Shown here: positions 1-64,000 of the stretch, in pieces
How the letters are laid out: each line of letters opens with the position of its first letter
Position numbering within the stretch: position 1 is the first letter of the stretch
Origin: an uncultured delta proteobacterium
Lineage (GTDB): Bacteria; Desulfobacterota; Desulfobacteria; Desulfobacterales; QNYZ01
Direction: 5' to 3'
Length of the DNA: 64,000 nucleotides
Assembly (NCBI GenBank): GCA_963783425.1
Contig: CAWANO010000018.1
Location: forward strand, 6,219-70,218
Made by a program: the position numbers and the translations under genes
Notes under the pieces: generated by a model
The model's database searches: none
What the model was told of the DNA's origin: nothing
The model's input: the letters and a program-made list of their open reading frames with translations, nothing else

Positions 1-42
1 CACCGACACCGGCTTGGATATGGAGAATTTGATGAAGTTCAT
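1..42 (-). CDS. 5' end of an RND (AcrB/AcrD/AcrF-family) efflux permease, running off the window
   Basis: Minus-strand ATG at 42 reads MNFIKFSISKPVSV, a typical RND N-terminus, directly after a membrane-fusion protein gene. Confidence 0.7.
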   Translation of the reverse strand, partial: MNFIKFSISKPVSV

Positions 43-44
43 AT

Positions 45-1109
45 TTATCGGGTCCCGGTGATTGACCGGCTGATCCGGCCGCAGGCGTTCGTTGCCGTCG
101 ATAACCACCGGCATACCGGTTTGAATAGCGCCGTTGGCCACGATCATATCCTCGCCGTCATAGCCCACGATCTCGATGGGGATCGGCGTGGCTTTGCCGT
201 CGACCACGGTGTAGACGAAGTCCTGGTTGTTGAAACGCACCAGAGCGGCGCGTTTGATGATCTTGCGCTGGGCTTTTTCGCTGACCGGCACTTCAACACG
301 GGCGGTCATGTTCTGCAGCAGGTTGTCGACGTAGTCGATGGCAATCTTGATGTTGAAGGTTTTTGATTTAACGTCGGCCACCGGCGCCGATTTGCTGACA
401 ACGCCCGACAAGCGCAGGTTAAGGGCCGGTATTGACAGCGTAAGCGAATCGCCGGGTTGCAGGTAAATGATCAAGTCCTCCGACACGGCGGCTTTGACCA
501 CCACATCGGCGGTGGAGGCCAGGGCGCAGACGGCACTGCCGGGCGATAGCCAGTCGCCCTCGTACTTTTTTACGGCCAGGATCAGCCCGTTGAAAGGCGC
601 CCGAATGGTGCTTTTGCGAATATCCAGCTCGATGCGCTCGATCCGTTTTGACAGGGCCTGTTTTTCGGCCAAAAGCCCTTGATACTCATCGCTCAAGTCC
701 TGGAATGCTCTTTCGCTGGTGGCCTGTTGCTGATAAAGTTGTTTGAAGCGTTCAGCGTTGCGTTTGGTGTTGGCGATGCGAACATCCAGCTGTTTGGTTT
801 GCGCCTGCAGAATTTCGATATCTTTTTGAAGGGCTTCGGTGTCAAGCCTCGCAATAACGGCGTTTTTTTCCACCAACTGGCCTTCTTTGACCGCAAGAGA
901 GCTCAATACGGCCCTCGACCTGGGTGGAGATGGTGGCCACTTTATCGAAGTCGACCACGCCAATCACCTGGTTGGTGGCGGCTACCTCGCGTTCGGTCAC
1001 CGGCGCCGTGACCACCTTGGCGGGCGGCATTTGCGGCTGAGCAAGAGCGGGCCACTGGGGCGCATAAAACAAAAACAATAATCGCAATTAAATTCAAATA
1101 GGGGCGCAT
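45..1109 (-). CDS. RND efflux periplasmic adaptor (membrane fusion protein), broken by several frameshifts
   Basis: Fragments MRPYLNLIAIIVFVLC, PPAKVVTAPV...IGVVDF...ISTQVEGRIE, a coiled-coil middle, IRAPFNG and a C-terminal VVIDGNERLRP-like segment; frames shift between pieces. Confidence 0.75.
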
Positions 1110-1205
1110 GGGGCCTTCCTTTGAGGTGTTTTCCCTGGCACGGGGAAGCAAAATGGGCTTAGTGCACCTATTCGCAAATACGATGACATTCGGCCGCCAA
1201 TCCAT

Positions 1206-1288
1206 CCGGGCTAACGGCGTTGCGAAAAGAAGCAGTATGCCCGATATTGCTTATTTTCCGCGCCTTGTCAGCCCGGCGCCTTGACGCC
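1206..1288. repeat. Imperfect palindromic REP-like element; 28 bp of it recur exactly at 33629-33656
   Basis: ccgggct(1206-1212)...agcccgg(1270-1276) with an inner arm aagcagtat/atattgctt; cgccttgtcagcccggcgccttgacgcc is present at 1261-1288 and 33629-33656. Confidence 0.65.
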
Positions 1289-1435
1289 CTCATTACGTCA
1301 CCGTTTTTACGAACAGGAGCACTTAGTCTTATGGAGATTGCACGAAAAATCAAGACCCATGAGAGGTTGCAAGCAAAAATATCCCGCTGACCAGAACCAC
1401 GGGCAAAACATTGCCGCCGGCGGCCGGGTCGTTCG

Positions 1436-1795
1436 ATGATCCTCGCCGCCGACTTGGTGCTGCTGCTTCATCTGGGATTCATTCTTTTTGTGGCCGCAGG
1501 TGGGCTGTTGGTGCTGCGCTGGCCCCGTGTGGCCTGGTTGCACATCCCTGCGGCCCTCTGGGGTGCGGTCGTGGAATTATTCGGATGGCTGTGCCCGCTG
1601 ACCCCCCTGGAGAACCGGCTGCGGATGGCTTCCGGACAAGAGGGCATCAGTGAGGGGTTCATCGCTCACTATCTGCTGCCTGTCATCTACCCTGAAGGTC
1701 TGACCCGTACCATGCAACTTTTTCTGGGGGCTGCGGTGGTGGTTATCAACCTGGCCATCTACGCCAGGGTTTTATCCAAGAGGCGCCGCGAATAA
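1436..1795 (+). CDS. DUF2784-family membrane protein
   Basis: ADLVLLLHLGFILFV...WLHIPAALWG...CPLTPLENRLR...GFIAHYLLPVIYP signature. Confidence 0.85.
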   Translation: MILAADLVLLLHLGFILFVAAGGLLVLRWPRVAWLHIPAALWGAVVELFGWLCPLTPLENRLRMASGQEGISEGFIAHYLLPVIYPEGLTRTMQLFLGAAVVVINLAIYARVLSKRRRE

Positions 1796-1808
1796 ACCCT
1801 TTTAGATC

Positions 1809-2651
1809 TTATTGCTTCAGCTTTTCCAGTTCGCCCGCATCGATGCTGAAGCTGTGCTCAGGGGCGGGAAAGCGTCGTGCTTCCACGTCGGCCTTGTAGG
1901 CGCTGATGGCATCGGCGATGGTTTCCGACACCTTGGCGTACTGCCGGATAAACTTGGGCGTAAAGCGGTCAAAAAGGCCCACCAGGTCGTGAGTGACCAA
2001 TACCTGGCCGTCGCAATCGACACCGGCGCCGATGCCGATGGTGGGGATCGATACCGCCGCCGTAACTTCCTTGGCGATGGCGGCCGGGATGGCCTCAAGC
2101 ACCAGGGAAAAGCAGCCGGCCGCCTCCAGGGCGCGGGCGTCTTCGATGAGCCTACGGGCCGCGCGGGCGCTCTTGCCCTGTACCTTGAAACCGCCCTGGG
2201 CGGTGGCCGTCTGCGGGGTGAGGCCGATGTGCCCCTGAACGGGGACGCCGGCCCGCACGATGGCCTCCACCACGGGTATCATCTCCATGCCGCCCTCCAG
2301 CTTGACGGCGTCGGCGCGGCCCGCCTTGATCAGACGAACGGCATTGTCAACCCCTCGCTCAATAGCGCTGTTGTAGCTGCCAAAGGGCATGTCGCCGATC
2401 ACCAGGGCGCGTTTGGCCGCGCGTGCCACGGGACGGATGTGATGGATCATTTCCGCCATGGTCACCGAGACGGTGTCGCTATAGCCCAGCACCACCATAC
2501 CCAGAGAGTCGCCTACCAGAATCATGTCGATGCCGGCCCGGTCCACCAGCAGGGCGAAGGGGTAGTCATAGGCGGTCAGCATGGTCAGGGTGGGGCCCTT
2601 TTTGCGCTGCAGGATGTCCCGTACGGTCAATTTAGAGGCGGCCATATTCAT
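1809..2651 (-). CDS. panB: 3-methyl-2-oxobutanoate hydroxymethyltransferase
   Basis: MLTAYDYPFA, ILVGDSLGM, DMPFGSY, AVKLEGG, GHIGLTPQ, TIGIGAG, DGQVLV motifs. Confidence 0.97.
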   Translation of the reverse strand: MNMAASKLTVRDILQRKKGPTLTMLTAYDYPFALLVDRAGIDMILVGDSLGMVVLGYSDTVSVTMAEMIHHIRPVARAAKRALVIGDMPFGSYNSAIERGVDNAVRLIKAGRADAVKLEGGMEMIPVVEAIVRAGVPVQGHIGLTPQTATAQGGFKVQGKSARAARRLIEDARALEAAGCFSLVLEAIPAAIAKEVTAAVSIPTIGIGAGVDCDGQVLVTHDLVGLFDRFTPKFIRQYAKVSETIADAISAYKADVEARRFPAPEHSFSIDAGELEKLKQ

Positions 2652-3607
2652 AGCTCCTTTGGTTGAATACGCGCATGGCGGGTGTTTTCAAACGCTTTGA
2701 CCAGATTGGTCAGCAGGCGGTTGTGGGGGGTGGGGATGCCCAGGGCTTCACCGATGCGCACGATGGCACCGTTGATGACATCGATCTCGGTTGCCTGGCC
2801 GCGCAGCATATCCTGTAGCATGCTGGCCCGGTTGCTACCCGTCAAGCGGCAGACGTGCAGCACGCGCTCAAAAGGGTTATCGTAGGGCAACGCAATACCC
2901 AGAGCCTTGGCCACGACCACCGCCTCGTGAACGGCCGCGCCCAGGATGTCCCGCGCGGGCTCATCTTCGGCCAGTACCCCATTGGGTACGCGCAGAATGG
3001 CGGCCAGGGCATTGATGCCGACGTTGATGATCAGCTTGCCCCAGATCAGGCTGCCGATGTCGGGGGAGAGGTCTATTTCGAAGTCAGCCCGGCGAAAGGT
3101 GTCGATCAACGCTTCGAAACCGGGCCCGGCCATATCGGGTTGGCCGATGTGGGTCGGACCAATCCCGGAGTGGCGCACAACCCCCGGCCCCAGCAAGGTG
3201 GCGCCGTGGGCGGTGACACCGGCTATGGCGCGCCGCTTGCCCACCACCTGTTGGATTACCTCCAGATTGCCGATCCCGTTTTGAAGGGTGAGGATGAACC
3301 CGTCCGGCTTGAGCAGCTTCTGGGCCGTTTTGGCCGCGGCCATGGTGGCGGCGGATTTGGTGAAGATGATGGCGGCGTCCACCCGGGTGTTGAGGCGATC
3401 GGCATCGGTCAGGGCGGTCAGGGTGAAAACAGATACGTCGCCGTTGGGCATTTCCACCCGCAGGCCCCGCCGATTGATGGCCTCGACGTGCTCCGGCCAG
3501 GTGTCGACCAGCGCCACGCGGGCGCTTTGGGAGAGGCGCGCGCCGAAGACGGATCCCATGGCGCCGGCACCGATTATTGCGATGTCCAAGGTTTCTGCAG
3601 CATTCAT
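2648..3607 (-). CDS. panE: 2-dehydropantoate 2-reductase
   Basis: IIGAGAMG, LQNGIGN, WGKLIINVGIN, SMLQD...TEIDVINGAI motifs; stop overlaps the panB start; ATG at 3607 preferred over the ORF-track start. Confidence 0.93.
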   Translation of the reverse strand: MNAAETLDIAIIGAGAMGSVFGARLSQSARVALVDTWPEHVEAINRRGLRVEMPNGDVSVFTLTALTDADRLNTRVDAAIIFTKSAATMAAAKTAQKLLKPDGFILTLQNGIGNLEVIQQVVGKRRAIAGVTAHGATLLGPGVVRHSGIGPTHIGQPDMAGPGFEALIDTFRRADFEIDLSPDIGSLIWGKLIINVGINALAAILRVPNGVLAEDEPARDILGAAVHEAVVVAKALGIALPYDNPFERVLHVCRLTGSNRASMLQDMLRGQATEIDVINGAIVRIGEALGIPTPHNRLLTNLVKAFENTRHARIQPKEL

Positions 3608-3624
3608 TTGAAATGATCCCGACG

Positions 3625-3774
3625 TTAGTGAGCCGGTTTCAAAAAGTCCCATTTTGCCCAATCTCTGCGTCTGGCGCCAATTTTAATCCTCGAAATACGG
3701 GGAGTATGCCTGCGGCTAAAATTGGCACCATCCTTGACCTTGTACAAACTGAAACGTTTTGAAACAGGCTCTAA
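3625..3774. repeat. MITE/REP-like element with imperfect terminal inverted repeats
   Basis: Left end ttagtgagccggtttcaaaa vs right end ttttgaaacaggctctaa; related pieces at 21695-21728 and 54819-54840. Confidence 0.7.
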
Positions 3775-3841
3775 TGGTTGTCTTAATTTCACCCCTCTGC
3801 TGTTCGATTTCATCGGTCAGCAAAGAGGGCGGCACTCACCA

Positions 3842-5486
3842 TCACCCTTCCTCACCGTAACAGTTGACCCCCTCGAAATCTTTGCGGAACTTCTTGAGCA
3901 TGGGGGTCAACTGGCGTTGGGGCCTTGCGGTGCCGGCCAGGCGCTGCCTGATCTGCGCATCGGTCAGCTCGACATTGAGCGAGCGGCCGGGGATGTCGAT
4001 CGCAATGACGTCATCGTCACGGATGGCTCCGATGGGCCCCCCGTTGAAGGCTTCCATCTCCACATGGCCCACGCAGGGGCCCGAAGTGCCACCGGAAAAA
4101 CGGCCGTCGGTGATCAGGGCCACGCGCGTGTATCCGGCGCCCTTGATGGCGTCGGTGGGGGTGAGCATCTCGGGCATGCCCGGCGCTCCCGCCGGCCCCT
4201 GGAAGGGCAGCACGACCACGTCGCCTTCGTCGATCTGGCGCGTCTCGATGGCGTCGAGCAGGGCCTGCTCGGAGGCAAACACCTTGGCCGGGCCGCGGTG
4301 GGTCATCATTTCGGGCGTTACCGCGGTCTGCTTGATGATGGCGCTGTGGGCGATGTTTCCCGACAGCACGGCAATGCCGCCCTGTTCGTGGTAGGGGTTG
4401 TCGAGGGGGCGGATCACATCGTCGTCGCCGGCGCGTCCGGCATCGGCCACCGCGATAATCGAGGTGCCGTTGATGGTGGGGTTCTCCTTGAGCATCGGCT
4501 TGAGCCGATTGAGTACGGCCGGCACGCCCCCGGCGTGGTCGACATCGGCCATTTCGAAGGGACCGGCCGGGATGATCGAACACAGGTTGGGGGTCTCCCG
4601 GCTGATGCGGTCAAACATGTCGACTCCGATGTCGATGCCCGCCTCCTTGGCGATGGCGGGGATGTGCAGCACCGTGTTGGTGGACCCGCCCATGGCCATG
4701 TCGACCCGGATGGCATTTTCAAAAGCGTTGGGGGTCATGATGTCGCGTGGTGACGAGGCCGGCTTTGACCAGTCCCACAATCTTGCGCCCCGATTCGAAG
4801 GCCTGCCCTCTTTTCTTGGGGTCGAGGGCCAGGGTTGTGGCGCAGCCGGTGACCGACATGCCCAGCACTTCGGTGACCACGGCCATGGTGTTGGCCGTAA
4901 ACAAACCCACGCAAGAACCTGGGCCGCAGTTCATGCAGGGCAGCAGGCTTTCGGCCTCTTCGGGGGTCATGTGCCCGCCCTTGACCTGGCCCACCAGGCC
5001 GAAACCCTGGATGGGGTGATACTTTTTACCCTCGATGGTGCGGCTTCGCATGGCACCACCAGTAAGGATCACGGCCGGTAGGTTAAGCCGCCCGGCCGCC
5101 ATGAGCATCCCGGGCGTGATCTTGTCGCAATTGGTCACCCCGACCCATCCATCCAGGGAGTGGGAAAGGGCCATGATCTCCACATTGTCGGCGATGTGGT
5201 CCCGGCTGGGCAGGCTCAGGCGCATCTCGGCGTACATGGCAATACCGTCACACACGCCGGGCACACCCCACACAAAGGGCACCCCGCCGGCCTTGCGGAC
5301 GCCCTGTTTGACCGCTTCGGTCAGTTCGTTGAGGTGTTTGTGACCGGGAATCAAGTCATTGTAACTATTGGCGATGCCGATGAAGGGTTTGTCGGAATTT
5401 AGATCCTCCCTGCTCACACCGGCCGACATCAGCAAGGCCCGGTGGGGGATGGTCTCCACTTTTTTCCTTAGAATATCCGATCGCAT
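3842..5486 (-). CDS. ilvD: Dihydroxy-acid dehydratase, split by one frameshift near 4750
   Basis: KPFIGIANS, GVCDGIAM, NCDKITPGMLMAA, GSCVGLFTANTM in ORF 4719-5486; MGGSTNTVLH, GPAGAPGMPEML, LITDGRFSGGT in ORF 3842-4780. Confidence 0.92.
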
Positions 5487-5565
5487 GGCTTCTCCTGAAT
5501 GCGTAATGTCACCAACGTTGGTGGCTGTGTTGCCATCCTAAGGGGCATGGGCGAGCAAAGCCCCA

Positions 5566-8059
5566 CTACACTCGGTTGCGAAATTGTTGGTTGATCCGCA
5601 GGCGCTCCAGCGAAATATTGATCACCGCCTCCAAGGCGGGGTGCGTCTCGGCGTAGCTGTTGCAGAAACTGGTCACCGCTTCAGGTTCAAAGAGCCCGGC
5701 CGCGGGCACCAGCGAAGCGATCACCCGTTCAAATAGCAGCGGATGCATCGATTCGGCCTGCTCGCGATTCTCAATGAACCAGCCCCAGACGAAGGGCGCG
5801 GCCTTGGGGTTGGCCGCGGCCGACGCAATGGGGATATAACGGTTGCGGTCGGGGACCTTGGCCAAAGTGAAATCCAGGGCGCGCGCCTGGGTGCGCCAAT
5901 CCGAGAACTGGCCCAGGGCGGTCAATATGTTGAGGCGCTCATGTTCGCTGTGGGAGTTTGCCAACCGCGCCTGGAACCACTCCAGCGTTTCGCGGCTGCC
6001 GAAAAAGGCCCCGGCGGTCATCACGCTACGCATCAGATCGGCGTGCGGCTGGCCGCCGTCGACCAGCGATTCGAAGATGGGGCTCAGAAAGGCCATCACG
6101 GCCTGTGAACCGTAGATCACCCCATGGAAAAGCAACTGGTCACGCAGTACCGACAGTGGTTGAGGCTCGCCAACGGCCGGCTCGAATCCGATGGTGTTGA
6201 GGGAGTTCTCGATCAAGGTGGTGGCCACTTGGGCACAGCGTTCCGAATGGGGCCCCTCAAGCACCAGAAAAGCGTTGAAAAGGTTGGCCTCTAAGGCTCG
6301 AAAGCGGTAGAAAATCGCACTCGTGCTGATAGTGGACGGCCACTTCGAGGAAGCGCTCCATGGAAACCTTACCGGCCACCATCATGGCGTAGAGGTCATT
6401 CTGGAGCCCCCAGCGATCGATTTCGGTCAGGCGACGGCTTCGCACCAGTTGCGCCAGCGCGGAAAGGTTGGCCGCGTCGGCGTAGTGCACCCGGTAAAAA
6501 CCGGTGTGGTCGGCATTGACTTTATAGGCCGTTGTGTTTTTGGGCAGGTCGAGGGTGGCCGAACGTTGGTCGAGCAAGGTGGTGACGGTCTTGAACTGGC
6601 CGCTTTCGTCAAAGATGCGCATGGAGATGGGGATCAGCCACTGCTGATCAGACTGGTTGGGTAGATGGGTGAAACGGCTTTGGGTCAGGGTGAGCTGCTC
6701 GTCGCTACGTTCAACGCTCACCTGAGGGTAACCGGGCTGTTCCACCCAGGAGCGCATAAGCGCGTTGACGGGCTGCGACGAGGCCGTCTCCAGCGCCTCC
6801 CAGAGTTGATGGCTGGCGGCGCAGCCGTAGGCGTATTGTTTGAGGTAGTGTCGAAGCCCCTGCCGGAAATTTTCCGGGCCGACGAAGGCCTCAACCTGGC
6901 GCAAAATGCTGCCGCCCTTGCTGTAGATGATGGGGGCCGTGCTGGTGTTTATGGCCACGGCGCCGCCACCGGGCATTTCAATCGCAATGGTGTCCTTGAG
7001 CGCATCGCGGGCCAGAGCCGCCTCGGTTTGCGTGCGGATGAAGTGGTGCCAGGTTTTCCAGTTGGCGTAGTAGCGATCCACGATGCCGTAACCGAAATAG
7101 GTGGCGAAACTTTCATTGAGCCACAGGTATTTCCATTCCGATGGCGTCACCAGATTGCCAAACCACTGGTGGGCGATTTCGTGAGCGATCACTTCACAGA
7201 TGCGCGCCTTGGCGCCACGTGGTGTTTTGTCGGGCGAGTAGAGCAGCAAGTTTTCCCGAAAGGTGATGGCGCCCCAGTTTTCCATGGCCCCGAAAGCGAA
7301 GTCGGGCACCGCGATCAGGTCAAGCTTGGGCAGGGGGTAAGGGATGTCGAAATAGGTTTCGCCGTAGGCCAAGGCCTTGCGTCCGAAGGCCAGGCCAAAC
7401 TGAATCTGGTCGGTGGCTCCGGGCAGGGCGGCCGCCCGCAGGCGCTCGTCGACGGTATCGATCACCCAGGTAAAAGGCCCCAGGCCGAAAAAAAGCAGAT
7501 AGGTGGACATGACCGGCGTGGGTTGGAAGACCACCTGGCGACGGCCGTCGGCAAGCGTGGTTTCGCTGATGGGCAGCGTGTTGGAGATGGCGCGAAGATC
7601 GCCGGGCGTGATCATCTCCACCTGGAAAGTGGCCTTCCGGGCCGGGTGGTCAAAGCAGGGTAGCGCGCGCCGGGCGTCGCTCTCCTGAAACTGGGTGACG
7701 GCGATGTAGCGCTCTCCATCAGGCGTTTGGATCTTGCTGCGGTAAAACCCGGCCATCAGGTCGTTGATCTGGCCGGCGTATTCGATGCGCAGCCTTAGTT
7801 TACCGGACTGCGGTGCGGGCAGCGACACCACCAGTTTCTGGTCCTCTGGGGCGGTCTTAAAAGTGCACTCGCGCCAGAGATCGTGGTCGTGGTCGTGAAG
7901 CTGACAGGTGTGGATAGCCAGGTCCAAACAATCCAGGGTAACCGTATCAATGGTCTCTTCGGCCGCCATCTCGATCTCCACGCGCGCATCAAACTCAAAA
8001 CGGTCCAGGTTCGGCTCCAGAAAGAGGCGATAGGCCAAAGGGCGAATGGGGGTCGTCAT
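5566..8059 (-). CDS. M1-family zinc aminopeptidase (puromycin-sensitive / tricorn-interacting-factor type) with ERAP1-like C-terminus; one frameshift near 6290
   Basis: TQFQESDARRALPCFD, GAMENWG, HEIAHQWFGN...WLNESFA, YSKGGSIL motifs; ORF 5566-6264 continues the C-terminal domain. Confidence 0.92.
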
Positions 8060-8469
8060 GGGTTTTCCTTGGGGTTAATCATGGTTCGGCTTTTCCGGTC
8101 GGCGGCGCAGGCCTTTAAAGGTGCGATCCAGCCTACGTCTCCCTTGTCGTCATGTCAAGACGGATAGCAACACGGGTGCTTCAAACACGATCCAGTGTCC
8201 GGGCGGACGCCAAGCATCCCAAACATCCATGAAATTGCAGTAGATTGCGCGGTATTGAGGTCCGGCCGCGACACCTGCCGGTGGTATCGATCGGCACAGT
8301 CCTTCAAAATGAACAGCCGGCGCCTGGCAACCTACGGCCGGCAGTGGGAGATTGTGAGGTAAAAGTTGACGCACCCTCTCAGGGTTGATAAAAGCTCTGA
8401 TGATGAAAAAAAAGCCTATATCGAGCAGACCGACAGTCAACCACCACCCAATCGGTTGAGCCTCAGCCT

Positions 8470-9957
8470 ATGTACCGTGAAAATTACATCGATGCGTTGC
8501 GCAACGAGCTGCTGGATCTGGTCAAAGACCATTTAACCCCGGTCGCGCAGACCTATGGTTACAGCGAAGTGCCTCTTGAGACCAACATCAAATGGCGCCC
8601 CCAGGTGCTGGTGCTGGGCAACTATTCGTCGGGCAAGTCGACCCTGATCAACGAACTGTTGGGGGCTGCCGTGCAAGCCACGGGCCAGGCCCCAACAGAC
8701 GACTCCTTTACGATCATCACCTACGACGACACCCAGCCGGTGACCGACGGCGGGGTGCAGGTCACCGAAGAACGCGATGGCAAGCATCTGCTCAACGACC
8801 CTGAGTACCCCTTCGACCTGCTCAAAAAGCACGGGCAGCGTTTCGTGTCTCATTTCAAGCTCAAAAAGGTCAATTCGCCCTTTTTGCGCAACCTCTCCAT
8901 CATTGACACCCCCGGTATGCTCGACTCGATTTCCGAGCGAGATCGCGGTTACAATTACCAGGAGGTGATCGGTGACTTCGCCCAGATTGCCGATCTGGTG
9001 CTGATCCTGTTCGATCCCCACAAAGCCGGCACGGTACGGGAGGCGCACACCAGTTTGCGCGAAACCTTACCGGCGCGCACCTTCGAAGACCGGGTGCTGT
9101 TTGTGCTGAACCGCATCGACGAGTGCGCCTCGCTGATCGATCTGTTGCAGGTCTATGGCACGCTGTGTTGGAACCTGTCGCAAATGACCGGGCGTAAGGA
9201 CATCCCCACCATCTTGTTGACCTACTCGCCCAAGGCCGCCCGCAAGAATCAGCAAGACCCCGACGACGACAACAGCTTCCTGCGATATCTCGACAACCAG
9301 CGCGAGGTGCTCAAGCACGCCATTTTAAGTGCGCCGCGCTACCGCCTCGATCATCTGGCCTCGTTTATCGAAGTCCATGGGGAGCGCATGCTGCAGATGC
9401 TCGAGGCGCTGATCAGCTACCGCAAGCAGATGAGATCGTACCGGTTCCGGATGGGCTTTGTGGGCTTGATGTTCAGCTTGGTGGCGGGCGGCGCCACCGT
9501 GCTGGGTTTGTTGGTTTCGGGCATCGGCGGCGCCTTGAATCCCACCTTGTTGGCCCTCGTGGGCGGCGGGGTAGCTATCGGCTTTTTCATGATCTGGCTG
9601 ATCGTGGTGATGCGGCGTCTGGTCAATCGACGCCATAAGAGGCATATCACCGAAGTCGACAGCCTCACCTCTCTCAAGAACCAGACCCGGCGCGACAACT
9701 GGGCCCTAATCCGGGAGCGCGTGATCGCCTTTCTGCAAGAGACCAAGGGCCGATTCCCGCTCTACGACACCCGGGTGCACCACGAAAAACTACAGCGGGT
9801 TTATACAGAGGGCACCCGTGAGGTACGCGAATCGCTCAATGAGATCGACAGCCTCAAAGAGGGCCAGTTCGATGAGGCCCCGGAGACCTTTTTGGAGCGC
9901 GCCTTTGAAAAGACCCCCGGACCCGAGCTGACTTGGCCCAATGAGGGTCGCTACTAA
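8470..9957 (+). CDS. Dynamin-superfamily NTPase, EHD/sarcalumenin-like, with two C-terminal transmembrane segments
   Basis: GNYSSGKST, PTDDSF, IIDTPGML, RGYNY, LILFDPHK, VLNRID, LLQVYGTLCWNL; hydrophobic hairpin around residues 328-380. Confidence 0.85.
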   Translation: MYRENYIDALRNELLDLVKDHLTPVAQTYGYSEVPLETNIKWRPQVLVLGNYSSGKSTLINELLGAAVQATGQAPTDDSFTIITYDDTQPVTDGGVQVTEERDGKHLLNDPEYPFDLLKKHGQRFVSHFKLKKVNSPFLRNLSIIDTPGMLDSISERDRGYNYQEVIGDFAQIADLVLILFDPHKAGTVREAHTSLRETLPARTFEDRVLFVLNRIDECASLIDLLQVYGTLCWNLSQMTGRKDIPTILLTYSPKAARKNQQDPDDDNSFLRYLDNQREVLKHAILSAPRYRLDHLASFIEVHGERMLQMLEALISYRKQMRSYRFRMGFVGLMFSLVAGGATVLGLLVSGIGGALNPTLLALVGGGVAIGFFMIWLIVVMRRLVNRRHKRHITEVDSLTSLKNQTRRDNWALIRERVIAFLQETKGRFPLYDTRVHHEKLQRVYTEGTREVRESLNEIDSLKEGQFDEAPETFLERAFEKTPGPELTWPNEGRY

Positions 9958-10018
9958 AGAGTGAACGACCAGGATCGCCGGGTCAGCCTCAAATACATTT
10001 AATACAGAAAATTGAGCT

Positions 10019-11173
10019 GTGCCAAACCAAACCAAGTTCCATATCGACACCCAACTGATTCACGCCGGTGAGCGGCGGCCACCCATCGAGGGGGCCGTCA
10101 GCCTGCCGATTTTTCAATCCTCAACCTTTACCTACGACGGCCAGCAGGATTACCACGATATCCACTACATCCGTCTCAACAACACGCCCAACCATTTGGT
10201 ATTGAACAAAAAACTATCCGTACTGGAGGGCGGTGAGGCCGCCATGGTTACCGCCAGCGGCATGGCCGCCATCACCACCACATTTCTGTCGCTGCTTAAA
10301 AGTGGCGACCACCTGCTGGCGCAAAATTGTCTTTACGGCGGCACCCACGATTTTCTCAGTACCGATCTGGCGCGACTGGGGATCTCGTTTGACTTTATCG
10401 ACGGCGACCGGCCGGACACGTGGGCGGCGCGGCTGCGGCCCCAGACCGGACTGATCTACGTGGAGACCTTAACCAATCCGCTCCTCGAAGTGGCCGACCT
10501 TGCCGCAGTGGCGGCCTTTGCCCGCCGGCACGGGCTGGTGAGCGTCATCGACAACACCTTCGCAAGCCCCGTCAATTTCAGGCCGATTGAGCACGGCTTC
10601 GACCTTGTGGTGCATAGCTGCACCAAGTACCTCAACGGCCACTCGGACATTGTGGCCGGGGCCGTGATCGGCAAGACCGAACTGGTTGAAAAGATAACCC
10701 ACACGCTCAATCATCTGGGTGGAAGTCTCGACCCACATGCCTGTTTTCTGTTGCAGCGCGGCATGAAAACCCTGGGGGTGCGGGTGCGTCACCAAAATCG
10801 CAGCGCGCAGCAGGTCGCCGAGTTTCTGGCGGGTCACCCACGCGTGGCGCGTCTTTTTTATCCCGGTTTGAGTGACAATCCCTACCATGGTCGCGCCCGG
10901 GAATTATTCGATGGCTTTGGCGGTATGGTCAGTTTTGAGATCGAAGGCGGCCGGGCCGACGCCGATGCCTTCATTGCCAAATTGGAACTGGCGGCCTGCG
11001 CGCCCAGCCTGGGGGGGGCTGAAACTTTGATTACGCGCCCGGCCAGCACCTCGCATTCTGGCATGACCGCCGAGGAGCGGCGGCGGTCGGGCATCTCCGA
11101 CAAGATGATCCGGCTTTCGGTGGGGCTCGAGGCGGCGGAAGATTTAATCGCCGACATGGCGGCGGCGCTTTAA
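10019..11173 (+). CDS. PLP-dependent Cys/Met metabolism enzyme (cystathionine gamma-lyase/synthase family)
   Basis: PIFQSSTF, ASGMAAI, YGGT, DNTFASP, HSCTKYLNGHSD (PLP lysine), SLGGAETL, IRLSVGLE. Confidence 0.93.
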   Translation: MPNQTKFHIDTQLIHAGERRPPIEGAVSLPIFQSSTFTYDGQQDYHDIHYIRLNNTPNHLVLNKKLSVLEGGEAAMVTASGMAAITTTFLSLLKSGDHLLAQNCLYGGTHDFLSTDLARLGISFDFIDGDRPDTWAARLRPQTGLIYVETLTNPLLEVADLAAVAAFARRHGLVSVIDNTFASPVNFRPIEHGFDLVVHSCTKYLNGHSDIVAGAVIGKTELVEKITHTLNHLGGSLDPHACFLLQRGMKTLGVRVRHQNRSAQQVAEFLAGHPRVARLFYPGLSDNPYHGRARELFDGFGGMVSFEIEGGRADADAFIAKLELAACAPSLGGAETLITRPASTSHSGMTAEERRRSGISDKMIRLSVGLEAAEDLIADMAAAL

Positions 11174-11200
11174 CAGCCGGTTTTTCTAAGTCGCCTCAAG

Positions 11201-11839
11201 GTGTTGGTCCCAGAGGACCGGGCAAATCGCGCCGCCATCACAGCGGTGGATATCAGTATGAGCGGTGCCATGCAAAATGAACCCGAACTCAGTATTGCAG
11301 GCCAATTTTTAGTGGCCATGCCCCTGTTGGCGGATCCCAATTTTCACCGTACCGTAACGTGTCTGTGCGAATATTCCAGTAAAGGGGCTTTGGGTATCGT
11401 GATCAACCGGCACGATGTCAGGCTCACCGGAAAAGATGTTTTCAGCCAGTTGGAGATCGATTACACCCCCGCGGCGGGCGCCGTGCCCGTGCATTTGGGC
11501 GGGCCCGTTCATCCCAACGAGCTTTTCATCCTCCACGGTCCTCCTCTGATCTGGGAAGGCACCCATGAATTTCAGAAGGGGCTTGCCCTCAGCAACACCG
11601 TGGATCTGGTCGAAGCCATCGCCCAAAGCCGGGGACCGCAAAAATATATCATCGCCCTGGGTTGTGCCGGTTGGGGGCCGGGGCAGCTCGATTACGAGTT
11701 GACCGAAAATACCTGGATCACCGCCCCCATGGACCGGGAAGTGCTTTTTGATCTGCCCGTGGAAAACCGCTGGGAGACCGTGTTGACGCGCAACGGGATC
11801 AATCCGGCGGTTCTTTCGGGTACCGCCGGTCATGCGTAA
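11201..11839 (+). CDS. YqgE/AlgH-family protein (true start probably the ATG at 11258 or 11270)
   Basis: FLVAMP..DPNFHRTV, GALGIVINR, GGPV, LGCAGWGPGQL..EL..NTW, C-terminal AGHA. Confidence 0.92.
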   Translation: MLVPEDRANRAAITAVDISMSGAMQNEPELSIAGQFLVAMPLLADPNFHRTVTCLCEYSSKGALGIVINRHDVRLTGKDVFSQLEIDYTPAAGAVPVHLGGPVHPNELFILHGPPLIWEGTHEFQKGLALSNTVDLVEAIAQSRGPQKYIIALGCAGWGPGQLDYELTENTWITAPMDREVLFDLPVENRWETVLTRNGINPAVLSGTAGHA

Positions 11840-12281
11840 TCCAAGAAGGTTGGAGACGACCATCGACCATCCCTTTCAAGCAGCGTCTATCGCCAAACAT
11901 CAGCTATCCAGCGATGGTGGCGCAATGGGTGATCAAGCCGCGCTCTCTTTGGAATCGGTCTGTTTGGTTTTTCTCTTTTTAAGGCACTCTTTGTCATCCC
12001 GAACGAAGGCGCACAGGTTGGGGTTATGATACTCTTTGCAATTGAGGGGATTTTGCAGAGGACACTCGGGATGCTTTTTTGACATGGTTGCTTTTCCTTT
12101 TGACGCCCCCTTATATCATATTGAAGCCTTGCTGACAACTTGGCGCGTAACCTGATGTAAACCCATGTGGTCTGTTTTCCCAAAGGCACTTTCTTCGGCG
12201 GACAAGCGTTGCGCCATGCGAGGAATCGGCACAATCAGCATTGATTGACAAACTTTATAGCTCACTGTTATAAGTGCCCGA

Positions 12282-14540
12282 ATGGACGAATATCAACAAA
12301 TTAGACAAGCGATTCTCGATAATTGCCGGCGCGCCAGCCACCTGACGACCACCAGCGAGAAAATTCCCGGCATTGCCCAGTCCTCCCTTGCCCAGTGGCG
12401 CAAAACCTCCGACCTGGTAGAAGACCAGCTTCAAAAGGAGGTGCTGCGAGTGGCCGCAATCGGTCCCATCAAGTCTGGAAAAAGCACCTTCATTAACGCG
12501 CTTTTGAAAAACGACTATCTCAAGCGGGGCGCCGGGGTTGTGACATCCATCGTCACCCGCGTGCGCAAGGGCGCCGATCTGAGCGCCACGCTTTACTTCA
12601 AGTCGTGGGATGAGATCAACGACGAGATTCGTCTGGCTACGGCGCTGTTCCCTTCCAACCAATGGCGAAGCAGACAAGAACCCTTCGACCTGCGACGTCG
12701 AAACGACCGCGGGGAGCTGCGCACCGCCCTGGCCAATTTAAACTCCGACCACCTGATCACGGGCAATACCCGCAACCCGGATAGCGTGATCATGATGGCC
12801 TACCTGGACGGTTACGATCAGGTATTCGAGCAGGTGGGTGCCGATCAGCAGGTCAAATCCTTCGATCGCGAGGAGTTTGCCCGACATAGGGACTTTGTGG
12901 GCAACGACAGCCTGGCCGTCTATCTTAAGGACATCCTGCTGCGCGTGGAGACCCCCAGCCTGGCGGCTCACATGGAGGTGGCCGACTGCCAGGGTAGCGA
13001 TTCGCCCAATCCGCGCCACATGGCGATGATTCAGGACTATTTGATGGTTGCGCACCTGTTCGTCTATGTGATCAGCAGCCGCACTGGGTTGCGTGAAGCC
13101 GACATTCGTTTTCTCTCCATGATCAAAAAGATGGGGCTGTTGGGCCATATACTATTTGTGGTTAACTGCGACTTCAGCGAGCACGACAACCTAGAGGATC
13201 TCACCAATCTAGTGGCGCGCTTAAAACAAGAACTGAGCATGCTCAAGTCCGATCCCGAGATTTTCACTTTTTCGGCACTGCATCGCCTGTACGGCGACAT
13301 GGGACAGCGGTTGCCTGAAAAAGAGCGTCGCCGCCTGGAAATCTGGGAAAACGACGAGCAGTTGGTGGCCTTTTCCAACGGCCAGGCCGATCGTTTTCTC
13401 GAGATGCTGCAGCAACGTCTTTCACGCGAGCGCTACCCGTTGCTACTGCACAACCATATCGAACACCTTGACCGCGTTTTCGGCAGCATGACGCACCAGG
13501 CCGAAGTTAACCTGGACCTGCTCCGCAGCGACAGTTCCCGCATCGAACAGATCGTCACCGGCATCGACGATCAACGTAAAAAGATAGAAGAACTGGGCAG
13601 CATGATCCGCAGCACCCTCAACGGTGCCGTGGAGAAGATCAAAAAGGACCTGCGCATGGCGGTCGACCGCTATTTCGACCCCATTTCCGGCGAGACCCTG
13701 GCGGGAGCTATCGATTTCATCCGTAGCTATCAGCCGGCCGGCGACCAGATGGTGGCCGACCTGGAAGCAATGAGTTTCAACGGCGCTCTCTACCAGCAGT
13801 TTCAAATTTTCAAGCAAGCCTGCGACCGTTACATGACCGAGATGGTCAACCCGCGCATTTTAGGGTTCGTGCGTGAAACCGAGCAGGAAATATTCGAAAA
13901 GCTCACCATGGTGGCCAAGCCTTACGAGGTAATGGTCAAAGACGCCCTTGATGGCTACAATCGGATGTTGGCCAAACAGGGGCTGCCACAGATTCCTGAC
14001 GCGCCGTCCACCGTCGGAGCCTTCAACCTGGAGGCCGTGAAATCGGTTCAAGGCCTAAGCGTTCCCTCGGCCGGCGCCACCATGCACTATTCGGCCAAGG
14101 TCAAGAGCGAGGCCTGGGCGCGTTTTGGGGCCTACTCTTTGGGGCGCTGGGTCCGCAAGCTATTTAAAAAGGGCAATGGGGACGATCGTGCCGAGGGACT
14201 CAAAGCGCTCAAGGTGGGCGTGGCACGCATGCGGCGTGAGATGGAAGAGTCGATGAAGCGCCATTTTGTCGACCATCGCGAAACCCTGAAATTTCAATAC
14301 CTTTTCAAACTGGTGGATTTGCTGGTCAACGCCCTGCACGAAGGCTTGATGGCACAGTTTGCCACGCACCAATCCGATTTGTCGGAGATGGTGACATCGA
14401 TCAAATCCCGGCAACTTGACGAAGCCGCCACGGCCACGGCCTTGGAAGATATGATCAAAGAAGCAACGGCCGCTTCCGAAGAGCTGGCGCAGCAGCGCCG
14501 GCGTATCGCCGAACTGTCCCAAAAACCGCCCGACCGGTGA
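12282..14540 (+). CDS. Bacterial dynamin-like protein
   Basis: G1 GPIKSGKST, G2 GAGVVTS, G3 DCQG, variant G4 VVNCD, followed by a long helical/coiled-coil region. Confidence 0.8.
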   Translation: MDEYQQIRQAILDNCRRASHLTTTSEKIPGIAQSSLAQWRKTSDLVEDQLQKEVLRVAAIGPIKSGKSTFINALLKNDYLKRGAGVVTSIVTRVRKGADLSATLYFKSWDEINDEIRLATALFPSNQWRSRQEPFDLRRRNDRGELRTALANLNSDHLITGNTRNPDSVIMMAYLDGYDQVFEQVGADQQVKSFDREEFARHRDFVGNDSLAVYLKDILLRVETPSLAAHMEVADCQGSDSPNPRHMAMIQDYLMVAHLFVYVISSRTGLREADIRFLSMIKKMGLLGHILFVVNCDFSEHDNLEDLTNLVARLKQELSMLKSDPEIFTFSALHRLYGDMGQRLPEKERRRLEIWENDEQLVAFSNGQADRFLEMLQQRLSRERYPLLLHNHIEHLDRVFGSMTHQAEVNLDLLRSDSSRIEQIVTGIDDQRKKIEELGSMIRSTLNGAVEKIKKDLRMAVDRYFDPISGETLAGAIDFIRSYQPAGDQMVADLEAMSFNGALYQQFQIFKQACDRYMTEMVNPRILGFVRETEQEIFEKLTMVAKPYEVMVKDALDGYNRMLAKQGLPQIPDAPSTVGAFNLEAVKSVQGLSVPSAGATMHYSAKVKSEAWARFGAYSLGRWVRKLFKKGNGDDRAEGLKALKVGVARMRREMEESMKRHFVDHRETLKFQYLFKLVDLLVNALHEGLMAQFATHQSDLSEMVTSIKSRQLDEAATATALEDMIKEATAASEELAQQRRRIAELSQKPPDR

Positions 14541-14612
14541 TCGACCGTAAAGGGGGGCGCGGTAGACGAACGCATACGGCAGAAACGGGATAACCACAAG
14601 GAGGCCTCTACC

Positions 14613-15398
14613 ATGGAAAAGTCCAAACCCAGGATTATCGCTGTCATCAACGAAAAAGGGGGCGTTGGCAAAACCGTCACCGTCATCAATCTCGCCGCCG
14701 CGCTGGCACGCGCCGATCAACAGGTTCTTGTTGTGGACATGGACCCCCAGGCGAACGCAACCCTGGGGCTTGGCATCGAGCTGGCCGATTCCGATACGTC
14801 GACCTACGACCTCATCATCGATCCCGCCAATGCCGACCCCTTTGCGGCTATAAAAAAGTCCGACTGGAAGGGGCTCGACATCATCCCCTCGCACGTGGAC
14901 CTGTCCGGCGCCGAAGTGGAGCTGGTGGACCGCGTGGGCAGGGAAAACAGCTTGAAACAGGCTCTGGCCTCGCTCAATGACAACTATGACTTCATTCTGG
15001 TGGATACGCCCCCCAGCCTGTCGCTGCTGACCGTTAATGTACTCAGCTACACCAACGAGGTGATCATACCTTGCCAGACGCACCCCTACGCTTTCGTGGC
15101 TCTCTCCGAACTTTTCGACACCATCGGTGCCGTTCAGGCCGAGATCAACCCTGATCTGAAGATCACCGGTCTTGTGGCCACCTTCTTCGATTCGCGCACG
15201 CGTGTCAGCAGCAGTGTTTTGGACAAACTAAAGCGTGACGAACGCACAAAAGAGATCCTGTTCGATACCGTGATTCGTACCAACACCACCATCGCCGAAA
15301 GCGCTTTTGTCGGAAAACCGGTGGTTTATTACCGCACCACCTCCTACGGTGCGCTGGATTACATTAGTTTAGCGGATGAAGTGATGGGGCGAAGTTAA
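14613..15398 (+). CDS. ParA/Soj-family ATPase (no adjacent parB)
   Basis: NEKGGVGKT deviant Walker A, VDMDPQANAT, DTPPSLSLLT. Confidence 0.92.
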   Translation: MEKSKPRIIAVINEKGGVGKTVTVINLAAALARADQQVLVVDMDPQANATLGLGIELADSDTSTYDLIIDPANADPFAAIKKSDWKGLDIIPSHVDLSGAEVELVDRVGRENSLKQALASLNDNYDFILVDTPPSLSLLTVNVLSYTNEVIIPCQTHPYAFVALSELFDTIGAVQAEINPDLKITGLVATFFDSRTRVSSSVLDKLKRDERTKEILFDTVIRTNTTIAESAFVGKPVVYYRTTSYGALDYISLADEVMGRS

Positions 15399-15518
15399 GG
15401 TTCAATCGATAGATGTACCCGAGCCATTCCCGACGACGGCGCCACTTGCACGGTAAGTGCCGCGGATTGCCGATTAATCATCAGGGTCGGTTGGGAATTA
15501 ACTGGAATCAACGCAAAA

Positions 15519-16550
15519 ATGTTGGGTAGTCATATGAGAGCAAAGGAGTCCCGCGTGCGCGCCACGCTTAGCATCGGCTGGATCGTTTTATTGGTGGTAC
15601 TGTTTTTCGGCTGTGCCGGAAAAGAGTCCCGGGTGGGAACCATTGACCAGATGCCGCCGCCGCAAGAAGAAACATCAGAATCAGAGCCTTTAACCGATGC
15701 TGAAGCGACGGATGAACCGCCTTATCTGCCCACCGCGACGGTGACGGCTTCACGTTTGGATCTACGCGAACAGAGCACGCCCCAAAGCGAGGTGATGGCG
15801 GTGCTTCGCGGTGGCGATCGGCTCGAGGTGTTATCACGAAGCAGCGACTGGCTCGAGGTGCGCACGGCGGAGGGGAAAATCGGCTGGATTAACGGCGAGT
15901 ATGTGGACGTTGTAGACGAGGCCGAGGGTCGGCCCCTGGAGGCATCGGATCCGGCTCTGACAGTGTTGACGCCGCCACCAGAAAGCGCGATTGTAGAAGA
16001 GGCCTTGGGCACCACGGCCCTCGAGCCTGTCGGAAAGCTCCCGCCAACAAAGGCCCAGCAGCCCCTGGAAGCCTTGCGCAAGGAACTGGAAGGGGTGTGG
16101 AACAACCACCGCCGGGCATATGCCGTGGGCGATATGGCACTGCTTAAAAGAACTAGTTCGGACTACAGTTACGGCACCATGCGCAACGCTCTGGCATCCG
16201 CTGGTAAAGCACTGAACCCTGAAGAGCTCACCTTTTTCTACGAACTCATGCCGGATGTGGCCAGCCTCAAATTTGTCGAGCTAAAGAAAATGGGGCTTAC
16301 AGCCGGGCTGCTTTACGTGGGGGAGGCGAACGACGGTTCTATGCCCAGCCAGCCCCCCCAACATGGTTTTTTCTTCATCAAGTTTGTCCAGGAAGGTCGG
16401 GGGTGGACTGTAGACGGAATGCAGGCCACCCCAGCGCCGGACCCTCATCAAGCGGTTGGCCAAACCTCTTTTGACCCGGCCGCGCTGCCCACGGAGCTGG
16501 CTATTGATGGTGTGGTGCGCCCGGCGCCAGAAGCGGCTAAGCTGCAATAG
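15519..16550 (+). CDS. SH3b-domain lipoprotein
   Basis: Lipobox LFFGC after a hydrophobic stretch; LDLREQS...VLRGGDRLEVL...WLEVRT..GKIGWI SH3b pattern; start codon uncertain. Confidence 0.75.
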   Translation: MLGSHMRAKESRVRATLSIGWIVLLVVLFFGCAGKESRVGTIDQMPPPQEETSESEPLTDAEATDEPPYLPTATVTASRLDLREQSTPQSEVMAVLRGGDRLEVLSRSSDWLEVRTAEGKIGWINGEYVDVVDEAEGRPLEASDPALTVLTPPPESAIVEEALGTTALEPVGKLPPTKAQQPLEALRKELEGVWNNHRRAYAVGDMALLKRTSSDYSYGTMRNALASAGKALNPEELTFFYELMPDVASLKFVELKKMGLTAGLLYVGEANDGSMPSQPPQHGFFFIKFVQEGRGWTVDGMQATPAPDPHQAVGQTSFDPAALPTELAIDGVVRPAPEAAKLQ

Positions 16551-16711
16551 GTGCGGACGGCTATTCCGATACCACCTGTATTTGAACAGGGACGTCACGC
16601 CGTCTCATTGAGATAAGTAAGTTAACAGTCCATATTAACTCTCTTCGCATTTGACACACCCGCAATCCGCGCGAGGATAACTTCTCAAGTTTCCGGATAG
16701 CGGCACTCCTG

Positions 16712-18463
16712 CTAATCCTTCAGCACACCGAAGCGGACCAGATTATCCCGGGCAAACTCAATGCTTGGATCGATCTCCAACGCCATCTGATAGTATTGGA
16801 TGGCTTTGTCGCGCTGGCCCAGTTCGCGATAATTGGAGCCGATGTTGGCGTAGTCGATGGCCGAGTTGGGATTGAGGTTGATAACGTGCTCAAAGCAGTT
16901 GATGGCCTGCGCGTGCTCCTTGAGCTGGTAGTGGCAAAAACCCATCAAGTTGTGGATGTCGGTGCGCTCCTTGTCCAGGGCGGCACCCTTCTCCAAAACC
17001 TGCAGGGCGTCGCGAAGGTTTCCCAGATCTTTGTGGCAGATGCCCAAGTAGGAGTAGATGCTGGGCGCATCTTCCGCGGCGGGATCGAGCTCCAGAGCCC
17101 TATTGAAGAAGGGTAGTGCATCATCGGGCCGCCCCAGGTCGAGTTGCGTGGCGCCGATGTAGAAGTTGATGTAGTACTTCTTCGGCAGCATACGGTCGGC
17201 CGCAATGAGGTGGTCAAGGGCCTGATCGGGCGCAAAATTTTGCCGGATCAGTTTGGTGCTGAACATGCCCACGCTCGTTCCGGCTGCACGCTCCCTGAAG
17301 TGCGCGCCGGGGATGATGGTGTAAAAGGCGGGGATGTCCAGTTGGGCGTGGCGGGTGTTGATCACATGCACCTCGAAACCGCGATCCTGCAAAGCGGCGA
17401 GACAGTTCTCCACCTCCAGGCGGATGTTGTTGTCGGAGAGGTCGGGGAGGTCCTGGATATTGAGCAAACGCCGCGGCGTGGTTACATACTCGGCCTCTTG
17501 CAGAGCGTAAAACTTGGGCAGACCACTGGCCACAAAGTTGGCGCCGGTGTTGAAGTCGCCGGCCAGTTGGGCCACTTCGGTCATGGTGCGGCTCAAAGCC
17601 TTTTCCGGATCGGGGGTGGTGCCGGCGGTCCATACGATTTCGCTCTGTTCCGGGAACGTGGCCGGATCGAAGGCCAGCATGCCCACGCTGGGAATGCCCA
17701 TGTCCAGCGTAAAATCCGATAGGTAAAAACGAATGCCGGCTTTTTCGGTATTTTTCGGTCATGTCCACGCACGGCATTGTCGCGGGCCGAGTGGGGGCGA
17801 ATACCCGGAGTGCGGATATGATTGCGGCTGACCAGGGCGGAAACGTGGCGTTCCACGATTTCGCAGATACCCTGCGAGCAAGGCCTCCTCCTGGCAGTTT
17901 CCGGCTGAAGGGCCGTTGAACTCGTTGATGGCGTAAAACCAGTCGAAGGGCACTATCACCGCACGCTGAGCGGTGAGGTTGTAGGCCGGGGTCCAGCGCA
18001 TGGGGATTTGCTCGAAAATCTTGCGGGCCGCGCCAAGATCCGCGGAGTCGTCATGAACAGACCTGGCGATCATTTTGAAAGGCATCGCCCGGTCGCCCAC
18101 TTGGCCGCAAGTGGCCACCTTGAAGTTAGCCGGCGTGTTGACAAAGCTGAAAAAACTAAAGCGCTCGGCCAGCTCCATCACCGCGCTGGCCTCGGCCTGT
18201 TCGGGGGTGGCGCCTTTACCCATCTGTTTCTTGGTGCCGGTCAGAGTGGCGGCGTCCTTGCCGCATCGGCTGAAAAAGACAGGGATGTCCAGGCGACCGT
18301 TGTCGATGCGCACGGTTTCTTTGAGGATCTCCAAGTCCACCTGCTGCAACCTCGCCTTGAATCTGCGCACGGTCTCTTCCGGCGGCAGCACCTTGTCCTG
18401 GTCGGCGGTGAAGGTTTTATAGGCGTCCTTGAGGACGATTCTAGTAGACATGGCATTTTCCAT
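16712..18463 (-). CDS. YcaO-like protein with C-terminal TPR repeats; frameshifts near 17730-17880
   Basis: GKGATPEQAEASAVMELAER, NGPSAGN.QEEAL, EIVERH YcaO motifs; C-terminal TPRs (YSYLGICHK, HNLMGFCHY, YANIGSNYR). Confidence 0.85.
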
Positions 18464-18787
18464 ATCGTTTTTTTGATGGTTTCGTCATTGTACCATTTGT
18501 TTTCGCCAACCGCGACCGAGCCGGTTTTATACTGAATTTATAACGTGATTGCCGTGGAGACGGGGGTGAGAACGAACATAGGGGTTCGCCCTTACGAACC
18601 GGACCGGGTTTAACCGCCAATCCAACCATTATAAGGCGCATTGGGCCGATGTGAAGCGGATCAGTCAGCAATGGCCAAATGTCCTGTTCAGGCAACTGAA
18701 AACGCGGTTGGGTTCAGCAGGCCGGGTAGACCCATATGGCAAATACGGTGGTGTCGTAAGTGGGTTGTGGCGATTTGACCCAAACTT

Positions 18788-20347
18788 TCAGGCGTCGATC
18801 TTGTAGCGCTTGATCTTGTTGATCAGCCCCTGACGGGTCAGGCCCACCTGTTTGGCCGCCCGGGTGCGGTTGCCTTTGGTCTCCTGCAGCGCCCTGGTTA
18901 CCATGTGACGTTCCAGAGCGGCAACAGCCTCGGGCAGCTTGCCGTTGATCGAGGGCATTTCGGGGCCACAGTCGTCGTCGTCTCTTAACCTGCTGGATAG
19001 GTGCAATGCCTGAATCTCCGTTGAATCCGCGGCCATGGCAATGGCGCGCTCGAGTTCGTTCTCCAGCTCGCGAATATTGCCCGGCCACTTGTAGCGCGAT
19101 AGCAGCTCGGCGGCGCGGGGCGAAATTTTGAGATCCTGCTTGCCGAGTTTGCGTCCGTATTCTTTGAGAAAGTGATCGATCAGCAAGACAACGTCGGAAC
19201 CCCGCTCGCGCAGCGGGGGGAGAGTGATGGGGAAAACGGCGACGCGGTAGTAGAGGTCCTCGCGAAACCGTTTCCGCTTGATCTCCTTTAGCAGGTCGCG
19301 GTTGGTAGAGGCGATCACGCGCACGTCCACATCCACCGCGCGTGAGCCGCCCACGGGGCGCACCTGACCCTCCTGGAGCACGCGCAGCAGTTTCACCTGC
19401 AGGTTGAGGGAGGTTTCGCTGATCTCGTCCAGGAACAAGGTTCCGCCGTGTGCAAGTTCGAAAAGCCCCTTTTTGTTGCTCACCGCGCCGGTGAAAGACC
19501 CTTTGACGTGCCCGAAAAGTTCGCTTTCCAGCAGTGTTTCGGTCAGGGCGCCGCAGTTTTCGGCCACGAAGGGTTTGTCCTTGCGGGGACCGCTGTAGTG
19601 GATCACGCGGGCGATCAGCTCTTTTCCGGTGCCGGTCTCGCCCTGGATCAGCACTGAGGTCGGGGTTGGGATTACCTTGGACACGGTAGCAAAGATCTGC
19701 TGCATGGCCCGGCTGGAGCCGATGACCCCCTGTAGATTGAAGCGGTCCTGAATCTGATCCAGCAGGCGTCGGTTTTCCCCCTCGAGCTGAGTGGTTCGCC
19801 GCTTCAGCTCCCCGTAGAGCCTGGCGTTTTCAATGGCAATAGCGATGGTGCCCGACACCAGTTCCAGCAGGCGCGCATCGTTGGCGGTGTAGTCGCCCTC
19901 GAGCTTGTTGAGGGCGTAAATCAGTCCGATCACCCGCTTGCGGGCTCGTAGCGGGGCGCAGATCATAGAGTGCGTGATGAAGCCGCTTTTGGCGTCCATT
20001 TTGGAAAAATAACGATGGTTTTCGGTCACATCATTGATAATGGCGGTTTGGTTTTTCTGGTAGACATCCCCGCCAACGCCCACATCTTCGGGAAAGCGCA
20101 ACTCGATACCGTCTTCTGACTCGGCTTGGTGCAGGTCTTCGATGGTGCGGATGAAATAAAACTCCCTGGCGTTCGGGTCGTGCAGGGCGATGGAGCACCC
20201 CTCAATGCCCAGCACGGCTTTAACCAGTCCTAGCACCAGCTCGAGGAGTTCGTCCAGATCATTGATGGCGTGCAAAGCGGTGGCAATCTGGCGAAATATC
20301 TCCAGCTCCTGGTTGGTCAATGGTACATCGGATTTCTTGGATGTCAT
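18788..20347 (-). CDS. GAF-domain sigma54-dependent transcriptional activator (GAF-AAA+-HTH)
   Basis: N-terminal GAF; GETGTGKE, ELFGHVKGSFTGA, LFLDEI, FREDLYYR, WPGNIREL; Fis-type HTH at the C-terminus. Confidence 0.95.
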   Translation of the reverse strand: MTSKKSDVPLTNQELEIFRQIATALHAINDLDELLELVLGLVKAVLGIEGCSIALHDPNAREFYFIRTIEDLHQAESEDGIELRFPEDVGVGGDVYQKNQTAIINDVTENHRYFSKMDAKSGFITHSMICAPLRARKRVIGLIYALNKLEGDYTANDARLLELVSGTIAIAIENARLYGELKRRTTQLEGENRRLLDQIQDRFNLQGVIGSSRAMQQIFATVSKVIPTPTSVLIQGETGTGKELIARVIHYSGPRKDKPFVAENCGALTETLLESELFGHVKGSFTGAVSNKKGLFELAHGGTLFLDEISETSLNLQVKLLRVLQEGQVRPVGGSRAVDVDVRVIASTNRDLLKEIKRKRFREDLYYRVAVFPITLPPLRERGSDVVLLIDHFLKEYGRKLGKQDLKISPRAAELLSRYKWPGNIRELENELERAIAMAADSTEIQALHLSSRLRDDDDCGPEMPSINGKLPEAVAALERHMVTRALQETKGNRTRAAKQVGLTRQGLINKIKRYKIDA

Positions 20348-20525
20348 CGGCAGCTCCTAACAGACCCAAACAGTGGCGTGACAAAACCATGGCGCAAAAT
20401 AGCGCCAAGGCCACCCGTTACCTCCGGCGACCCTCGATCCCAAGTAAATTTTCACGGTATTGCCGGCACCCATGCGATAAAACCGTCGGAAAAACAATTA
20501 TTTCATACTGGCACAATGAAATTTT

Positions 20526-20574
20526 GTCAATGATCTTTACGATTTAGGAGGCAAAAATCGTAAAGCAATTTCAC
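20526..20574. promoter_or_regulatory. Paired putative enhancer (UAS) sites, GTMAA-N5-TTKAC-like
   Basis: gtcaa-tgatc-tttac (20526-20540) and gtaaa-gcaat-ttcac (20560-20574), 34 bp apart; same arrangement at 22189-22237. Confidence 0.55.
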
Positions 20575-20694
20575 GTTTTCGAAATGAGTGGCCATGATTG
20601 TCCGGAAAATGGCGTGTTCATTAAAATTAAATATCTCCTGAATGGCCAGTAAACATCGGTCTTTAAAGATCAACGCGGCAACCATGCAAGCAGT

Positions 20695-20710
20695 TGGCAC
20701 GGCATATGCA
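20695..20710 (+). promoter_or_regulatory. Sigma54 -24/-12 promoter
   Basis: TGGCAC-ggcat-ATGCA vs consensus TGGCAC-N5-TTGCA; ~80 bp upstream of the ATG at 20792 and divergent from a sigma54 activator. Confidence 0.85.
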
Positions 20711-20791
20711 GTGTGGAAAGACAAGAGCAATACTGGAACCGCAACCCTTTGAACTCAATAAACCGGGAACCCCAAGCCGAAGGAGGACACA

Positions 20792-21307
20792 ATGAAATGC
20801 AAACTTTTCATCGCCGTTATGGCAACAGTGTTGGTGGTGTGTGGCGGAGGGCTGACGGGCTTCTGCGGAGATGTCGCTACCCATAAAGCCGTCGCGCCAA
20901 TTGGCGGGTATGATACAGACTTCGGACACTATACCGACGGCCTGCAGCCATCCATGGTGCAGGCGGCCTTCAGGGCCGATTATGACATGGATTACGGGCA
21001 CGTTACAGACAATATGGAGCCCTCGCTGGCCTATGCCGCATTTATCGTAGATTACCTCGAAAAGTGTGATTGCAAAGGCGAGTTGCTCAATGCCAAAAGC
21101 CTCAGCATCCGCAAGGCCGCCGTGCGCGATACGGTCAAGGGCGCCTATGTACGGGATAACCAGGCCGAGTTGGTGCGTTATATGTTGGAGAACAATGTGC
21201 CCATGAATCCGCGACGCGTGGAGTATGTCATCAACCAGCAGTTTACTGCGCAAGTAAGCCCGCAAGAGGTTTACACAGTACTGGCAAAGGAACCAATCTA
21301 CGAGTAA
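20792..21307 (+). CDS. Hypothetical secreted protein, paralog 1
   Basis: RBS aggagga; signal-peptide-like N-terminus; C-terminal ~95 aa align with 22454-22837; internal repeat YDTDFGHYTD/YDMDYGHVTD. Confidence 0.8.
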   Translation: MKCKLFIAVMATVLVVCGGGLTGFCGDVATHKAVAPIGGYDTDFGHYTDGLQPSMVQAAFRADYDMDYGHVTDNMEPSLAYAAFIVDYLEKCDCKGELLNAKSLSIRKAAVRDTVKGAYVRDNQAELVRYMLENNVPMNPRRVEYVINQQFTAQVSPQEVYTVLAKEPIYE

Positions 21308-21515
21308 GAAATGTGAAATTTGTTTACATACATGGCCTTGGTTCGTATAAGGCCTCACCCCGTGGGCGTCAAAATGACGGCCCACGGAACTGGAGGGCCA
21401 CCAGGGCGGTTCACCCAACCGCTCTGACCCTAAAGCTCCTTTACATAAACGCTGGATTTGACGGAAGCGATCGATTCGACCGATTAATATCGGCACTGCT
21501 TTTCGCCAGTTCACA

Positions 21516-21660
21516 CCGGTCGCGCACGGGATTTAAGCCGATCAAGGCTTATCTGCCCAAACCGAAACAATAATTGCCGAGTTACCAAACCAAACGCTGC
21601 ATCGATCCGGCAAGCCTTCTGTTCGGTTCCCACCCGCAACCTCTCTCTCCGTGCGCGAAC
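21516..21660. ncRNA. Candidate structured RNA/DNA element, copy 1
   Basis: Closing stem tcgcgcacgg/ccgtgcgcga, hairpin taagcc/ggctta, inner stem aaccgaa/ttcggtt; homologous to 22999-23151. Confidence 0.5.
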
Positions 21661-22188
21661 ACCCCCCTCCCAAGCCGAAGTATCGTTTTACAACTGAGCC
21701 AATTTCAAAACGTTTTGAAAAAAGCTCAACTGCTATTCTAATCTTTTTGTGGGGTGGGGTGATCTCCGTCTAAGTTGTGATATCAACAGGTTCGGAGATT
21801 ACCCGCCACACCACCGGCGGGTAAAACCACCACAAGGCTGGCGGTTAAACAGCGTCGCTGGCGCTTCTCGCAATGAACATGAAAAAAATGGCGTGCTGGC
21901 CTTACCGAAGTGCACCCTGTCTCGTTTCCGTCATTTCCTCTTCCTTTAATTATGCCCCTTGCCGTCTCTATGACCTTGAAGACTTAAAGTCATTGCGTCC
22001 ACAATATAGTGTCGCGTTACGCTTGAAATAGTGCACTTTGCTTGCCCTTTTTCGCGTTTGCTGAGTTACGCTTTCAGACATATAGGAGAAAACGATATGT
22101 CAAAAAGTGTGCCTTGCAGACACAAAAAAAAATTGCGGCGCGATCTTACGACATTTCAAACGTGACGCGACACTAGTCTGCCGAGTGC

Positions 22189-22237
22189 GTAAAGTTTCTA
22201 TGCGATTAACGACGCATAAACAGTAAACTAACTTGAC
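22189..22237. promoter_or_regulatory. Paired putative enhancer (UAS) sites, second copy
   Basis: gtaaa-gtttc-tatgc (22189-22203, degenerate) and gtaaa-ctaac-ttgac (22223-22237), 34 bp apart. Confidence 0.5.
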
Positions 22238-22347
22238 AACATAGCCGTGGTCATCCCCAACGGGCCGTATGCCAAAACATTTTAAATATGCATGATATCA
22301 GGAGGATAGATTCATAATAAAGGAAGATTAAAGCCAATATTTTCCAT

Positions 22348-22363
22348 TGGCACGAACCCTGCA
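22348..22363 (+). promoter_or_regulatory. Sigma54 -24/-12 promoter
   Basis: TGGCAC-gaacc-CTGCA, ~90 bp upstream of the ATG at 22454. Confidence 0.85.
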
Positions 22364-22453
22364 GTAAAAACAACCAGAGCGGCAAGAAAAACCTAAAGTC
22401 GCCAACATCGACAAGCAGGTTTGAAAAAAATCAACCAACAGAAGGAGGGGAAC

Positions 22454-22837
22454 ATGAAAAGCAAACTTTTTATCGCGATCGCCGGCACACTGTTTCTGGT
22501 TTTTGGATGGACCCTGACGGGCCTTTGTGGAGAGACGGCAACTACTGACTCAGCCCAAGCCTACGGCGCCTTTGTCGACGACTTTATCGGCAAGTGCAAG
22601 GCCAAAGCCGACCTGCTCGATTCCAGCAGTGTCAACATTCGCAAGATAGCCATTCGGGCCATTGTCAAAGGCGGTTTTGTGCAATCCAACCGCGACCAGG
22701 TAATCGAATACCTGACGGCCAAAAAGGTGCCGCTGAATGCCCATCGCGTCCAGTTCCATTTGAACCAGTTGTTTGCCCAGTCCGTGCATCCGGAAGAGGT
22801 CTACGCGAGATTGATGAGAGAGATTTCGGCACAGTAG
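22454..22837 (+). CDS. Hypothetical secreted protein, paralog 2
   Basis: RBS aaggagg before ATG 22454; MKSKLFIAI vs MKCKLFIAV; shared AYxAF..D...KC..K..LL...S..IRK.A.R..VKG..V..N pattern. Confidence 0.8.
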   Translation: MKSKLFIAIAGTLFLVFGWTLTGLCGETATTDSAQAYGAFVDDFIGKCKAKADLLDSSSVNIRKIAIRAIVKGGFVQSNRDQVIEYLTAKKVPLNAHRVQFHLNQLFAQSVHPEEVYARLMREISAQ

Positions 22838-22998
22838 ACTGCCACCATTCGTCAGACCGTGCATTCATCGCTCCATACCAAATTACCGGGCATGATGAAT
22901 ACCAACAAACCAACGTGATCTGATCTTTTATAAACCATTGCCCATCGCAGCTACCGGTAGAACGGGTCGGCAGGGTCCATGCATTACCGACAATCTCT

Positions 22999-23151
22999 CC
23001 GGTCGCGCACGGGAGCTAAAGCCCTCCGGGCTTATATCGCCACAGCCGAAACCCTAAAGCCGCGGTTGATCCAACCGACGCTGGCACCCGAAAGACAACC
23101 CGGCCCCTAAAATTCGGCTCCTGCCTGCAAACTCTCTCCCCGTGCGCGACC
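22999..23151. ncRNA. Candidate structured RNA/DNA element, copy 2
   Basis: Perfect 13-bp closing stem ggtcgcgcacggg/cccgtgcgcgacc, hairpin aagccc/gggctt, inner stem agccgaa/ttcggct. Confidence 0.5.
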
Positions 23152-23219
23152 ATCCCCATCAAGGCAACTGCGCAAATAAATCTCCAACTGACCGGTGCCT
23201 GTCAGAAAAGGAAGAACCG

Positions 23220-23663
23220 ATGCCCATTGAACTATTTGAAGCATTCATGTTGATCTGTTTTGGCAGCGCCTGGCCCTTTGCTATTGCTAAAAGTCTGCGC
23301 AGCCGTTCGGCGGGCGGTAAGAGTCCGGCTTTTCTGATGATAATTTTCACGGGATACTTGTCGGGTATTACGGCCCACCTGTTGCGGGGTTTTTCACCGG
23401 TGGTTTTGCTATACTGCTTGAATGCCTCCATGGTGTTCGCGGACCTTTGCCTGGTGCTGCGATATTGCGGCGAGGAGGAAAGTAAAGTGGGCGCCGCTCC
23501 CTCCCATGCCGCGGTGACGTTGTACAAAAGGGGGGAAATTCAGGCCGCTGAAAATATTGAAAATGGCGGATTTCCCGCCGGCGTTGCCAAGTTTGGTAAC
23601 AGTTCCTTCAAGCCTGATCTGAACACGCCCATCTCATCGAACCATATCGCCGTAAACGGCTGA
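23220..23663 (+). CDS. Small three-helix membrane protein, PQ-loop/SemiSWEET-like
   Basis: RBS aagga before ATG 23220; FEAFMLICFGSAWP..I.KS.RSRSA.GKS..FL pattern with three hydrophobic segments. Confidence 0.65.
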   Translation: MPIELFEAFMLICFGSAWPFAIAKSLRSRSAGGKSPAFLMIIFTGYLSGITAHLLRGFSPVVLLYCLNASMVFADLCLVLRYCGEEESKVGAAPSHAAVTLYKRGEIQAAENIENGGFPAGVAKFGNSSFKPDLNTPISSNHIAVNG

Positions 23664-23816
23664 TCGTGGTATGAGTTGTTGTCATTGCGGGAGACACCAG
23701 CCATGCGGGAATTGCGGTGACTGTCGGCATCACATCCTCAACAAGCAACGGCTGTGGAGATTGCCCGCCACACAAACGGCGGACAAGCCGCTTTCACTGC
23801 GTTTGTGGTAGCATCT

Positions 23817-23975
23817 AATGGTTCGGAAAAAGCCGATAATTTTTTACCAACGTCATCCCCGCACAAAGCCTGCCCTCTTAAGTAGTAGTGAGGGTGGGGA
23901 TTCAGTATGATAGAAAAATTATTGATTCCCGCCGCCGTGGAAATAAGCTGAAGGTCGGCTTTTTACGGGTCCATT
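23817..23975. repeat. Degenerate MITE-like element
   Basis: Imperfect terminal inverted repeats aatggttcggaaaaagccga / tcggctttttacgggtccatt around a decayed gtcatccccgc...ggggattcag palindrome. Confidence 0.55.
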
Positions 23976-24007
23976 GAATCTGTCGAATCACAAGAGGAGC
24001 ACCGCCA

Positions 24008-24337
24008 ATGAAACCTTCCATCAATGTGGCCATGACTTTGAAACCATCCGCCCGCAAGCCGGCGACCATCGCCGAGATTCAGAAAATCGCGCAAAGCCTC
24101 GGTTTTCAGGCTTCTGCCACCGGGCGCACCTCCATCAGTTTCAGGATAGACCCCGAAGTGTTTGAACGCGTTTTCGGCGTTTCGGCACAGCCGGTGCCGC
24201 CCCGGCCTGCAAACGAACGCGATTTCGGGGCGCCGGGGGGCTATGTCGTCGATGCCGACTTGACGGTACCCCAGGAACTTCGGCCATATATCGAAACCAT
24301 CGGCGTCATGCCGCCGGGCCGCCGCTTCGGGCAGTAG
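24008..24337 (+). CDS. Small protein resembling the prodomain of the downstream subtilase
   Basis: RBS aggag; LGFQASATGRTSISFRIDPEVFERVFG aligns with EGFRVSSRGRMAVVVRGLKKDFERVFG in the next gene. Confidence 0.7.
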   Translation: MKPSINVAMTLKPSARKPATIAEIQKIAQSLGFQASATGRTSISFRIDPEVFERVFGVSAQPVPPRPANERDFGAPGGYVVDADLTVPQELRPYIETIGVMPPGRRFGQ

Positions 24338-24370
24338 GCGTCAAATTTCCCCTTTAAAAGGAGGTTCACT

Positions 24371-25930
24371 ATGCCGACGAAGAAAAAAGCTTCCACTAAA
24401 AAGACGACCCCTACAGAGAAGCCGTCCGCCACAGGAAAGAAAGGTCGGGTTTCCGTGAAACCCTCCCAAGAGCTGCGCATCGCGGTCACCTTCAAGCGGC
24501 CGGCGGATGGGCTCGGGCTGGTTCGGTATGACGTACCTATGACCGCCGATGTGGTGAGATCGTTCCAGCCGGACGAACAAACCATCGGTAAAGGCATAGC
24601 CGCCCTGGAAAACGAGGGGTTTCGCGTCAGCAGCCGCGGCCGCATGGCGGTTGTGGTGAGGGGGCTTAAAAAGGATTTCGAACGCGTTTTCGGCACCAAG
24701 CTCACCCCTTTTGCCATGCGGAGCGACAAAACGACCCGGCCTTCCAGCGACTCGGTCTATTTCCCGAAAAAAAATGCTCCTTGGGACCCGGACCCCGCCA
24801 TCATCGAACTGATCGACGATGCCTACATCCAGTGGCCCCACTACTACATGAACTACCGTTTCAATCCGCCGCCGTCGCCGTTGCCACCGCACGTCAGCTT
24901 TCACCATCTGCGCGTGCCGGGCGATGTGGCCTTGTTGACCAATGCGGCCCGGGCGCACCGGGAGGGGATCACCGGCGCCGGCGTGCGCGTGGCCATGGTG
25001 GATAGCGGTTTTTCCCACGGACATCCCTATTTTCAGGAGATGGGGTATAACTCAGCCGTGACGTTGGCGCCCGGTGCAAACAAAGTCGATCTCGATGGGG
25101 TCGGCCACGGTACGGGTGAATCAGCCAACCTGTTTGCCGTGGCGCCGGACATTACCTTTATCGGCGTGAAGGTCGATAATGAGGATGACCCCTATCTCGG
25201 GGCCAGCATGCTGGAAGGGTTTCAGGAAGCACTGCGGCACAATCCCGATGTGATCTCGATCAGCATGGGTTACGATCTCTGCCCAACGGACATTTACGGC
25301 AACCGCATCAGCAACGACCACCTGACCGCATTGCCCAACTCGCTACGCGCTCTGGAGGCGGAGATCCAGGCGGCGGTGGCCGACGTGGTGGTGGTGGTCT
25401 TTTCCTCCGGAAACGGCCATGTGGGCTTTCCGGGCATGATGCCCGACGTGATATCGGCGGGGGGTGTTTTCGTGGCCGAGGACGGTGCCATGACAGCCTC
25501 TGACTACGCCAGCGCCTTCGACAGCAAGATCTATCCCGGCCGCCATGTTCCCGATTTTTGCGGTCTGGTGGGTATGGCCGAAAACCATGCCGAATACATC
25601 ATGCTGCCCATTCAATGCGGCTGCCAGATTGACACCGGTGAAAGCGCCACCGACGAGACCGCCCCGGACGACGGCTGGGGGGTCTTCAGCGGCACATCGG
25701 CGGCGGCGCCGCAAGTGGCCGGGGCCTGTGCGCTGATGCTGCAGGCGGACCCCGATCTGGCGCCCGGCGACATCAAGCAGATTTTGCGCCGCAGTTGCCG
25801 GGACGTCACCCTCGGCAACGCCAATCCGGCCAGCAATGAAAACGCCGGGGGCATGCCCGCCGGGTTCGGGGCGGATGGGGCCACAGGGGCGGGATTGATC
25901 GATGTTTATACCGCTCTTGACCAGATATGA
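24371..25930 (+). CDS. S8-family (subtilase) serine peptidase, no obvious signal peptide
   Basis: Catalytic motifs VAMVDSG, GHGT, SSGN (oxyanion), SGTSAAAPQVAG; RBS aggagg. Confidence 0.92.
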   Translation: MPTKKKASTKKTTPTEKPSATGKKGRVSVKPSQELRIAVTFKRPADGLGLVRYDVPMTADVVRSFQPDEQTIGKGIAALENEGFRVSSRGRMAVVVRGLKKDFERVFGTKLTPFAMRSDKTTRPSSDSVYFPKKNAPWDPDPAIIELIDDAYIQWPHYYMNYRFNPPPSPLPPHVSFHHLRVPGDVALLTNAARAHREGITGAGVRVAMVDSGFSHGHPYFQEMGYNSAVTLAPGANKVDLDGVGHGTGESANLFAVAPDITFIGVKVDNEDDPYLGASMLEGFQEALRHNPDVISISMGYDLCPTDIYGNRISNDHLTALPNSLRALEAEIQAAVADVVVVVFSSGNGHVGFPGMMPDVISAGGVFVAEDGAMTASDYASAFDSKIYPGRHVPDFCGLVGMAENHAEYIMLPIQCGCQIDTGESATDETAPDDGWGVFSGTSAAAPQVAGACALMLQADPDLAPGDIKQILRRSCRDVTLGNANPASNENAGGMPAGFGADGATGAGLIDVYTALDQI

Positions 25931-26000
25931 AGGTTCAGCGTGGAGGGACAAGCCCAACCAAAGGCTGACAAGCCGACGATGACGTGCTATTCTTGCCACT

Positions 26001-26582
26001 ATGACCGACAAGCAGATGCGCGCAGCATGGTGGGCCGTCACTATCACCTACATTGGCGTCACCTACGCATCCCTGGGCGCGATGCCCGCATTGTGGGAGC
26101 GATTTAACGCACTGTTCGACGGGCGGGGCGTGGTGGCGCAGTATGGGCTTTATTTAACGGTGGGGCTGTCAATACTCTGCCATCTGGTGCGGGTCAGAAA
26201 AGAGCGGCGGGTGTGGCGCTATGTGATTCTCTGCTGTTTCGTGGCCCTCTTTTTCGTTATGCTGAAAATGGAGAAGAACCCGGGGGAGAAGATCCACATG
26301 GCCCAGTATGGGTTGTTGGGCGTCCTACTGTACAATGCCCTTAAAATCGATTTCGACAATTACGGCAGTGCCCTTTATCTGGTGGGCGCCGCCATTTGCA
26401 TTGCGGCCGGTGCCATGGACGAGGTCATTCAGGGCATCCTGCCCAACCGCCATTTTACTTGGCACGACGTGCTCATCAACGGCTTGAGCGGGATTCTATC
26501 GCTGTTGGTCATCAGGGTCGCTTTTTTGGAAAATAGCCCTGCTGTTCTTCAGAGAAAACGGCCTGAATCTCCGAAATTTTAA
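26001..26582 (+). CDS. VanZ-like membrane protein
   Basis: EKIHMAQYGLLG...GAMDEVIQGILPNRHFTWHDVLIN motif. Confidence 0.8.
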   Translation: MTDKQMRAAWWAVTITYIGVTYASLGAMPALWERFNALFDGRGVVAQYGLYLTVGLSILCHLVRVRKERRVWRYVILCCFVALFFVMLKMEKNPGEKIHMAQYGLLGVLLYNALKIDFDNYGSALYLVGAAICIAAGAMDEVIQGILPNRHFTWHDVLINGLSGILSLLVIRVAFLENSPAVLQRKRPESPKF

Positions 26583-26603
26583 CATCAGGAGAAACAGGCC
26601 GTT
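26558..26603. terminator. Hairpin between convergent genes (possible bidirectional terminator)
   Basis: aacggcctg-aa-tctcc ... ggaga-aa-caggccgtt inverted repeat. Confidence 0.45.
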
Positions 26604-26645
26604 ATTCTGAACCAATGCCACTTTCAATGAGGCTATCAGGTTATT

Positions 26646-26963
26646 TTAACATGAAACTATTCTGCTGTTCACAACACATTTCCTGTTGTTAGGAGTGCCG
26701 ATATCATCGGCGTGTTGAATGCGTACGATGTGTATTTCGACACTTTGCATTTCGGTGATAACTTCATTTTTTTCACGCATGATGTTACACAGTTCTGGTA
26801 AGGGAATCATTGGATGGCACCCCTCCTTATCTTCCACCGGCTCGCCGCGATGATCCTCGCGGACCGCAACGACATGGTATTTGTTGCCATCATTAAAAAT
26901 CCTTACCCAGAAATATTCTTTATCGGCAATCCCTTGTTTTTTTCGATCGTCGGTACACGACAT
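26646..26963 (-). CDS. Small hypothetical protein with C-terminal C-x8-C motif, paralog B (105 aa)
   Basis: RBS aaggag before ATG 26963; ends NNRKCVVNSRIVSC; aligns with 27039-27335. Confidence 0.8.
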   Translation of the reverse strand: MSCTDDRKKQGIADKEYFWVRIFNDGNKYHVVAVREDHRGEPVEDKEGCHPMIPLPELCNIMREKNEVITEMQSVEIHIVRIQHADDIGTPNNRKCVVNSRIVSC

Positions 26964-27038
26964 TTTTTCGATCTCCTTGTCATTCAAAACATAAAAACGG
27001 TGAAATCGGCCTGACACCGCCGATGAAAAGCGTCAATG

Positions 27039-27335
27039 TTAACACCTGACTAGTCTGCCACTGATAACACACGTTCGGTTGTTTTCGGTTTTTAAGTCCG
27101 CCTCCTTCTGAATCCGCATGACCTGTATTTCCACGTTTCTCATCTCCGTGATGTATTCATCGTTCTTTTTCATCATGCGGCTGAGATCTTCCAGGCTGTA
27201 CTCATCGCAGCTTTCATCTTGCAGGTTTTCCCTAACATCATCGACAGCGTATTCGACAATCCGCTTGCCCTCGGTGTCTTTGCGTTCGGTTCTTTTGATC
27301 TTGACCCAAAATGCATCCTTGTCCGCAATACCCAT
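27039..27335 (-). CDS. Small hypothetical protein with C-terminal C-x8-C motif, paralog A (98 aa)
   Basis: RBS aggagg; ends NNRTCVISGRLVRC; shares GIADK..FWV.I and ITEM..VEI...RIQ with paralog B. Confidence 0.8.
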   Translation of the reverse strand: MGIADKDAFWVKIKRTERKDTEGKRIVEYAVDDVRENLQDESCDEYSLEDLSRMMKKNDEYITEMRNVEIQVMRIQKEADLKTENNRTCVISGRLVRC

Positions 27336-27374
27336 TTAAAGACCTCCTTTGCATTGATGATTGATGAAAACCCG

Positions 27375-30300
27375 TTAAAAAGAGAGCGAAAGTTTAACCA
27401 GCACTAACTGCTCCGGGTAAAGTTCGGGACGCGCCCAGTCCATGGACTGGAACTGAAATTCCTCATCGAAGAGGTTCCTGGCTTCCACGGAGAGTATGCC
27501 GAATCGCCGGGGCAGGCGGTAGCTGATCGCCACGTCCGTGGTCCAAAACTGGTCGCTGCCCGGTTCCGGGTAGATACCGGTGAACATGTAGTCATTGATA
27601 TCGAACAGGCCTTCCTGGTCGACATAGGTGGGTTTAAGTTCAACGGTAAACCCATAGGGGCAAAAAACTTTTATGCCCAGGGGCACCTTGTGTGTTTCCA
27701 GCTCCAGGATCTGCGCCGGGCCGGTATTCTCCAGAACCCTATCAAAGCGCTCCAACTGGTATTCCACGCTCAGCGACAACCAATTCAAAGGTGTCCAGTT
27801 CAGGTAGACTCTGGCAAGCTCCTCCTCCCAATCGGCCCGCGCTTCGTTTAGGTCCAGGTCGATGTAAGATGTCTCAATCTCCCGTTTGGAGATCTCGATG
27901 CCGCTAAAAAGGCGATCGGTGAAGTTGTGATCGATGGCCGCGCCGTAGCGCCAGATATCATCGCGCTGATAATCTCTGAAAAACTGGTTGAACCCGGCCA
28001 CCTGGGTGGGTTCGATGGTCTGGTCGGCGATAGCCCCTTTTTGCAAAGTCCTGAAGGCGGCGGCCCTGATGGTGGTGGATGGGAGCAGGTCCCAACTGCC
28101 CCCCAGCTTGGGGTTGAATTGTTCGAACTGATCGGCTGCATCAAAGAAGTCGGCGCTCCCGCCGAGCGTCCAGGTCACGGTTTGGGGAAATTCGACCATG
28201 GAGTAGAGGTAAGCGCTGGTATGCCGTATATTTTCTTCCAAGCTCTCGGGCGGGCCGGACATAATGGAGAGGGTCAACACTTCGTCGGCGTCGAAATAGC
28301 CAGCCCCGGCAATGATATTCAGGTGGCTGGCATCATAAAGATATTGCGCTTCAGCGTTGTAGCCTTCGGTGGATACGTCATACTCGACAAAGTCATTGGT
28401 CAGATTCCCATCGGCGTCTTCGAAAATGAGCGTGGCGATAAGGTTCGAGCGGGGCGAAAAAGCATGCCGCATGCCCAGCCGCAGCGAATCAGACTCTTCG
28501 ATATGGCGCTCATCCGTGTAAAACAGATCCGGAGAAAACCGCAGCGTCAAGTCACCGAATTTATTTTCATCTGATCGATATTCGGCCATGATGCTGGTGT
28601 GGTACCAGGGACTGACCTGATAAAACGCATTGTAGAGATTTATTTCATTGTCGTTGTTCTCCCTGAAACCGTCGGTCTCGTAATGAAACTGCCCCAGGCT
28701 GAACGAGTTGACCCCGTAAAGACCTGACAGTACCAAGTCGTTGCCCAGGGTATCGTCGCCGCCGGCAACACCGTTGGCCTGCAGCGCCACCCGGTTGCGG
28801 CTGAACAGGGGTGTGAACTCGTTGAAAGAGAGGTCCGAAGGGCCGGTGCCGTCTATGATGCCCAGTTGGCTCTCGGCCAGTTGAGGCTGGATGGGTGTCA
28901 GGTTAATGGGTTGCAAAAGCTGGCTTTGCAGCAGCTCACTGACGCGGGCAATATCGTGGCGCGGCAGTGCCGAATAAGAGTCGGCCAGCAGGCGATGGGC
29001 CGAGAAGTTGGACGGGTCGGTGTTGACCGATTTCCAGCCCTCCACCAGGGCCAGTTGCTGGAAGCCGAGGTCGTTGTAGATGCGCCCCAGGCTGGCGCTG
29101 CGCGCGGCCAGATCCTGGTCGAGCAGCAGGCGTGAGCGAAAGACGACTCGGTTGTCGTTGAGGGCGATGGATCGCTTCACGTCTTGCATGGCCTCCACCG
29201 GGCGGTTGGCGGTCTGCTTGCGTAGGGCGTCGTACAGGTAGGCCGTGGGGTCGTTGGGGTCGAGCGACTTGGCCATCGCGTATTGGTCACCGGCTAGGTC
29301 GTCACGCTTTTCATCGAAGTAGGCCTTGCCCAGGTAGCTGCGTATCAGGGCGTTGCGGCTGTTCAGGCTGGCGGCGATTTCGATCTGGCTGCGCCCTTCG
29401 GCCAGGTTGCCGCGACGGATGGTGGCCAACCCCAAACCCAGGCGGGGCAGGGGGGCGGCCTGATCGAGAGCGATGGCTTTGTCGAAGCTCTGCACGGCCT
29501 GGTCGATCCTGATTTGCATCAGGTAGGCAAATCCCAGAACGGTCTGGGTGTGGGCCAGGTTGGGGTTGAGGTCGACGGCCTGCTGGGCGGCGGTCAGGGC
29601 CTTGCCCAGATTGGCCATTGAAAGCTGCAGCTCGGATAGGCGCGACCAGGCTATGGCGTTCTCGGGCGCCAGGGCCACGGCGGTCTCGGTGCTGTCCAGG
29701 GCGCCCTCGATATCGAAGCCGGCCTGCCGGGCATATGATAGCGCCAGGTGGGCGTTGGCCCAGAGTGGATTGGCATCCACGGCCTGTTGGGCCAGCGCCA
29801 GGGCCGCTTGCCTTTGGTTCAGGGTAACCGCAATAACCGACTTCAGGGCCAGGGCTTCGCTGTGATCGGATCTCAGGTCCAGGGTGCGGGCGATGTCGGC
29901 CTGGGCCTGCTCAACGCGTCCCACCTGCAGGGCCAGACCGGCCCGAAACGTATACAGGTTCGCGTTTTCGATATCATCGGGAATCTCCTCTAGCAAGGAG
30001 AGGGCCGCGGCCGGGTCGCCCCGGTGTTGGGCCTCCAGGGCGGCGCGGGCCTGGTTGCGCTGGTCGAGATCGTCGATGCTCTCAAGGACCGTGTCGCCGA
30101 AATCACCGATCAGCGGGTAGTAGAGCGCCCACTGCACGGCGTCTTCGGGTCGCACCTGGGCGTCGAAAACCGGGGCGGCGCCCTGGCGGGCCGAGGCGCT
30201 TTGGCCCGAGCTGAGAAGCAGGTCGCCCAGCTGGTTGACCACTCGCACGCGTCCCTGCAGCACGCTGAAGACGGCCCCATCGGCGCTGACGCTGACGGTG

Positions 30301-30725
30301 AATTCGGTACCTTCCACATTGCCGTTGACAAAGGGCGTCAGCACCTTGAGGTGGCGCGGCTTGTGGCTGAAGAAGTGGCCCACGCCCTCGACTAGTTCGA
30401 TCCAGAAGCTGGTGTCGCTGTCAGGCTCGGGCAAGCGCAAGGTGGTATAGGCGTCGAGCCGCAACAGCCCCTCGCCGGCCAACATGACGCTGGCGCGGCT
30501 GTTTCTGCCCACCCGCAGCATATCCCCCAGGCAGATCAGCCCGTTGTAGCCGATCGGTTCCCACTGGTTTTGCCCATGGCGCTGCACCGTCACCTCGCCC
30601 TGAACCGAGACGAGTTTGGCGGCCCAAGGATCGCAGGGTTGCGCGAAGGCAGTGGAGCTGCCGAGAAGAAGCGCCAACACCACCGCAGCCATCAGGTGGG
30701 TTAAATGGTCTTTTTTGGGATTCAC
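27375..30725 (-). CDS. Secreted FecR-domain / TPR / outer-membrane beta-barrel (TonB-receptor-like) protein
   Basis: GTG start at 30725 with aagga RBS; signal peptide; FecR motifs [28 protein letters not shown] block; beta-strand-rich C-terminus ending LVKLSLSF (terminal Phe). Confidence 0.85.
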
Positions 30726-30739
30726 TGGAGGTTCCTTTC

Positions 30740-32989
30740 TCATTTCATCTCCATTACGATGTCGCCTTGCCAAGATTCGCCTGGTGGATGGTTGAGGAAA
30801 CGGCGGCACTGCTCGACGTAAAAGGAGGAAGGACCGTCGCGGCCGTTCAGTGCCATGGCACGTGTGAAGAGCGCCTCGGCCTTGGGCCAGGCGCGACGCT
30901 GGAACTGCTCCAGCCCGGCCTGAAACAGGTCGCACAGGTCGGCCAGTTGCGGGTTGGCGACCGCTTTGAGCCCCAAAAGCTCGAAAAGGGCCACCGGGTT
31001 CGATTTGCCGACCAGCAGAAAGCTGCCCACCGGCCGCAGCTGAAAGTGGTCGATGCCATCGAGCACGGCGGCTGAGGCCAGGATGCGAGTGCCCAGATGC
31101 TTGTTCATGCCTTCGATGCGCGAGGCGGTGTTCACCACCTCGCCCACGGCGCGGTATTCATAGTGATCGATGGCGCCCACATTGCCTATTTGCATGTGTC
31201 CGGCGTGTACCCCGATGCGGGCGGGCAGCACCGGCTGGCCCTGGATGGGTTTGGCCTGCGCGAGCGCCGTATTGATCTTGAGAGCGCTGGTGCAGGCGGC
31301 GTGACGTGACTCGGTGTCTGGCCCCGCGGTGGGCCACAGTGCCAGCACGGCGTCGCCCACCACGTCGGAGATGATGCCGCCTTGATCTCGAATGGGCTTG
31401 AAGATAATTTCATAGTAGCGGTTCAGGTAATGGCGCAACTCATCGGGCGGCAAGGCTTCGGCCAGTGGCGTGTATTGGGCGGCGTCGGCGAAAAGGCACG
31501 TGCCGTGAACCATGCGTGCATCGGATGTCACCTGAGAGATATCCTTGGCGAGCCGGTTGACTACCGTGTCGGGCAGGTACATGCCGAAAGCCTTGCGGAT
31601 GTTGCGGCGCTCGAGCTGAACGTCGCGGTGCTTGAGCATCAGCGCGCTCAGGTAGCCCACCGGGGTCAGCACCAGCAGCGGTACCGCCACGGGCCACCAT
31701 GAGTTGGCCGCTGAAAAGCGCCAGTAAGCCAGTCCGGCGTAGGCCGCCGCAATGGCCAGCACGGCCGGCAGGGAGATGGAAAGGGGCAGGTAGTAGACGG
31801 CAAAAGCGACCACCACTCCCCACGCTATCATCAGGGCGACCTCTGCGCCTTTGGGCAGGTGTCTCAGCCATGAGTCGTCGAGCAGGTTTGAAAAGGCCGT
31901 GGCTGCGATCTCCACGCCGCTGATGTCGGAGCCGTCGTCGCGGCTGTAGACGGTGTAGTAGCCGTCCTCTTGATCGAGCCGCAGGCGTTGGGAGAGGCCG
32001 ATGAAGACGATCTTGTTGCTGAGGTCCACGGCGGCCTTTTCAGCGGTGGTTTCGAAGATCCGATGGTAGGGCACGGTGCGCAAGGTGCCGGGCGGGCCAT
32101 AGTAGTTTAGGTAGCGGCTGTCGGCGCCGGTGTAGAGGGTGAGCAAGGCGCGCAGGGCGGCGTGTTGGTCGTGATAGCCCCTTTGGTTGGCTTGGGTGAG
32201 CTGGTCCAGCGCCCGTCTAAAATGAACCGGATCGCTGCGGCTAAGGCCCTTGAGCAGATGGATGGCCTGCAGCATGTTGCCGTTTTGCAGCAGGGCCTGG
32301 CGGGTGCCGGGCATGTCTGACGGCAGGGTTGCGCCGCTATCTTCCAAAAGCGCGATCAATGTCTCGTAGTGGTCGGCCAGATAGAGATGCAGGGCGGCAA
32401 CGGGCAGCGTGGGCATGTCCCCGGCACTGGTTTTAAACGACCAGAACTGGCTGACTTTGACCGGCCGTTTGGGCAGGGGGAATGGGGCCTGGGTTACGGC
32501 CGCACGCGCCAGTTCGGGTAGTGGCGTGATCAGTTTTTCGATATTGGCCGCGCCACGATGATCCTTGCCGGGAGTGTCGCTTTTCAGGGGTGATTTCTGG
32601 ATCTGGATGGAACTGCACAAAATAACGTTCCCGGCCTTGGCAAAGGCCTCGGCCAGGCGCTGATCATCCCGGGCGTTTTTGGGGGTCTCGAAGAGGATAT
32701 CCATGACGATGGCGCGCGCGCCGCTAGCGGCAAGCTGATCGATCAGCCGGGCGTGCAGCGTGCGGGGCCAGTTTTCGGGCTTGGCGTCGAGATCGAAGTG
32801 GTTGACCGAGGCCATGTCCATGGTGGCGATTATAGTCTCGGGTGGTGCCTCGCGAGGGCCGCGCATCTGAAACAGGCCGTGCAGGCCGACGTTCTGCGCC
32901 AACATCACGCCCAGGGGGGTTGCGCTGATCAAAATACCCAATACGCCAATGGCTATGCCAAGCAAGCCAGCGGCGATTGGTCGTTTCAT
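30740..32989 (-). CDS. CHASE2-domain class III adenylate/guanylate cyclase
   Basis: WPRTLHARLIDQL...IVMDILF and SGVEIAATAFSNLL (CHASE2); three TM helices; LFADAAQYT, VVGDAVLALW, RIGVHAG, VNTASRIEGMNK. Confidence 0.93.
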   Translation of the reverse strand: MKRPIAAGLLGIAIGVLGILISATPLGVMLAQNVGLHGLFQMRGPREAPPETIIATMDMASVNHFDLDAKPENWPRTLHARLIDQLAASGARAIVMDILFETPKNARDDQRLAEAFAKAGNVILCSSIQIQKSPLKSDTPGKDHRGAANIEKLITPLPELARAAVTQAPFPLPKRPVKVSQFWSFKTSAGDMPTLPVAALHLYLADHYETLIALLEDSGATLPSDMPGTRQALLQNGNMLQAIHLLKGLSRSDPVHFRRALDQLTQANQRGYHDQHAALRALLTLYTGADSRYLNYYGPPGTLRTVPYHRIFETTAEKAAVDLSNKIVFIGLSQRLRLDQEDGYYTVYSRDDGSDISGVEIAATAFSNLLDDSWLRHLPKGAEVALMIAWGVVVAFAVYYLPLSISLPAVLAIAAAYAGLAYWRFSAANSWWPVAVPLLVLTPVGYLSALMLKHRDVQLERRNIRKAFGMYLPDTVVNRLAKDISQVTSDARMVHGTCLFADAAQYTPLAEALPPDELRHYLNRYYEIIFKPIRDQGGIISDVVGDAVLALWPTAGPDTESRHAACTSALKINTALAQAKPIQGQPVLPARIGVHAGHMQIGNVGAIDHYEYRAVGEVVNTASRIEGMNKHLGTRILASAAVLDGIDHFQLRPVGSFLLVGKSNPVALFELLGLKAVANPQLADLCDLFQAGLEQFQRRAWPKAEALFTRAMALNGRDGPSSFYVEQCRRFLNHPPGESWQGDIVMEMK

Positions 32990-33446
32990 CGTTGAATCCT
33001 CTATTGCTGGCGACGACGGTTGCGAGGTGTGGCAAAGCCGGCCCCGTCAGCGGGTCGAATATGTTAACGTCAGATCATGCGTGGAATTTTTCCCGGACAA
33101 GCGACCGGCGATTTTGACGTACGCCCTACAACCATTTTGGCCATTGAATGAACGTTAAAATTTAAAATAAGGTTAACGGCAATGTGGTCGACGGTGTAGG
33201 CACCCGGCAATGATATGACATTGCAGGGAAGCGATGAAACAGTGGTCAAAAAAGGCAATTTGAAGTTGTTATCACGAGCAGTAGCGAGCAGTGATCATTA
33301 CCGACCGATGTTTAAAACCCTCATGATAGTTGCCATTTTATAAATGATTATGATTCATTTGTCAAAGTAATAGAGAAGAGAATGATGCGACGAAGCCCAT
33401 TAGATTTTAATGAAAAATTCAGGAAAGTTTGTAATAATCTGGATAA

Positions 33447-33481
33447 TTGACCCGGCGCAGTAAATCTGTTATGGTGCGCCC
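33447..33481 (+). promoter_or_regulatory. Sigma70-type promoter of the tRNA gene
   Basis: TTGACC-17 bp-TATGGT followed by a GC-rich discriminator gcgccc. Confidence 0.65.
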
Positions 33482-33510
33482 ACTTTCAATAGGTAGCTGA
33501 TCGATTCGAC

Positions 33511-33586
33511 GGGGATGTAGCTCAGTTGGGAGAGCGCAGCGTTCGCAACGCTGAGGTCGTGGGTTCGAATCCCATCATCTCCACCA
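33511..33586 (+). tRNA. tRNA-Ala (anticodon CGC)
   Basis: 76 nt; acceptor stem GGGGATG/CATCTCC with G3:U70; anticodon arm cagcg-ttCGCaa-cgctg; GGTTCGAATCC T-arm; encoded CCA. Confidence 0.97.
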
Positions 33587-33595
33587 ATTATATCA

Positions 33596-33620
33596 AGGGG
33601 TTGCAGATAGGGCAACCCCT
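33596..33620. terminator. Hairpin between the tRNA and the convergent MttB gene
   Basis: aggggttgc-agatagg-gcaacccct, perfect 9-bp stem. Confidence 0.65.
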
Positions 33621-35079
33621 ATCTTTCCCGCCTTGTCAGCCCGGCGCCTTGACGCCGCAGTTCGGCAAGCTGTGCCACGATGTTATCATTCAGTGCCTTG
33701 GGTTTATGGGTCTCCATGATCTCGTCCAGGCGCTCTTTGACACGCGCCTCCATCTCCTTGGCACCCTTGCCCTGCCACACATCGTAGGGCTCGCGCACCA
33801 GCAGGCGCGAGTGCCACATTTCCGACCTGAAGTGTTTCAGGGTGTGCGGGGATTGCAGAAAATGACCGCCGTGACCGACGGCATCAATCACCTCGGTGGC
33901 CAGAGTATCAGCATCGATCTTGACGCCCTGTAAAAAGCGTTTGACCAGGCCGCATATCTCATTGCCCATCACCAGCATCTCGGCCGAGCAGACCATGCCG
34001 CTGTCGAGATAGCCAATGTCGTGGATGATATTAAGACCGGCAAGAGTTTGAATTAAGAGAGAAAAAGTGGCATCAATTCCGGCCTGGGCGTCGGGGGTTT
34101 TGGAATCGGTGGCGCCGGCCAGCCCCCAGGTGGGCAAACCATAGGTCTGGGCCACTTCGGCATAGCCGGCGAACATGAGCTGGGTTTCCGGGGCACCGTA
34201 GGTCATGTGACCGCGCGCCATGTCGAAAGTAGTGGGGGATCCTCCGAAAAGCACCGGGGCGCCGGGCGCCGCCAGTTGGGCCAGCACCAGGCCCATGAGC
34301 GCTTCGGCGATGGTGAGCACGATACCACCCGCCACAGTCACCGGGGCCGTGGCGCCGATTTGGGGAGCTGATCCCGGAATCTGGGGGATGCCGAAGCTGG
34401 CGCAGGTCAGCACCTTCTCGGTCACATCGCGCGGGTAGAGCAGAGGCGAGATGGGTTCGGGGTAGGAGACGATAAAGGGGCGCTGGCGCAGGGCTTCCAG
34501 GCCGCCCGCCACCGCAGCCGCCATTTCGATTACCCCACGGTGGCCGCCGGGCGAGTAGGCGCAGAAGATGATCGGCTTGACCGTGTTTTGCACCACCGCC
34601 TCGAATTCGAACAGCTCGGCGCAGCGCTGGGGCACGTCCTGAGCTGTGCCCATGGGCATGATCCAGTCGATGTGCTCGCAGGCATCGGCCACACGGGCCG
34701 AAGTGGCCATGTCGGTGATGCGCGTTTCGTGGATCTCGCCGGTGACCGCGTCGCGGGTGCGCGGGCTGGCCGTGGAGGTGCCGTAGTAGCTCTTGCGGCC
34801 GGCCACGGTGAAACACCAGTTGCCGTCGCGGTCGTAGAGATCGAAGCCCTTGGGAACAGTGCCCAGGCAGTGCTGAACGATGAAACGCGGGATCTTGACC
34901 ACTTCGCCCTCGACAACGGCGCCCGCTTTTTTGAGCATGGCGCGGGCCCCTTCGTGCAGGATGCGATACCCGGTTTTTTCGAGTACATGTAAGGCGGCTA
35001 GGTGGATCTCCTGTTTATCGTCGTCGCTGAGCAGGGAAAAAAACGGTGTTCGTTGGGTGCGATAGTTGCTCTGGTTCAT
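33619..35079 (-). CDS. Trimethylamine methyltransferase (MttB) superfamily protein, non-pyrrolysine type
   Basis: IHLAALHVLEKTG, PISPL, GATAPVTVAG, TDSKTPDAQAG, GGHFL..HTL..FR motifs; no in-frame TAG in the ORF. Confidence 0.92.
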   Translation of the reverse strand: MNQSNYRTQRTPFFSLLSDDDKQEIHLAALHVLEKTGYRILHEGARAMLKKAGAVVEGEVVKIPRFIVQHCLGTVPKGFDLYDRDGNWCFTVAGRKSYYGTSTASPRTRDAVTGEIHETRITDMATSARVADACEHIDWIMPMGTAQDVPQRCAELFEFEAVVQNTVKPIIFCAYSPGGHRGVIEMAAAVAGGLEALRQRPFIVSYPEPISPLLYPRDVTEKVLTCASFGIPQIPGSAPQIGATAPVTVAGGIVLTIAEALMGLVLAQLAAPGAPVLFGGSPTTFDMARGHMTYGAPETQLMFAGYAEVAQTYGLPTWGLAGATDSKTPDAQAGIDATFSLLIQTLAGLNIIHDIGYLDSGMVCSAEMLVMGNEICGLVKRFLQGVKIDADTLATEVIDAVGHGGHFLQSPHTLKHFRSEMWHSRLLVREPYDVWQGKGAKEMEARVKERLDEIMETHKPKALNDNIVAQLAELRRQGAGLTRRER

Positions 35080-35154
35080 TGCATCATCCTTTGTGGCTTA
35101 ACGATAGGTCTTTGACAATGGAGTGGAAATTCAACGGTCGCTTGATTAGAATGC

Positions 35155-35573
35155 CACACCCCCTGGCCCCCCTCAAGGGGGGATTTGTGGGTTGGGATGC
35201 GGTGGGTTCTTTTGGCTTTGATTTCAAGTGGCACCGATGCAAGCCATAAATTCTGGTGGTTCAATCGGGACGTTGCCTTCTGACCTTTTCTCTGTGCGAG
35301 CTTGATCCCGCAGCGCCCGAAATTCAGATCTTGACCCAGCTGCCCTTAGGACCCAATGCGTCCCTGAGCTTGCTGTCCAAAAAATCTACCCTTCGAACCC
35401 ACTACAAATGTACCGGAATGCTGCTTAATCCAGTGTCCGTTTTTACTTGACCACGACACTCTTTAAATCCCCCCCTTGAGGGATGTCTAAGGCATCGCGC
35501 AGTTTCTTTTCATCTTCTGTGTTTGACCCCGCTACTCATTAAATCCCCCCTTGAGGGGGGCCAGGGGGGTGTG
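35155..35573. repeat. Three copies of a REP-like cccccc-ttga-gggggg palindrome; the outer two are inverted
   Basis: 35155-35186 is almost the exact reverse complement of 35541-35573; partial copy at 35465-35483. Confidence 0.8.
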
Positions 35574-38426
35574 ATTACTTTCCGAATCCTGCCCCACTGA
35601 CCGGTCCGCCACCGCATCGATCAGAGCCAAATCCGGCAGTCCCCGTAACACGGCTGTCAGTGTTCTTTCCAGGAAAATGGTTTCACCCGTAGCGGTGGGG
35701 GTGAGGCGATCCTGGCGTTGGATGGTGACTTGCCGTTGGCTGGTGCCGGCCGAGCGGCCGAAGCGGCGCACTTGCTCGCAAATCGTTTCAAGGGCGTGGT
35801 GATCGGCTTGGTCGAGGGAGGCAAAACGGCGCTGGTCGGTGACGCCCTCGATCTGAAATCGCCCCTGGTCATCGGGGCGAATGGACAACTGGCGCCGCAC
35901 CACCACCTGGCTGGTGATGGCGCCGATAGCGTTGGCCACATCGGCATCGTCGGGGATGACCGCCCGGGTGTGCAGCAGTTCGGCGGCGGCTGGCAGAAAA
36001 CGGGCCACGGGTGCGCCGATGCCGACAATGGGGAATTTGAGGGTGAAGTCGACCTCAAAATGGGTGCCGCCATGCCCCAGCATCCTATCCAGGAAGGCCT
36101 CGTTTGGCGGGCTAAGCAAATCCACTGACGCCAGCTCGCGGGCCATCAAGGCCACGGCCAGCCGCCGGGTGACTTCGTCCAGCAGGTCTATTGCCAGCCG
36201 ATCCAGCGGCCACCCGCACAGATCGGCGATTAAGCGGGCCATGCGCCGCGCCGATTTTTGATCCCAGCGGGTGAAATCCCCGCTGGCGTGAAGCAAGTCA
36301 GTGGGGGTGAGGCCGCCGCGCTGAACGAGATGGCGCGCCTCGAGCTCTTGAAGGCTGCGCAGGGTCGGGTGCAGGGCATTGGTGGTGCGGCTCAGTTCGG
36401 CCAAACTGTGGGGTCTCTGCCGCAGCAGGTCAAACACAACAGCCTGGGCGGGGGCCAGTTTTTGGTCTTGCGGGTGGCCAGTGGCGAAAAAGAGCCACAT
36501 GTTGCGGGGCGGCTGCCGCTCGGCGGTGGGGGTGGCCTCAAGATAATCGAGCGCCTCGACGGTTCGGGGCTGATGACTGGCCAGGCGCGCCACCGGCACC
36601 ACGCGACGGGGCCCGACTTCGAATCTTCCCTGTTCGTAGGTGATAAGGCTGTCGCCACCCAGCCCACTGGTGTTGATGGCGAGGGCCTGCACATGGGTTT
36701 GGACGCCGTTGATTCTGGCCCCTTGTTCGACAATCTGGACCTCTCCGTCGACGAGGGTGGCCAAATCGGTGGTAGTACCGCCCATGTCGGCCACAACGGC
36801 ATGCTGCAGGCCGGTCAGAAAACGAGCCCCGGCCACACTGGCCGCCGGGCCGGACAAAATGGTCTCCACGGGGCGCTGGCGCGCCACGGCGCTGGTGATC
36901 AGGGAGCCGTCGCCCTTGACGATCACCATGGGGGCGGAAACCCCTGAATCGGCCAGGGTGGCAGCCAGGTCGTCTATAAAGCGCACCAGACGCGGCACGA
37001 TACGGGCATTTAACAGGGCGGTTTCGGCCCGGGTTTTGAAATTGAGCAATTGCGACAGTTCGTGGCCGCAGCAGACAAAAGCGCCAGTTTCAGCAGTGAT
37101 GACACGCTTGACCTGAAGCTCATGGAGCGGGTTGATCGCACCGGCGTAGCCCGACACGGCAAAGACGCGCAGGCGATGCCGGTGCATCATGCCATGAACG
37201 ATGCCAATCACTTGTGCTTCGTCCACGGGAACCTCTTCCCGGCCGGCGATGGTCATACGACCGGTAATGACCGCTTGGGGACGATGGCTGATTTCGATGC
37301 GTTCGGTAAAACCCGGCGGCGGCATGAGCAGCAGGCCCACCGGCTGTCCCTCGCCCTCGACGATGGCGTTGGTGGCCAGAGTGGTGGAAACGGCCACCAG
37401 TTGCACCTGTTCGAGCAGCCGGCGATCCAGCCCGGACAAGGCGGCGGCGATGCCTTGCGCAAAACGCCAGCGGGTGGTGAGGGCTTTGTTTTTGGCCATC
37501 ACCGTGCGGCGGCGCAGATCGTAGATGACCGTATCGGTATAGGTGCCGCCGGCATCGATACCGAGGCCGATGGTGATAGGCGCGCCGTCGGAAGCTTGCG
37601 GCGTTGGATCGCCGACCACTTCAATGGCGCGTGGAGCGGCCGTGTCGGCGCTGGCATTGTCGATGGGTTTGGCGCCAAGGCCGCCGCGGTGCGGGTCGAA
37701 AGTGGTGACATGGCCCGGGGCCACACGTAAAATCTCCGCTGTTCCTTCATCAGCGCTGAGCAGGGTCCGCAGTAAACGGGTGCTGCCCGTCAGGCGTTCG
37801 TAGTGCCAGCCGTACATTTCAGCCATCGCTTTGGCGTGGGTCGCGTATCTGGCTTGTTCGCCGATACCGGTGTCGATGAAGGCCGCGCGCTGATAGTTGC
37901 GTTGCCAGCTGCTGAAAAAATCGAACAGGTGACGGGCGGCATCCTCACCGTACTTCTCGATCAACTGATCGAGATAAACGCGCTGGCCCTCGATGGTGAC
38001 ATGGGGTGTTTTTTGCGACAATGGTTCGGTCTTTTCCTCGAACCAGCCGGCCGATATGTAGTAGGTGCCCGGGCAACGCTTGAACTGCCGCCGATAGGCA
38101 GCATCGCCCCCCAAAAAAAGGGCGATGCAATCGTGAACCCTGGGGATGTAAAGTGGCACCCGGCGGGCTCTCAACCCCACCGTGCCGCGGCCGCAAATGC
38201 CGTAGCCGATCACCACGCGGTCCCAGAGCTGGGGTGCGTCGGTCTCGTCGATGATGGCCTGCAAACGTTCCCGCAGCGCCTTGGGGTCCTCGTGCAGTCC
38301 GCCGGGCAGAAAGCGGGTGTCGATCTGCTGGGCCATCTCCTTGGCCAGTCGGCCAATATCCATGGCCAGCACGCCGCATGCGACGACCAGCGATTTGGGG
38401 TGTGATGGTTGGGAACTGACGGGCAA
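35532..38426 (-). CDS. DUF1638 domain fused to a hydantoinase/oxoprolinase A-type domain
   Basis: N-terminal VVACGVL, GLHEDP, GYGICG, PRVHDCIALFLG (DUF1638); then GIDAGGTYTD, STTLATNAIVEG, ILSGPAASV, DMGGTTTD, GLGGDS. Confidence 0.88.
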   Translation of the reverse strand: MPVSSQPSHPKSLVVACGVLAMDIGRLAKEMAQQIDTRFLPGGLHEDPKALRERLQAIIDETDAPQLWDRVVIGYGICGRGTVGLRARRVPLYIPRVHDCIALFLGGDAAYRRQFKRCPGTYYISAGWFEEKTEPLSQKTPHVTIEGQRVYLDQLIEKYGEDAARHLFDFFSSWQRNYQRAAFIDTGIGEQARYATHAKAMAEMYGWHYERLTGSTRLLRTLLSADEGTAEILRVAPGHVTTFDPHRGGLGAKPIDNASADTAAPRAIEVVGDPTPQASDGAPITIGLGIDAGGTYTDTVIYDLRRRTVMAKNKALTTRWRFAQGIAAALSGLDRRLLEQVQLVAVSTTLATNAIVEGEGQPVGLLLMPPPGFTERIEISHRPQAVITGRMTIAGREEVPVDEAQVIGIVHGMMHRHRLRVFAVSGYAGAINPLHELQVKRVITAETGAFVCCGHELSQLLNFKTRAETALLNARIVPRLVRFIDDLAATLADSGVSAPMVIVKGDGSLITSAVARQRPVETILSGPAASVAGARFLTGLQHAVVADMGGTTTDLATLVDGEVQIVEQGARINGVQTHVQALAINTSGLGGDSLITYEQGRFEVGPRRVVPVARLASHQPRTVEALDYLEATPTAERQPPRNMWLFFATGHPQDQKLAPAQAVVFDLLRQRPHSLAELSRTTNALHPTLRSLQELEARHLVQRGGLTPTDLLHASGDFTRWDQKSARRMARLIADLCGWPLDRLAIDLLDEVTRRLAVALMARELASVDLLSPPNEAFLDRMLGHGGTHFEVDFTLKFPIVGIGAPVARFLPAAAELLHTRAVIPDDADVANAIGAITSQVVVRRQLSIRPDDQGRFQIEGVTDQRRFASLDQADHHALETICEQVRRFGRSAGTSQRQVTIQRQDRLTPTATGETIFLERTLTAVLRGLPDLALIDAVADRSVGQDSESNHTPLAPLKGGFNE

Positions 38427-38627
38427 TGGTCTTCTTTTTGACGATACTCAGGGTTTAGTGGTTCGGTTCCTATTTACCACTTAAGGCTTCAGGCTGTCGT
38501 GCAAATAATAGTGACAACACAGTTGATATCTCCCTCCCAACCGGTCAGCTTATGTTTGTTGCAATCACTCTCAATGAACAAGACTATAAGGTCTCATTAT
38601 GATTTCTAACACCTGGTATCCGAACGA

Positions 38628-39515
38628 TCAGGTTTTACCTATTCCGAGCACCTCTCGACAAAACCGGACACTGCGCCGGACGGCATCGCGCTCCATTTGC
38701 AGGGTTTGTTCCTTGTCGTCCAAGGGCAGGGCCATTTCGTTTTCGATGATGATGCGCTTAGCCGGTGAGTGGGCTTTGATCAGTTGATAGGCGCGCTTCA
38801 GGTCGATGTCTCCCTCACCCAGGGCGGCGCCCACGATCTTGCAGCCGTAAGGCTGGAATTCGATTCGATGGTCTTTAAAGTGGTTGCTGAAGGCACGGGG
38901 CGCCAGCCTGGCAATGGCCTGCATGGGGTCTTCGGTGACCATCAGGGCGTTGACGGTATCGATGCAAGCGCCTACCCAGGGGCTGTCGATGCGATCGAGA
39001 AACCACAACAGTTCGTCGGCAAAAGTGTCGCAATGGTTTTCAAAAGCCAGGCGCACGCCGGCATCAATGGCGCGGGGCAGGTGGCGTCGCACCCTTGCCA
39101 CGACGGTCTCGAGCTGCGCTAACACTTGCGGATGAAATCGGCTTGCGGCGACGGGGCGCGGGCGGGCGATATCCATGCTGACCTTGAGCACATCGGCCCC
39201 CAAAGCGGCGGCAGTGGCGATGGCATCGTCGAGGGCGTGCTGAACGCCCACGCCGCGCCCCACCAAATCCATGGAGAAGTTGTACTCGATAAAGAGCGCG
39301 TGCGCCTCGGCCTGGGCACGCACTTCCCTCAAATAGGCGGGGTCGAGGTGCTCGAGAACGCCGTCGTCGATCTGAATCCCCTCCAGACCCAAAGCGGGCA
39401 ACAGATCGAGCAGCTCAAATGTGCTGAGCTGCCGGGGCCAGGGCAACTTGAATCCGCCCCAGGCCTGGCCGATGCCGTGGTGGTAGAGACTGTAGGTGTG
39501 CAGACCGAGTTTCAT
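38628..39515 (-). CDS. Sugar phosphate isomerase/epimerase (xylose-isomerase-like TIM barrel) family protein
   Basis: LAFENH, CIDTVN, HFKD, LGEGDID, IIIENE metal-binding motifs. Confidence 0.85.
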   Translation of the reverse strand: MKLGLHTYSLYHHGIGQAWGGFKLPWPRQLSTFELLDLLPALGLEGIQIDDGVLEHLDPAYLREVRAQAEAHALFIEYNFSMDLVGRGVGVQHALDDAIATAAALGADVLKVSMDIARPRPVAASRFHPQVLAQLETVVARVRRHLPRAIDAGVRLAFENHCDTFADELLWFLDRIDSPWVGACIDTVNALMVTEDPMQAIARLAPRAFSNHFKDHRIEFQPYGCKIVGAALGEGDIDLKRAYQLIKAHSPAKRIIIENEMALPLDDKEQTLQMERDAVRRSVRFCREVLGIGKT

Positions 39516-39789
39516 GTTGGCTTAAGTGGGCTGAGGTTATGGCGATGCGATATTCGGGAGCTTCTCGTCATTTCGGGTGAATCGGTTCCTTGTCATTGCA
39601 AGACACCGATAGGCGACGGAGCAATCACCCTTGCGTCTTTGAAAATGAATAGGCGGGTACGCCGCCCCAAGTCGTATAGTGGCATCCAAGCGCCCGGGGG
39701 TCAAGCTTCTCTCACGCGGCTCGAATTCCCTTGAGTTTCGCCGGGCAAGACGCTACCATTTATCTTAACCGCAGCCTCGCACTCATGCC

Positions 39790-39916
39790 TTCAGCCCGTA
39801 ACCTCAATGCCATGGAAGGGGCTATCGCCCACTACCGCAACAACACCCAGGGCGACTACATCACCATTCCATACCTGGTGCAGACGGGATTGATCGACAA
39901 CGTCGCAGGCGTTTGA
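39790..39916 (+). pseudogene. hutU: 3'-terminal remnant of a long-type urocanate hydratase
   Basis: SARNLNAMEGAI...GDYITIPYLV resembles the WARNxxA...HITLPY C-terminus of long-form urocanases; lies immediately upstream of the formiminotransferase gene. Confidence 0.6.
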
Positions 39917-39951
39917 GGGCAACCTTAATAAAGATCATAGGAGTTATCGAT

Positions 39952-40869
39952 ATGGCCAAACCACTGATCGAATGCGTACCCAATTTCAGCGAAGGGCGAC
40001 GGGAGGCGGTGATCGAATCGATCGTGGCGCCTTTCAAGGAGACGGCGGGGTGCTATCTCTTCGACTACCGTGCCGACAGCGACCACAACCGGCTGGTGGT
40101 AAGCCTGGTGGGCGAACCGGAGCCGATCCAGCAGGCGCTGCTGCAGGCGGCCCAAACGGCCAAAGCGGCCATCGACATGAACCGGCACCAGGGCGGTCAT
40201 CCACGTATCGGCGCCGTCGATGTGATCCCTTTCACACCGCTGCAAGGTATCACCATGGAGGACTGCGTGGCTCTGGCGCACGATTTCGGCCAGCGCTTTT
40301 TCGACCACACCGGTATCCCGGTCTACTTCTATGAAGCCGCGGCCAAAACGCCGCAGCGCAAGCGGCTGGAGGTGATCCGCAAGGGCCAGTATGAGGGATT
40401 GAAGGAGGCGGTTGAACAACCCGAGCGGCAGCCAGACGTCGGGCCGCCAGCGCTGCATGCCACCGCCGGAGCGACGGTGGTGGGGGCGCGAAAGTTTCTA
40501 GTGGCTTATAACATCAACCTGGCCACCAGCGACATAACCGTCGCCAAACGCATCGCCGAGGCGGTGCGGGCCTCCTCGGGGGGGCTGTGCCACGTCAAGG
40601 GCATTGCTTTGTCGCTGGAAGAGCGGGGCATGGTTCAGGTGAGCCTCAATGTGGTGGATTACGAGAAAAATCCGCTCTACCGGGTTCAGGAGATGGTGCG
40701 ATTGGAGGCGCGACGCTGGGGCGTCGAGGTGGCCGAGGCCGAAGTGTACGGCATGATCCCGGCTGCGGCGCTGTTGGAAAGTGCCGCCTACTACCTTCAA
40801 CTGGCCGGTTTTACGCTCGACCAGATCATTGAATTGAAACTGCTGCAGATGATCGGTGAAAAACAGTGA
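39952..40869 (+). CDS. ftcD: Glutamate formimidoyltransferase
   Basis: IECVPNFSEGR, DHNRLV, HQGGHPRIGAVDVIPF, IRKGQYEG, GARKFLVAYN. Confidence 0.95.
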   Translation: MAKPLIECVPNFSEGRREAVIESIVAPFKETAGCYLFDYRADSDHNRLVVSLVGEPEPIQQALLQAAQTAKAAIDMNRHQGGHPRIGAVDVIPFTPLQGITMEDCVALAHDFGQRFFDHTGIPVYFYEAAAKTPQRKRLEVIRKGQYEGLKEAVEQPERQPDVGPPALHATAGATVVGARKFLVAYNINLATSDITVAKRIAEAVRASSGGLCHVKGIALSLEERGMVQVSLNVVDYEKNPLYRVQEMVRLEARRWGVEVAEAEVYGMIPAAALLESAAYYLQLAGFTLDQIIELKLLQMIGEKQ

Positions 40870-42134
40870 CCACGAAACTTTTTACCAACGCCGCCATCTA
40901 CACGCCTGCCGATTCGGGGCACCCATTGAGCGGGGGTGACCAGGGTCGACTGCAACAATTCGAGCCTGGAGCACTTCTCGTGGATGACGGACGCCTGTTG
41001 GCGGTGGGCGAAGAAGCGGTCATTTCAAAAGATCCCCGTGCCCAGGCGGCGGATAAGGTTGTCAACTGCCAGGGAGCTTGTTTGGTCCCCGGCTTGGTGG
41101 ATCCCCACACGCACATGTGTTTTACCGATTTGCGCGAACAGGAGTTCGCCCTGCGCCTGGCGGGCACGCCCTATCTCGAAATTCTCAAGCAGGGCGGGGG
41201 CATCTTGTCTTCGGTCAAGGCCGTGCGCGAGGCTGAACCTGAACAACTTGTTGAAACCACCCGGCGGCATGTACTGACGGCGCTGGCCTTGGGCACCACC
41301 ACACTGGAGATCAAGAGCGGTTACGGCTTGGACACACCAAGCGAGCTGAAAATGCTGGCCGCTATCGACGCGGTGGCCAAGCAAACGCCTCTGGATGTAG
41401 TGGCCACCTTTTTAGGCGCCCACGCCATTCCTGCCGAATACCGCCGGGATCCCGACGGGTTTGTGACACTCGTGGTTGATGAGATGCTGCCGGCGGTGGT
41501 CGAGCAGGGCATTGCCCGCTTTTGCGACGTTTTCTGCGAAGAGGGGGTTTTTTCGCCCGACCAGAGTCGCCGTATCCTCCTGGCCGCCAAGCAACTTGGC
41601 CTGGGGCTGAAAATCCACGCCGATGAGGTGCACGATCTGGGCGGCGGTGGGCTGGCGGCCGACCTTCGAGCGGTTTCAGCCGATCATTTGCTGGCCGTCA
41701 GTGACGCCAACGTCGAACGTCTGGCGCGTTCCGGAACGGTTGCTGTACTGCTACCGGCCACGGCCTACAGCCTGCGCAAGCCTTATGCGCGGGCACGCCA
41801 CTTGATTGCCGCCGGTCTTCCCGTGGCCCTGGCCACCGATTGTAACCCCGGTTCGAGCTATACCGAATCGATGCCTTTTGCCATGGGGCTGGCTGTGGTG
41901 AATATGGAGATGACGCCCGCCGAGGCGCTGGTGGCGGCCACCCTCAACGCCGCCTACGCGATTGGGATGAACCAGCAAGTAGGCAGTTTGGATGTGGACA
42001 AACAGGCTGACTTTCTGCTGCTCGAGGGGCAGACACCGGCCATTTTGTCCTACCATGCCGGCGTGTCGTCGGTGCGGCAGGTCTACAAGCAGGGACGGCT
42101 GGTGCATGAAAAAACAGTCTCATATCGACAATGA
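40866..42134 (+). CDS. hutI: Imidazolonepropionase
   Basis: PGLVDPHTH, GGGILSSV, EIKSGYGL, FLGAHA, DVFCE, KIHADE, SADHL, ATDCNPGS. Confidence 0.95.
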   Translation: MTTKLFTNAAIYTPADSGHPLSGGDQGRLQQFEPGALLVDDGRLLAVGEEAVISKDPRAQAADKVVNCQGACLVPGLVDPHTHMCFTDLREQEFALRLAGTPYLEILKQGGGILSSVKAVREAEPEQLVETTRRHVLTALALGTTTLEIKSGYGLDTPSELKMLAAIDAVAKQTPLDVVATFLGAHAIPAEYRRDPDGFVTLVVDEMLPAVVEQGIARFCDVFCEEGVFSPDQSRRILLAAKQLGLGLKIHADEVHDLGGGGLAADLRAVSADHLLAVSDANVERLARSGTVAVLLPATAYSLRKPYARARHLIAAGLPVALATDCNPGSSYTESMPFAMGLAVVNMEMTPAEALVAATLNAAYAIGMNQQVGSLDVDKQADFLLLEGQTPAILSYHAGVSSVRQVYKQGRLVHEKTVSYRQ

Positions 42135-42147
42135 AGGAGCGGTATCG

Positions 42148-42778
42148 ATGACACTGATCGACCTTTCGGTGCGCGATTATGTGCAGCAACTGGCCAGCGG
42201 GGAGGCGACTCCCGGCGGCGGCAGCGCCGCGGCCCTTTCCTGCGCCATGGCGGCCGGGTTGTGTGCTATGGCGGCGCGTTTGACCATTGGCAAAGCCAAG
42301 TATGAAAAGAGCTGGGCGCGCATGCAGGAAGTGGTAGAGCAGGTGACGGCCTGTGAGCAAAAATTACTTTCACTGGTGGATGAAGACAGTGAAGCATATA
42401 ACCAGGTGCTGGCGGCTTACAGGCTTCCCAAAGCTGACGAGGACCAGAAAAAGCGCCGCCAGGCAGCCGTTGAGAGCGCTTTTCAACTGGCGGCAAGCGT
42501 CCCCTTGCAGACCTTGGAGCATGCCACTCAATTGATCGAACCGCTGCAATGGGTGATTTCCGAAGGAAACCCCAACTGCATCACCGATGCCGGCGCGGCG
42601 GTGCAGTTTTGTCGTGCCGGTGCCCGCGCGGCGGCCGACAATGTCAGCGTCAATCTTAGGTGCCATCAAAGACCGAAAGGCCGCGGATCGATTCGAGAAG
42701 CAGCGCGCGGCCCTCTGGCGGCAAGTTGATGCAGGGGTCAAAGAACTGGAAGCGCTGGTGGCCAGCAAGATGTCTTAA
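42148..42778 (+). CDS. Formiminotetrahydrofolate cyclodeaminase / cyclohydrolase family protein; frameshift near 42655
   Basis: LASGEATPGGGSAAA, LVDEDSEAYN, AYRLPK, GNPNCITDAG; the C-terminus continues in another frame to the stop at 42778. Confidence 0.88.
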
Positions 42779-42800
42779 CGGTTCGGAAGGCAGCTGTGCG

Positions 42801-43003
42801 ATTACCCTAGATAAAGCACGGTTCTCGATTGAGGAGCTGGTCGTTTCCCAAAATGGGATCACGTCAGCATGGGTACCATCGCCGCCCGTCAGACACGTGA
42901 TCGCCTCGAGCTGCTGTGCGCCGCCTACGCCTATATCCTGTTCACCGAGCACCAGCCCATGACCGGCGGGCGTGGCACCCGTGAGGCCTATCGTCTGATC
43001 CAA
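42801..43003 (+). pseudogene. hutH: Internally deleted histidine ammonia-lyase remnant
   Basis: ITLDKARFSIEELVV (N-terminal-like) joined to DHVSMGTIAAR...ELLCAA...GRGTREAYRLI (C-terminal HAL signature); most of the gene is missing. Confidence 0.75.
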
Positions 43004-43216
43004 CCGAAAACAGCCGCCTGTCAGAAAATAAAAAAGCCTCCAATTACTGAACCCCGTTTGACATCCTGGACTGGATTTGGCATAGTTGCGGGGCACTTCA
43101 AGCTTTTCACCAAAACCGATAACAATCCCTGCCGCAACAAAGCCTGAAGCGCAGCAACCCGTTTCGGGGTGCAGCAGGGGCCACCAGCGACCATAACACC
43201 TGAACAGGAGGCGTCA

Positions 43217-44863
43217 ATGAGCAAAAAACTAAACCCAGTGATCCTTGACCTTGTCAGCGATTACAAAAAAGGCAAAATGGATCGTCGTCAATTCCTGCGA
43301 TTCAGTAGTTTGTTGGGGCTGTCGACCATTGCCGCGGCGCAGTTGGGCGGATTCGCCTTGCCCAAAAAAGTTTGGGCGGAAACGCCTAAGCGCGGCGGTG
43401 TGGTGAAAGTGTCGGCCAAGCTGCAGAAGATGACGCATCCGGCCCAATTTAGCTGGATCATGCCCAGCAACATCGTTCGTAACGTCACTGAATATCTGAC
43501 CTACTTCGGGGCCGACAACGTGGCCAAACCCTACCTGCTGGAAAGTTGGGAGACCAGTGAGGACCTCAAGACCTGGACCCTGAACTGCCGCAAGGATGTC
43601 ACCTGGAACACCGGCGAGCCCTTTACGGCCGAAGACGTGGTGTTCACCATCAGCCAGTGGCTGGATCCGGATGTAAAGTCTTCCATGCTGGGGCTGGTGG
43701 GGGATTATCTGGATCTCTCCGGCATTGAGAAGGTGAACGACCACCAGGTGAAGCTGCACCTCAAACGGGCCGAGATCGCCCTGCCCGAGCACTTCTTTCA
43801 ATACCCGGCGCTGGTGCTAAACGCTAAGACCTTTGAAGGAGATTTCCTCAAAGCGCCCGTGGGTACGGGGCCGTTTACCCTAGATAGCTACCAGGAAGGC
43901 GAGGTGGCCGTGCTCAAAGCCCGCAAGGATTATTGGCAAAAAGGGGCCGACGGGCAACCGCTGCCCTACGTTGATGAAGTGCGTTTTCTCGATGTGGGCG
44001 TGGCCTTGGAGCCCCAGATCGGCGCCTTGAAGTCGGGTGAAGTTCATCTAGTGGACAACTCCGACAACCCCGGCCCGCAGATCCTGAATGCGGTCAAAAA
44101 CGATCCTAACGTGGTCGTACTACCGGTGGAAACCGCCACCACGCGTGTGCTGCGAATGCGAGTCGACATCCCGCCCTTTGACGACAACCGTGTGCGCATG
44201 GCACTGAAACTGTGCCAAAACCGTGAGAAGATCCTGGCTCTGGCCTACGAAAATCAGGGCGTACAAGGCCAGGATATTCACGTGCATCCCAATCACCCGG
44301 AGTATTGCGAAGTGCCCACCCCTGCCTATGATCCGGAAAAAGCCAAAGCATTGCTGGCAGAAGCCGGATACCCGGACGGCATAAAGCTGGAGATCGCCAC
44401 CGGCACCGAGTGGACCGACGTGGTTCGCTACGTTGAGGTGCTCAAGCAGGACTGCAAGGCCGCAGGTATCGATCTGCAAATTCAGCCCATGCCCACCTCC
44501 CAGTACTGGGAGAAGTGGACCGAGGTGGCCCTGGGTGTCACGCCCTGGACGCACCGGCCACTGGGCACCATGTTCGCCAGCCTGGCCTACATCGGCGACG
44601 CCGAGGGGAACCCGGTGCCTTGGAACGAGACGCGCTGGGTCGACCAGGAGTACAGTGATCTGGTGGCAAAAGCCTCGGGCACCATTGATGTGGTCGAGCG
44701 GCGCAAGCTCTTTTGCCAGATCGAAAAGATTCAGCAAGAGCGCGGTTCCATCGGCATCGCCTATTGGATGAACACATGGGCCTTTCCGAGAAAAGAGTTG
44801 AAGGGGCTGAAGGCGCATCCCAATCTCTTCTACATGTTTCACGAAGTCTATCTGGAAGGATAA
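43217..44863 (+). CDS. Family 5 (Dpp/Opp-type) ABC transporter substrate-binding protein with Tat signal
   Basis: MDRRQFLR twin-arginine motif; PYLLESWE, FTAEDVVFT, PVGTGPF, PFDDNRVRMAL, YDPEKAKALLAEAGY. Confidence 0.93.
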   Translation: MSKKLNPVILDLVSDYKKGKMDRRQFLRFSSLLGLSTIAAAQLGGFALPKKVWAETPKRGGVVKVSAKLQKMTHPAQFSWIMPSNIVRNVTEYLTYFGADNVAKPYLLESWETSEDLKTWTLNCRKDVTWNTGEPFTAEDVVFTISQWLDPDVKSSMLGLVGDYLDLSGIEKVNDHQVKLHLKRAEIALPEHFFQYPALVLNAKTFEGDFLKAPVGTGPFTLDSYQEGEVAVLKARKDYWQKGADGQPLPYVDEVRFLDVGVALEPQIGALKSGEVHLVDNSDNPGPQILNAVKNDPNVVVLPVETATTRVLRMRVDIPPFDDNRVRMALKLCQNREKILALAYENQGVQGQDIHVHPNHPEYCEVPTPAYDPEKAKALLAEAGYPDGIKLEIATGTEWTDVVRYVEVLKQDCKAAGIDLQIQPMPTSQYWEKWTEVALGVTPWTHRPLGTMFASLAYIGDAEGNPVPWNETRWVDQEYSDLVAKASGTIDVVERRKLFCQIEKIQQERGSIGIAYWMNTWAFPRKELKGLKAHPNLFYMFHEVYLEG

Positions 44864-44983
44864 ACTGAGTTGGCCAGTCAGCCCGGCTACCGGTCAGTTA
44901 GGCGATCCCTTAACCTGCGGGGTCGCCTTTGGCGGGCTGGTTCCTGGCTGGCCGGTTGACTGCTCTCCTAATAAGGTTCATCC

Positions 44984-46282
44984 ATGGCTAAATTTATCGT
45001 TCGGCGGCTGCTGCTGCTGGTGCTTACCATGTTCCTGGTGTCGATCGCGGTGTTCATGATCACCGAGGCTTCCCCGGGCAATGTGGCCCGCAATGTGCTG
45101 GGCGCGTTTATCACGCCCGAGCAGGAGGCCTCGTTCTTGCGCCAGATGGGTCTCGACAAGCCCGCCTGGCAGCGCTACCTCTACTGGCTGGTTGGATCTG
45201 ATTTTCACGCCGAAAGCAAAGTGGGCCTACCCCTCAAGCGACTCACCACTGAAAAGGGCTTCGACGAGTGGTGGGCCGTGGTCGAAGATAGCCGCCTGGT
45301 GCGTTGGAAGATGGTGGGCGACGATCTGACCGCACTGATTCGACAACCCGACGGCTCGGCCGAGGAACAGCTCGACAACGAGCGCTGGGTGACTGATGAA
45401 GCGGGCGTCAGCCGCTTCTGGGGCATTGACGCCCACAACCACGCCGTGATGTGGGAAAAAGGTTCCGGTAAAAAGGTGTGGACCTTTATTTTCGCCCTGG
45501 GCTGGAAGGAGACTACCGGTGGACCCATCGAGTACATCCCCCTGAAAAAGGGGTTTTTACGGGGCGACCCGGGCATCTCGCTGCAAACCGGGCGCCCGGT
45601 AAGAAACAACCTCTTTCTCTATTTGCGCAACTCGTTGGTACTTGCCGGTATCGCATTTGTGATCGTTATGCCGTTGGCGCTGGCGCTGGGCATGCTGGCC
45701 GGTTTGAAGGAGGGCTCGATCCGCGACCGCGTGCTCTCGGTGGGAGGCATGATGTTCTCGGTGATTCCCGAGTTCGCGACCGGTATCTTTCTGATCATGA
45801 TCTTGGGGTTGTGGCTGAAACTGGTGCCGCCGGTGGCCGTGTACGGTGAACTGGCACCCTGGCAGCGGCCCGACATGTTGGTGCTGCCCGTGCTGACCCT
45901 GACCTTGATCGAACTGGGATACATTTTGCGCATCACGCGCGCCTCGATGGTGGAGGTGATGCGCTCGGCCTACATCCGCACCGCCTTCCTGAAGGGACTG
46001 CCGTACTGGAAGGTGGTGTTTCGACACGCCGTCCGTAACGCGCTGCTGGCGCCGATTACGGTGATCATGCTGCACGTGAACTGGCTGCTGGGCGGGATTG
46101 TGATCGTGGAGGTGGTGTTTGGGTACCCGGGGCTGGGCAAGTTTCTACTCGAATCGGCCCTCAACAAGGATATCAACGCCCTCGAGGCCGGCGCCATGAT
46201 CCTGGTGATCGTGGCCGTGGGTACGCAGCTGGTGGCCGATATCATTTACACCTTCCTCAACCCAAGGATTCGATACTCATGA
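44984..46282 (+). CDS. Dpp/Opp-type ABC permease (DppB-like) with a large loop insertion
   Basis: GLDKPAWQRYLYW, GDPGISL, TRASMVEVMRSAYIRTAFLKGL, HAVRNAL, FGYPGLG. Confidence 0.92.
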   Translation: MAKFIVRRLLLLVLTMFLVSIAVFMITEASPGNVARNVLGAFITPEQEASFLRQMGLDKPAWQRYLYWLVGSDFHAESKVGLPLKRLTTEKGFDEWWAVVEDSRLVRWKMVGDDLTALIRQPDGSAEEQLDNERWVTDEAGVSRFWGIDAHNHAVMWEKGSGKKVWTFIFALGWKETTGGPIEYIPLKKGFLRGDPGISLQTGRPVRNNLFLYLRNSLVLAGIAFVIVMPLALALGMLAGLKEGSIRDRVLSVGGMMFSVIPEFATGIFLIMILGLWLKLVPPVAVYGELAPWQRPDMLVLPVLTLTLIELGYILRITRASMVEVMRSAYIRTAFLKGLPYWKVVFRHAVRNALLAPITVIMLHVNWLLGGIVIVEVVFGYPGLGKFLLESALNKDINALEAGAMILVIVAVGTQLVADIIYTFLNPRIRYS

Positions 46283-47226
46283 GCACTCCCATCGACACGG
46301 CAAACGCAACCGTAGCCGGTGATCTAAAAGAGATTCCGCGCCGCAGCGTCTGGCAGAGAATGCGCGACGCCCTTGTCATCTTGTGGTCGTCCAAGGTGGC
46401 CATGGTGGGACTGGTGCTGGTGCTCTTCTGGGTGGTCGTTGCCATATTTGCGCCGTTCTTTACCCCCTACGGACCTGAAGAGCAGGACTGGAAACAGCCC
46501 AACATCGGCCCGTCGGCGGATCATCCCCTGGGCACCGATGAGCTGGGGCGCGACCTGTGGGCACGTTTGATCTACGGCGCCCGCGTGGTACTGGTTATTT
46601 TACCGGTGCGCGAGGATATCTGGATACCGGGCGGTACGGCTATCTGGGGTGTGTTGCTCTCTTTGGCCGCCGGCGCCACACTGGGGCTTTTGGCCGGTTA
46701 TAAAGGCGGCTGGGTCGATGAGTTGCTGATGCGGCTGCTCGATGCCATGATGTCGATTCCGGTGATACTGCTCTACCTGATCATCGTGGCCGCCATCGGG
46801 CCTTCGGCGGTCAATGTGGTGTTCGCCATCGCCATCGTGGGTACGCCGGGTATCGCACGCCTGGTGCGCGGTCTGACCCTGGACATCAAAACCCGTGACT
46901 ACGTGCGCGCGGCCGAGACCCGCGGCGAGTCGCCGTGGTACATCATGTTCGTCGAAATCTTGCCCAACGCACGGGGACCCATCATCATCGACGCCATGCT
47001 GCGGGTGGGTTACGCCATCTTTGCCATGGGGACCCTGGGATTTCTGGGGCTGGGCTTGCCGCCACCATCGCCGGACTGGGGTTCCATGGTGGCCAAGGGG
47101 CGCGAGTTTATTCTGCAGGGATCGCCCTGGGCCTCGCTTTGGCCTTCGGTCGCCATCGCTTCTTTGGTGGTCGGACTGAATCTGCTGGCCGACGGGTTGC
47201 GCGAGGAGTCAATGCGCTATCAGTAA
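46279..47226 (+). CDS. Dpp/Opp-type ABC permease (DppC-like)
   Basis: HPLGTDELGRDLWARLIYGAR, DYVRAAETRG, EILPN, FLGLGLPPPSPDWG. Confidence 0.93.
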   Translation: MSTPIDTANATVAGDLKEIPRRSVWQRMRDALVILWSSKVAMVGLVLVLFWVVVAIFAPFFTPYGPEEQDWKQPNIGPSADHPLGTDELGRDLWARLIYGARVVLVILPVREDIWIPGGTAIWGVLLSLAAGATLGLLAGYKGGWVDELLMRLLDAMMSIPVILLYLIIVAAIGPSAVNVVFAIAIVGTPGIARLVRGLTLDIKTRDYVRAAETRGESPWYIMFVEILPNARGPIIIDAMLRVGYAIFAMGTLGFLGLGLPPPSPDWGSMVAKGREFILQGSPWASLWPSVAIASLVVGLNLLADGLREESMRYQ

Positions 47227-47271
47227 TACGAGCAGGCGTTTTCGAACAAGCCCCATAACAAAGGATTGGGT

Positions 47272-49380
47272 ATGACGAAAGCCAACAACAACGGTCCGGT
47301 GTTGGAAGTCGATAATCTGGCCATCTCCTACGAAACCCGCAAAGGCGATGTCGAAGCCGTGCGGGGTGTCTCTTTTCGGGTCAACCGGGGCGAAACGCTG
47401 GGCGTGGTCGGGGAGTCGGGGTGCGGCAAATCCACCATCGCTTTCGGTATCGTGGGTTATTTAGGCGCCAACGGCAAGGTGGTTGAGGGCAGCATCAATT
47501 TCGAAGGCGAAAGCCTGGTGGGGCGCAGCGAGGAGGAACTCAACGAACTGCGCGGCAACCGCATCAGCCTCGTCTATCAGGACCCCATGCAGGCGCTCAA
47601 CCCCTCACTGCGTATCGGCCGGCAGCTTACCGAGGTGCTTACCTGCCATCAGAGAATCAGCGACGACGAGGCCTGGGAACGCTCCATCGAAATGCTCAAG
47701 CGGGTCTATATGCCCGACACCGAAAACATGATGGTGCGCTACCCCCACCAGCTTTCGGGCGGCCAGCAGCAGCGGGTGGTGATCGCCATGGCGCTGTTGA
47801 ACAACCCGTCACTGCTGATCATGGACGAACCGACCACGGCCCTGGATGTGACCGTGGAAGCGGCCGTGCTCGACCTGATCGATGACCTCAAGCGCGATTT
47901 CAATGCTGGCATCATTTTCATCACCCACAATCTGGGTGTGGTGGCGCGTATCAGCGACCGTCTGGCGGTGATGTATGCCGGAGAGATGGTGGAGCGGGCC
48001 ACCATCTCCGATGTGTTCGAACGTCCCTGCCATCCCTACACGCGCGGCCTGCTCTCGGCTATACCGCGTTTGGGCGAATCCAAGGAGGCCGCCGTTCTCA
48101 AGCCGATCCGCGGCCACGTGCCGCCACCGGCCGAGCGGGTAAAGACCGCCTGCATTTTCTTCCCGCGTTGCGACTACGCCACGGACCATTGTCGAGCCGA
48201 ACGGCCGGAACTGGTCTACATCGAAGGGCACGACGACCACCGCGCGCGCTGTTTTTACGCCCAGGATATCGAGCACCAGCCCCGCACCTCCAAACGGCGC
48301 AAGGCCGATGAGCTTCTGGAGAGCCCGGAAGCGGCTGAAGGCGAGACGCTGCTCTCCTTCGACCAGCTCAAAATCTACTACGAGCAGGAGGCCAACACGG
48401 TGGCCAGTATCTTCGGTTTGGGCCAGAAGCGCCATGTAAAGGCCGTGGACGATGTCAGCGTGGGGTTGAACAAGGGGCGCACGCTTGGCGTGGTGGGTGA
48501 ATCGGGCTGCGGCAAGTCGACGCTGGTCAAGGGCATTATCGGACTCGAGAAGGTGACCGGCGGTCAGGTGGAGTTTCTCAAAGTCGATATCAATATGCCC
48601 GTCAAGCAACGTAGCCTGAAGTGGATCCGGGAGATGCAGATGGTATTTCAGAATCCCGATTCCACCCTCAATCCGGCCTACCCGGTGGGCAAGCAGATCG
48701 CGCGCCCGATTTTGCGCTTTAAAACCGTTCCCAAAAAACAGGTCACGGCTGAAGTGATGCGACTGCTGCGCGCCGTGCGGCTGGACGATTACTACTACTA
48801 TCGCTTGCCGCGACAACTGTCAGGCGGTGAAAAACAGCGCGTGGGCATCGCACGGGCCCTGGCCAGCAAGCCGGACCTGGTCATCTGCGATGAGCCGGTT
48901 TCGGCGCTCGATGTTAGCGTGCAGGCAGCCGTTATCAATCTGCTGCTCGATATCCAGCACACCTTCGGTACCACCATGATCTTCATCGCCCACGATCTTT
49001 CCGTGGTGCGCTACTTCTCGGACGATGTGGCGGTGATGTACCTGGGCTGGATTGTCGAGATCGGACCGGCTGAAAAGATATACGCCCCGCCCTATCATCC
49101 CTACACCGAGGCCTTGCTGTCGGCGGTGCCCATCCCGGACCCATCCGCTGATCAGGCCCATATCCGGCTTTCGGGCAATGTGCCCTCGGCCCTGGACCCG
49201 CCGCCGGGATGCCGCTTCCACACCCGCTGCCCGCGTCGTAAGGAGATGCTGCCCGACGGCGGTGAGATCTGTGAGCGCGAGGTTCCGCCCTGGCAAGAGT
49301 CGCACAAGGGCCACCGCATCAAGTGCCATATTCCGCTGGATGTACTGGAGAAGCTGCCGGCAGTTGTGCATGCAGCCTAG
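47272..49380 (+). CDS. Fused double ABC ATPase (DppD/DppF-like)
   Basis: Two GESGCGKST, two LSGG signatures, DEP Walker B and oligopeptide-transporter C-terminal HPYT/Cys motifs. Confidence 0.94.
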   Translation: MTKANNNGPVLEVDNLAISYETRKGDVEAVRGVSFRVNRGETLGVVGESGCGKSTIAFGIVGYLGANGKVVEGSINFEGESLVGRSEEELNELRGNRISLVYQDPMQALNPSLRIGRQLTEVLTCHQRISDDEAWERSIEMLKRVYMPDTENMMVRYPHQLSGGQQQRVVIAMALLNNPSLLIMDEPTTALDVTVEAAVLDLIDDLKRDFNAGIIFITHNLGVVARISDRLAVMYAGEMVERATISDVFERPCHPYTRGLLSAIPRLGESKEAAVLKPIRGHVPPPAERVKTACIFFPRCDYATDHCRAERPELVYIEGHDDHRARCFYAQDIEHQPRTSKRRKADELLESPEAAEGETLLSFDQLKIYYEQEANTVASIFGLGQKRHVKAVDDVSVGLNKGRTLGVVGESGCGKSTLVKGIIGLEKVTGGQVEFLKVDINMPVKQRSLKWIREMQMVFQNPDSTLNPAYPVGKQIARPILRFKTVPKKQVTAEVMRLLRAVRLDDYYYYRLPRQLSGGEKQRVGIARALASKPDLVICDEPVSALDVSVQAAVINLLLDIQHTFGTTMIFIAHDLSVVRYFSDDVAVMYLGWIVEIGPAEKIYAPPYHPYTEALLSAVPIPDPSADQAHIRLSGNVPSALDPPPGCRFHTRCPRRKEMLPDGGEICEREVPPWQESHKGHRIKCHIPLDVLEKLPAVVHAA

Positions 49381-49521
49381 TGTCGCCAACCCGGCGACAT
49401 GCTGCAGTGAACCCACACCGCACCCGTAAAATCCTGCCTGACAAGCGTATTATGTGAGCTTGGTTTGCACTGGCGTCATGATTCGATTATAATCAGATTA
49501 TAGACGCCGAGGTGTAACGCC

Positions 49522-52500
49522 ATGAAGATCTGCACAGCCTGTGGCCAGGCCATGGCCGAGTCGTTGGCGCACTGCCCGATTTGCGGAACGGTTGCTCATC
49601 AGGGACTCGACCATGTCGATGATTACAAGATCCTCGAGTTGTGTCACGAGGGTTACGACAGCATCCTGTGCCGTGCGATCAAATCCGGTGAAAAGATCCC
49701 CGTGGCTCTGCGCATCTTTACGCGCGCCGCGCCGGTGGATACGGAAATGGCCGCGCGGCTGACCGATGAGCTCAGCGAGCTTCAGCAGTTGCCCGAGGCG
49801 TATTTTGTCCGCCATCTCGACATTCGCCAATCCGCGGACGGGTTGTGGTACCGGGTCAGTGAGTGGCTCGATGTGGAAAACTGGGCCAGCCTGCTGATGT
49901 CCAGGCGTTTCAAAGAGCCACGATCCCTGCTCAAATTTTTTCAGAAGACCAGTGCCATCCTCGAAGGGCTGCACCAGATCGGCCGCACCATTCCCCATCT
50001 GACCCTGCGCGACATTATCGTTTACAAGGACCCCCAACAGCGTTTCAACGTCAAGATCGATTACAAACTGTCGCGTTTTCTCGATCCGGCTCTGGATCGA
50101 CCCGGCCCGATGCTGCAGCGGCTGCTGACGCAGCATCCGGACATTACCGGGCAGCGCCCGCTCGATGTTCGCAGTGACATCTGGTCGTTGGGTAAGGTGT
50201 TCGTGGAAATTCTAGCGGGAGATCCGGAACTCGACGATCCCAACCAGACAGTCGAGCAATTGGCGGTGCCCGAACAGGTGCGTACGCTACTGCGCATGAT
50301 GTTGGCCGACGATCCCCACTACCGCTTCGAGAGTATGGCTGATGTGACCGAAGCCCTGGCGGCCGTGCCGTTGTGGTCGCGCGATGAGGTGGCGACTGCG
50401 CCTTCGCGCCGCGAGTTGATCAATCTGCGGCGCCTGTCGGGGTGGATGCTATTGCTGCTTTTGATCGGTGTGGCCCTGGCTGTTCTGGCTTGGTTTTTTT
50501 TGATCAGCCGTGAAGACGACGAGGCCTCGCGGCTGGAGAAGATCGCCAATCGTTACGCCCCTTCGATTGCTTTCGTGATGGTGGATTTCGGGCTGCAGCT
50601 CGACCAGAAACGGGTTTACCAAAATCGTAGTGAAGGGTCGGCTTTTCTGGTCGACAACCGGGGTCACCTGATGACCAACCGCCATGTGGTTTGCCCCTGG
50701 CTGGAAGATTCAACGCTGATGCGAATGGCCGCGGCCTTTAAGAAACAGGGCAAAATCCCCCGGCTCGATTACACCATCCACCTCTGGTTTGAAGGCGATA
50801 AGGCCTTCAAGCGTTTGCCGGGTTTGACGGTCACCCGCCGCGTGGAGGATGTTTACGACCTGACGACGGCCTACCGCACCGGTGGCCTGCGCCGGGTGGA
50901 GGTGTCCGGAGTGGCGCCACCACCCACCACCACCTTCGGCCGATTCAAGTCGCCGCTAAAAAATGATTTTGCCGTGATTCAAATCACCCCAGTTCCCGAG
51001 GGCAAGCACCCCCTGCCGCTGGCTTCGACACCGGCCGCCCGAAAACCGCTGCGCCTGGCCCCGGTGATCGCTCTGGGTTTTCCCCTGGGCAGCCGCACCC
51101 TGGAGCAAAATGTCAACGTCAGCGTGACCCGTGGCCATGTGCGCCGAACCTTCGACACCATGATCCAGGTGGACACCTCCATTTACCAGGGTAATAGCGG
51201 CGGTCCGGTGATCAACGAGGAGGGGGAAGTGGTGGGCATCGCTTCGAGCGTTTACATGGAGATGGCCAGGGCGCCTTTTCCGGTGGCCACCTTGTTGTCG
51301 GATATCGGCATCGTGCTGCCCATCGAGCAGGCCGGACGGTTTTTCGAGGCGCTGTCGCGGGGCGCCGTCAAGTGGGACGGACGCATCGATTTCGAACTGG
51401 AACAGCGCTTGGCGAGGATCTATGCCCATGCCGATGCCGGCCGCTGGCAGGCCGCCCAGGCGCAAGCTATGCAGGAATTGGCCCTGAGCCGAGACCCCGG
51501 TTTGGTGCTGGCGAACGGCATCACCCACCTTCTAACCGGGGATTACGAGCGTGCGGAACAATTGATCGCCGAATCGATCTCCATGAATCCCGCCAATGAA
51601 CCGGCGGTTTTTCTGCTCTATCTCACCCAGTGGCTGGGCGGCGGGGGTATCGAGCCGGTCATTAAACAAGATCTGCTGGCGCTGGATTGGCGTTCACCCT
51701 ATGAATTTCTCGGCTACATGATCAAGATATTTGAAAAGCGTGTGGCGCTCGCTCGTGCCCTGGAAGGCGGTTACAGCCGCCTCGAGAAGGCCTGGCTGTA
51801 CTATGCGGCGGCGCTCATGGAAAGAAGTGACGGTGATATCGAAGCCGCCGAATCGCTGTTGCGAAAAGCGGCAAACCGTGTACCAGCCGAAGAGTGGCTG
51901 CAATACCTGATTCTGGTCCAATTGGAACAGGTGCGTGAGGCCCTGGCCGCCAAGTTGTCCACTGAAGCAGAGCGGGCCGATTATGAACGGCAAACGCAAA
52001 CATTGATTGAGGAGATTCGGGGCCTAATCGATGCAAGCGCCCGGCCGGAAGAGGAGCCGGCCGATATCACGGCGGATCTGGGGGAAGAGGAGGCGACCGG
52101 CATCATCGAACAGTTGCAGGCGATTTTGGATGCAGATCCCGAGCGCGTTGAGGTGCTGGTGTCACTGGCCTACGCGCATCTGCTCGAAGGAGAAGTGCAG
52201 GCGGCATTAGCGGCAACGCGACGCTATCTGGCGGTCCCGGGACGGGAGAGTGCAGGCAAACTCAGCCTGGGATTGCTGGAAGCTGTCCTGGTAGCCGGCC
52301 TGGGGCAAACCCAGGAGGCCGAGGCGCTGTTGGCCGATTTTGAAAAGAAGGTGGGCGATGCCTGGTATCGCGAGATCGCCCGATGTCTGCTGGGTGAGGT
52401 CAGTCCCGAGGCGCTGGTGCTGCAAGCGCAGAACGGGCCGGAATACATCCTCAGCGCCCACACGGCTTTGGGGCTCTGGGCGCAGGTGCATGGCGACGCG

Positions 52501-52614
52501 GCCGGCGCGCTTTTCAATTTCGAGGCGGCCCTGGCGTCCTACCTGGATGCACGCATTGAATATGTCTTTGTCCGGACGCGTGTCGAGCAACTGCGGCAGA
52601 CACTCGAATCGTAA
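49522..52614 (+). CDS. Zn-ribbon + degenerate Ser/Thr kinase domain + TM + trypsin-like serine protease + TPR-like region
   Basis: CTACG/CPICG; RSDIWSLG kinase subdomain IX; one TM; TNRHVV, DFAVI, GNSGGP triad; helical C-terminus. Confidence 0.85.
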   Translation: MKICTACGQAMAESLAHCPICGTVAHQGLDHVDDYKILELCHEGYDSILCRAIKSGEKIPVALRIFTRAAPVDTEMAARLTDELSELQQLPEAYFVRHLDIRQSADGLWYRVSEWLDVENWASLLMSRRFKEPRSLLKFFQKTSAILEGLHQIGRTIPHLTLRDIIVYKDPQQRFNVKIDYKLSRFLDPALDRPGPMLQRLLTQHPDITGQRPLDVRSDIWSLGKVFVEILAGDPELDDPNQTVEQLAVPEQVRTLLRMMLADDPHYRFESMADVTEALAAVPLWSRDEVATAPSRRELINLRRLSGWMLLLLLIGVALAVLAWFFLISREDDEASRLEKIANRYAPSIAFVMVDFGLQLDQKRVYQNRSEGSAFLVDNRGHLMTNRHVVCPWLEDSTLMRMAAAFKKQGKIPRLDYTIHLWFEGDKAFKRLPGLTVTRRVEDVYDLTTAYRTGGLRRVEVSGVAPPPTTTFGRFKSPLKNDFAVIQITPVPEGKHPLPLASTPAARKPLRLAPVIALGFPLGSRTLEQNVNVSVTRGHVRRTFDTMIQVDTSIYQGNSGGPVINEEGEVVGIASSVYMEMARAPFPVATLLSDIGIVLPIEQAGRFFEALSRGAVKWDGRIDFELEQRLARIYAHADAGRWQAAQAQAMQELALSRDPGLVLANGITHLLTGDYERAEQLIAESISMNPANEPAVFLLYLTQWLGGGGIEPVIKQDLLALDWRSPYEFLGYMIKIFEKRVALARALEGGYSRLEKAWLYYAAALMERSDGDIEAAESLLRKAANRVPAEEWLQYLILVQLEQVREALAAKLSTEAERADYERQTQTLIEEIRGLIDASARPEEEPADITADLGEEEATGIIEQLQAILDADPERVEVLVSLAYAHLLEGEVQAALAATRRYLAVPGRESAGKLSLGLLEAVLVAGLGQTQEAEALLADFEKKVGDAWYREIARCLLGEVSPEALVLQAQNGPEYILSAHTALGLWAQVHGDAAGALFNFEAALASYLDARIEYVFVRTRVEQLRQTLES

Positions 52615-52649
52615 CGGCCTCCGCACAACGAGCACGTTGTTTCGCTGAT

Positions 52650-54032
52650 CTACCGGTGTCGTAAGAACACCATCTCCGACACTTCCGCTATCATTTTTTC
52701 CCCTTGGGTCAGCGCCACATGCACACGGGCGATGCGGCCTTGTGTGTCGATAACGCGCGCCGTGGCGGTCACATCCTGGGCGGGATCGGCTGCGTTTAGA
52801 AATTGAATGTCGCAATTTAGCGGCAAACCGACATGGCCCAGGGAGTTGGCAACGGCCGCCATGGTCTGCTCGGCCAGCGTATAGAGCGCGCCTGTGTGAG
52901 CGTACCCCAAAAAGTTCACCGTTTGTGCCGAACCGGGCAAGCGTGCCGTGGCGCGGCCGGCTTCGAATTCGGTGAACTGAATCGATAATGCCCGTGACAG
53001 CGGCGATGCCTCGATGGCCTGCCGCAATTTTTCCAAACCCCCCTTCTTTATGGCGGTTCGGACCGTTTTCGGCTCGCTGCCCGCATCGGTTACCTTCAGT
53101 TTTTGACAGTTTCGTTCCTCAACGCCCCGGGTCAGCCAGGAGACGGCCTCATTGAAAGGGGTGGGGATATTGAAGCGGCGCCCTTCGGATACGATCACTT
53201 CGTTGAGATTGCCGATCTCGGTGGGGCGCCCGGCCTCGACGTCCTGAAGCATGGAGACGCGATTGTCTTTGGTGGAGGCGAAGGCTTTCAACGAAAATTC
53301 GAGAGGATCATCCAATTCGGGCAGGTCGATGCCCTTGGCGCGGGCTACCCGGCTCAGCTCCAGGGACAAGGCTTCGATGATTTTGACCGTCGGTTCATGT
53401 TTCACGGCGATACCGCCGGTCAGGCCGGTGAGCGCGGCCACCACATTGGTGGAGACATTGGCGATCAGCTTCTTCCAAATGACGCTGTTGATGTCGGCCG
53501 TGGGGTGCACATCCAGGCCCGAGGCTTGGAGCTGCGCGACCATCTGTACAAAGCCCGGACGAGAGACGCCATCGTAGGGCCCGATCACCAGCAAGGGGCC
53601 GAGACCGCCCACATAGCGCACCTCGTTCATGCTCACCGGCATGCCCGAATGGGCTGTGATACCGCCGATCACCCGCTGCGGCCCCACGGTCTCGGCGATG
53701 GTTTCCAGATTCCCGAGGCCGTTTTGTACGGAAAGCACGATGGTGTCATCGCCGATCATGGGCAGGGCGCTCTCGATGGCGTTGCGGGTGTGGTAGCCTT
53801 TGACGGCGATCATCACCACATCTTTAACGCCCACCTCACCGACGTCAGCGGTGATGGCGATTTTTGAATGGGTGCGCTCGCCATCGGGCCACTGAATCCA
53901 CAAGCCCTCTTTGTCGATCAGGCGAACCCGCTCCTTGAGCACCTCGATCAGGGTTACGCCAAAGCCTTTTTGCAGAAAAAGGCCGCCGAAAATGGATCCC
54001 AAAATGCCGGCACCGACGATTGCGATTTCCAT
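52650..54032 (-). CDS. Ketopantoate-reductase-family protein fused to a C-terminal PaaI-like hotdog domain
   Basis: IVGAGILG, VQNGLGN, WKKLIAN, SMLQDVEAGRPTEI; C-terminal NFLGYAHTGALYTLAE hotdog motif. Confidence 0.85.
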   Translation of the reverse strand: MEIAIVGAGILGSIFGGLFLQKGFGVTLIEVLKERVRLIDKEGLWIQWPDGERTHSKIAITADVGEVGVKDVVMIAVKGYHTRNAIESALPMIGDDTIVLSVQNGLGNLETIAETVGPQRVIGGITAHSGMPVSMNEVRYVGGLGPLLVIGPYDGVSRPGFVQMVAQLQASGLDVHPTADINSVIWKKLIANVSTNVVAALTGLTGGIAVKHEPTVKIIEALSLELSRVARAKGIDLPELDDPLEFSLKAFASTKDNRVSMLQDVEAGRPTEIGNLNEVIVSEGRRFNIPTPFNEAVSWLTRGVEERNCQKLKVTDAGSEPKTVRTAIKKGGLEKLRQAIEASPLSRALSIQFTEFEAGRATARLPGSAQTVNFLGYAHTGALYTLAEQTMAAVANSLGHVGLPLNCDIQFLNAADPAQDVTATARVIDTQGRIARVHVALTQGEKMIAEVSEMVFLRHR

Positions 54033-54104
54033 AGGTCATCTCCTCAAAAAATTACAGTGGTTGGCCGAAAATGCGACGCTGACGCCTTGCTCCCGACACG
54101 CATG

Positions 54105-54806
54105 TTATTGTTGGTTGGTGTCGATCTTGCGAATCTCGGCGATGTGCATGGCCGGATAGACTCCGGTGGGGCAGACTCTGCTGCAGGCCAGGTGGCGCCG
54201 GCAGTGCCTTTCGCCGCGCTCGCCTCTGGCGAGTTCCAACAGTTGCGGCCATTTTTGCGGTGATTTCATCATTTCGCGGTGGATTGCCGCCAGGGCCGCC
54301 GGTCCCAGGAAATTCGAATTGCGCTGCGCGGGCGGGCAAGCCGAGACACAACTGCCGCACTCGATGCAGTTTTCAAGCGTTTGCACTGTGATGGATTTGC
54401 CCGAGTCAACCCGCAATAGCGACCACTCCATCGTTTGCAAGCCGCTCCATTGATCACTGAAATCTTCAAAAAACAGGTTCATCTCCACGGCCAGATCACC
54501 GGCGGATGGAAAGCCCTTCAGCGGGGTGATGGTTAAGGCGTTGTCTTCGAAAGTTGCGATAGGCGTGGTGCAGGCCAGGGCTTCCTGGCCGTTGATCACA
54601 CAGGCACAGGTGCCGCAGGAGGCGTGGTGACAGGAGTGGCGATACATCAGGGTGTGATCTTGCTGCAGACGAATCTGTTCGAGGCAGTCGAGCACTGTTA
54701 CGTGGGGTCCTGCAAGCACCCGGTAGCTTTGAAACCGGGCGGGATCGATCACGCCGGGTTTATAACGCAATATCTTAACGGTGATGGTTTTGGGTGCTGG
54801 GGTCAT
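54105..54806 (-). CDS. SdhB/FrdB-like iron-sulfur subunit
   Basis: SCHHASCGTC...C [2Fe-2S], CIECGSCVSACP, GPAAL, C...ACSRVCP. Confidence 0.88.
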   Translation of the reverse strand: MTPAPKTITVKILRYKPGVIDPARFQSYRVLAGPHVTVLDCLEQIRLQQDHTLMYRHSCHHASCGTCACVINGQEALACTTPIATFEDNALTITPLKGFPSAGDLAVEMNLFFEDFSDQWSGLQTMEWSLLRVDSGKSITVQTLENCIECGSCVSACPPAQRNSNFLGPAALAAIHREMMKSPQKWPQLLELARGERGERHCRRHLACSRVCPTGVYPAMHIAEIRKIDTNQQ

Positions 54807-54844
54807 CGTGTCACCTATGCCTGTTTCAAAACGTTTCAGTGATC

Positions 54845-56026
54845 TCAGCCACCCGCACTATAAAACCGGCGGTAGTGCGTCAGCCGGGTTATGCGGGTGC
54901 GGCAGGGAATGTCGCGGCCGGTTTTGGCGTTAATCAGGTCGCCGGTACGTTCGGCCATACCCCGCATGGTAGTGGCTTTGCCGCCCAAGACAGAGACGAA
55001 GCCCTCGATGCCGTCTTCGGCCGCATGGTCAATGCAATCAAAGGTTCGGCTGATTTTTGAGGGGTCCTGGGCGCTGTCGCGCACGATCAGCGGGCGTGAG
55101 GCGCACCAGGCGGCATGAACAGGCATAGTCGCGACCTTGGGCACCATCATGGCGCATGCATCAACGATGCGCCTGACATGACCGCCGGGCATTTGCACTT
55201 GGTCGGGATCATCAGCGAGCCAGACGGTGGTGCCCAACAGAGACTGATTGCGTTGGGGGACGACAATGTCGCCCTCGCCGGCGGGGTGCAGGCGGTTGAT
55301 CACTGCGCGGGTTAGGCGGCGGGCGATGCTCACCATAACACCGGGGGCCGGTTTTACAGGCAGGCCGATGCCGAGCAGGGCGGCCACTTTGTGCGCCCAT
55401 GGACCGGCGGCATTGACAACGATGTCGCCCCGCTGAACATAGCTGCGATGGGTGCGGTGATCGAAGACTTTTACCCCCATGGCCTGGTGTTCGTTGCGCA
55501 CAATGGCGGTTACCTCCGAAAATTGGCGGATGTCGGCACCGTTGGTACGGGCAGTGGCGAAAAAGTGCATGGCCAGCCGCCAGGCATCCATGGTGGCGTC
55601 GGGCACTTCAACGGCCGCTAACAGTATGGGGCTCAATTCGGGTTCCATCTGGCGAGCCCGCGACACTGAAAGCCCTCTGGCCGGGATTCCCGCCAAGTGG
55701 CAGCGATGCAGGAAATCGTCCTGGTAGGCGCGGTCTGCCTCGCCAACGGCAACAAAAAGGCCATCGTTTTGCTCGAGCCCCTGGGGGGCGATTTGCCGCA
55801 AGAACTGATTTTCGGTCCAGCACTCCCGGGCTGCCTCAAGGTCGTGCAGCGCGTAGCGGGCGCCGCTGTGCAGCAAACCGTGATGGCGACCGGTGCTGCC
55901 CGAAAGCAGTGGTCCGCGTTCAAACAGCGTGACCGGTAGCCGCTAAGGGTGAGGTCGTGGGCGATGGCACCGCCAATGCCCCCGCCGATGATGATGAACG
56001 ATGTCCACTTAACGGTTTGGTTGCAT
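54845..56026 (-). CDS. Short GlpA-like FAD-dependent oxidoreductase; 5' end frameshifted
   Basis: STGRHHGLLHSGARYA, VVNAAGPWA, GGKATTMRGMAE; IIGGG...AIAHDL recognisable upstream in shifted frames; no C-terminal Cys domain. Confidence 0.8.
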
Positions 56027-56039
56027 GGCTCGTTTGAGA

Positions 56040-57196
56040 ATGTCGATGATCACATGGGTCGTCGAGCGGCACGGGATTGGCGCGTCATGCTGCTGGCGTT
56101 GCGGGCGTTTTCAGCCACCAATTTGGGCATCCTGACGGTGCAAGGCCAAGACTGACAGCATCGGCAATCAAGGGTTACGCTGCAAGCGCTTAAGCCAGCG
56201 CGGTGCGTCACCATTGTGGCTGTCGCTTTGCCGGTAAGAAGCCTGGCGGCTTCGGCAAAGCGATCCCCGTAAATCGGTCGCTCATTGGGGAGACCTCGAC
56301 AAGCAGGCGGGCGTTGGTTTCAAATACGGCGCCAGCAGTGCGGCGCAAATCATGCCATGGGGCATTGCGGCTTGCAGCCGCCCAAAGGGCCGGCGATGCC
56401 ATGCACGGCCCCCAGCCCGCCATTGGCCAGACGCCAGGCCGCTGAAAAGGCTGGCAAGGGCCATCGAGGTGCGTGCTCGACATATCGCCCCCGTGATAGG
56501 CCACCGCCAGGGCGCGGGCCGCAAGAGCGGTATGCCCTGCCTGCAAAAGGCGTCCGTCAAGGGGTTGGCTTTGCGCGAGACGAACGCTTCGACCAGCTGC
56601 GTGAGTGCATCCATGCCGGTGCGGCGGTGAGGAGGGGTGGCAGTGTTAGACGTGAGCAATGGGGATCGACCACTGCCAGGCGCGGTAGCATATGGGGCTG
56701 CGCAAGGCTTACTTTATGCCGATGTCGCGGAGGCCGAAATACGGCGTTGCGGGTCACTTCCGCGCCAGTGCCGGCGGTGGTGGGAATGGCAATGCATGGC
56801 CAGCAGGGATTTTCGAGGGCGCGGCCCGCCTCCGATGACCTCCAGATAATCAGCGATCGTCCGCATTGTTGCCAGAGCGGCGATGGCTTTCCCGCGTCGA
56901 TGACACTGCCGCCGCCCAATGCCAGGACCATGTCACAGCCGCCTGACGCGCGCAAGAGCAGCCCCTTTTCCACCAGGACGTGTCCGGCTCGCCCTCAACT
57001 TCAATAAAGTAACGCTTTGCGCCTCTCTTTTTTGGATTTGCAGCAGCCCGGAGTGGCGACTGATGAATATCAGCCGCACACCACCAGAGGCGGATGCCGT
57101 AGCGTTCATTCGGTCCAGGACCGTCCGGGCCCGACCCGGGCCAAAAGGGATTTGTCCGGCGCGCGAATGGAAAATTACATTCGTTTTGAGGGTCAT
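56040..57196 (-). CDS. Iron-containing alcohol dehydrogenase, heavily frameshifted; ends approximate
   Basis: LGGGSVIDAGK, AIPTTAGTGAEVTRNAV, AVVDP, GMDALTQLVEAFVS, PHGMICAALL in different frames. Confidence 0.8.
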
Positions 57197-58709
57197 TAGT
57201 CGCATCCAATTATAGGTTCTCTGTACCGCTTTTTGCCACATCGCGTAACCTTGCTCGCGTTGCTCCTCATCCCATCGGGACGACCAGGTCGCGATCCTTT
57301 TTCCAGTTTCGGCGCAGCTCATCCATGCCGGTCCAAAAGCCTACGGCCACCCGGCGGCATAGGCGGCGCCTAAGGCGGTGGTTTCGGTAATCTTCGGGCT
57401 GCACCACCGGCACATTAAGGATATCGGCCTGAATCTGCAGAAGAGTTCGTTGGCCGCCATGCCGCCGTCGACGCTGTAGTTGTTTCAGCGCTACGCCGGA
57501 ATCACGGTTGATGGCTTCAACGATATCGCGGGTCTGATACGCCGCCGCTTCCAGCACGGCGCGCGCCAGATGCCCTTTGTTGACAAAGCGGGTTAGCCCC
57601 ACAATGCGTACCCCGCGCATCGGCCCGCCAGTATGGGGCAAACAGGCCTGAAAAGGCCGGCACGATATAGGCGCCGCCATTGTTATCGACCGTTTTGGCC
57701 AGCGCTTCGATTCGAGGCGCGCTGTCGATGATCCCGAGGTTGTCGCGCATCCACTGCACCAGCGCTCCGGTAATGGCCATGGAGCCTTCCAGGCAGTAGA
57801 CGGGTGGTTCACCACTGATCTGATAGCGCACCGTGGTGAGCAGCCGTGCTGGGAAGCGACCGCTTCGGTCCGGTATTAGCAACAGTAAAAACACCCGGTG
57901 CCGTAGGTGTTTTTCGCCTCGCCGAGCTCGAAGCAGGCCTGGCCCACCAGGGCGGCCTGCTGATCGCCCAGCGCCCCGCATACCGGAACCGTAGGCCCAG
58001 GGGTCCATCTTTCAAGGTGTGGCCCCAGGTGTTCTTGTCCATGGAGGGCACAATCCGAGGTAAAATCTGCGCGGGGTAGCCAGCACCGCGTCCAGAATCT
58101 CATCGTCCCATCTCGAGGGTGGCCAGATTCATCAGCAAGGTGCGGCTGGCGTTGGTCACATCGCTGACATGGGCGCCGCCGGGGCCCGCCGGTCAGCCAC
58201 CATATGATCCAGGTCTCGATCGTGCCGAACAGGGCCTGGCCTTTTTCCGCGCCACTGCGGGCGGCGGGGATGTTATCCAGTATCCAGCGAATTTTGGGGC
58301 CTGAAAAATAGGTCGCCAGGGGGAGACCGGTCTGTGGGCGGAAGCGATCCTTGCCGCCTTCGATAGCGAGTGATTGCAGATAGCGGCGCTACGCATACAC
58401 TGCCAGACAATAGCGTTGCAATAGGGTCGGACCGTTACGGCGATCCCACATGACCGTGGTTTCGCGCTGGTTGGTAATGCCAATGGCCGCCAGATTGCGG
58501 CCGGAAAGGTTGCTTTTGGCCAGGGCGCCGCGAATCACCGCTTGGCAGTTGCGCCAGATCTCCATGGGGTCATGTTCCACCCAGCCCGGCTGGGGGAAAA
58601 TCTGTTCGTGTTCCATCTGATCTATACCGACGATTGCGCCTTGGCGGTCAAAAATGATGAAACGATTACTGGTGGTGCCCAGGTCAAGGGCGCCGACGTA
58701 GTGATCCAT
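57196..58709 (-). CDS. glpK: Glycerol kinase, heavily frameshifted
   Basis: [73 protein letters not shown] across frames. Confidence 0.9.
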
Positions 58710-58801
58710 TTTTCCCTCCGCTTGGTGAAGTTACATGGAAAGCTTCCGATTCAATTGTGGCTTATTTTACCATTAGGGGCCAGGTTTCTTTATATCATAT
58801 C

Positions 58802-60103
58802 CTACTGTGCCACAGCCTTCAGACAGTCGCGCGCGAAATGTTTTACCGCGCTGTATGCCGTGGTGATGGCCAATCCGGAGCCGCATTTCATACGTACCCA
58901 GTCCTGATGGGCCAGAATCGATCCGGCGGCAAACAGATTGGGCAGGATGACCTGGCCTTTTTTGTTGGTCGGCCGCAGGTGTTTATCGGTTTCGACACCG
59001 GCACGGTTGATGGGGTGGCCGCCATGATCGAACAGGGCTTTGGTATGCCAGCCGGCCCGGTTGGAAGGCTGATGTACCGGCAGGTCGAAAATGGTTTCGC
59101 GAACCGCGCGGCGGTCGGCCTCGAGCCCGCGCCCGAAAAAACGGCCGCTGGCCAAGATCGCGCCCCTGGCGTGGACGATGGCATTGGGTTCCTGAAACCC
59201 GATTTCAAGCTCTATCCGGTTGTGCTCGTGGCGTAACACGCGCAATACCTTCTGCTGGGCGAAGAGGCGCACGTCCCGTCCGGGCAGGTTTTGTTCGAAA
59301 ACGTGGCGCAGCCGCATGCCACTAATCGCCGGCGGCATGGTGGGGATTTCGAAAAGCGGCTTCTCCAACAGCTTTTGAAGCTCGTTGAAGACCGTGTATG
59401 GGCGGTAGAGGCCAAGCACCGCCGGCAGAGCCACATAGCTCGCGTTGCTCAAGTGGGGTCGAATGGCCTCGGCCAACAAGGTGCGGTTTTCAGGCGCTTC
59501 CAAAAGCAGAGCCATCTGTTCCGGGTAAAGATCACCGGGTCGTGAGCCAGGAAATTCAAGCCGGCAGGGCTTGAGCTGTGGCCAGCTCGCACTGAGGCTT
59601 TGTGAAATCTGCACGGCACTAAACCCCTTCAATCCCTTGAAGTCGACAATCAGGCAACCGGCCTTGTCCGCAAGCGCTTTGATACCGTGAAAGCATGATC
59701 GGGGGATAGCGTAGGTCGTTTTTTCGGTTCCGATGGGGGTGATGAGGCGCAGGTTGCGCTCTGGGCTACAAAAGTATGGTAGCCCGTTTTGTTCGAGAAA
59801 TTGCAACAGAGATGTGAATGCAGCCCGCATGTCCGCGGGTTGGAGTCGACCATAAGGGTGAGCGGGATGTTCTGTTACCAGTGCATCGATGGCTTGCCAG
59901 GGGTCGTCGTACACACGGGTCGGGTCGCTTGGGCAGACACCCATCAGGTCCAGTAGCCCGCTGGCGAAATTCAACTCGGAAGTCATGCCGACCTGAACCG
60001 TGTCGATGCCGCGCAGGGCTGCGAAAAGCGCGGCGGCCATGCCGGTCATGCCGGTGCCGATGACGATCAAGTCGCAGGTGTGGACAGGCAGATTCGATTT
60101 CAT
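58802..60103 (-). CDS. glpB: Anaerobic glycerol-3-phosphate dehydrogenase subunit B
   Basis: VIGTGMTG, FASGLLD, EIPTMPPAISGMRL, LASGRFFGRGL, ETIFDLPV, NLFAAGSIL, CGSGLAI. Confidence 0.92.
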   Translation of the reverse strand: MKSNLPVHTCDLIVIGTGMTGMAAALFAALRGIDTVQVGMTSELNFASGLLDLMGVCPSDPTRVYDDPWQAIDALVTEHPAHPYGRLQPADMRAAFTSLLQFLEQNGLPYFCSPERNLRLITPIGTEKTTYAIPRSCFHGIKALADKAGCLIVDFKGLKGFSAVQISQSLSASWPQLKPCRLEFPGSRPGDLYPEQMALLLEAPENRTLLAEAIRPHLSNASYVALPAVLGLYRPYTVFNELQKLLEKPLFEIPTMPPAISGMRLRHVFEQNLPGRDVRLFAQQKVLRVLRHEHNRIELEIGFQEPNAIVHARGAILASGRFFGRGLEADRRAVRETIFDLPVHQPSNRAGWHTKALFDHGGHPINRAGVETDKHLRPTNKKGQVILPNLFAAGSILAHQDWVRMKCGSGLAITTAYSAVKHFARDCLKAVAQ

Positions 60104-61692
60104 CACTCAGACCGCGGTGGCGGATCTTCAGGGGGCAGTTCCAGGCCGAACAGACCGCAGTACATGGCCTCGAGCAGCTCGGCCTGCATCAGAGCGGTAC
60201 CCCACAGGAGCGGGTGCTGCCCACGCCAGCGCTCGTTGAGAAAAGCGCGCAGGTTCTCTCTGCCCTGACGGCCTCGATAGATCCCTCGATTATACAGATC
60301 GGACGTCACGCGCTGACTGCAAAAGGTGCCCTGGCAGGGGCCTTTGCCGATGCGGCTGCGGCGGCTGATGGCCTCGAGTGTGGGGATGCCCTCCTGGCGG
60401 CCGATGGCGGCGATAAGGTCATCAAGCACGCGCTGTGAGACCATTTCACATTCGCAAAGCAGCTGGTCGCCGGGTGTGTCGGCCCGGACCCATTCGCGCG
60501 GGGCCAGGCCCGGTTCGGTCCACTTGCCGTCAATGCTGTCGGGTAGCGGTTCTTGCGAAGTGCGACAGGGTGTGTCGATGCCGAGGTGCCGGCATACCAG
60601 GTCGGCGGTTCGTTCGGCCATTAAACGAAAGGTGGTGAGTTTACCCCCGGTGATGGTGATTAAGTTATCCACCCCATCATCGGCGTGGTCCATCAAGGCG
60701 TACCCACGGCTCAGATCGCGGTCATCGTCGCTGTCGCCGCTGCCCACCAGGGGACGCACGCCGCAATAGGCACGGATGTAGCGGGCGGTGGCCAGCGCCG
60801 GCACCATGGCGGATCCCTCGTCAATCAAAAGGTCAACCTCGCTGATTTCCGGGTAGACGCGATCCGGCGATTCGACGCGCACCGAAGTGGTCCCCAGAAT
60901 CGATACGGTGCCGCCGGGCACGAGGATGTCGGCGTCGGTGGCCTTGCGCAGGCGATTAATGACTTGTCTGGCCAGGCGCGTATCGGTCACCAGCAGACTG
61001 CCTTTGGAATAGTGCATCGGAATTTTAATGCCGGCCATGGCCGCCACCTGATTGGCCCAGGCGCCGGCGGCGTTGACCACCACTTCAGGCTCAATGCGGT
61101 AAGTGCGGCCGGTTCGGGTCTCTTTGATGGTGACGGTGTCGATGCGACGGTTGCGTATCGAGAGCCCGGCTAAGCGCGTGTAGCGTGTCAGCGATGCGCC
61201 CAGTTGCCGGGCATGGACCAGGTTGTCGAGCGTGAGCTTGAACGGATCGATGGCGGCGTCATTGACCGCGTAGGCGGCGATTATTTCTTTGGAAAGGGCC
61301 GGCTCCATAACGGCGACCTGGTCTACCGGGAGCGCATGGGTTTCGATGGCGCACTGCTCGCATAGCAGTGGAAAATCAGCGATATAGTGCTCGTTATCAC
61401 CCTGCACGGCCACAAAGAGCCCGCCGGCGATATCAATGCACTGTGGGGCCAGCCGCTTGAGAAGAGAGTTTTCACGCCGGCACTCACACGCTGCGGCGGG
61501 GTCGGATTCTACGTAACGTGCGCCGCTGTGAAGCAGGCCGTGGTTGGCCCCTGAGGCACCGTTGTTGAAGTCGCTTTTTTCCAACACCATGGCACCCACC
61601 CCGCGCAGGGCCAGATCACGCGCCAGGCCGGCACCGGTGACGCCGGCGCCGACGATGAGTACGGGAGTTTTCAGGGGTTGTGGCGATTGCAC
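60103..61692 (-). CDS. glpA: Anaerobic glycerol-3-phosphate dehydrogenase subunit A
   Basis: GAGVTGAGLARDLALRG, GANHGLLHSGARY, GVRPL, GGKLTTFRLMAE, C-terminal CECE...GPCQGTFC. Confidence 0.94.
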   Translation of the reverse strand: MQSPQPLKTPVLIVGAGVTGAGLARDLALRGVGAMVLEKSDFNNGASGANHGLLHSGARYVESDPAAACECRRENSLLKRLAPQCIDIAGGLFVAVQGDNEHYIADFPLLCEQCAIETHALPVDQVAVMEPALSKEIIAAYAVNDAAIDPFKLTLDNLVHARQLGASLTRYTRLAGLSIRNRRIDTVTIKETRTGRTYRIEPEVVVNAAGAWANQVAAMAGIKIPMHYSKGSLLVTDTRLARQVINRLRKATDADILVPGGTVSILGTTSVRVESPDRVYPEISEVDLLIDEGSAMVPALATARYIRAYCGVRPLVGSGDSDDDRDLSRGYALMDHADDGVDNLITITGGKLTTFRLMAERTADLVCRHLGIDTPCRTSQEPLPDSIDGKWTEPGLAPREWVRADTPGDQLLCECEMVSQRVLDDLIAAIGRQEGIPTLEAISRRSRIGKGPCQGTFCSQRVTSDLYNRGIYRGRQGRENLRAFLNERWRGQHPLLWGTALMQAELLEAMYCGLFGLELPPEDPPPRSE

Positions 61693-62074
61693 TGGTCACG
61701 TCTCGGTTCAAGCATTTTGGTTCGTCCGAATAACGCGTAATTTTTTAGCGTTCGTTGTCGTTGCATTGGTCGAAGTCGAATTCACCGTCGTTGTCTAACC
61801 CACCACTTACCCACCAGGCGTTGCCGACAACAAACCTTTACCTCTGCAGAAACCCGATAGCACGCTTTTTCCAATCCCGATGGTGAAAGCCGATGCTTCG
61901 TTCAAGGTTATTACCAAGGAAAGGTGGAATTTTCACTTGAGAAAATTATCCGCGGGTGGTATTTTCAGAATATCGCTCTTTATCACCAAAAGAGGGGCTC
62001 TTTTGAGAACCAGGTAGCATACTGAGCAACGGTTGTCACGAAAATTTTCGAATAACAACAAACAAAGATTAGCA

Positions 62075-62090
62075 ATTCGTTAAAACGAAT
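62075..62090. promoter_or_regulatory. Palindrome, candidate GlpR operator
   Basis: ATTCGTT-AA-AACGAAT between divergent glpA and the DeoR regulator; further TTCG/CGAA half-sites near 61720-61780. Confidence 0.45.
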
Positions 62091-62191
62091 GCTGATGAAG
62101 CGCTACCTGCGGGCCGTTTAGTTGCGGCCAAGGCCCACTGGAGGTTGCGCTGTTAGCGATTGGAGCCCATCGGAGAATAAGAGGCAGAGAT

Positions 62192-62992
62192 ATGAAAAGC
62201 ACGGGCGGGGCTGTCGAAAAACGTCATCATATGATTGCCGAACTGGTGCGTACTAAAGGTTTTGTCACTATCGAGCACATGGCTTCGGAGTTCGGTGTAA
62301 CGCCGCAGACGATACGGCGTGATATCAATTTTCTCGATGAGGAGGGGGTGCTGCGTCGCTATCACGGCGGCGCAGGAGTCGCCCTGAGCACCGAGAACGT
62401 GGCCTACACGCGCCGCAAGGTCCTTCACCTGCCGGAAAAACAGCGGATCGCCCGGCTGGCGGCTGCAAAAATTCCCAACCACGCTTCGCTCTTTATCAGC
62501 ATCGGCACCACCACCGAGGAGGTTGCCAAGGCACTATACCAACATCGTGGCCTGAAGGTCATCACCAATAACTTGAACGTGGCCAGTATTTTGTACGGCA
62601 ATAAAGGTTTTGAGGTTATTTTGGCCGGCGGGATGGTGAGGCGACGCGATGGTGGTATCATCGGGCCATTGACGATCGATTTTATTCAGCAGTTTCGGGT
62701 CGACTACGGCGTGATCGGCATCAGCGGCATTGATCTGGACGGCACCCTACTTGATTACGACTATCGCGAGGTGCGCGCCGCGCGCGCCATCATCGACAAT
62801 TCACGACGGGTCTTTATGGTGACCGATCACACCAAGTTTGGTCGCAACGCCATGGTGCGGCTGGGCAGCATCAATGAAATCGATGCGTTGTTCACCGACC
62901 GCCGCCCACCCCAGCCTTTGGACGAAACGATAAAAGTCGCCGAGATGGATCTATATGTGACCCGTGGCGAAGGTGATCAGGTTATATTATGA
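62192..62992 (+). CDS. glpR: DeoR-family glycerol-3-phosphate regulon repressor
   Basis: FGVTPQTIRRD HTH, RYHGGA, IGTTTE, VITNNLNVA, DHTKFGRNA; glp context. Confidence 0.92.
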   Translation: MKSTGGAVEKRHHMIAELVRTKGFVTIEHMASEFGVTPQTIRRDINFLDEEGVLRRYHGGAGVALSTENVAYTRRKVLHLPEKQRIARLAAAKIPNHASLFISIGTTTEEVAKALYQHRGLKVITNNLNVASILYGNKGFEVILAGGMVRRRDGGIIGPLTIDFIQQFRVDYGVIGISGIDLDGTLLDYDYREVRAARAIIDNSRRVFMVTDHTKFGRNAMVRLGSINEIDALFTDRRPPQPLDETIKVAEMDLYVTRGEGDQVIL

Positions 62993-63129
62993 ACACCTAA
63001 TATTCACTTGTGAAAAGTACAGCTTGGTGGTAACGATATTATTCGGATTGGACGTGTTTACCAACCAGAAGGTCAAACTTTTCTCAAACCGATACACCGT
63101 AGACGGATGCACTGCGCGGGAGGCGCTTC

Positions 63130-64000
63130 ATGGGTTTATCCCTTCAAGGTGTCGACAAAACCGTTGGCAAGGAAGTTCACCTGAAAGGGATCAATCTCGA
63201 GCTCGAATCCGGTTCCCGGAATGTCATTCTCGGGCGCACCCTCGCCGGTAAAACCTCCCTGCTTCGCATCATCGCCGGACTGGACCGGCCCACCAGGGGA
63301 CGGATTTTCGTCGATGGAAAGGATGTTACCGGCGTTTCGGTCCGTAAGCGCAACGTGGCCATGGTCTACCAGTTGTTCATCAACTACCCCTCTCTGACGG
63401 TTTATCAAAACATTGCCTCCCCTCTGAAAACTAGTGGTTTCAACAAGTCAGACATTGACCGCAAGGTGCGTGAAATATCAAAAACGCTGCACATTGATGA
63501 TTTGCTGGAACGATTGCCGTCGGAGCTTTCCGGCGGCCAACAGCAGCGGACCGCTATTGCGCGGGCGCTGGTGAAAAAAGGAGAGTTGCTGCTGCTTGAC
63601 GAACCCTTGGTGAATTTGGACTACAAACTGCGTGAGGAACTGCGCATAGAGCTTCAAGAGATCTTCAAGCAGCGAGAGGCAATTGTTATCTACACCACCA
63701 CCGAGCCCGCCGAAGCATTAATGCTGGGCGGCCACATTGTTGTGATCGATGAAGGGCGCATTCTTCAGACCGGCAGCACCGCTTATGTTTACCACCACCC
63801 GGCCAATTTGAAAGTGGCCGAGGTGTTCAGCGATCCGCCGATCAACTATATACAGGGCCAGGCCAACAGCCGGTTTGCGCGCCTGAGCCGAAACATACAG
63901 GTCCCTCTAGAAGGCCATTTAAAAGCAATCGACCAGGGTGATTATCAGTTCGGGGTACGATCAAACCACCTCTTTCTCTCCGCAAACAGCGCCGATGATG
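63130..64000 (+). CDS. Carbohydrate-type ABC transporter ATP-binding protein (probably glycerol uptake), truncated by the window end
   Basis: MGLSLQGVDK...GRTLAGKTSLLR, MVYQLFINYP, LSGGQQQR, LLDEPLVNLDYKLRE; open to the window end. Confidence 0.88.
   Translation, partial: MGLSLQGVDKTVGKEVHLKGINLELESGSRNVILGRTLAGKTSLLRIIAGLDRPTRGRIFVDGKDVTGVSVRKRNVAMVYQLFINYPSLTVYQNIASPLKTSGFNKSDIDRKVREISKTLHIDDLLERLPSELSGGQQQRTAIARALVKKGELLLLDEPLVNLDYKLREELRIELQEIFKQREAIVIYTTTEPAEALMLGGHIVVIDEGRILQTGSTAYVYHHPANLKVAEVFSDPPINYIQGQANSRFARLSRNIQVPLEGHLKAIDQGDYQFGVRSNHLFLSANSADD

Follow-up and report, generated by a model that had tools for sequence, protein, structure and literature searches.

What is a non-coding element of about 145 bases that a sulfate-reducer-type bacterium carries once behind each of two related genes? 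The question is raised by a stretch of 64,000 nucleotides from an uncultured delta proteobacterium (contig CAWANO010000018.1 of assembly GCA_963783425.1), the whole of which is called the window here. A first-pass annotation had described two copies of about 150 nucleotides, lying 160–210 bp after the stop codons of two paralogs and sharing a closing stem, a small hairpin, an inner stem carrying a compensatory change (A-U to G-C), and a GCAA.CTCTCTC tract. All of these parts are found and both copies lie where they were said to lie, with ends that could be refined slightly from the closing stem (Table 1); they start 210 bases (copy 1) and 163 bases (copy 2) past their genes' stop codons, which lie at 21307 and 22837, respectively. 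As judged from sequence, the element is a real and conserved plus-strand candidate RNA motif that is narrow in range and has a predicted fold.

Table 1. Positions of the features discussed (window coordinates unless a locus, L, is named).
Feature	Position	Strand	Remark
Activator gene, 519 aa	18788..20347	-	GAF + sigma54-interaction + Fis-HTH; divergent from both paralogs
Sigma54-type promoter of gene 1	20695..20710	+	GG-N10-GC
Paralog 1, 171 aa	20792..21307	+	N-terminal hydrophobic leader; 44-residue insertion relative to paralog 2
Strong hairpin run directly behind gene 1	21310..21500	+	Single copy; no counterpart in unit 2; no U-tract right after it on +
Element copy 1	21518..21660	+	P1 21520-21530/21648-21658; P2 21535-21539/21546-21550
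Element copy 1, inner arm		+	P3 21560-21566/21622-21628; P4 21574-21579/21608-21613; P5 21581-21583/21604-21606
Sigma54-type promoter of gene 2	22348..22363	+	GG-N10-GC
Paralog 2, 127 aa	22454..22837	+	Five helices predicted for the mature part (pLDDT 93)
Element copy 2	23001..23151	+	Perfect 13-bp closing stem
Small membrane-protein gene	23220..23663	+	Starts 69 bases past copy 2; PQ-loop match, weak (E 0.04)
Fold behind the family gene in genus g30	L077:1866-1990	+	
Same	L081 and L082:1344-1467	-	
Same	L090:1869-1992	+	
Closing stems with g30 end words behind the family gene, two other families	L076:1866-1990	+	
Same	L009:385-480	-	
Same	L092:1384-1479	-	

Both paralogs are preceded by GG-N10-GC sites, which by their consensus we take to be sigma54 promoters; the whole genome has 48 such sites in the strict form. 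The GAF-sigma54 activator encoded divergently from them is likely the activator of both, and a homologous activator gene is divergent from members of the same protein family in relatives, too. The two proteins are probably exported, as their sequences suggest, and they are 34% identical over 167 columns, the first, second and third codon positions of their genes being identical at 63, 69, and 46%. Paralog 1 falls into no Pfam or NCBIfam family, and no fold in the PDB matches the predicted structure of paralog 2. The family is unnamed, has 271 cluster representatives and is found in 48 of the order's 401 genomes, this one included. Its genes are often divergent from one for a GAF-sigma54 activator, some of its members are tandem double domains, and the insertion of paralog 1 is repeated and rich in Asp and Tyr; the gene behind family members in relatives is presumably PilZ-like. 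The gene for a PQ-loop-like membrane protein behind copy 2 is likely co-transcribed with unit 2. A promoter shared by the two element copies was found on neither strand; a sigma70-like site on the minus strand was rejected as such because it lies beyond copy 1 only.

The same neighborhood contains a true MITE (22006-22175; 23-bp inverted ends, six further long copies in the genome), of which metagenome contigs show loose ends at both borders and which one contig skips (21987-22187), as well as small multicopy palindromic repeats at 21690-21730, 21784-21880, and 23680-23800, for which BLAST gives 5, 14, and 17 genomic pieces, respectively.

What is unusual about the element is its conservation rather than its fold. 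The two copies are identical in 108 of 151 positions, which is z 12.6 against shuffles, whereas the 5′ leaders, the spacers between stop codon and element and the 150-base flanks of the two units score at chance level (z 0.7–1.7), and the element is thus the sole conserved non-coding part of the tandem duplication. Conservation has sharp boundaries at the closing stem.

The folding z-scores are −3.2 (copy 1) and −4.3 (copy 2) on the plus strand and −2.2 and −3.6 on the minus strand. On the plus strand the predicted parts are a closing stem (P1, 11–13 bp), a 5-bp hairpin (P2), a 7-bp stem (P3), a symmetrical 8x8 internal loop, P4, a short P5 and an apical loop, from which arm a 19-base open strand bearing the GCAA.CTCTCTC tract leads back to P1. 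The tract is common to both copies, and so is P4, a GCCG/CGGC helix; the earlier statement that the loops diverge is to be corrected in that the inner arm is partly conserved, too. The apical loop is variable. Both copies are followed by C-rich tails that contain no U-tract. Covariation, also claimed at first, comes down to one pair in P3 that has changed on both sides between the copies, which does not establish significant covariation; a count of eight covarying pairs was dropped because the underlying alignment had been made to follow the structure and its registers were shifted. It should be noted that the branched architecture alone is, in predicted folds, common in the host genome: a comparable closing helix (confident, ≥10 pairs) around a multiloop is present in 42 of 120 control downstream regions drawn from a pool of 1104.

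Strain variants, which were obtained from 6 of 17 metagenome runs (all DNA contigs), leave the stems mostly intact. Copy 1 has 14 distinct substitutions in three of these runs, of which 10 are unpaired, 3 keep and 1 breaks a pair, where 3.9 breaks are expected if the changes are placed at random (P about 0.06); in run X1 alone there are no breaks in 10 changes (P about 0.02). The sole breaking change, found in X5 and X6, affects the end pair of P2. The substitution rate itself is no lower in the element than around it (in X1, 10 in 113 as compared to 9 in 80 in the flank, which is close). Copy 2 variants include at least one deletion, at 23091 in the apical loop. A more distant homolog is present on one of the X1 contigs, where 33 bases with three differences cover the 5′ arm and P2 and are followed by a P3-like word. 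Three pairs alternate between wobble and Watson-Crick pairing in the strains (21530/21648, 21581/21606, and 21520/21658; X1 does not cover the partner of 21530) and a fourth, read by hand, does so between copy 1 and copy 2 (21583/21604). Since the alternating forms of these four pairs exist only on the plus strand, they point to this strand, which is that of the mRNA, and the strand, previously called ambiguous, is no longer so; such a wobble signal is by itself no proof of a role as RNA rather than as a DNA element. An overlapping frame of 86 aa has its start codon altered in X1 and X5, and no conserved small open reading frame was found in the element.

How far does the element reach beyond this locus? 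BLAST, nhmmer and two covariance models agree on two copies in the genome, which speaks against the high-copy MITE named as a refutation in the first-pass annotation; four weak matches besides lie in coding sequence, within a repeated gene that is likely one for a transposase. The covariance-model search of relatives proposed at the same time did not recover the element: model R1 with stricter filters matches none of 150 further genomes from the order, model R2 none of 10 chosen genomes, and the best match of R2 applied without filters to 28, 8, and 29 loci (E 0.009) is a CRISPR repeat, with no match at the family loci scanned in this way. BLAST found no other homologs in 60 relatives. With three mismatches allowed, a pattern for the 3′ side hit 15 of 400 genomes, all at three mismatches and at about the control level, and one for the 5′ side hit 2 of 400 genomes in the phylum; none of these hits was confirmed. 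The exact pattern is absent from the metagenomes searched. Viral contigs gave seven matches to the two arms, most of them inside reading frames and none confirmed by nhmmer, and later viral searches gave 0 and 0; plasmids gave no match and phages two weak ones in coding sequence.

In a genome of the same family (G003) the element is absent from the syntenic locus, where the gap between the family gene and the PQ-loop gene is 87 bases as compared to 382 in the window and where the spacer has no visible likeness to that in the window. The proposed membership of the element in the sigma54-driven unit thus applies to both units here, but not to family members in other lineages, which are without it. 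The host genus is represented by a single genome in the searched set, and the closest homologs (76–95% identity) lie on contigs outside the sequences searched, so that sampling is too thin in just the part of the range where the element is to be expected. A protein tree of 22 of the 150 listed representatives does not resolve the branching of copies 1 and 2 and the clade free of the element, and hence does not tell a gain of the element from a loss. Among the genomes searched the element is so far confined to a narrow lineage.

Relatives have other folds at the same place. In four genomes of genus g30 the family gene faces the activator gene and is followed after 27 bases by a different branched fold with a closing stem of 11–12 bp, which is 88% conserved in the four genomes, with changes of the wobble type and no two-sided change, is single-copy in the three genomes tested by DNA search, and has no Rfam match at the locus tested (G032). 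A covariance model of it (R3) has matches only within the genus (2 of 151 genomes). Closing stems that look alike by eye are present in three further genomes (G007, G014, G845), but R3 matches neither these nor the window, and homology between the folds is therefore not supported. Branched folds were counted behind 12 of 16 activator-linked family members as compared to 13 of 27 other members and the 42 of 120 controls, an excess that is inflated by kin, which are not independent, and by the two window copies (one short row was dropped). With an unrelated fold at the same place in g30, position seems to count for more than sequence, and taken together these findings suggest, weakly, that a stable 3′ fold of any sequence is favored behind the family gene.

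With respect to known RNA classes, the search of the Rfam 15 covariance models found only a tRNA in the window at the gathering cut-off and, with E values of up to 10 allowed, two matches that both lie off the element, and ARAGORN found nothing there, which agrees with the earlier failure to match it to a riboswitch, SRP RNA, tmRNA or tRNA. Likenesses to c-di-GMP, glycine, guanidine, and cobalamin riboswitches, which rested on words that we took to be typical of these classes, were dropped because cmscan gave nothing. The element was also not found in titles and abstract openings of the literature searched, although supplements on ncRNA discovery could hold a motif missing from Rfam. We therefore consider it as a candidate for an uncatalogued structured RNA.

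The reading that we tentatively favor, with slightly less than even confidence and on sequence grounds, is that the element works in cis on the 3′ ends of both messages, in end protection or in processing. Transcription from the sigma54 promoters would run through the element, whose 11–13 bp closing stem would be the stable end left by Rho-type termination or by endonuclease cleavage and trimming; the stem may then block 3′-to-5′ decay or mark a processing site, and could also yield a stable fragment some 145 bases long. REP-type elements are examples of such 3′ stabilizers. As expected of a stabilizer, the predicted fold lies past the stop codon on the mRNA strand, to which both the folding and the wobble pattern point, and the element is the only non-coding part kept between two units whose third codon positions have diverged to 46% identity. 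Stem-loops at the 3′ end block exoribonucleases (PMC7509114). Like terminator hairpins and REP-type elements, the element has a stem, stable and rich in G+C, that lies in the message's 3′ region and on its strand; unlike them, it is 145 bases long, branched, present in two copies and equipped with conserved unpaired bases, and an intrinsic terminator (short hairpin plus U-tract) is absent, C-rich tails being found instead. Some points do not fit well. Simple end protection needs no conserved unpaired bases, yet GCAA.CTCTCTC is shared; the element lies 163–210 bases from the stop codon, an interval that behind gene 1 already holds strong hairpins; and most family members have no such element. 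The conserved unpaired tract in particular argues for more than a barrier, and makes a released, protein-binding RNA the main rival.

According to this rival, which is possible if doubtful, processing of the sigma54-driven mRNA releases a discrete ncRNA of about 145 bases, which works in trans and, as its ends are locked in a stem, most likely does so via a protein. The sharp conservation boundaries at the closing stem are what such an RNA would have, and the conserved unpaired tract and the symmetrical 8x8 internal loop would offer something to bind. There is also a precedent in GlnZ, which is released from the glnA 3′ UTR, depends on Hfq and has a base-pairing seed (PMC9731577). Like GlnZ, the element is a structured non-coding region past the stop codon of a gene with a sigma54-type promoter, from which release by processing is possible; unlike GlnZ, its ends are locked in the closing stem, it has no U-rich terminator end, and neither Hfq nor target pairing was found. 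The tract pairs with four local leaders no better than shuffles do, and the 94% complete genome yielded no Hfq, no Ro/TROVE, and no CsrA, the latter two being the partner proteins of Y RNAs and CsrB-type sponges. The very narrow distribution also speaks against a trans-acting RNA.

More doubtful still is an origin from an old MITE that landed downstream of the paralogs' common ancestor, was copied when this gene duplicated and has been kept for its fold or by chance. The element resembles a MITE in its length of about 150 bases and its 13-bp terminal inverted repeats, it is absent from the syntenic place in G003, and the neighborhood is full of small repeats with one true MITE among them. It differs from MITEs, however, in having only two copies, both in matching gene context, no target duplication visible by eye and no partner transposase; no inward pair of these ends was found around another gene at 0–1 mismatch, and the interior stems are kept while the adjoining non-coding DNA has been scrambled.

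It is decidedly improbable that the element is a riboswitch-like cis leader of the PQ-loop gene, with copy 1 as a left-over. Copy 2 does end 69 bases ahead of this likely co-transcribed gene; copy 1, however, keeps its stems without the downstream gene, G003 has the PQ-loop gene without the element, no terminator on the plus strand lies between copy 2 and the PQ-loop gene, and no significant pairing with the leader of the PQ-loop gene was found.

Very little probability can be given to a stable RNA from the sigma54-driven mRNAs that would mimic a sigma54 promoter and sequester the holoenzyme or the activator, as an analog of 6S RNA with feedback on its own promoters. What speaks for it is the stem-bubble-stem layout together with the GCACG/CGTGC of the closing stem and the GCAA of the open strand, which we take to be the two halves of a sigma54 promoter and which occur in template order. 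They are, however, 10 bases apart rather than 4 as in the promoter, the match was spotted after the fact, and the closing stem is short. The 6S likeness noted in the first pass did not hold up: the 6S model (RF00013) has one match in the genome, the canonical 6S RNA on another contig (98.6 bits), and none on the element, and the sequence of this 6S RNA is unlike that of the element (z −0.5 to 1.0). RNA polymerase-binding RNAs other than 6S do exist, namely Ms1 and CoRP (PMC11077062), and with these and 6S RNA the element shares a closing stem, an open region, and a long inner arm; unlike 6S RNA, it is short-stemmed, has neither model match nor sequence likeness, and sits in a 3′ region of a genome with a 6S RNA of its own. 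Literature on a 6S-like RNA for the sigma54 RNA polymerase was not found. If it were true that the RNA binds this polymerase, 6S-type control would be extended to a second sigma family.

The likeness to retron msr-msd RNA, where an inverted-repeat arm is followed by a G, a small hairpin, and a long hairpin, is one of layout only (arm, G, small hairpin, long hairpin, and arm on the plus strand), and an orphan retron RNA has a negligible probability, since a retron reverse transcriptase is missing, which largely refutes it: all six matches to reverse transcriptases in the genome are off this contig, as had been stated for the window, none of the five scanned reaches a retron cut-off (three are group II intron maturases), motifs typical of retrons occur in none of the six, and the G.U pairs of the long arm would mismatch in the cDNA. 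A retron ncRNA goes with a contiguous retron reverse transcriptase gene (PMC7736814).

As to its wider meaning, the element is a candidate for an uncatalogued structured RNA in a genome in which neither Hfq nor CsrA was found, and its neighbors upstream belong to an unnamed protein family whose members are likely exported. If lineages keep unrelated branched folds at this place, the locus could serve as a compact model for the rise and turnover of RNA structures in 3′ regions. The importance is tempered by the candidate being lineage-restricted and by its host being known here from a genome assembly and metagenome contigs only.

Some other features were met on the way. The gene for a 636-aa reverse transcriptase elsewhere in the genome (L028:1021-2931, G000:C10) reaches no NCBIfam cut-off, the best being group II RT with 116 of 300 bits, and has weak matches to Drt and AbiA; it is possibly an unclassified defense reverse transcriptase. 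In the window, two adjacent frames on the minus strand (16712-18463) presumably are one YcaO-TPR gene in two pieces, and at 24008-25930 a subtilase gene (519 aa) is preceded by a gene for 109 aa with weak likeness to a pro-kumamolisin activation domain, which is perhaps a separate propeptide-like chaperone. A long CRISPR array behind cas1/cas2-like genes was met as a chance pattern match in another genome (L056 and L061, G422:C50).
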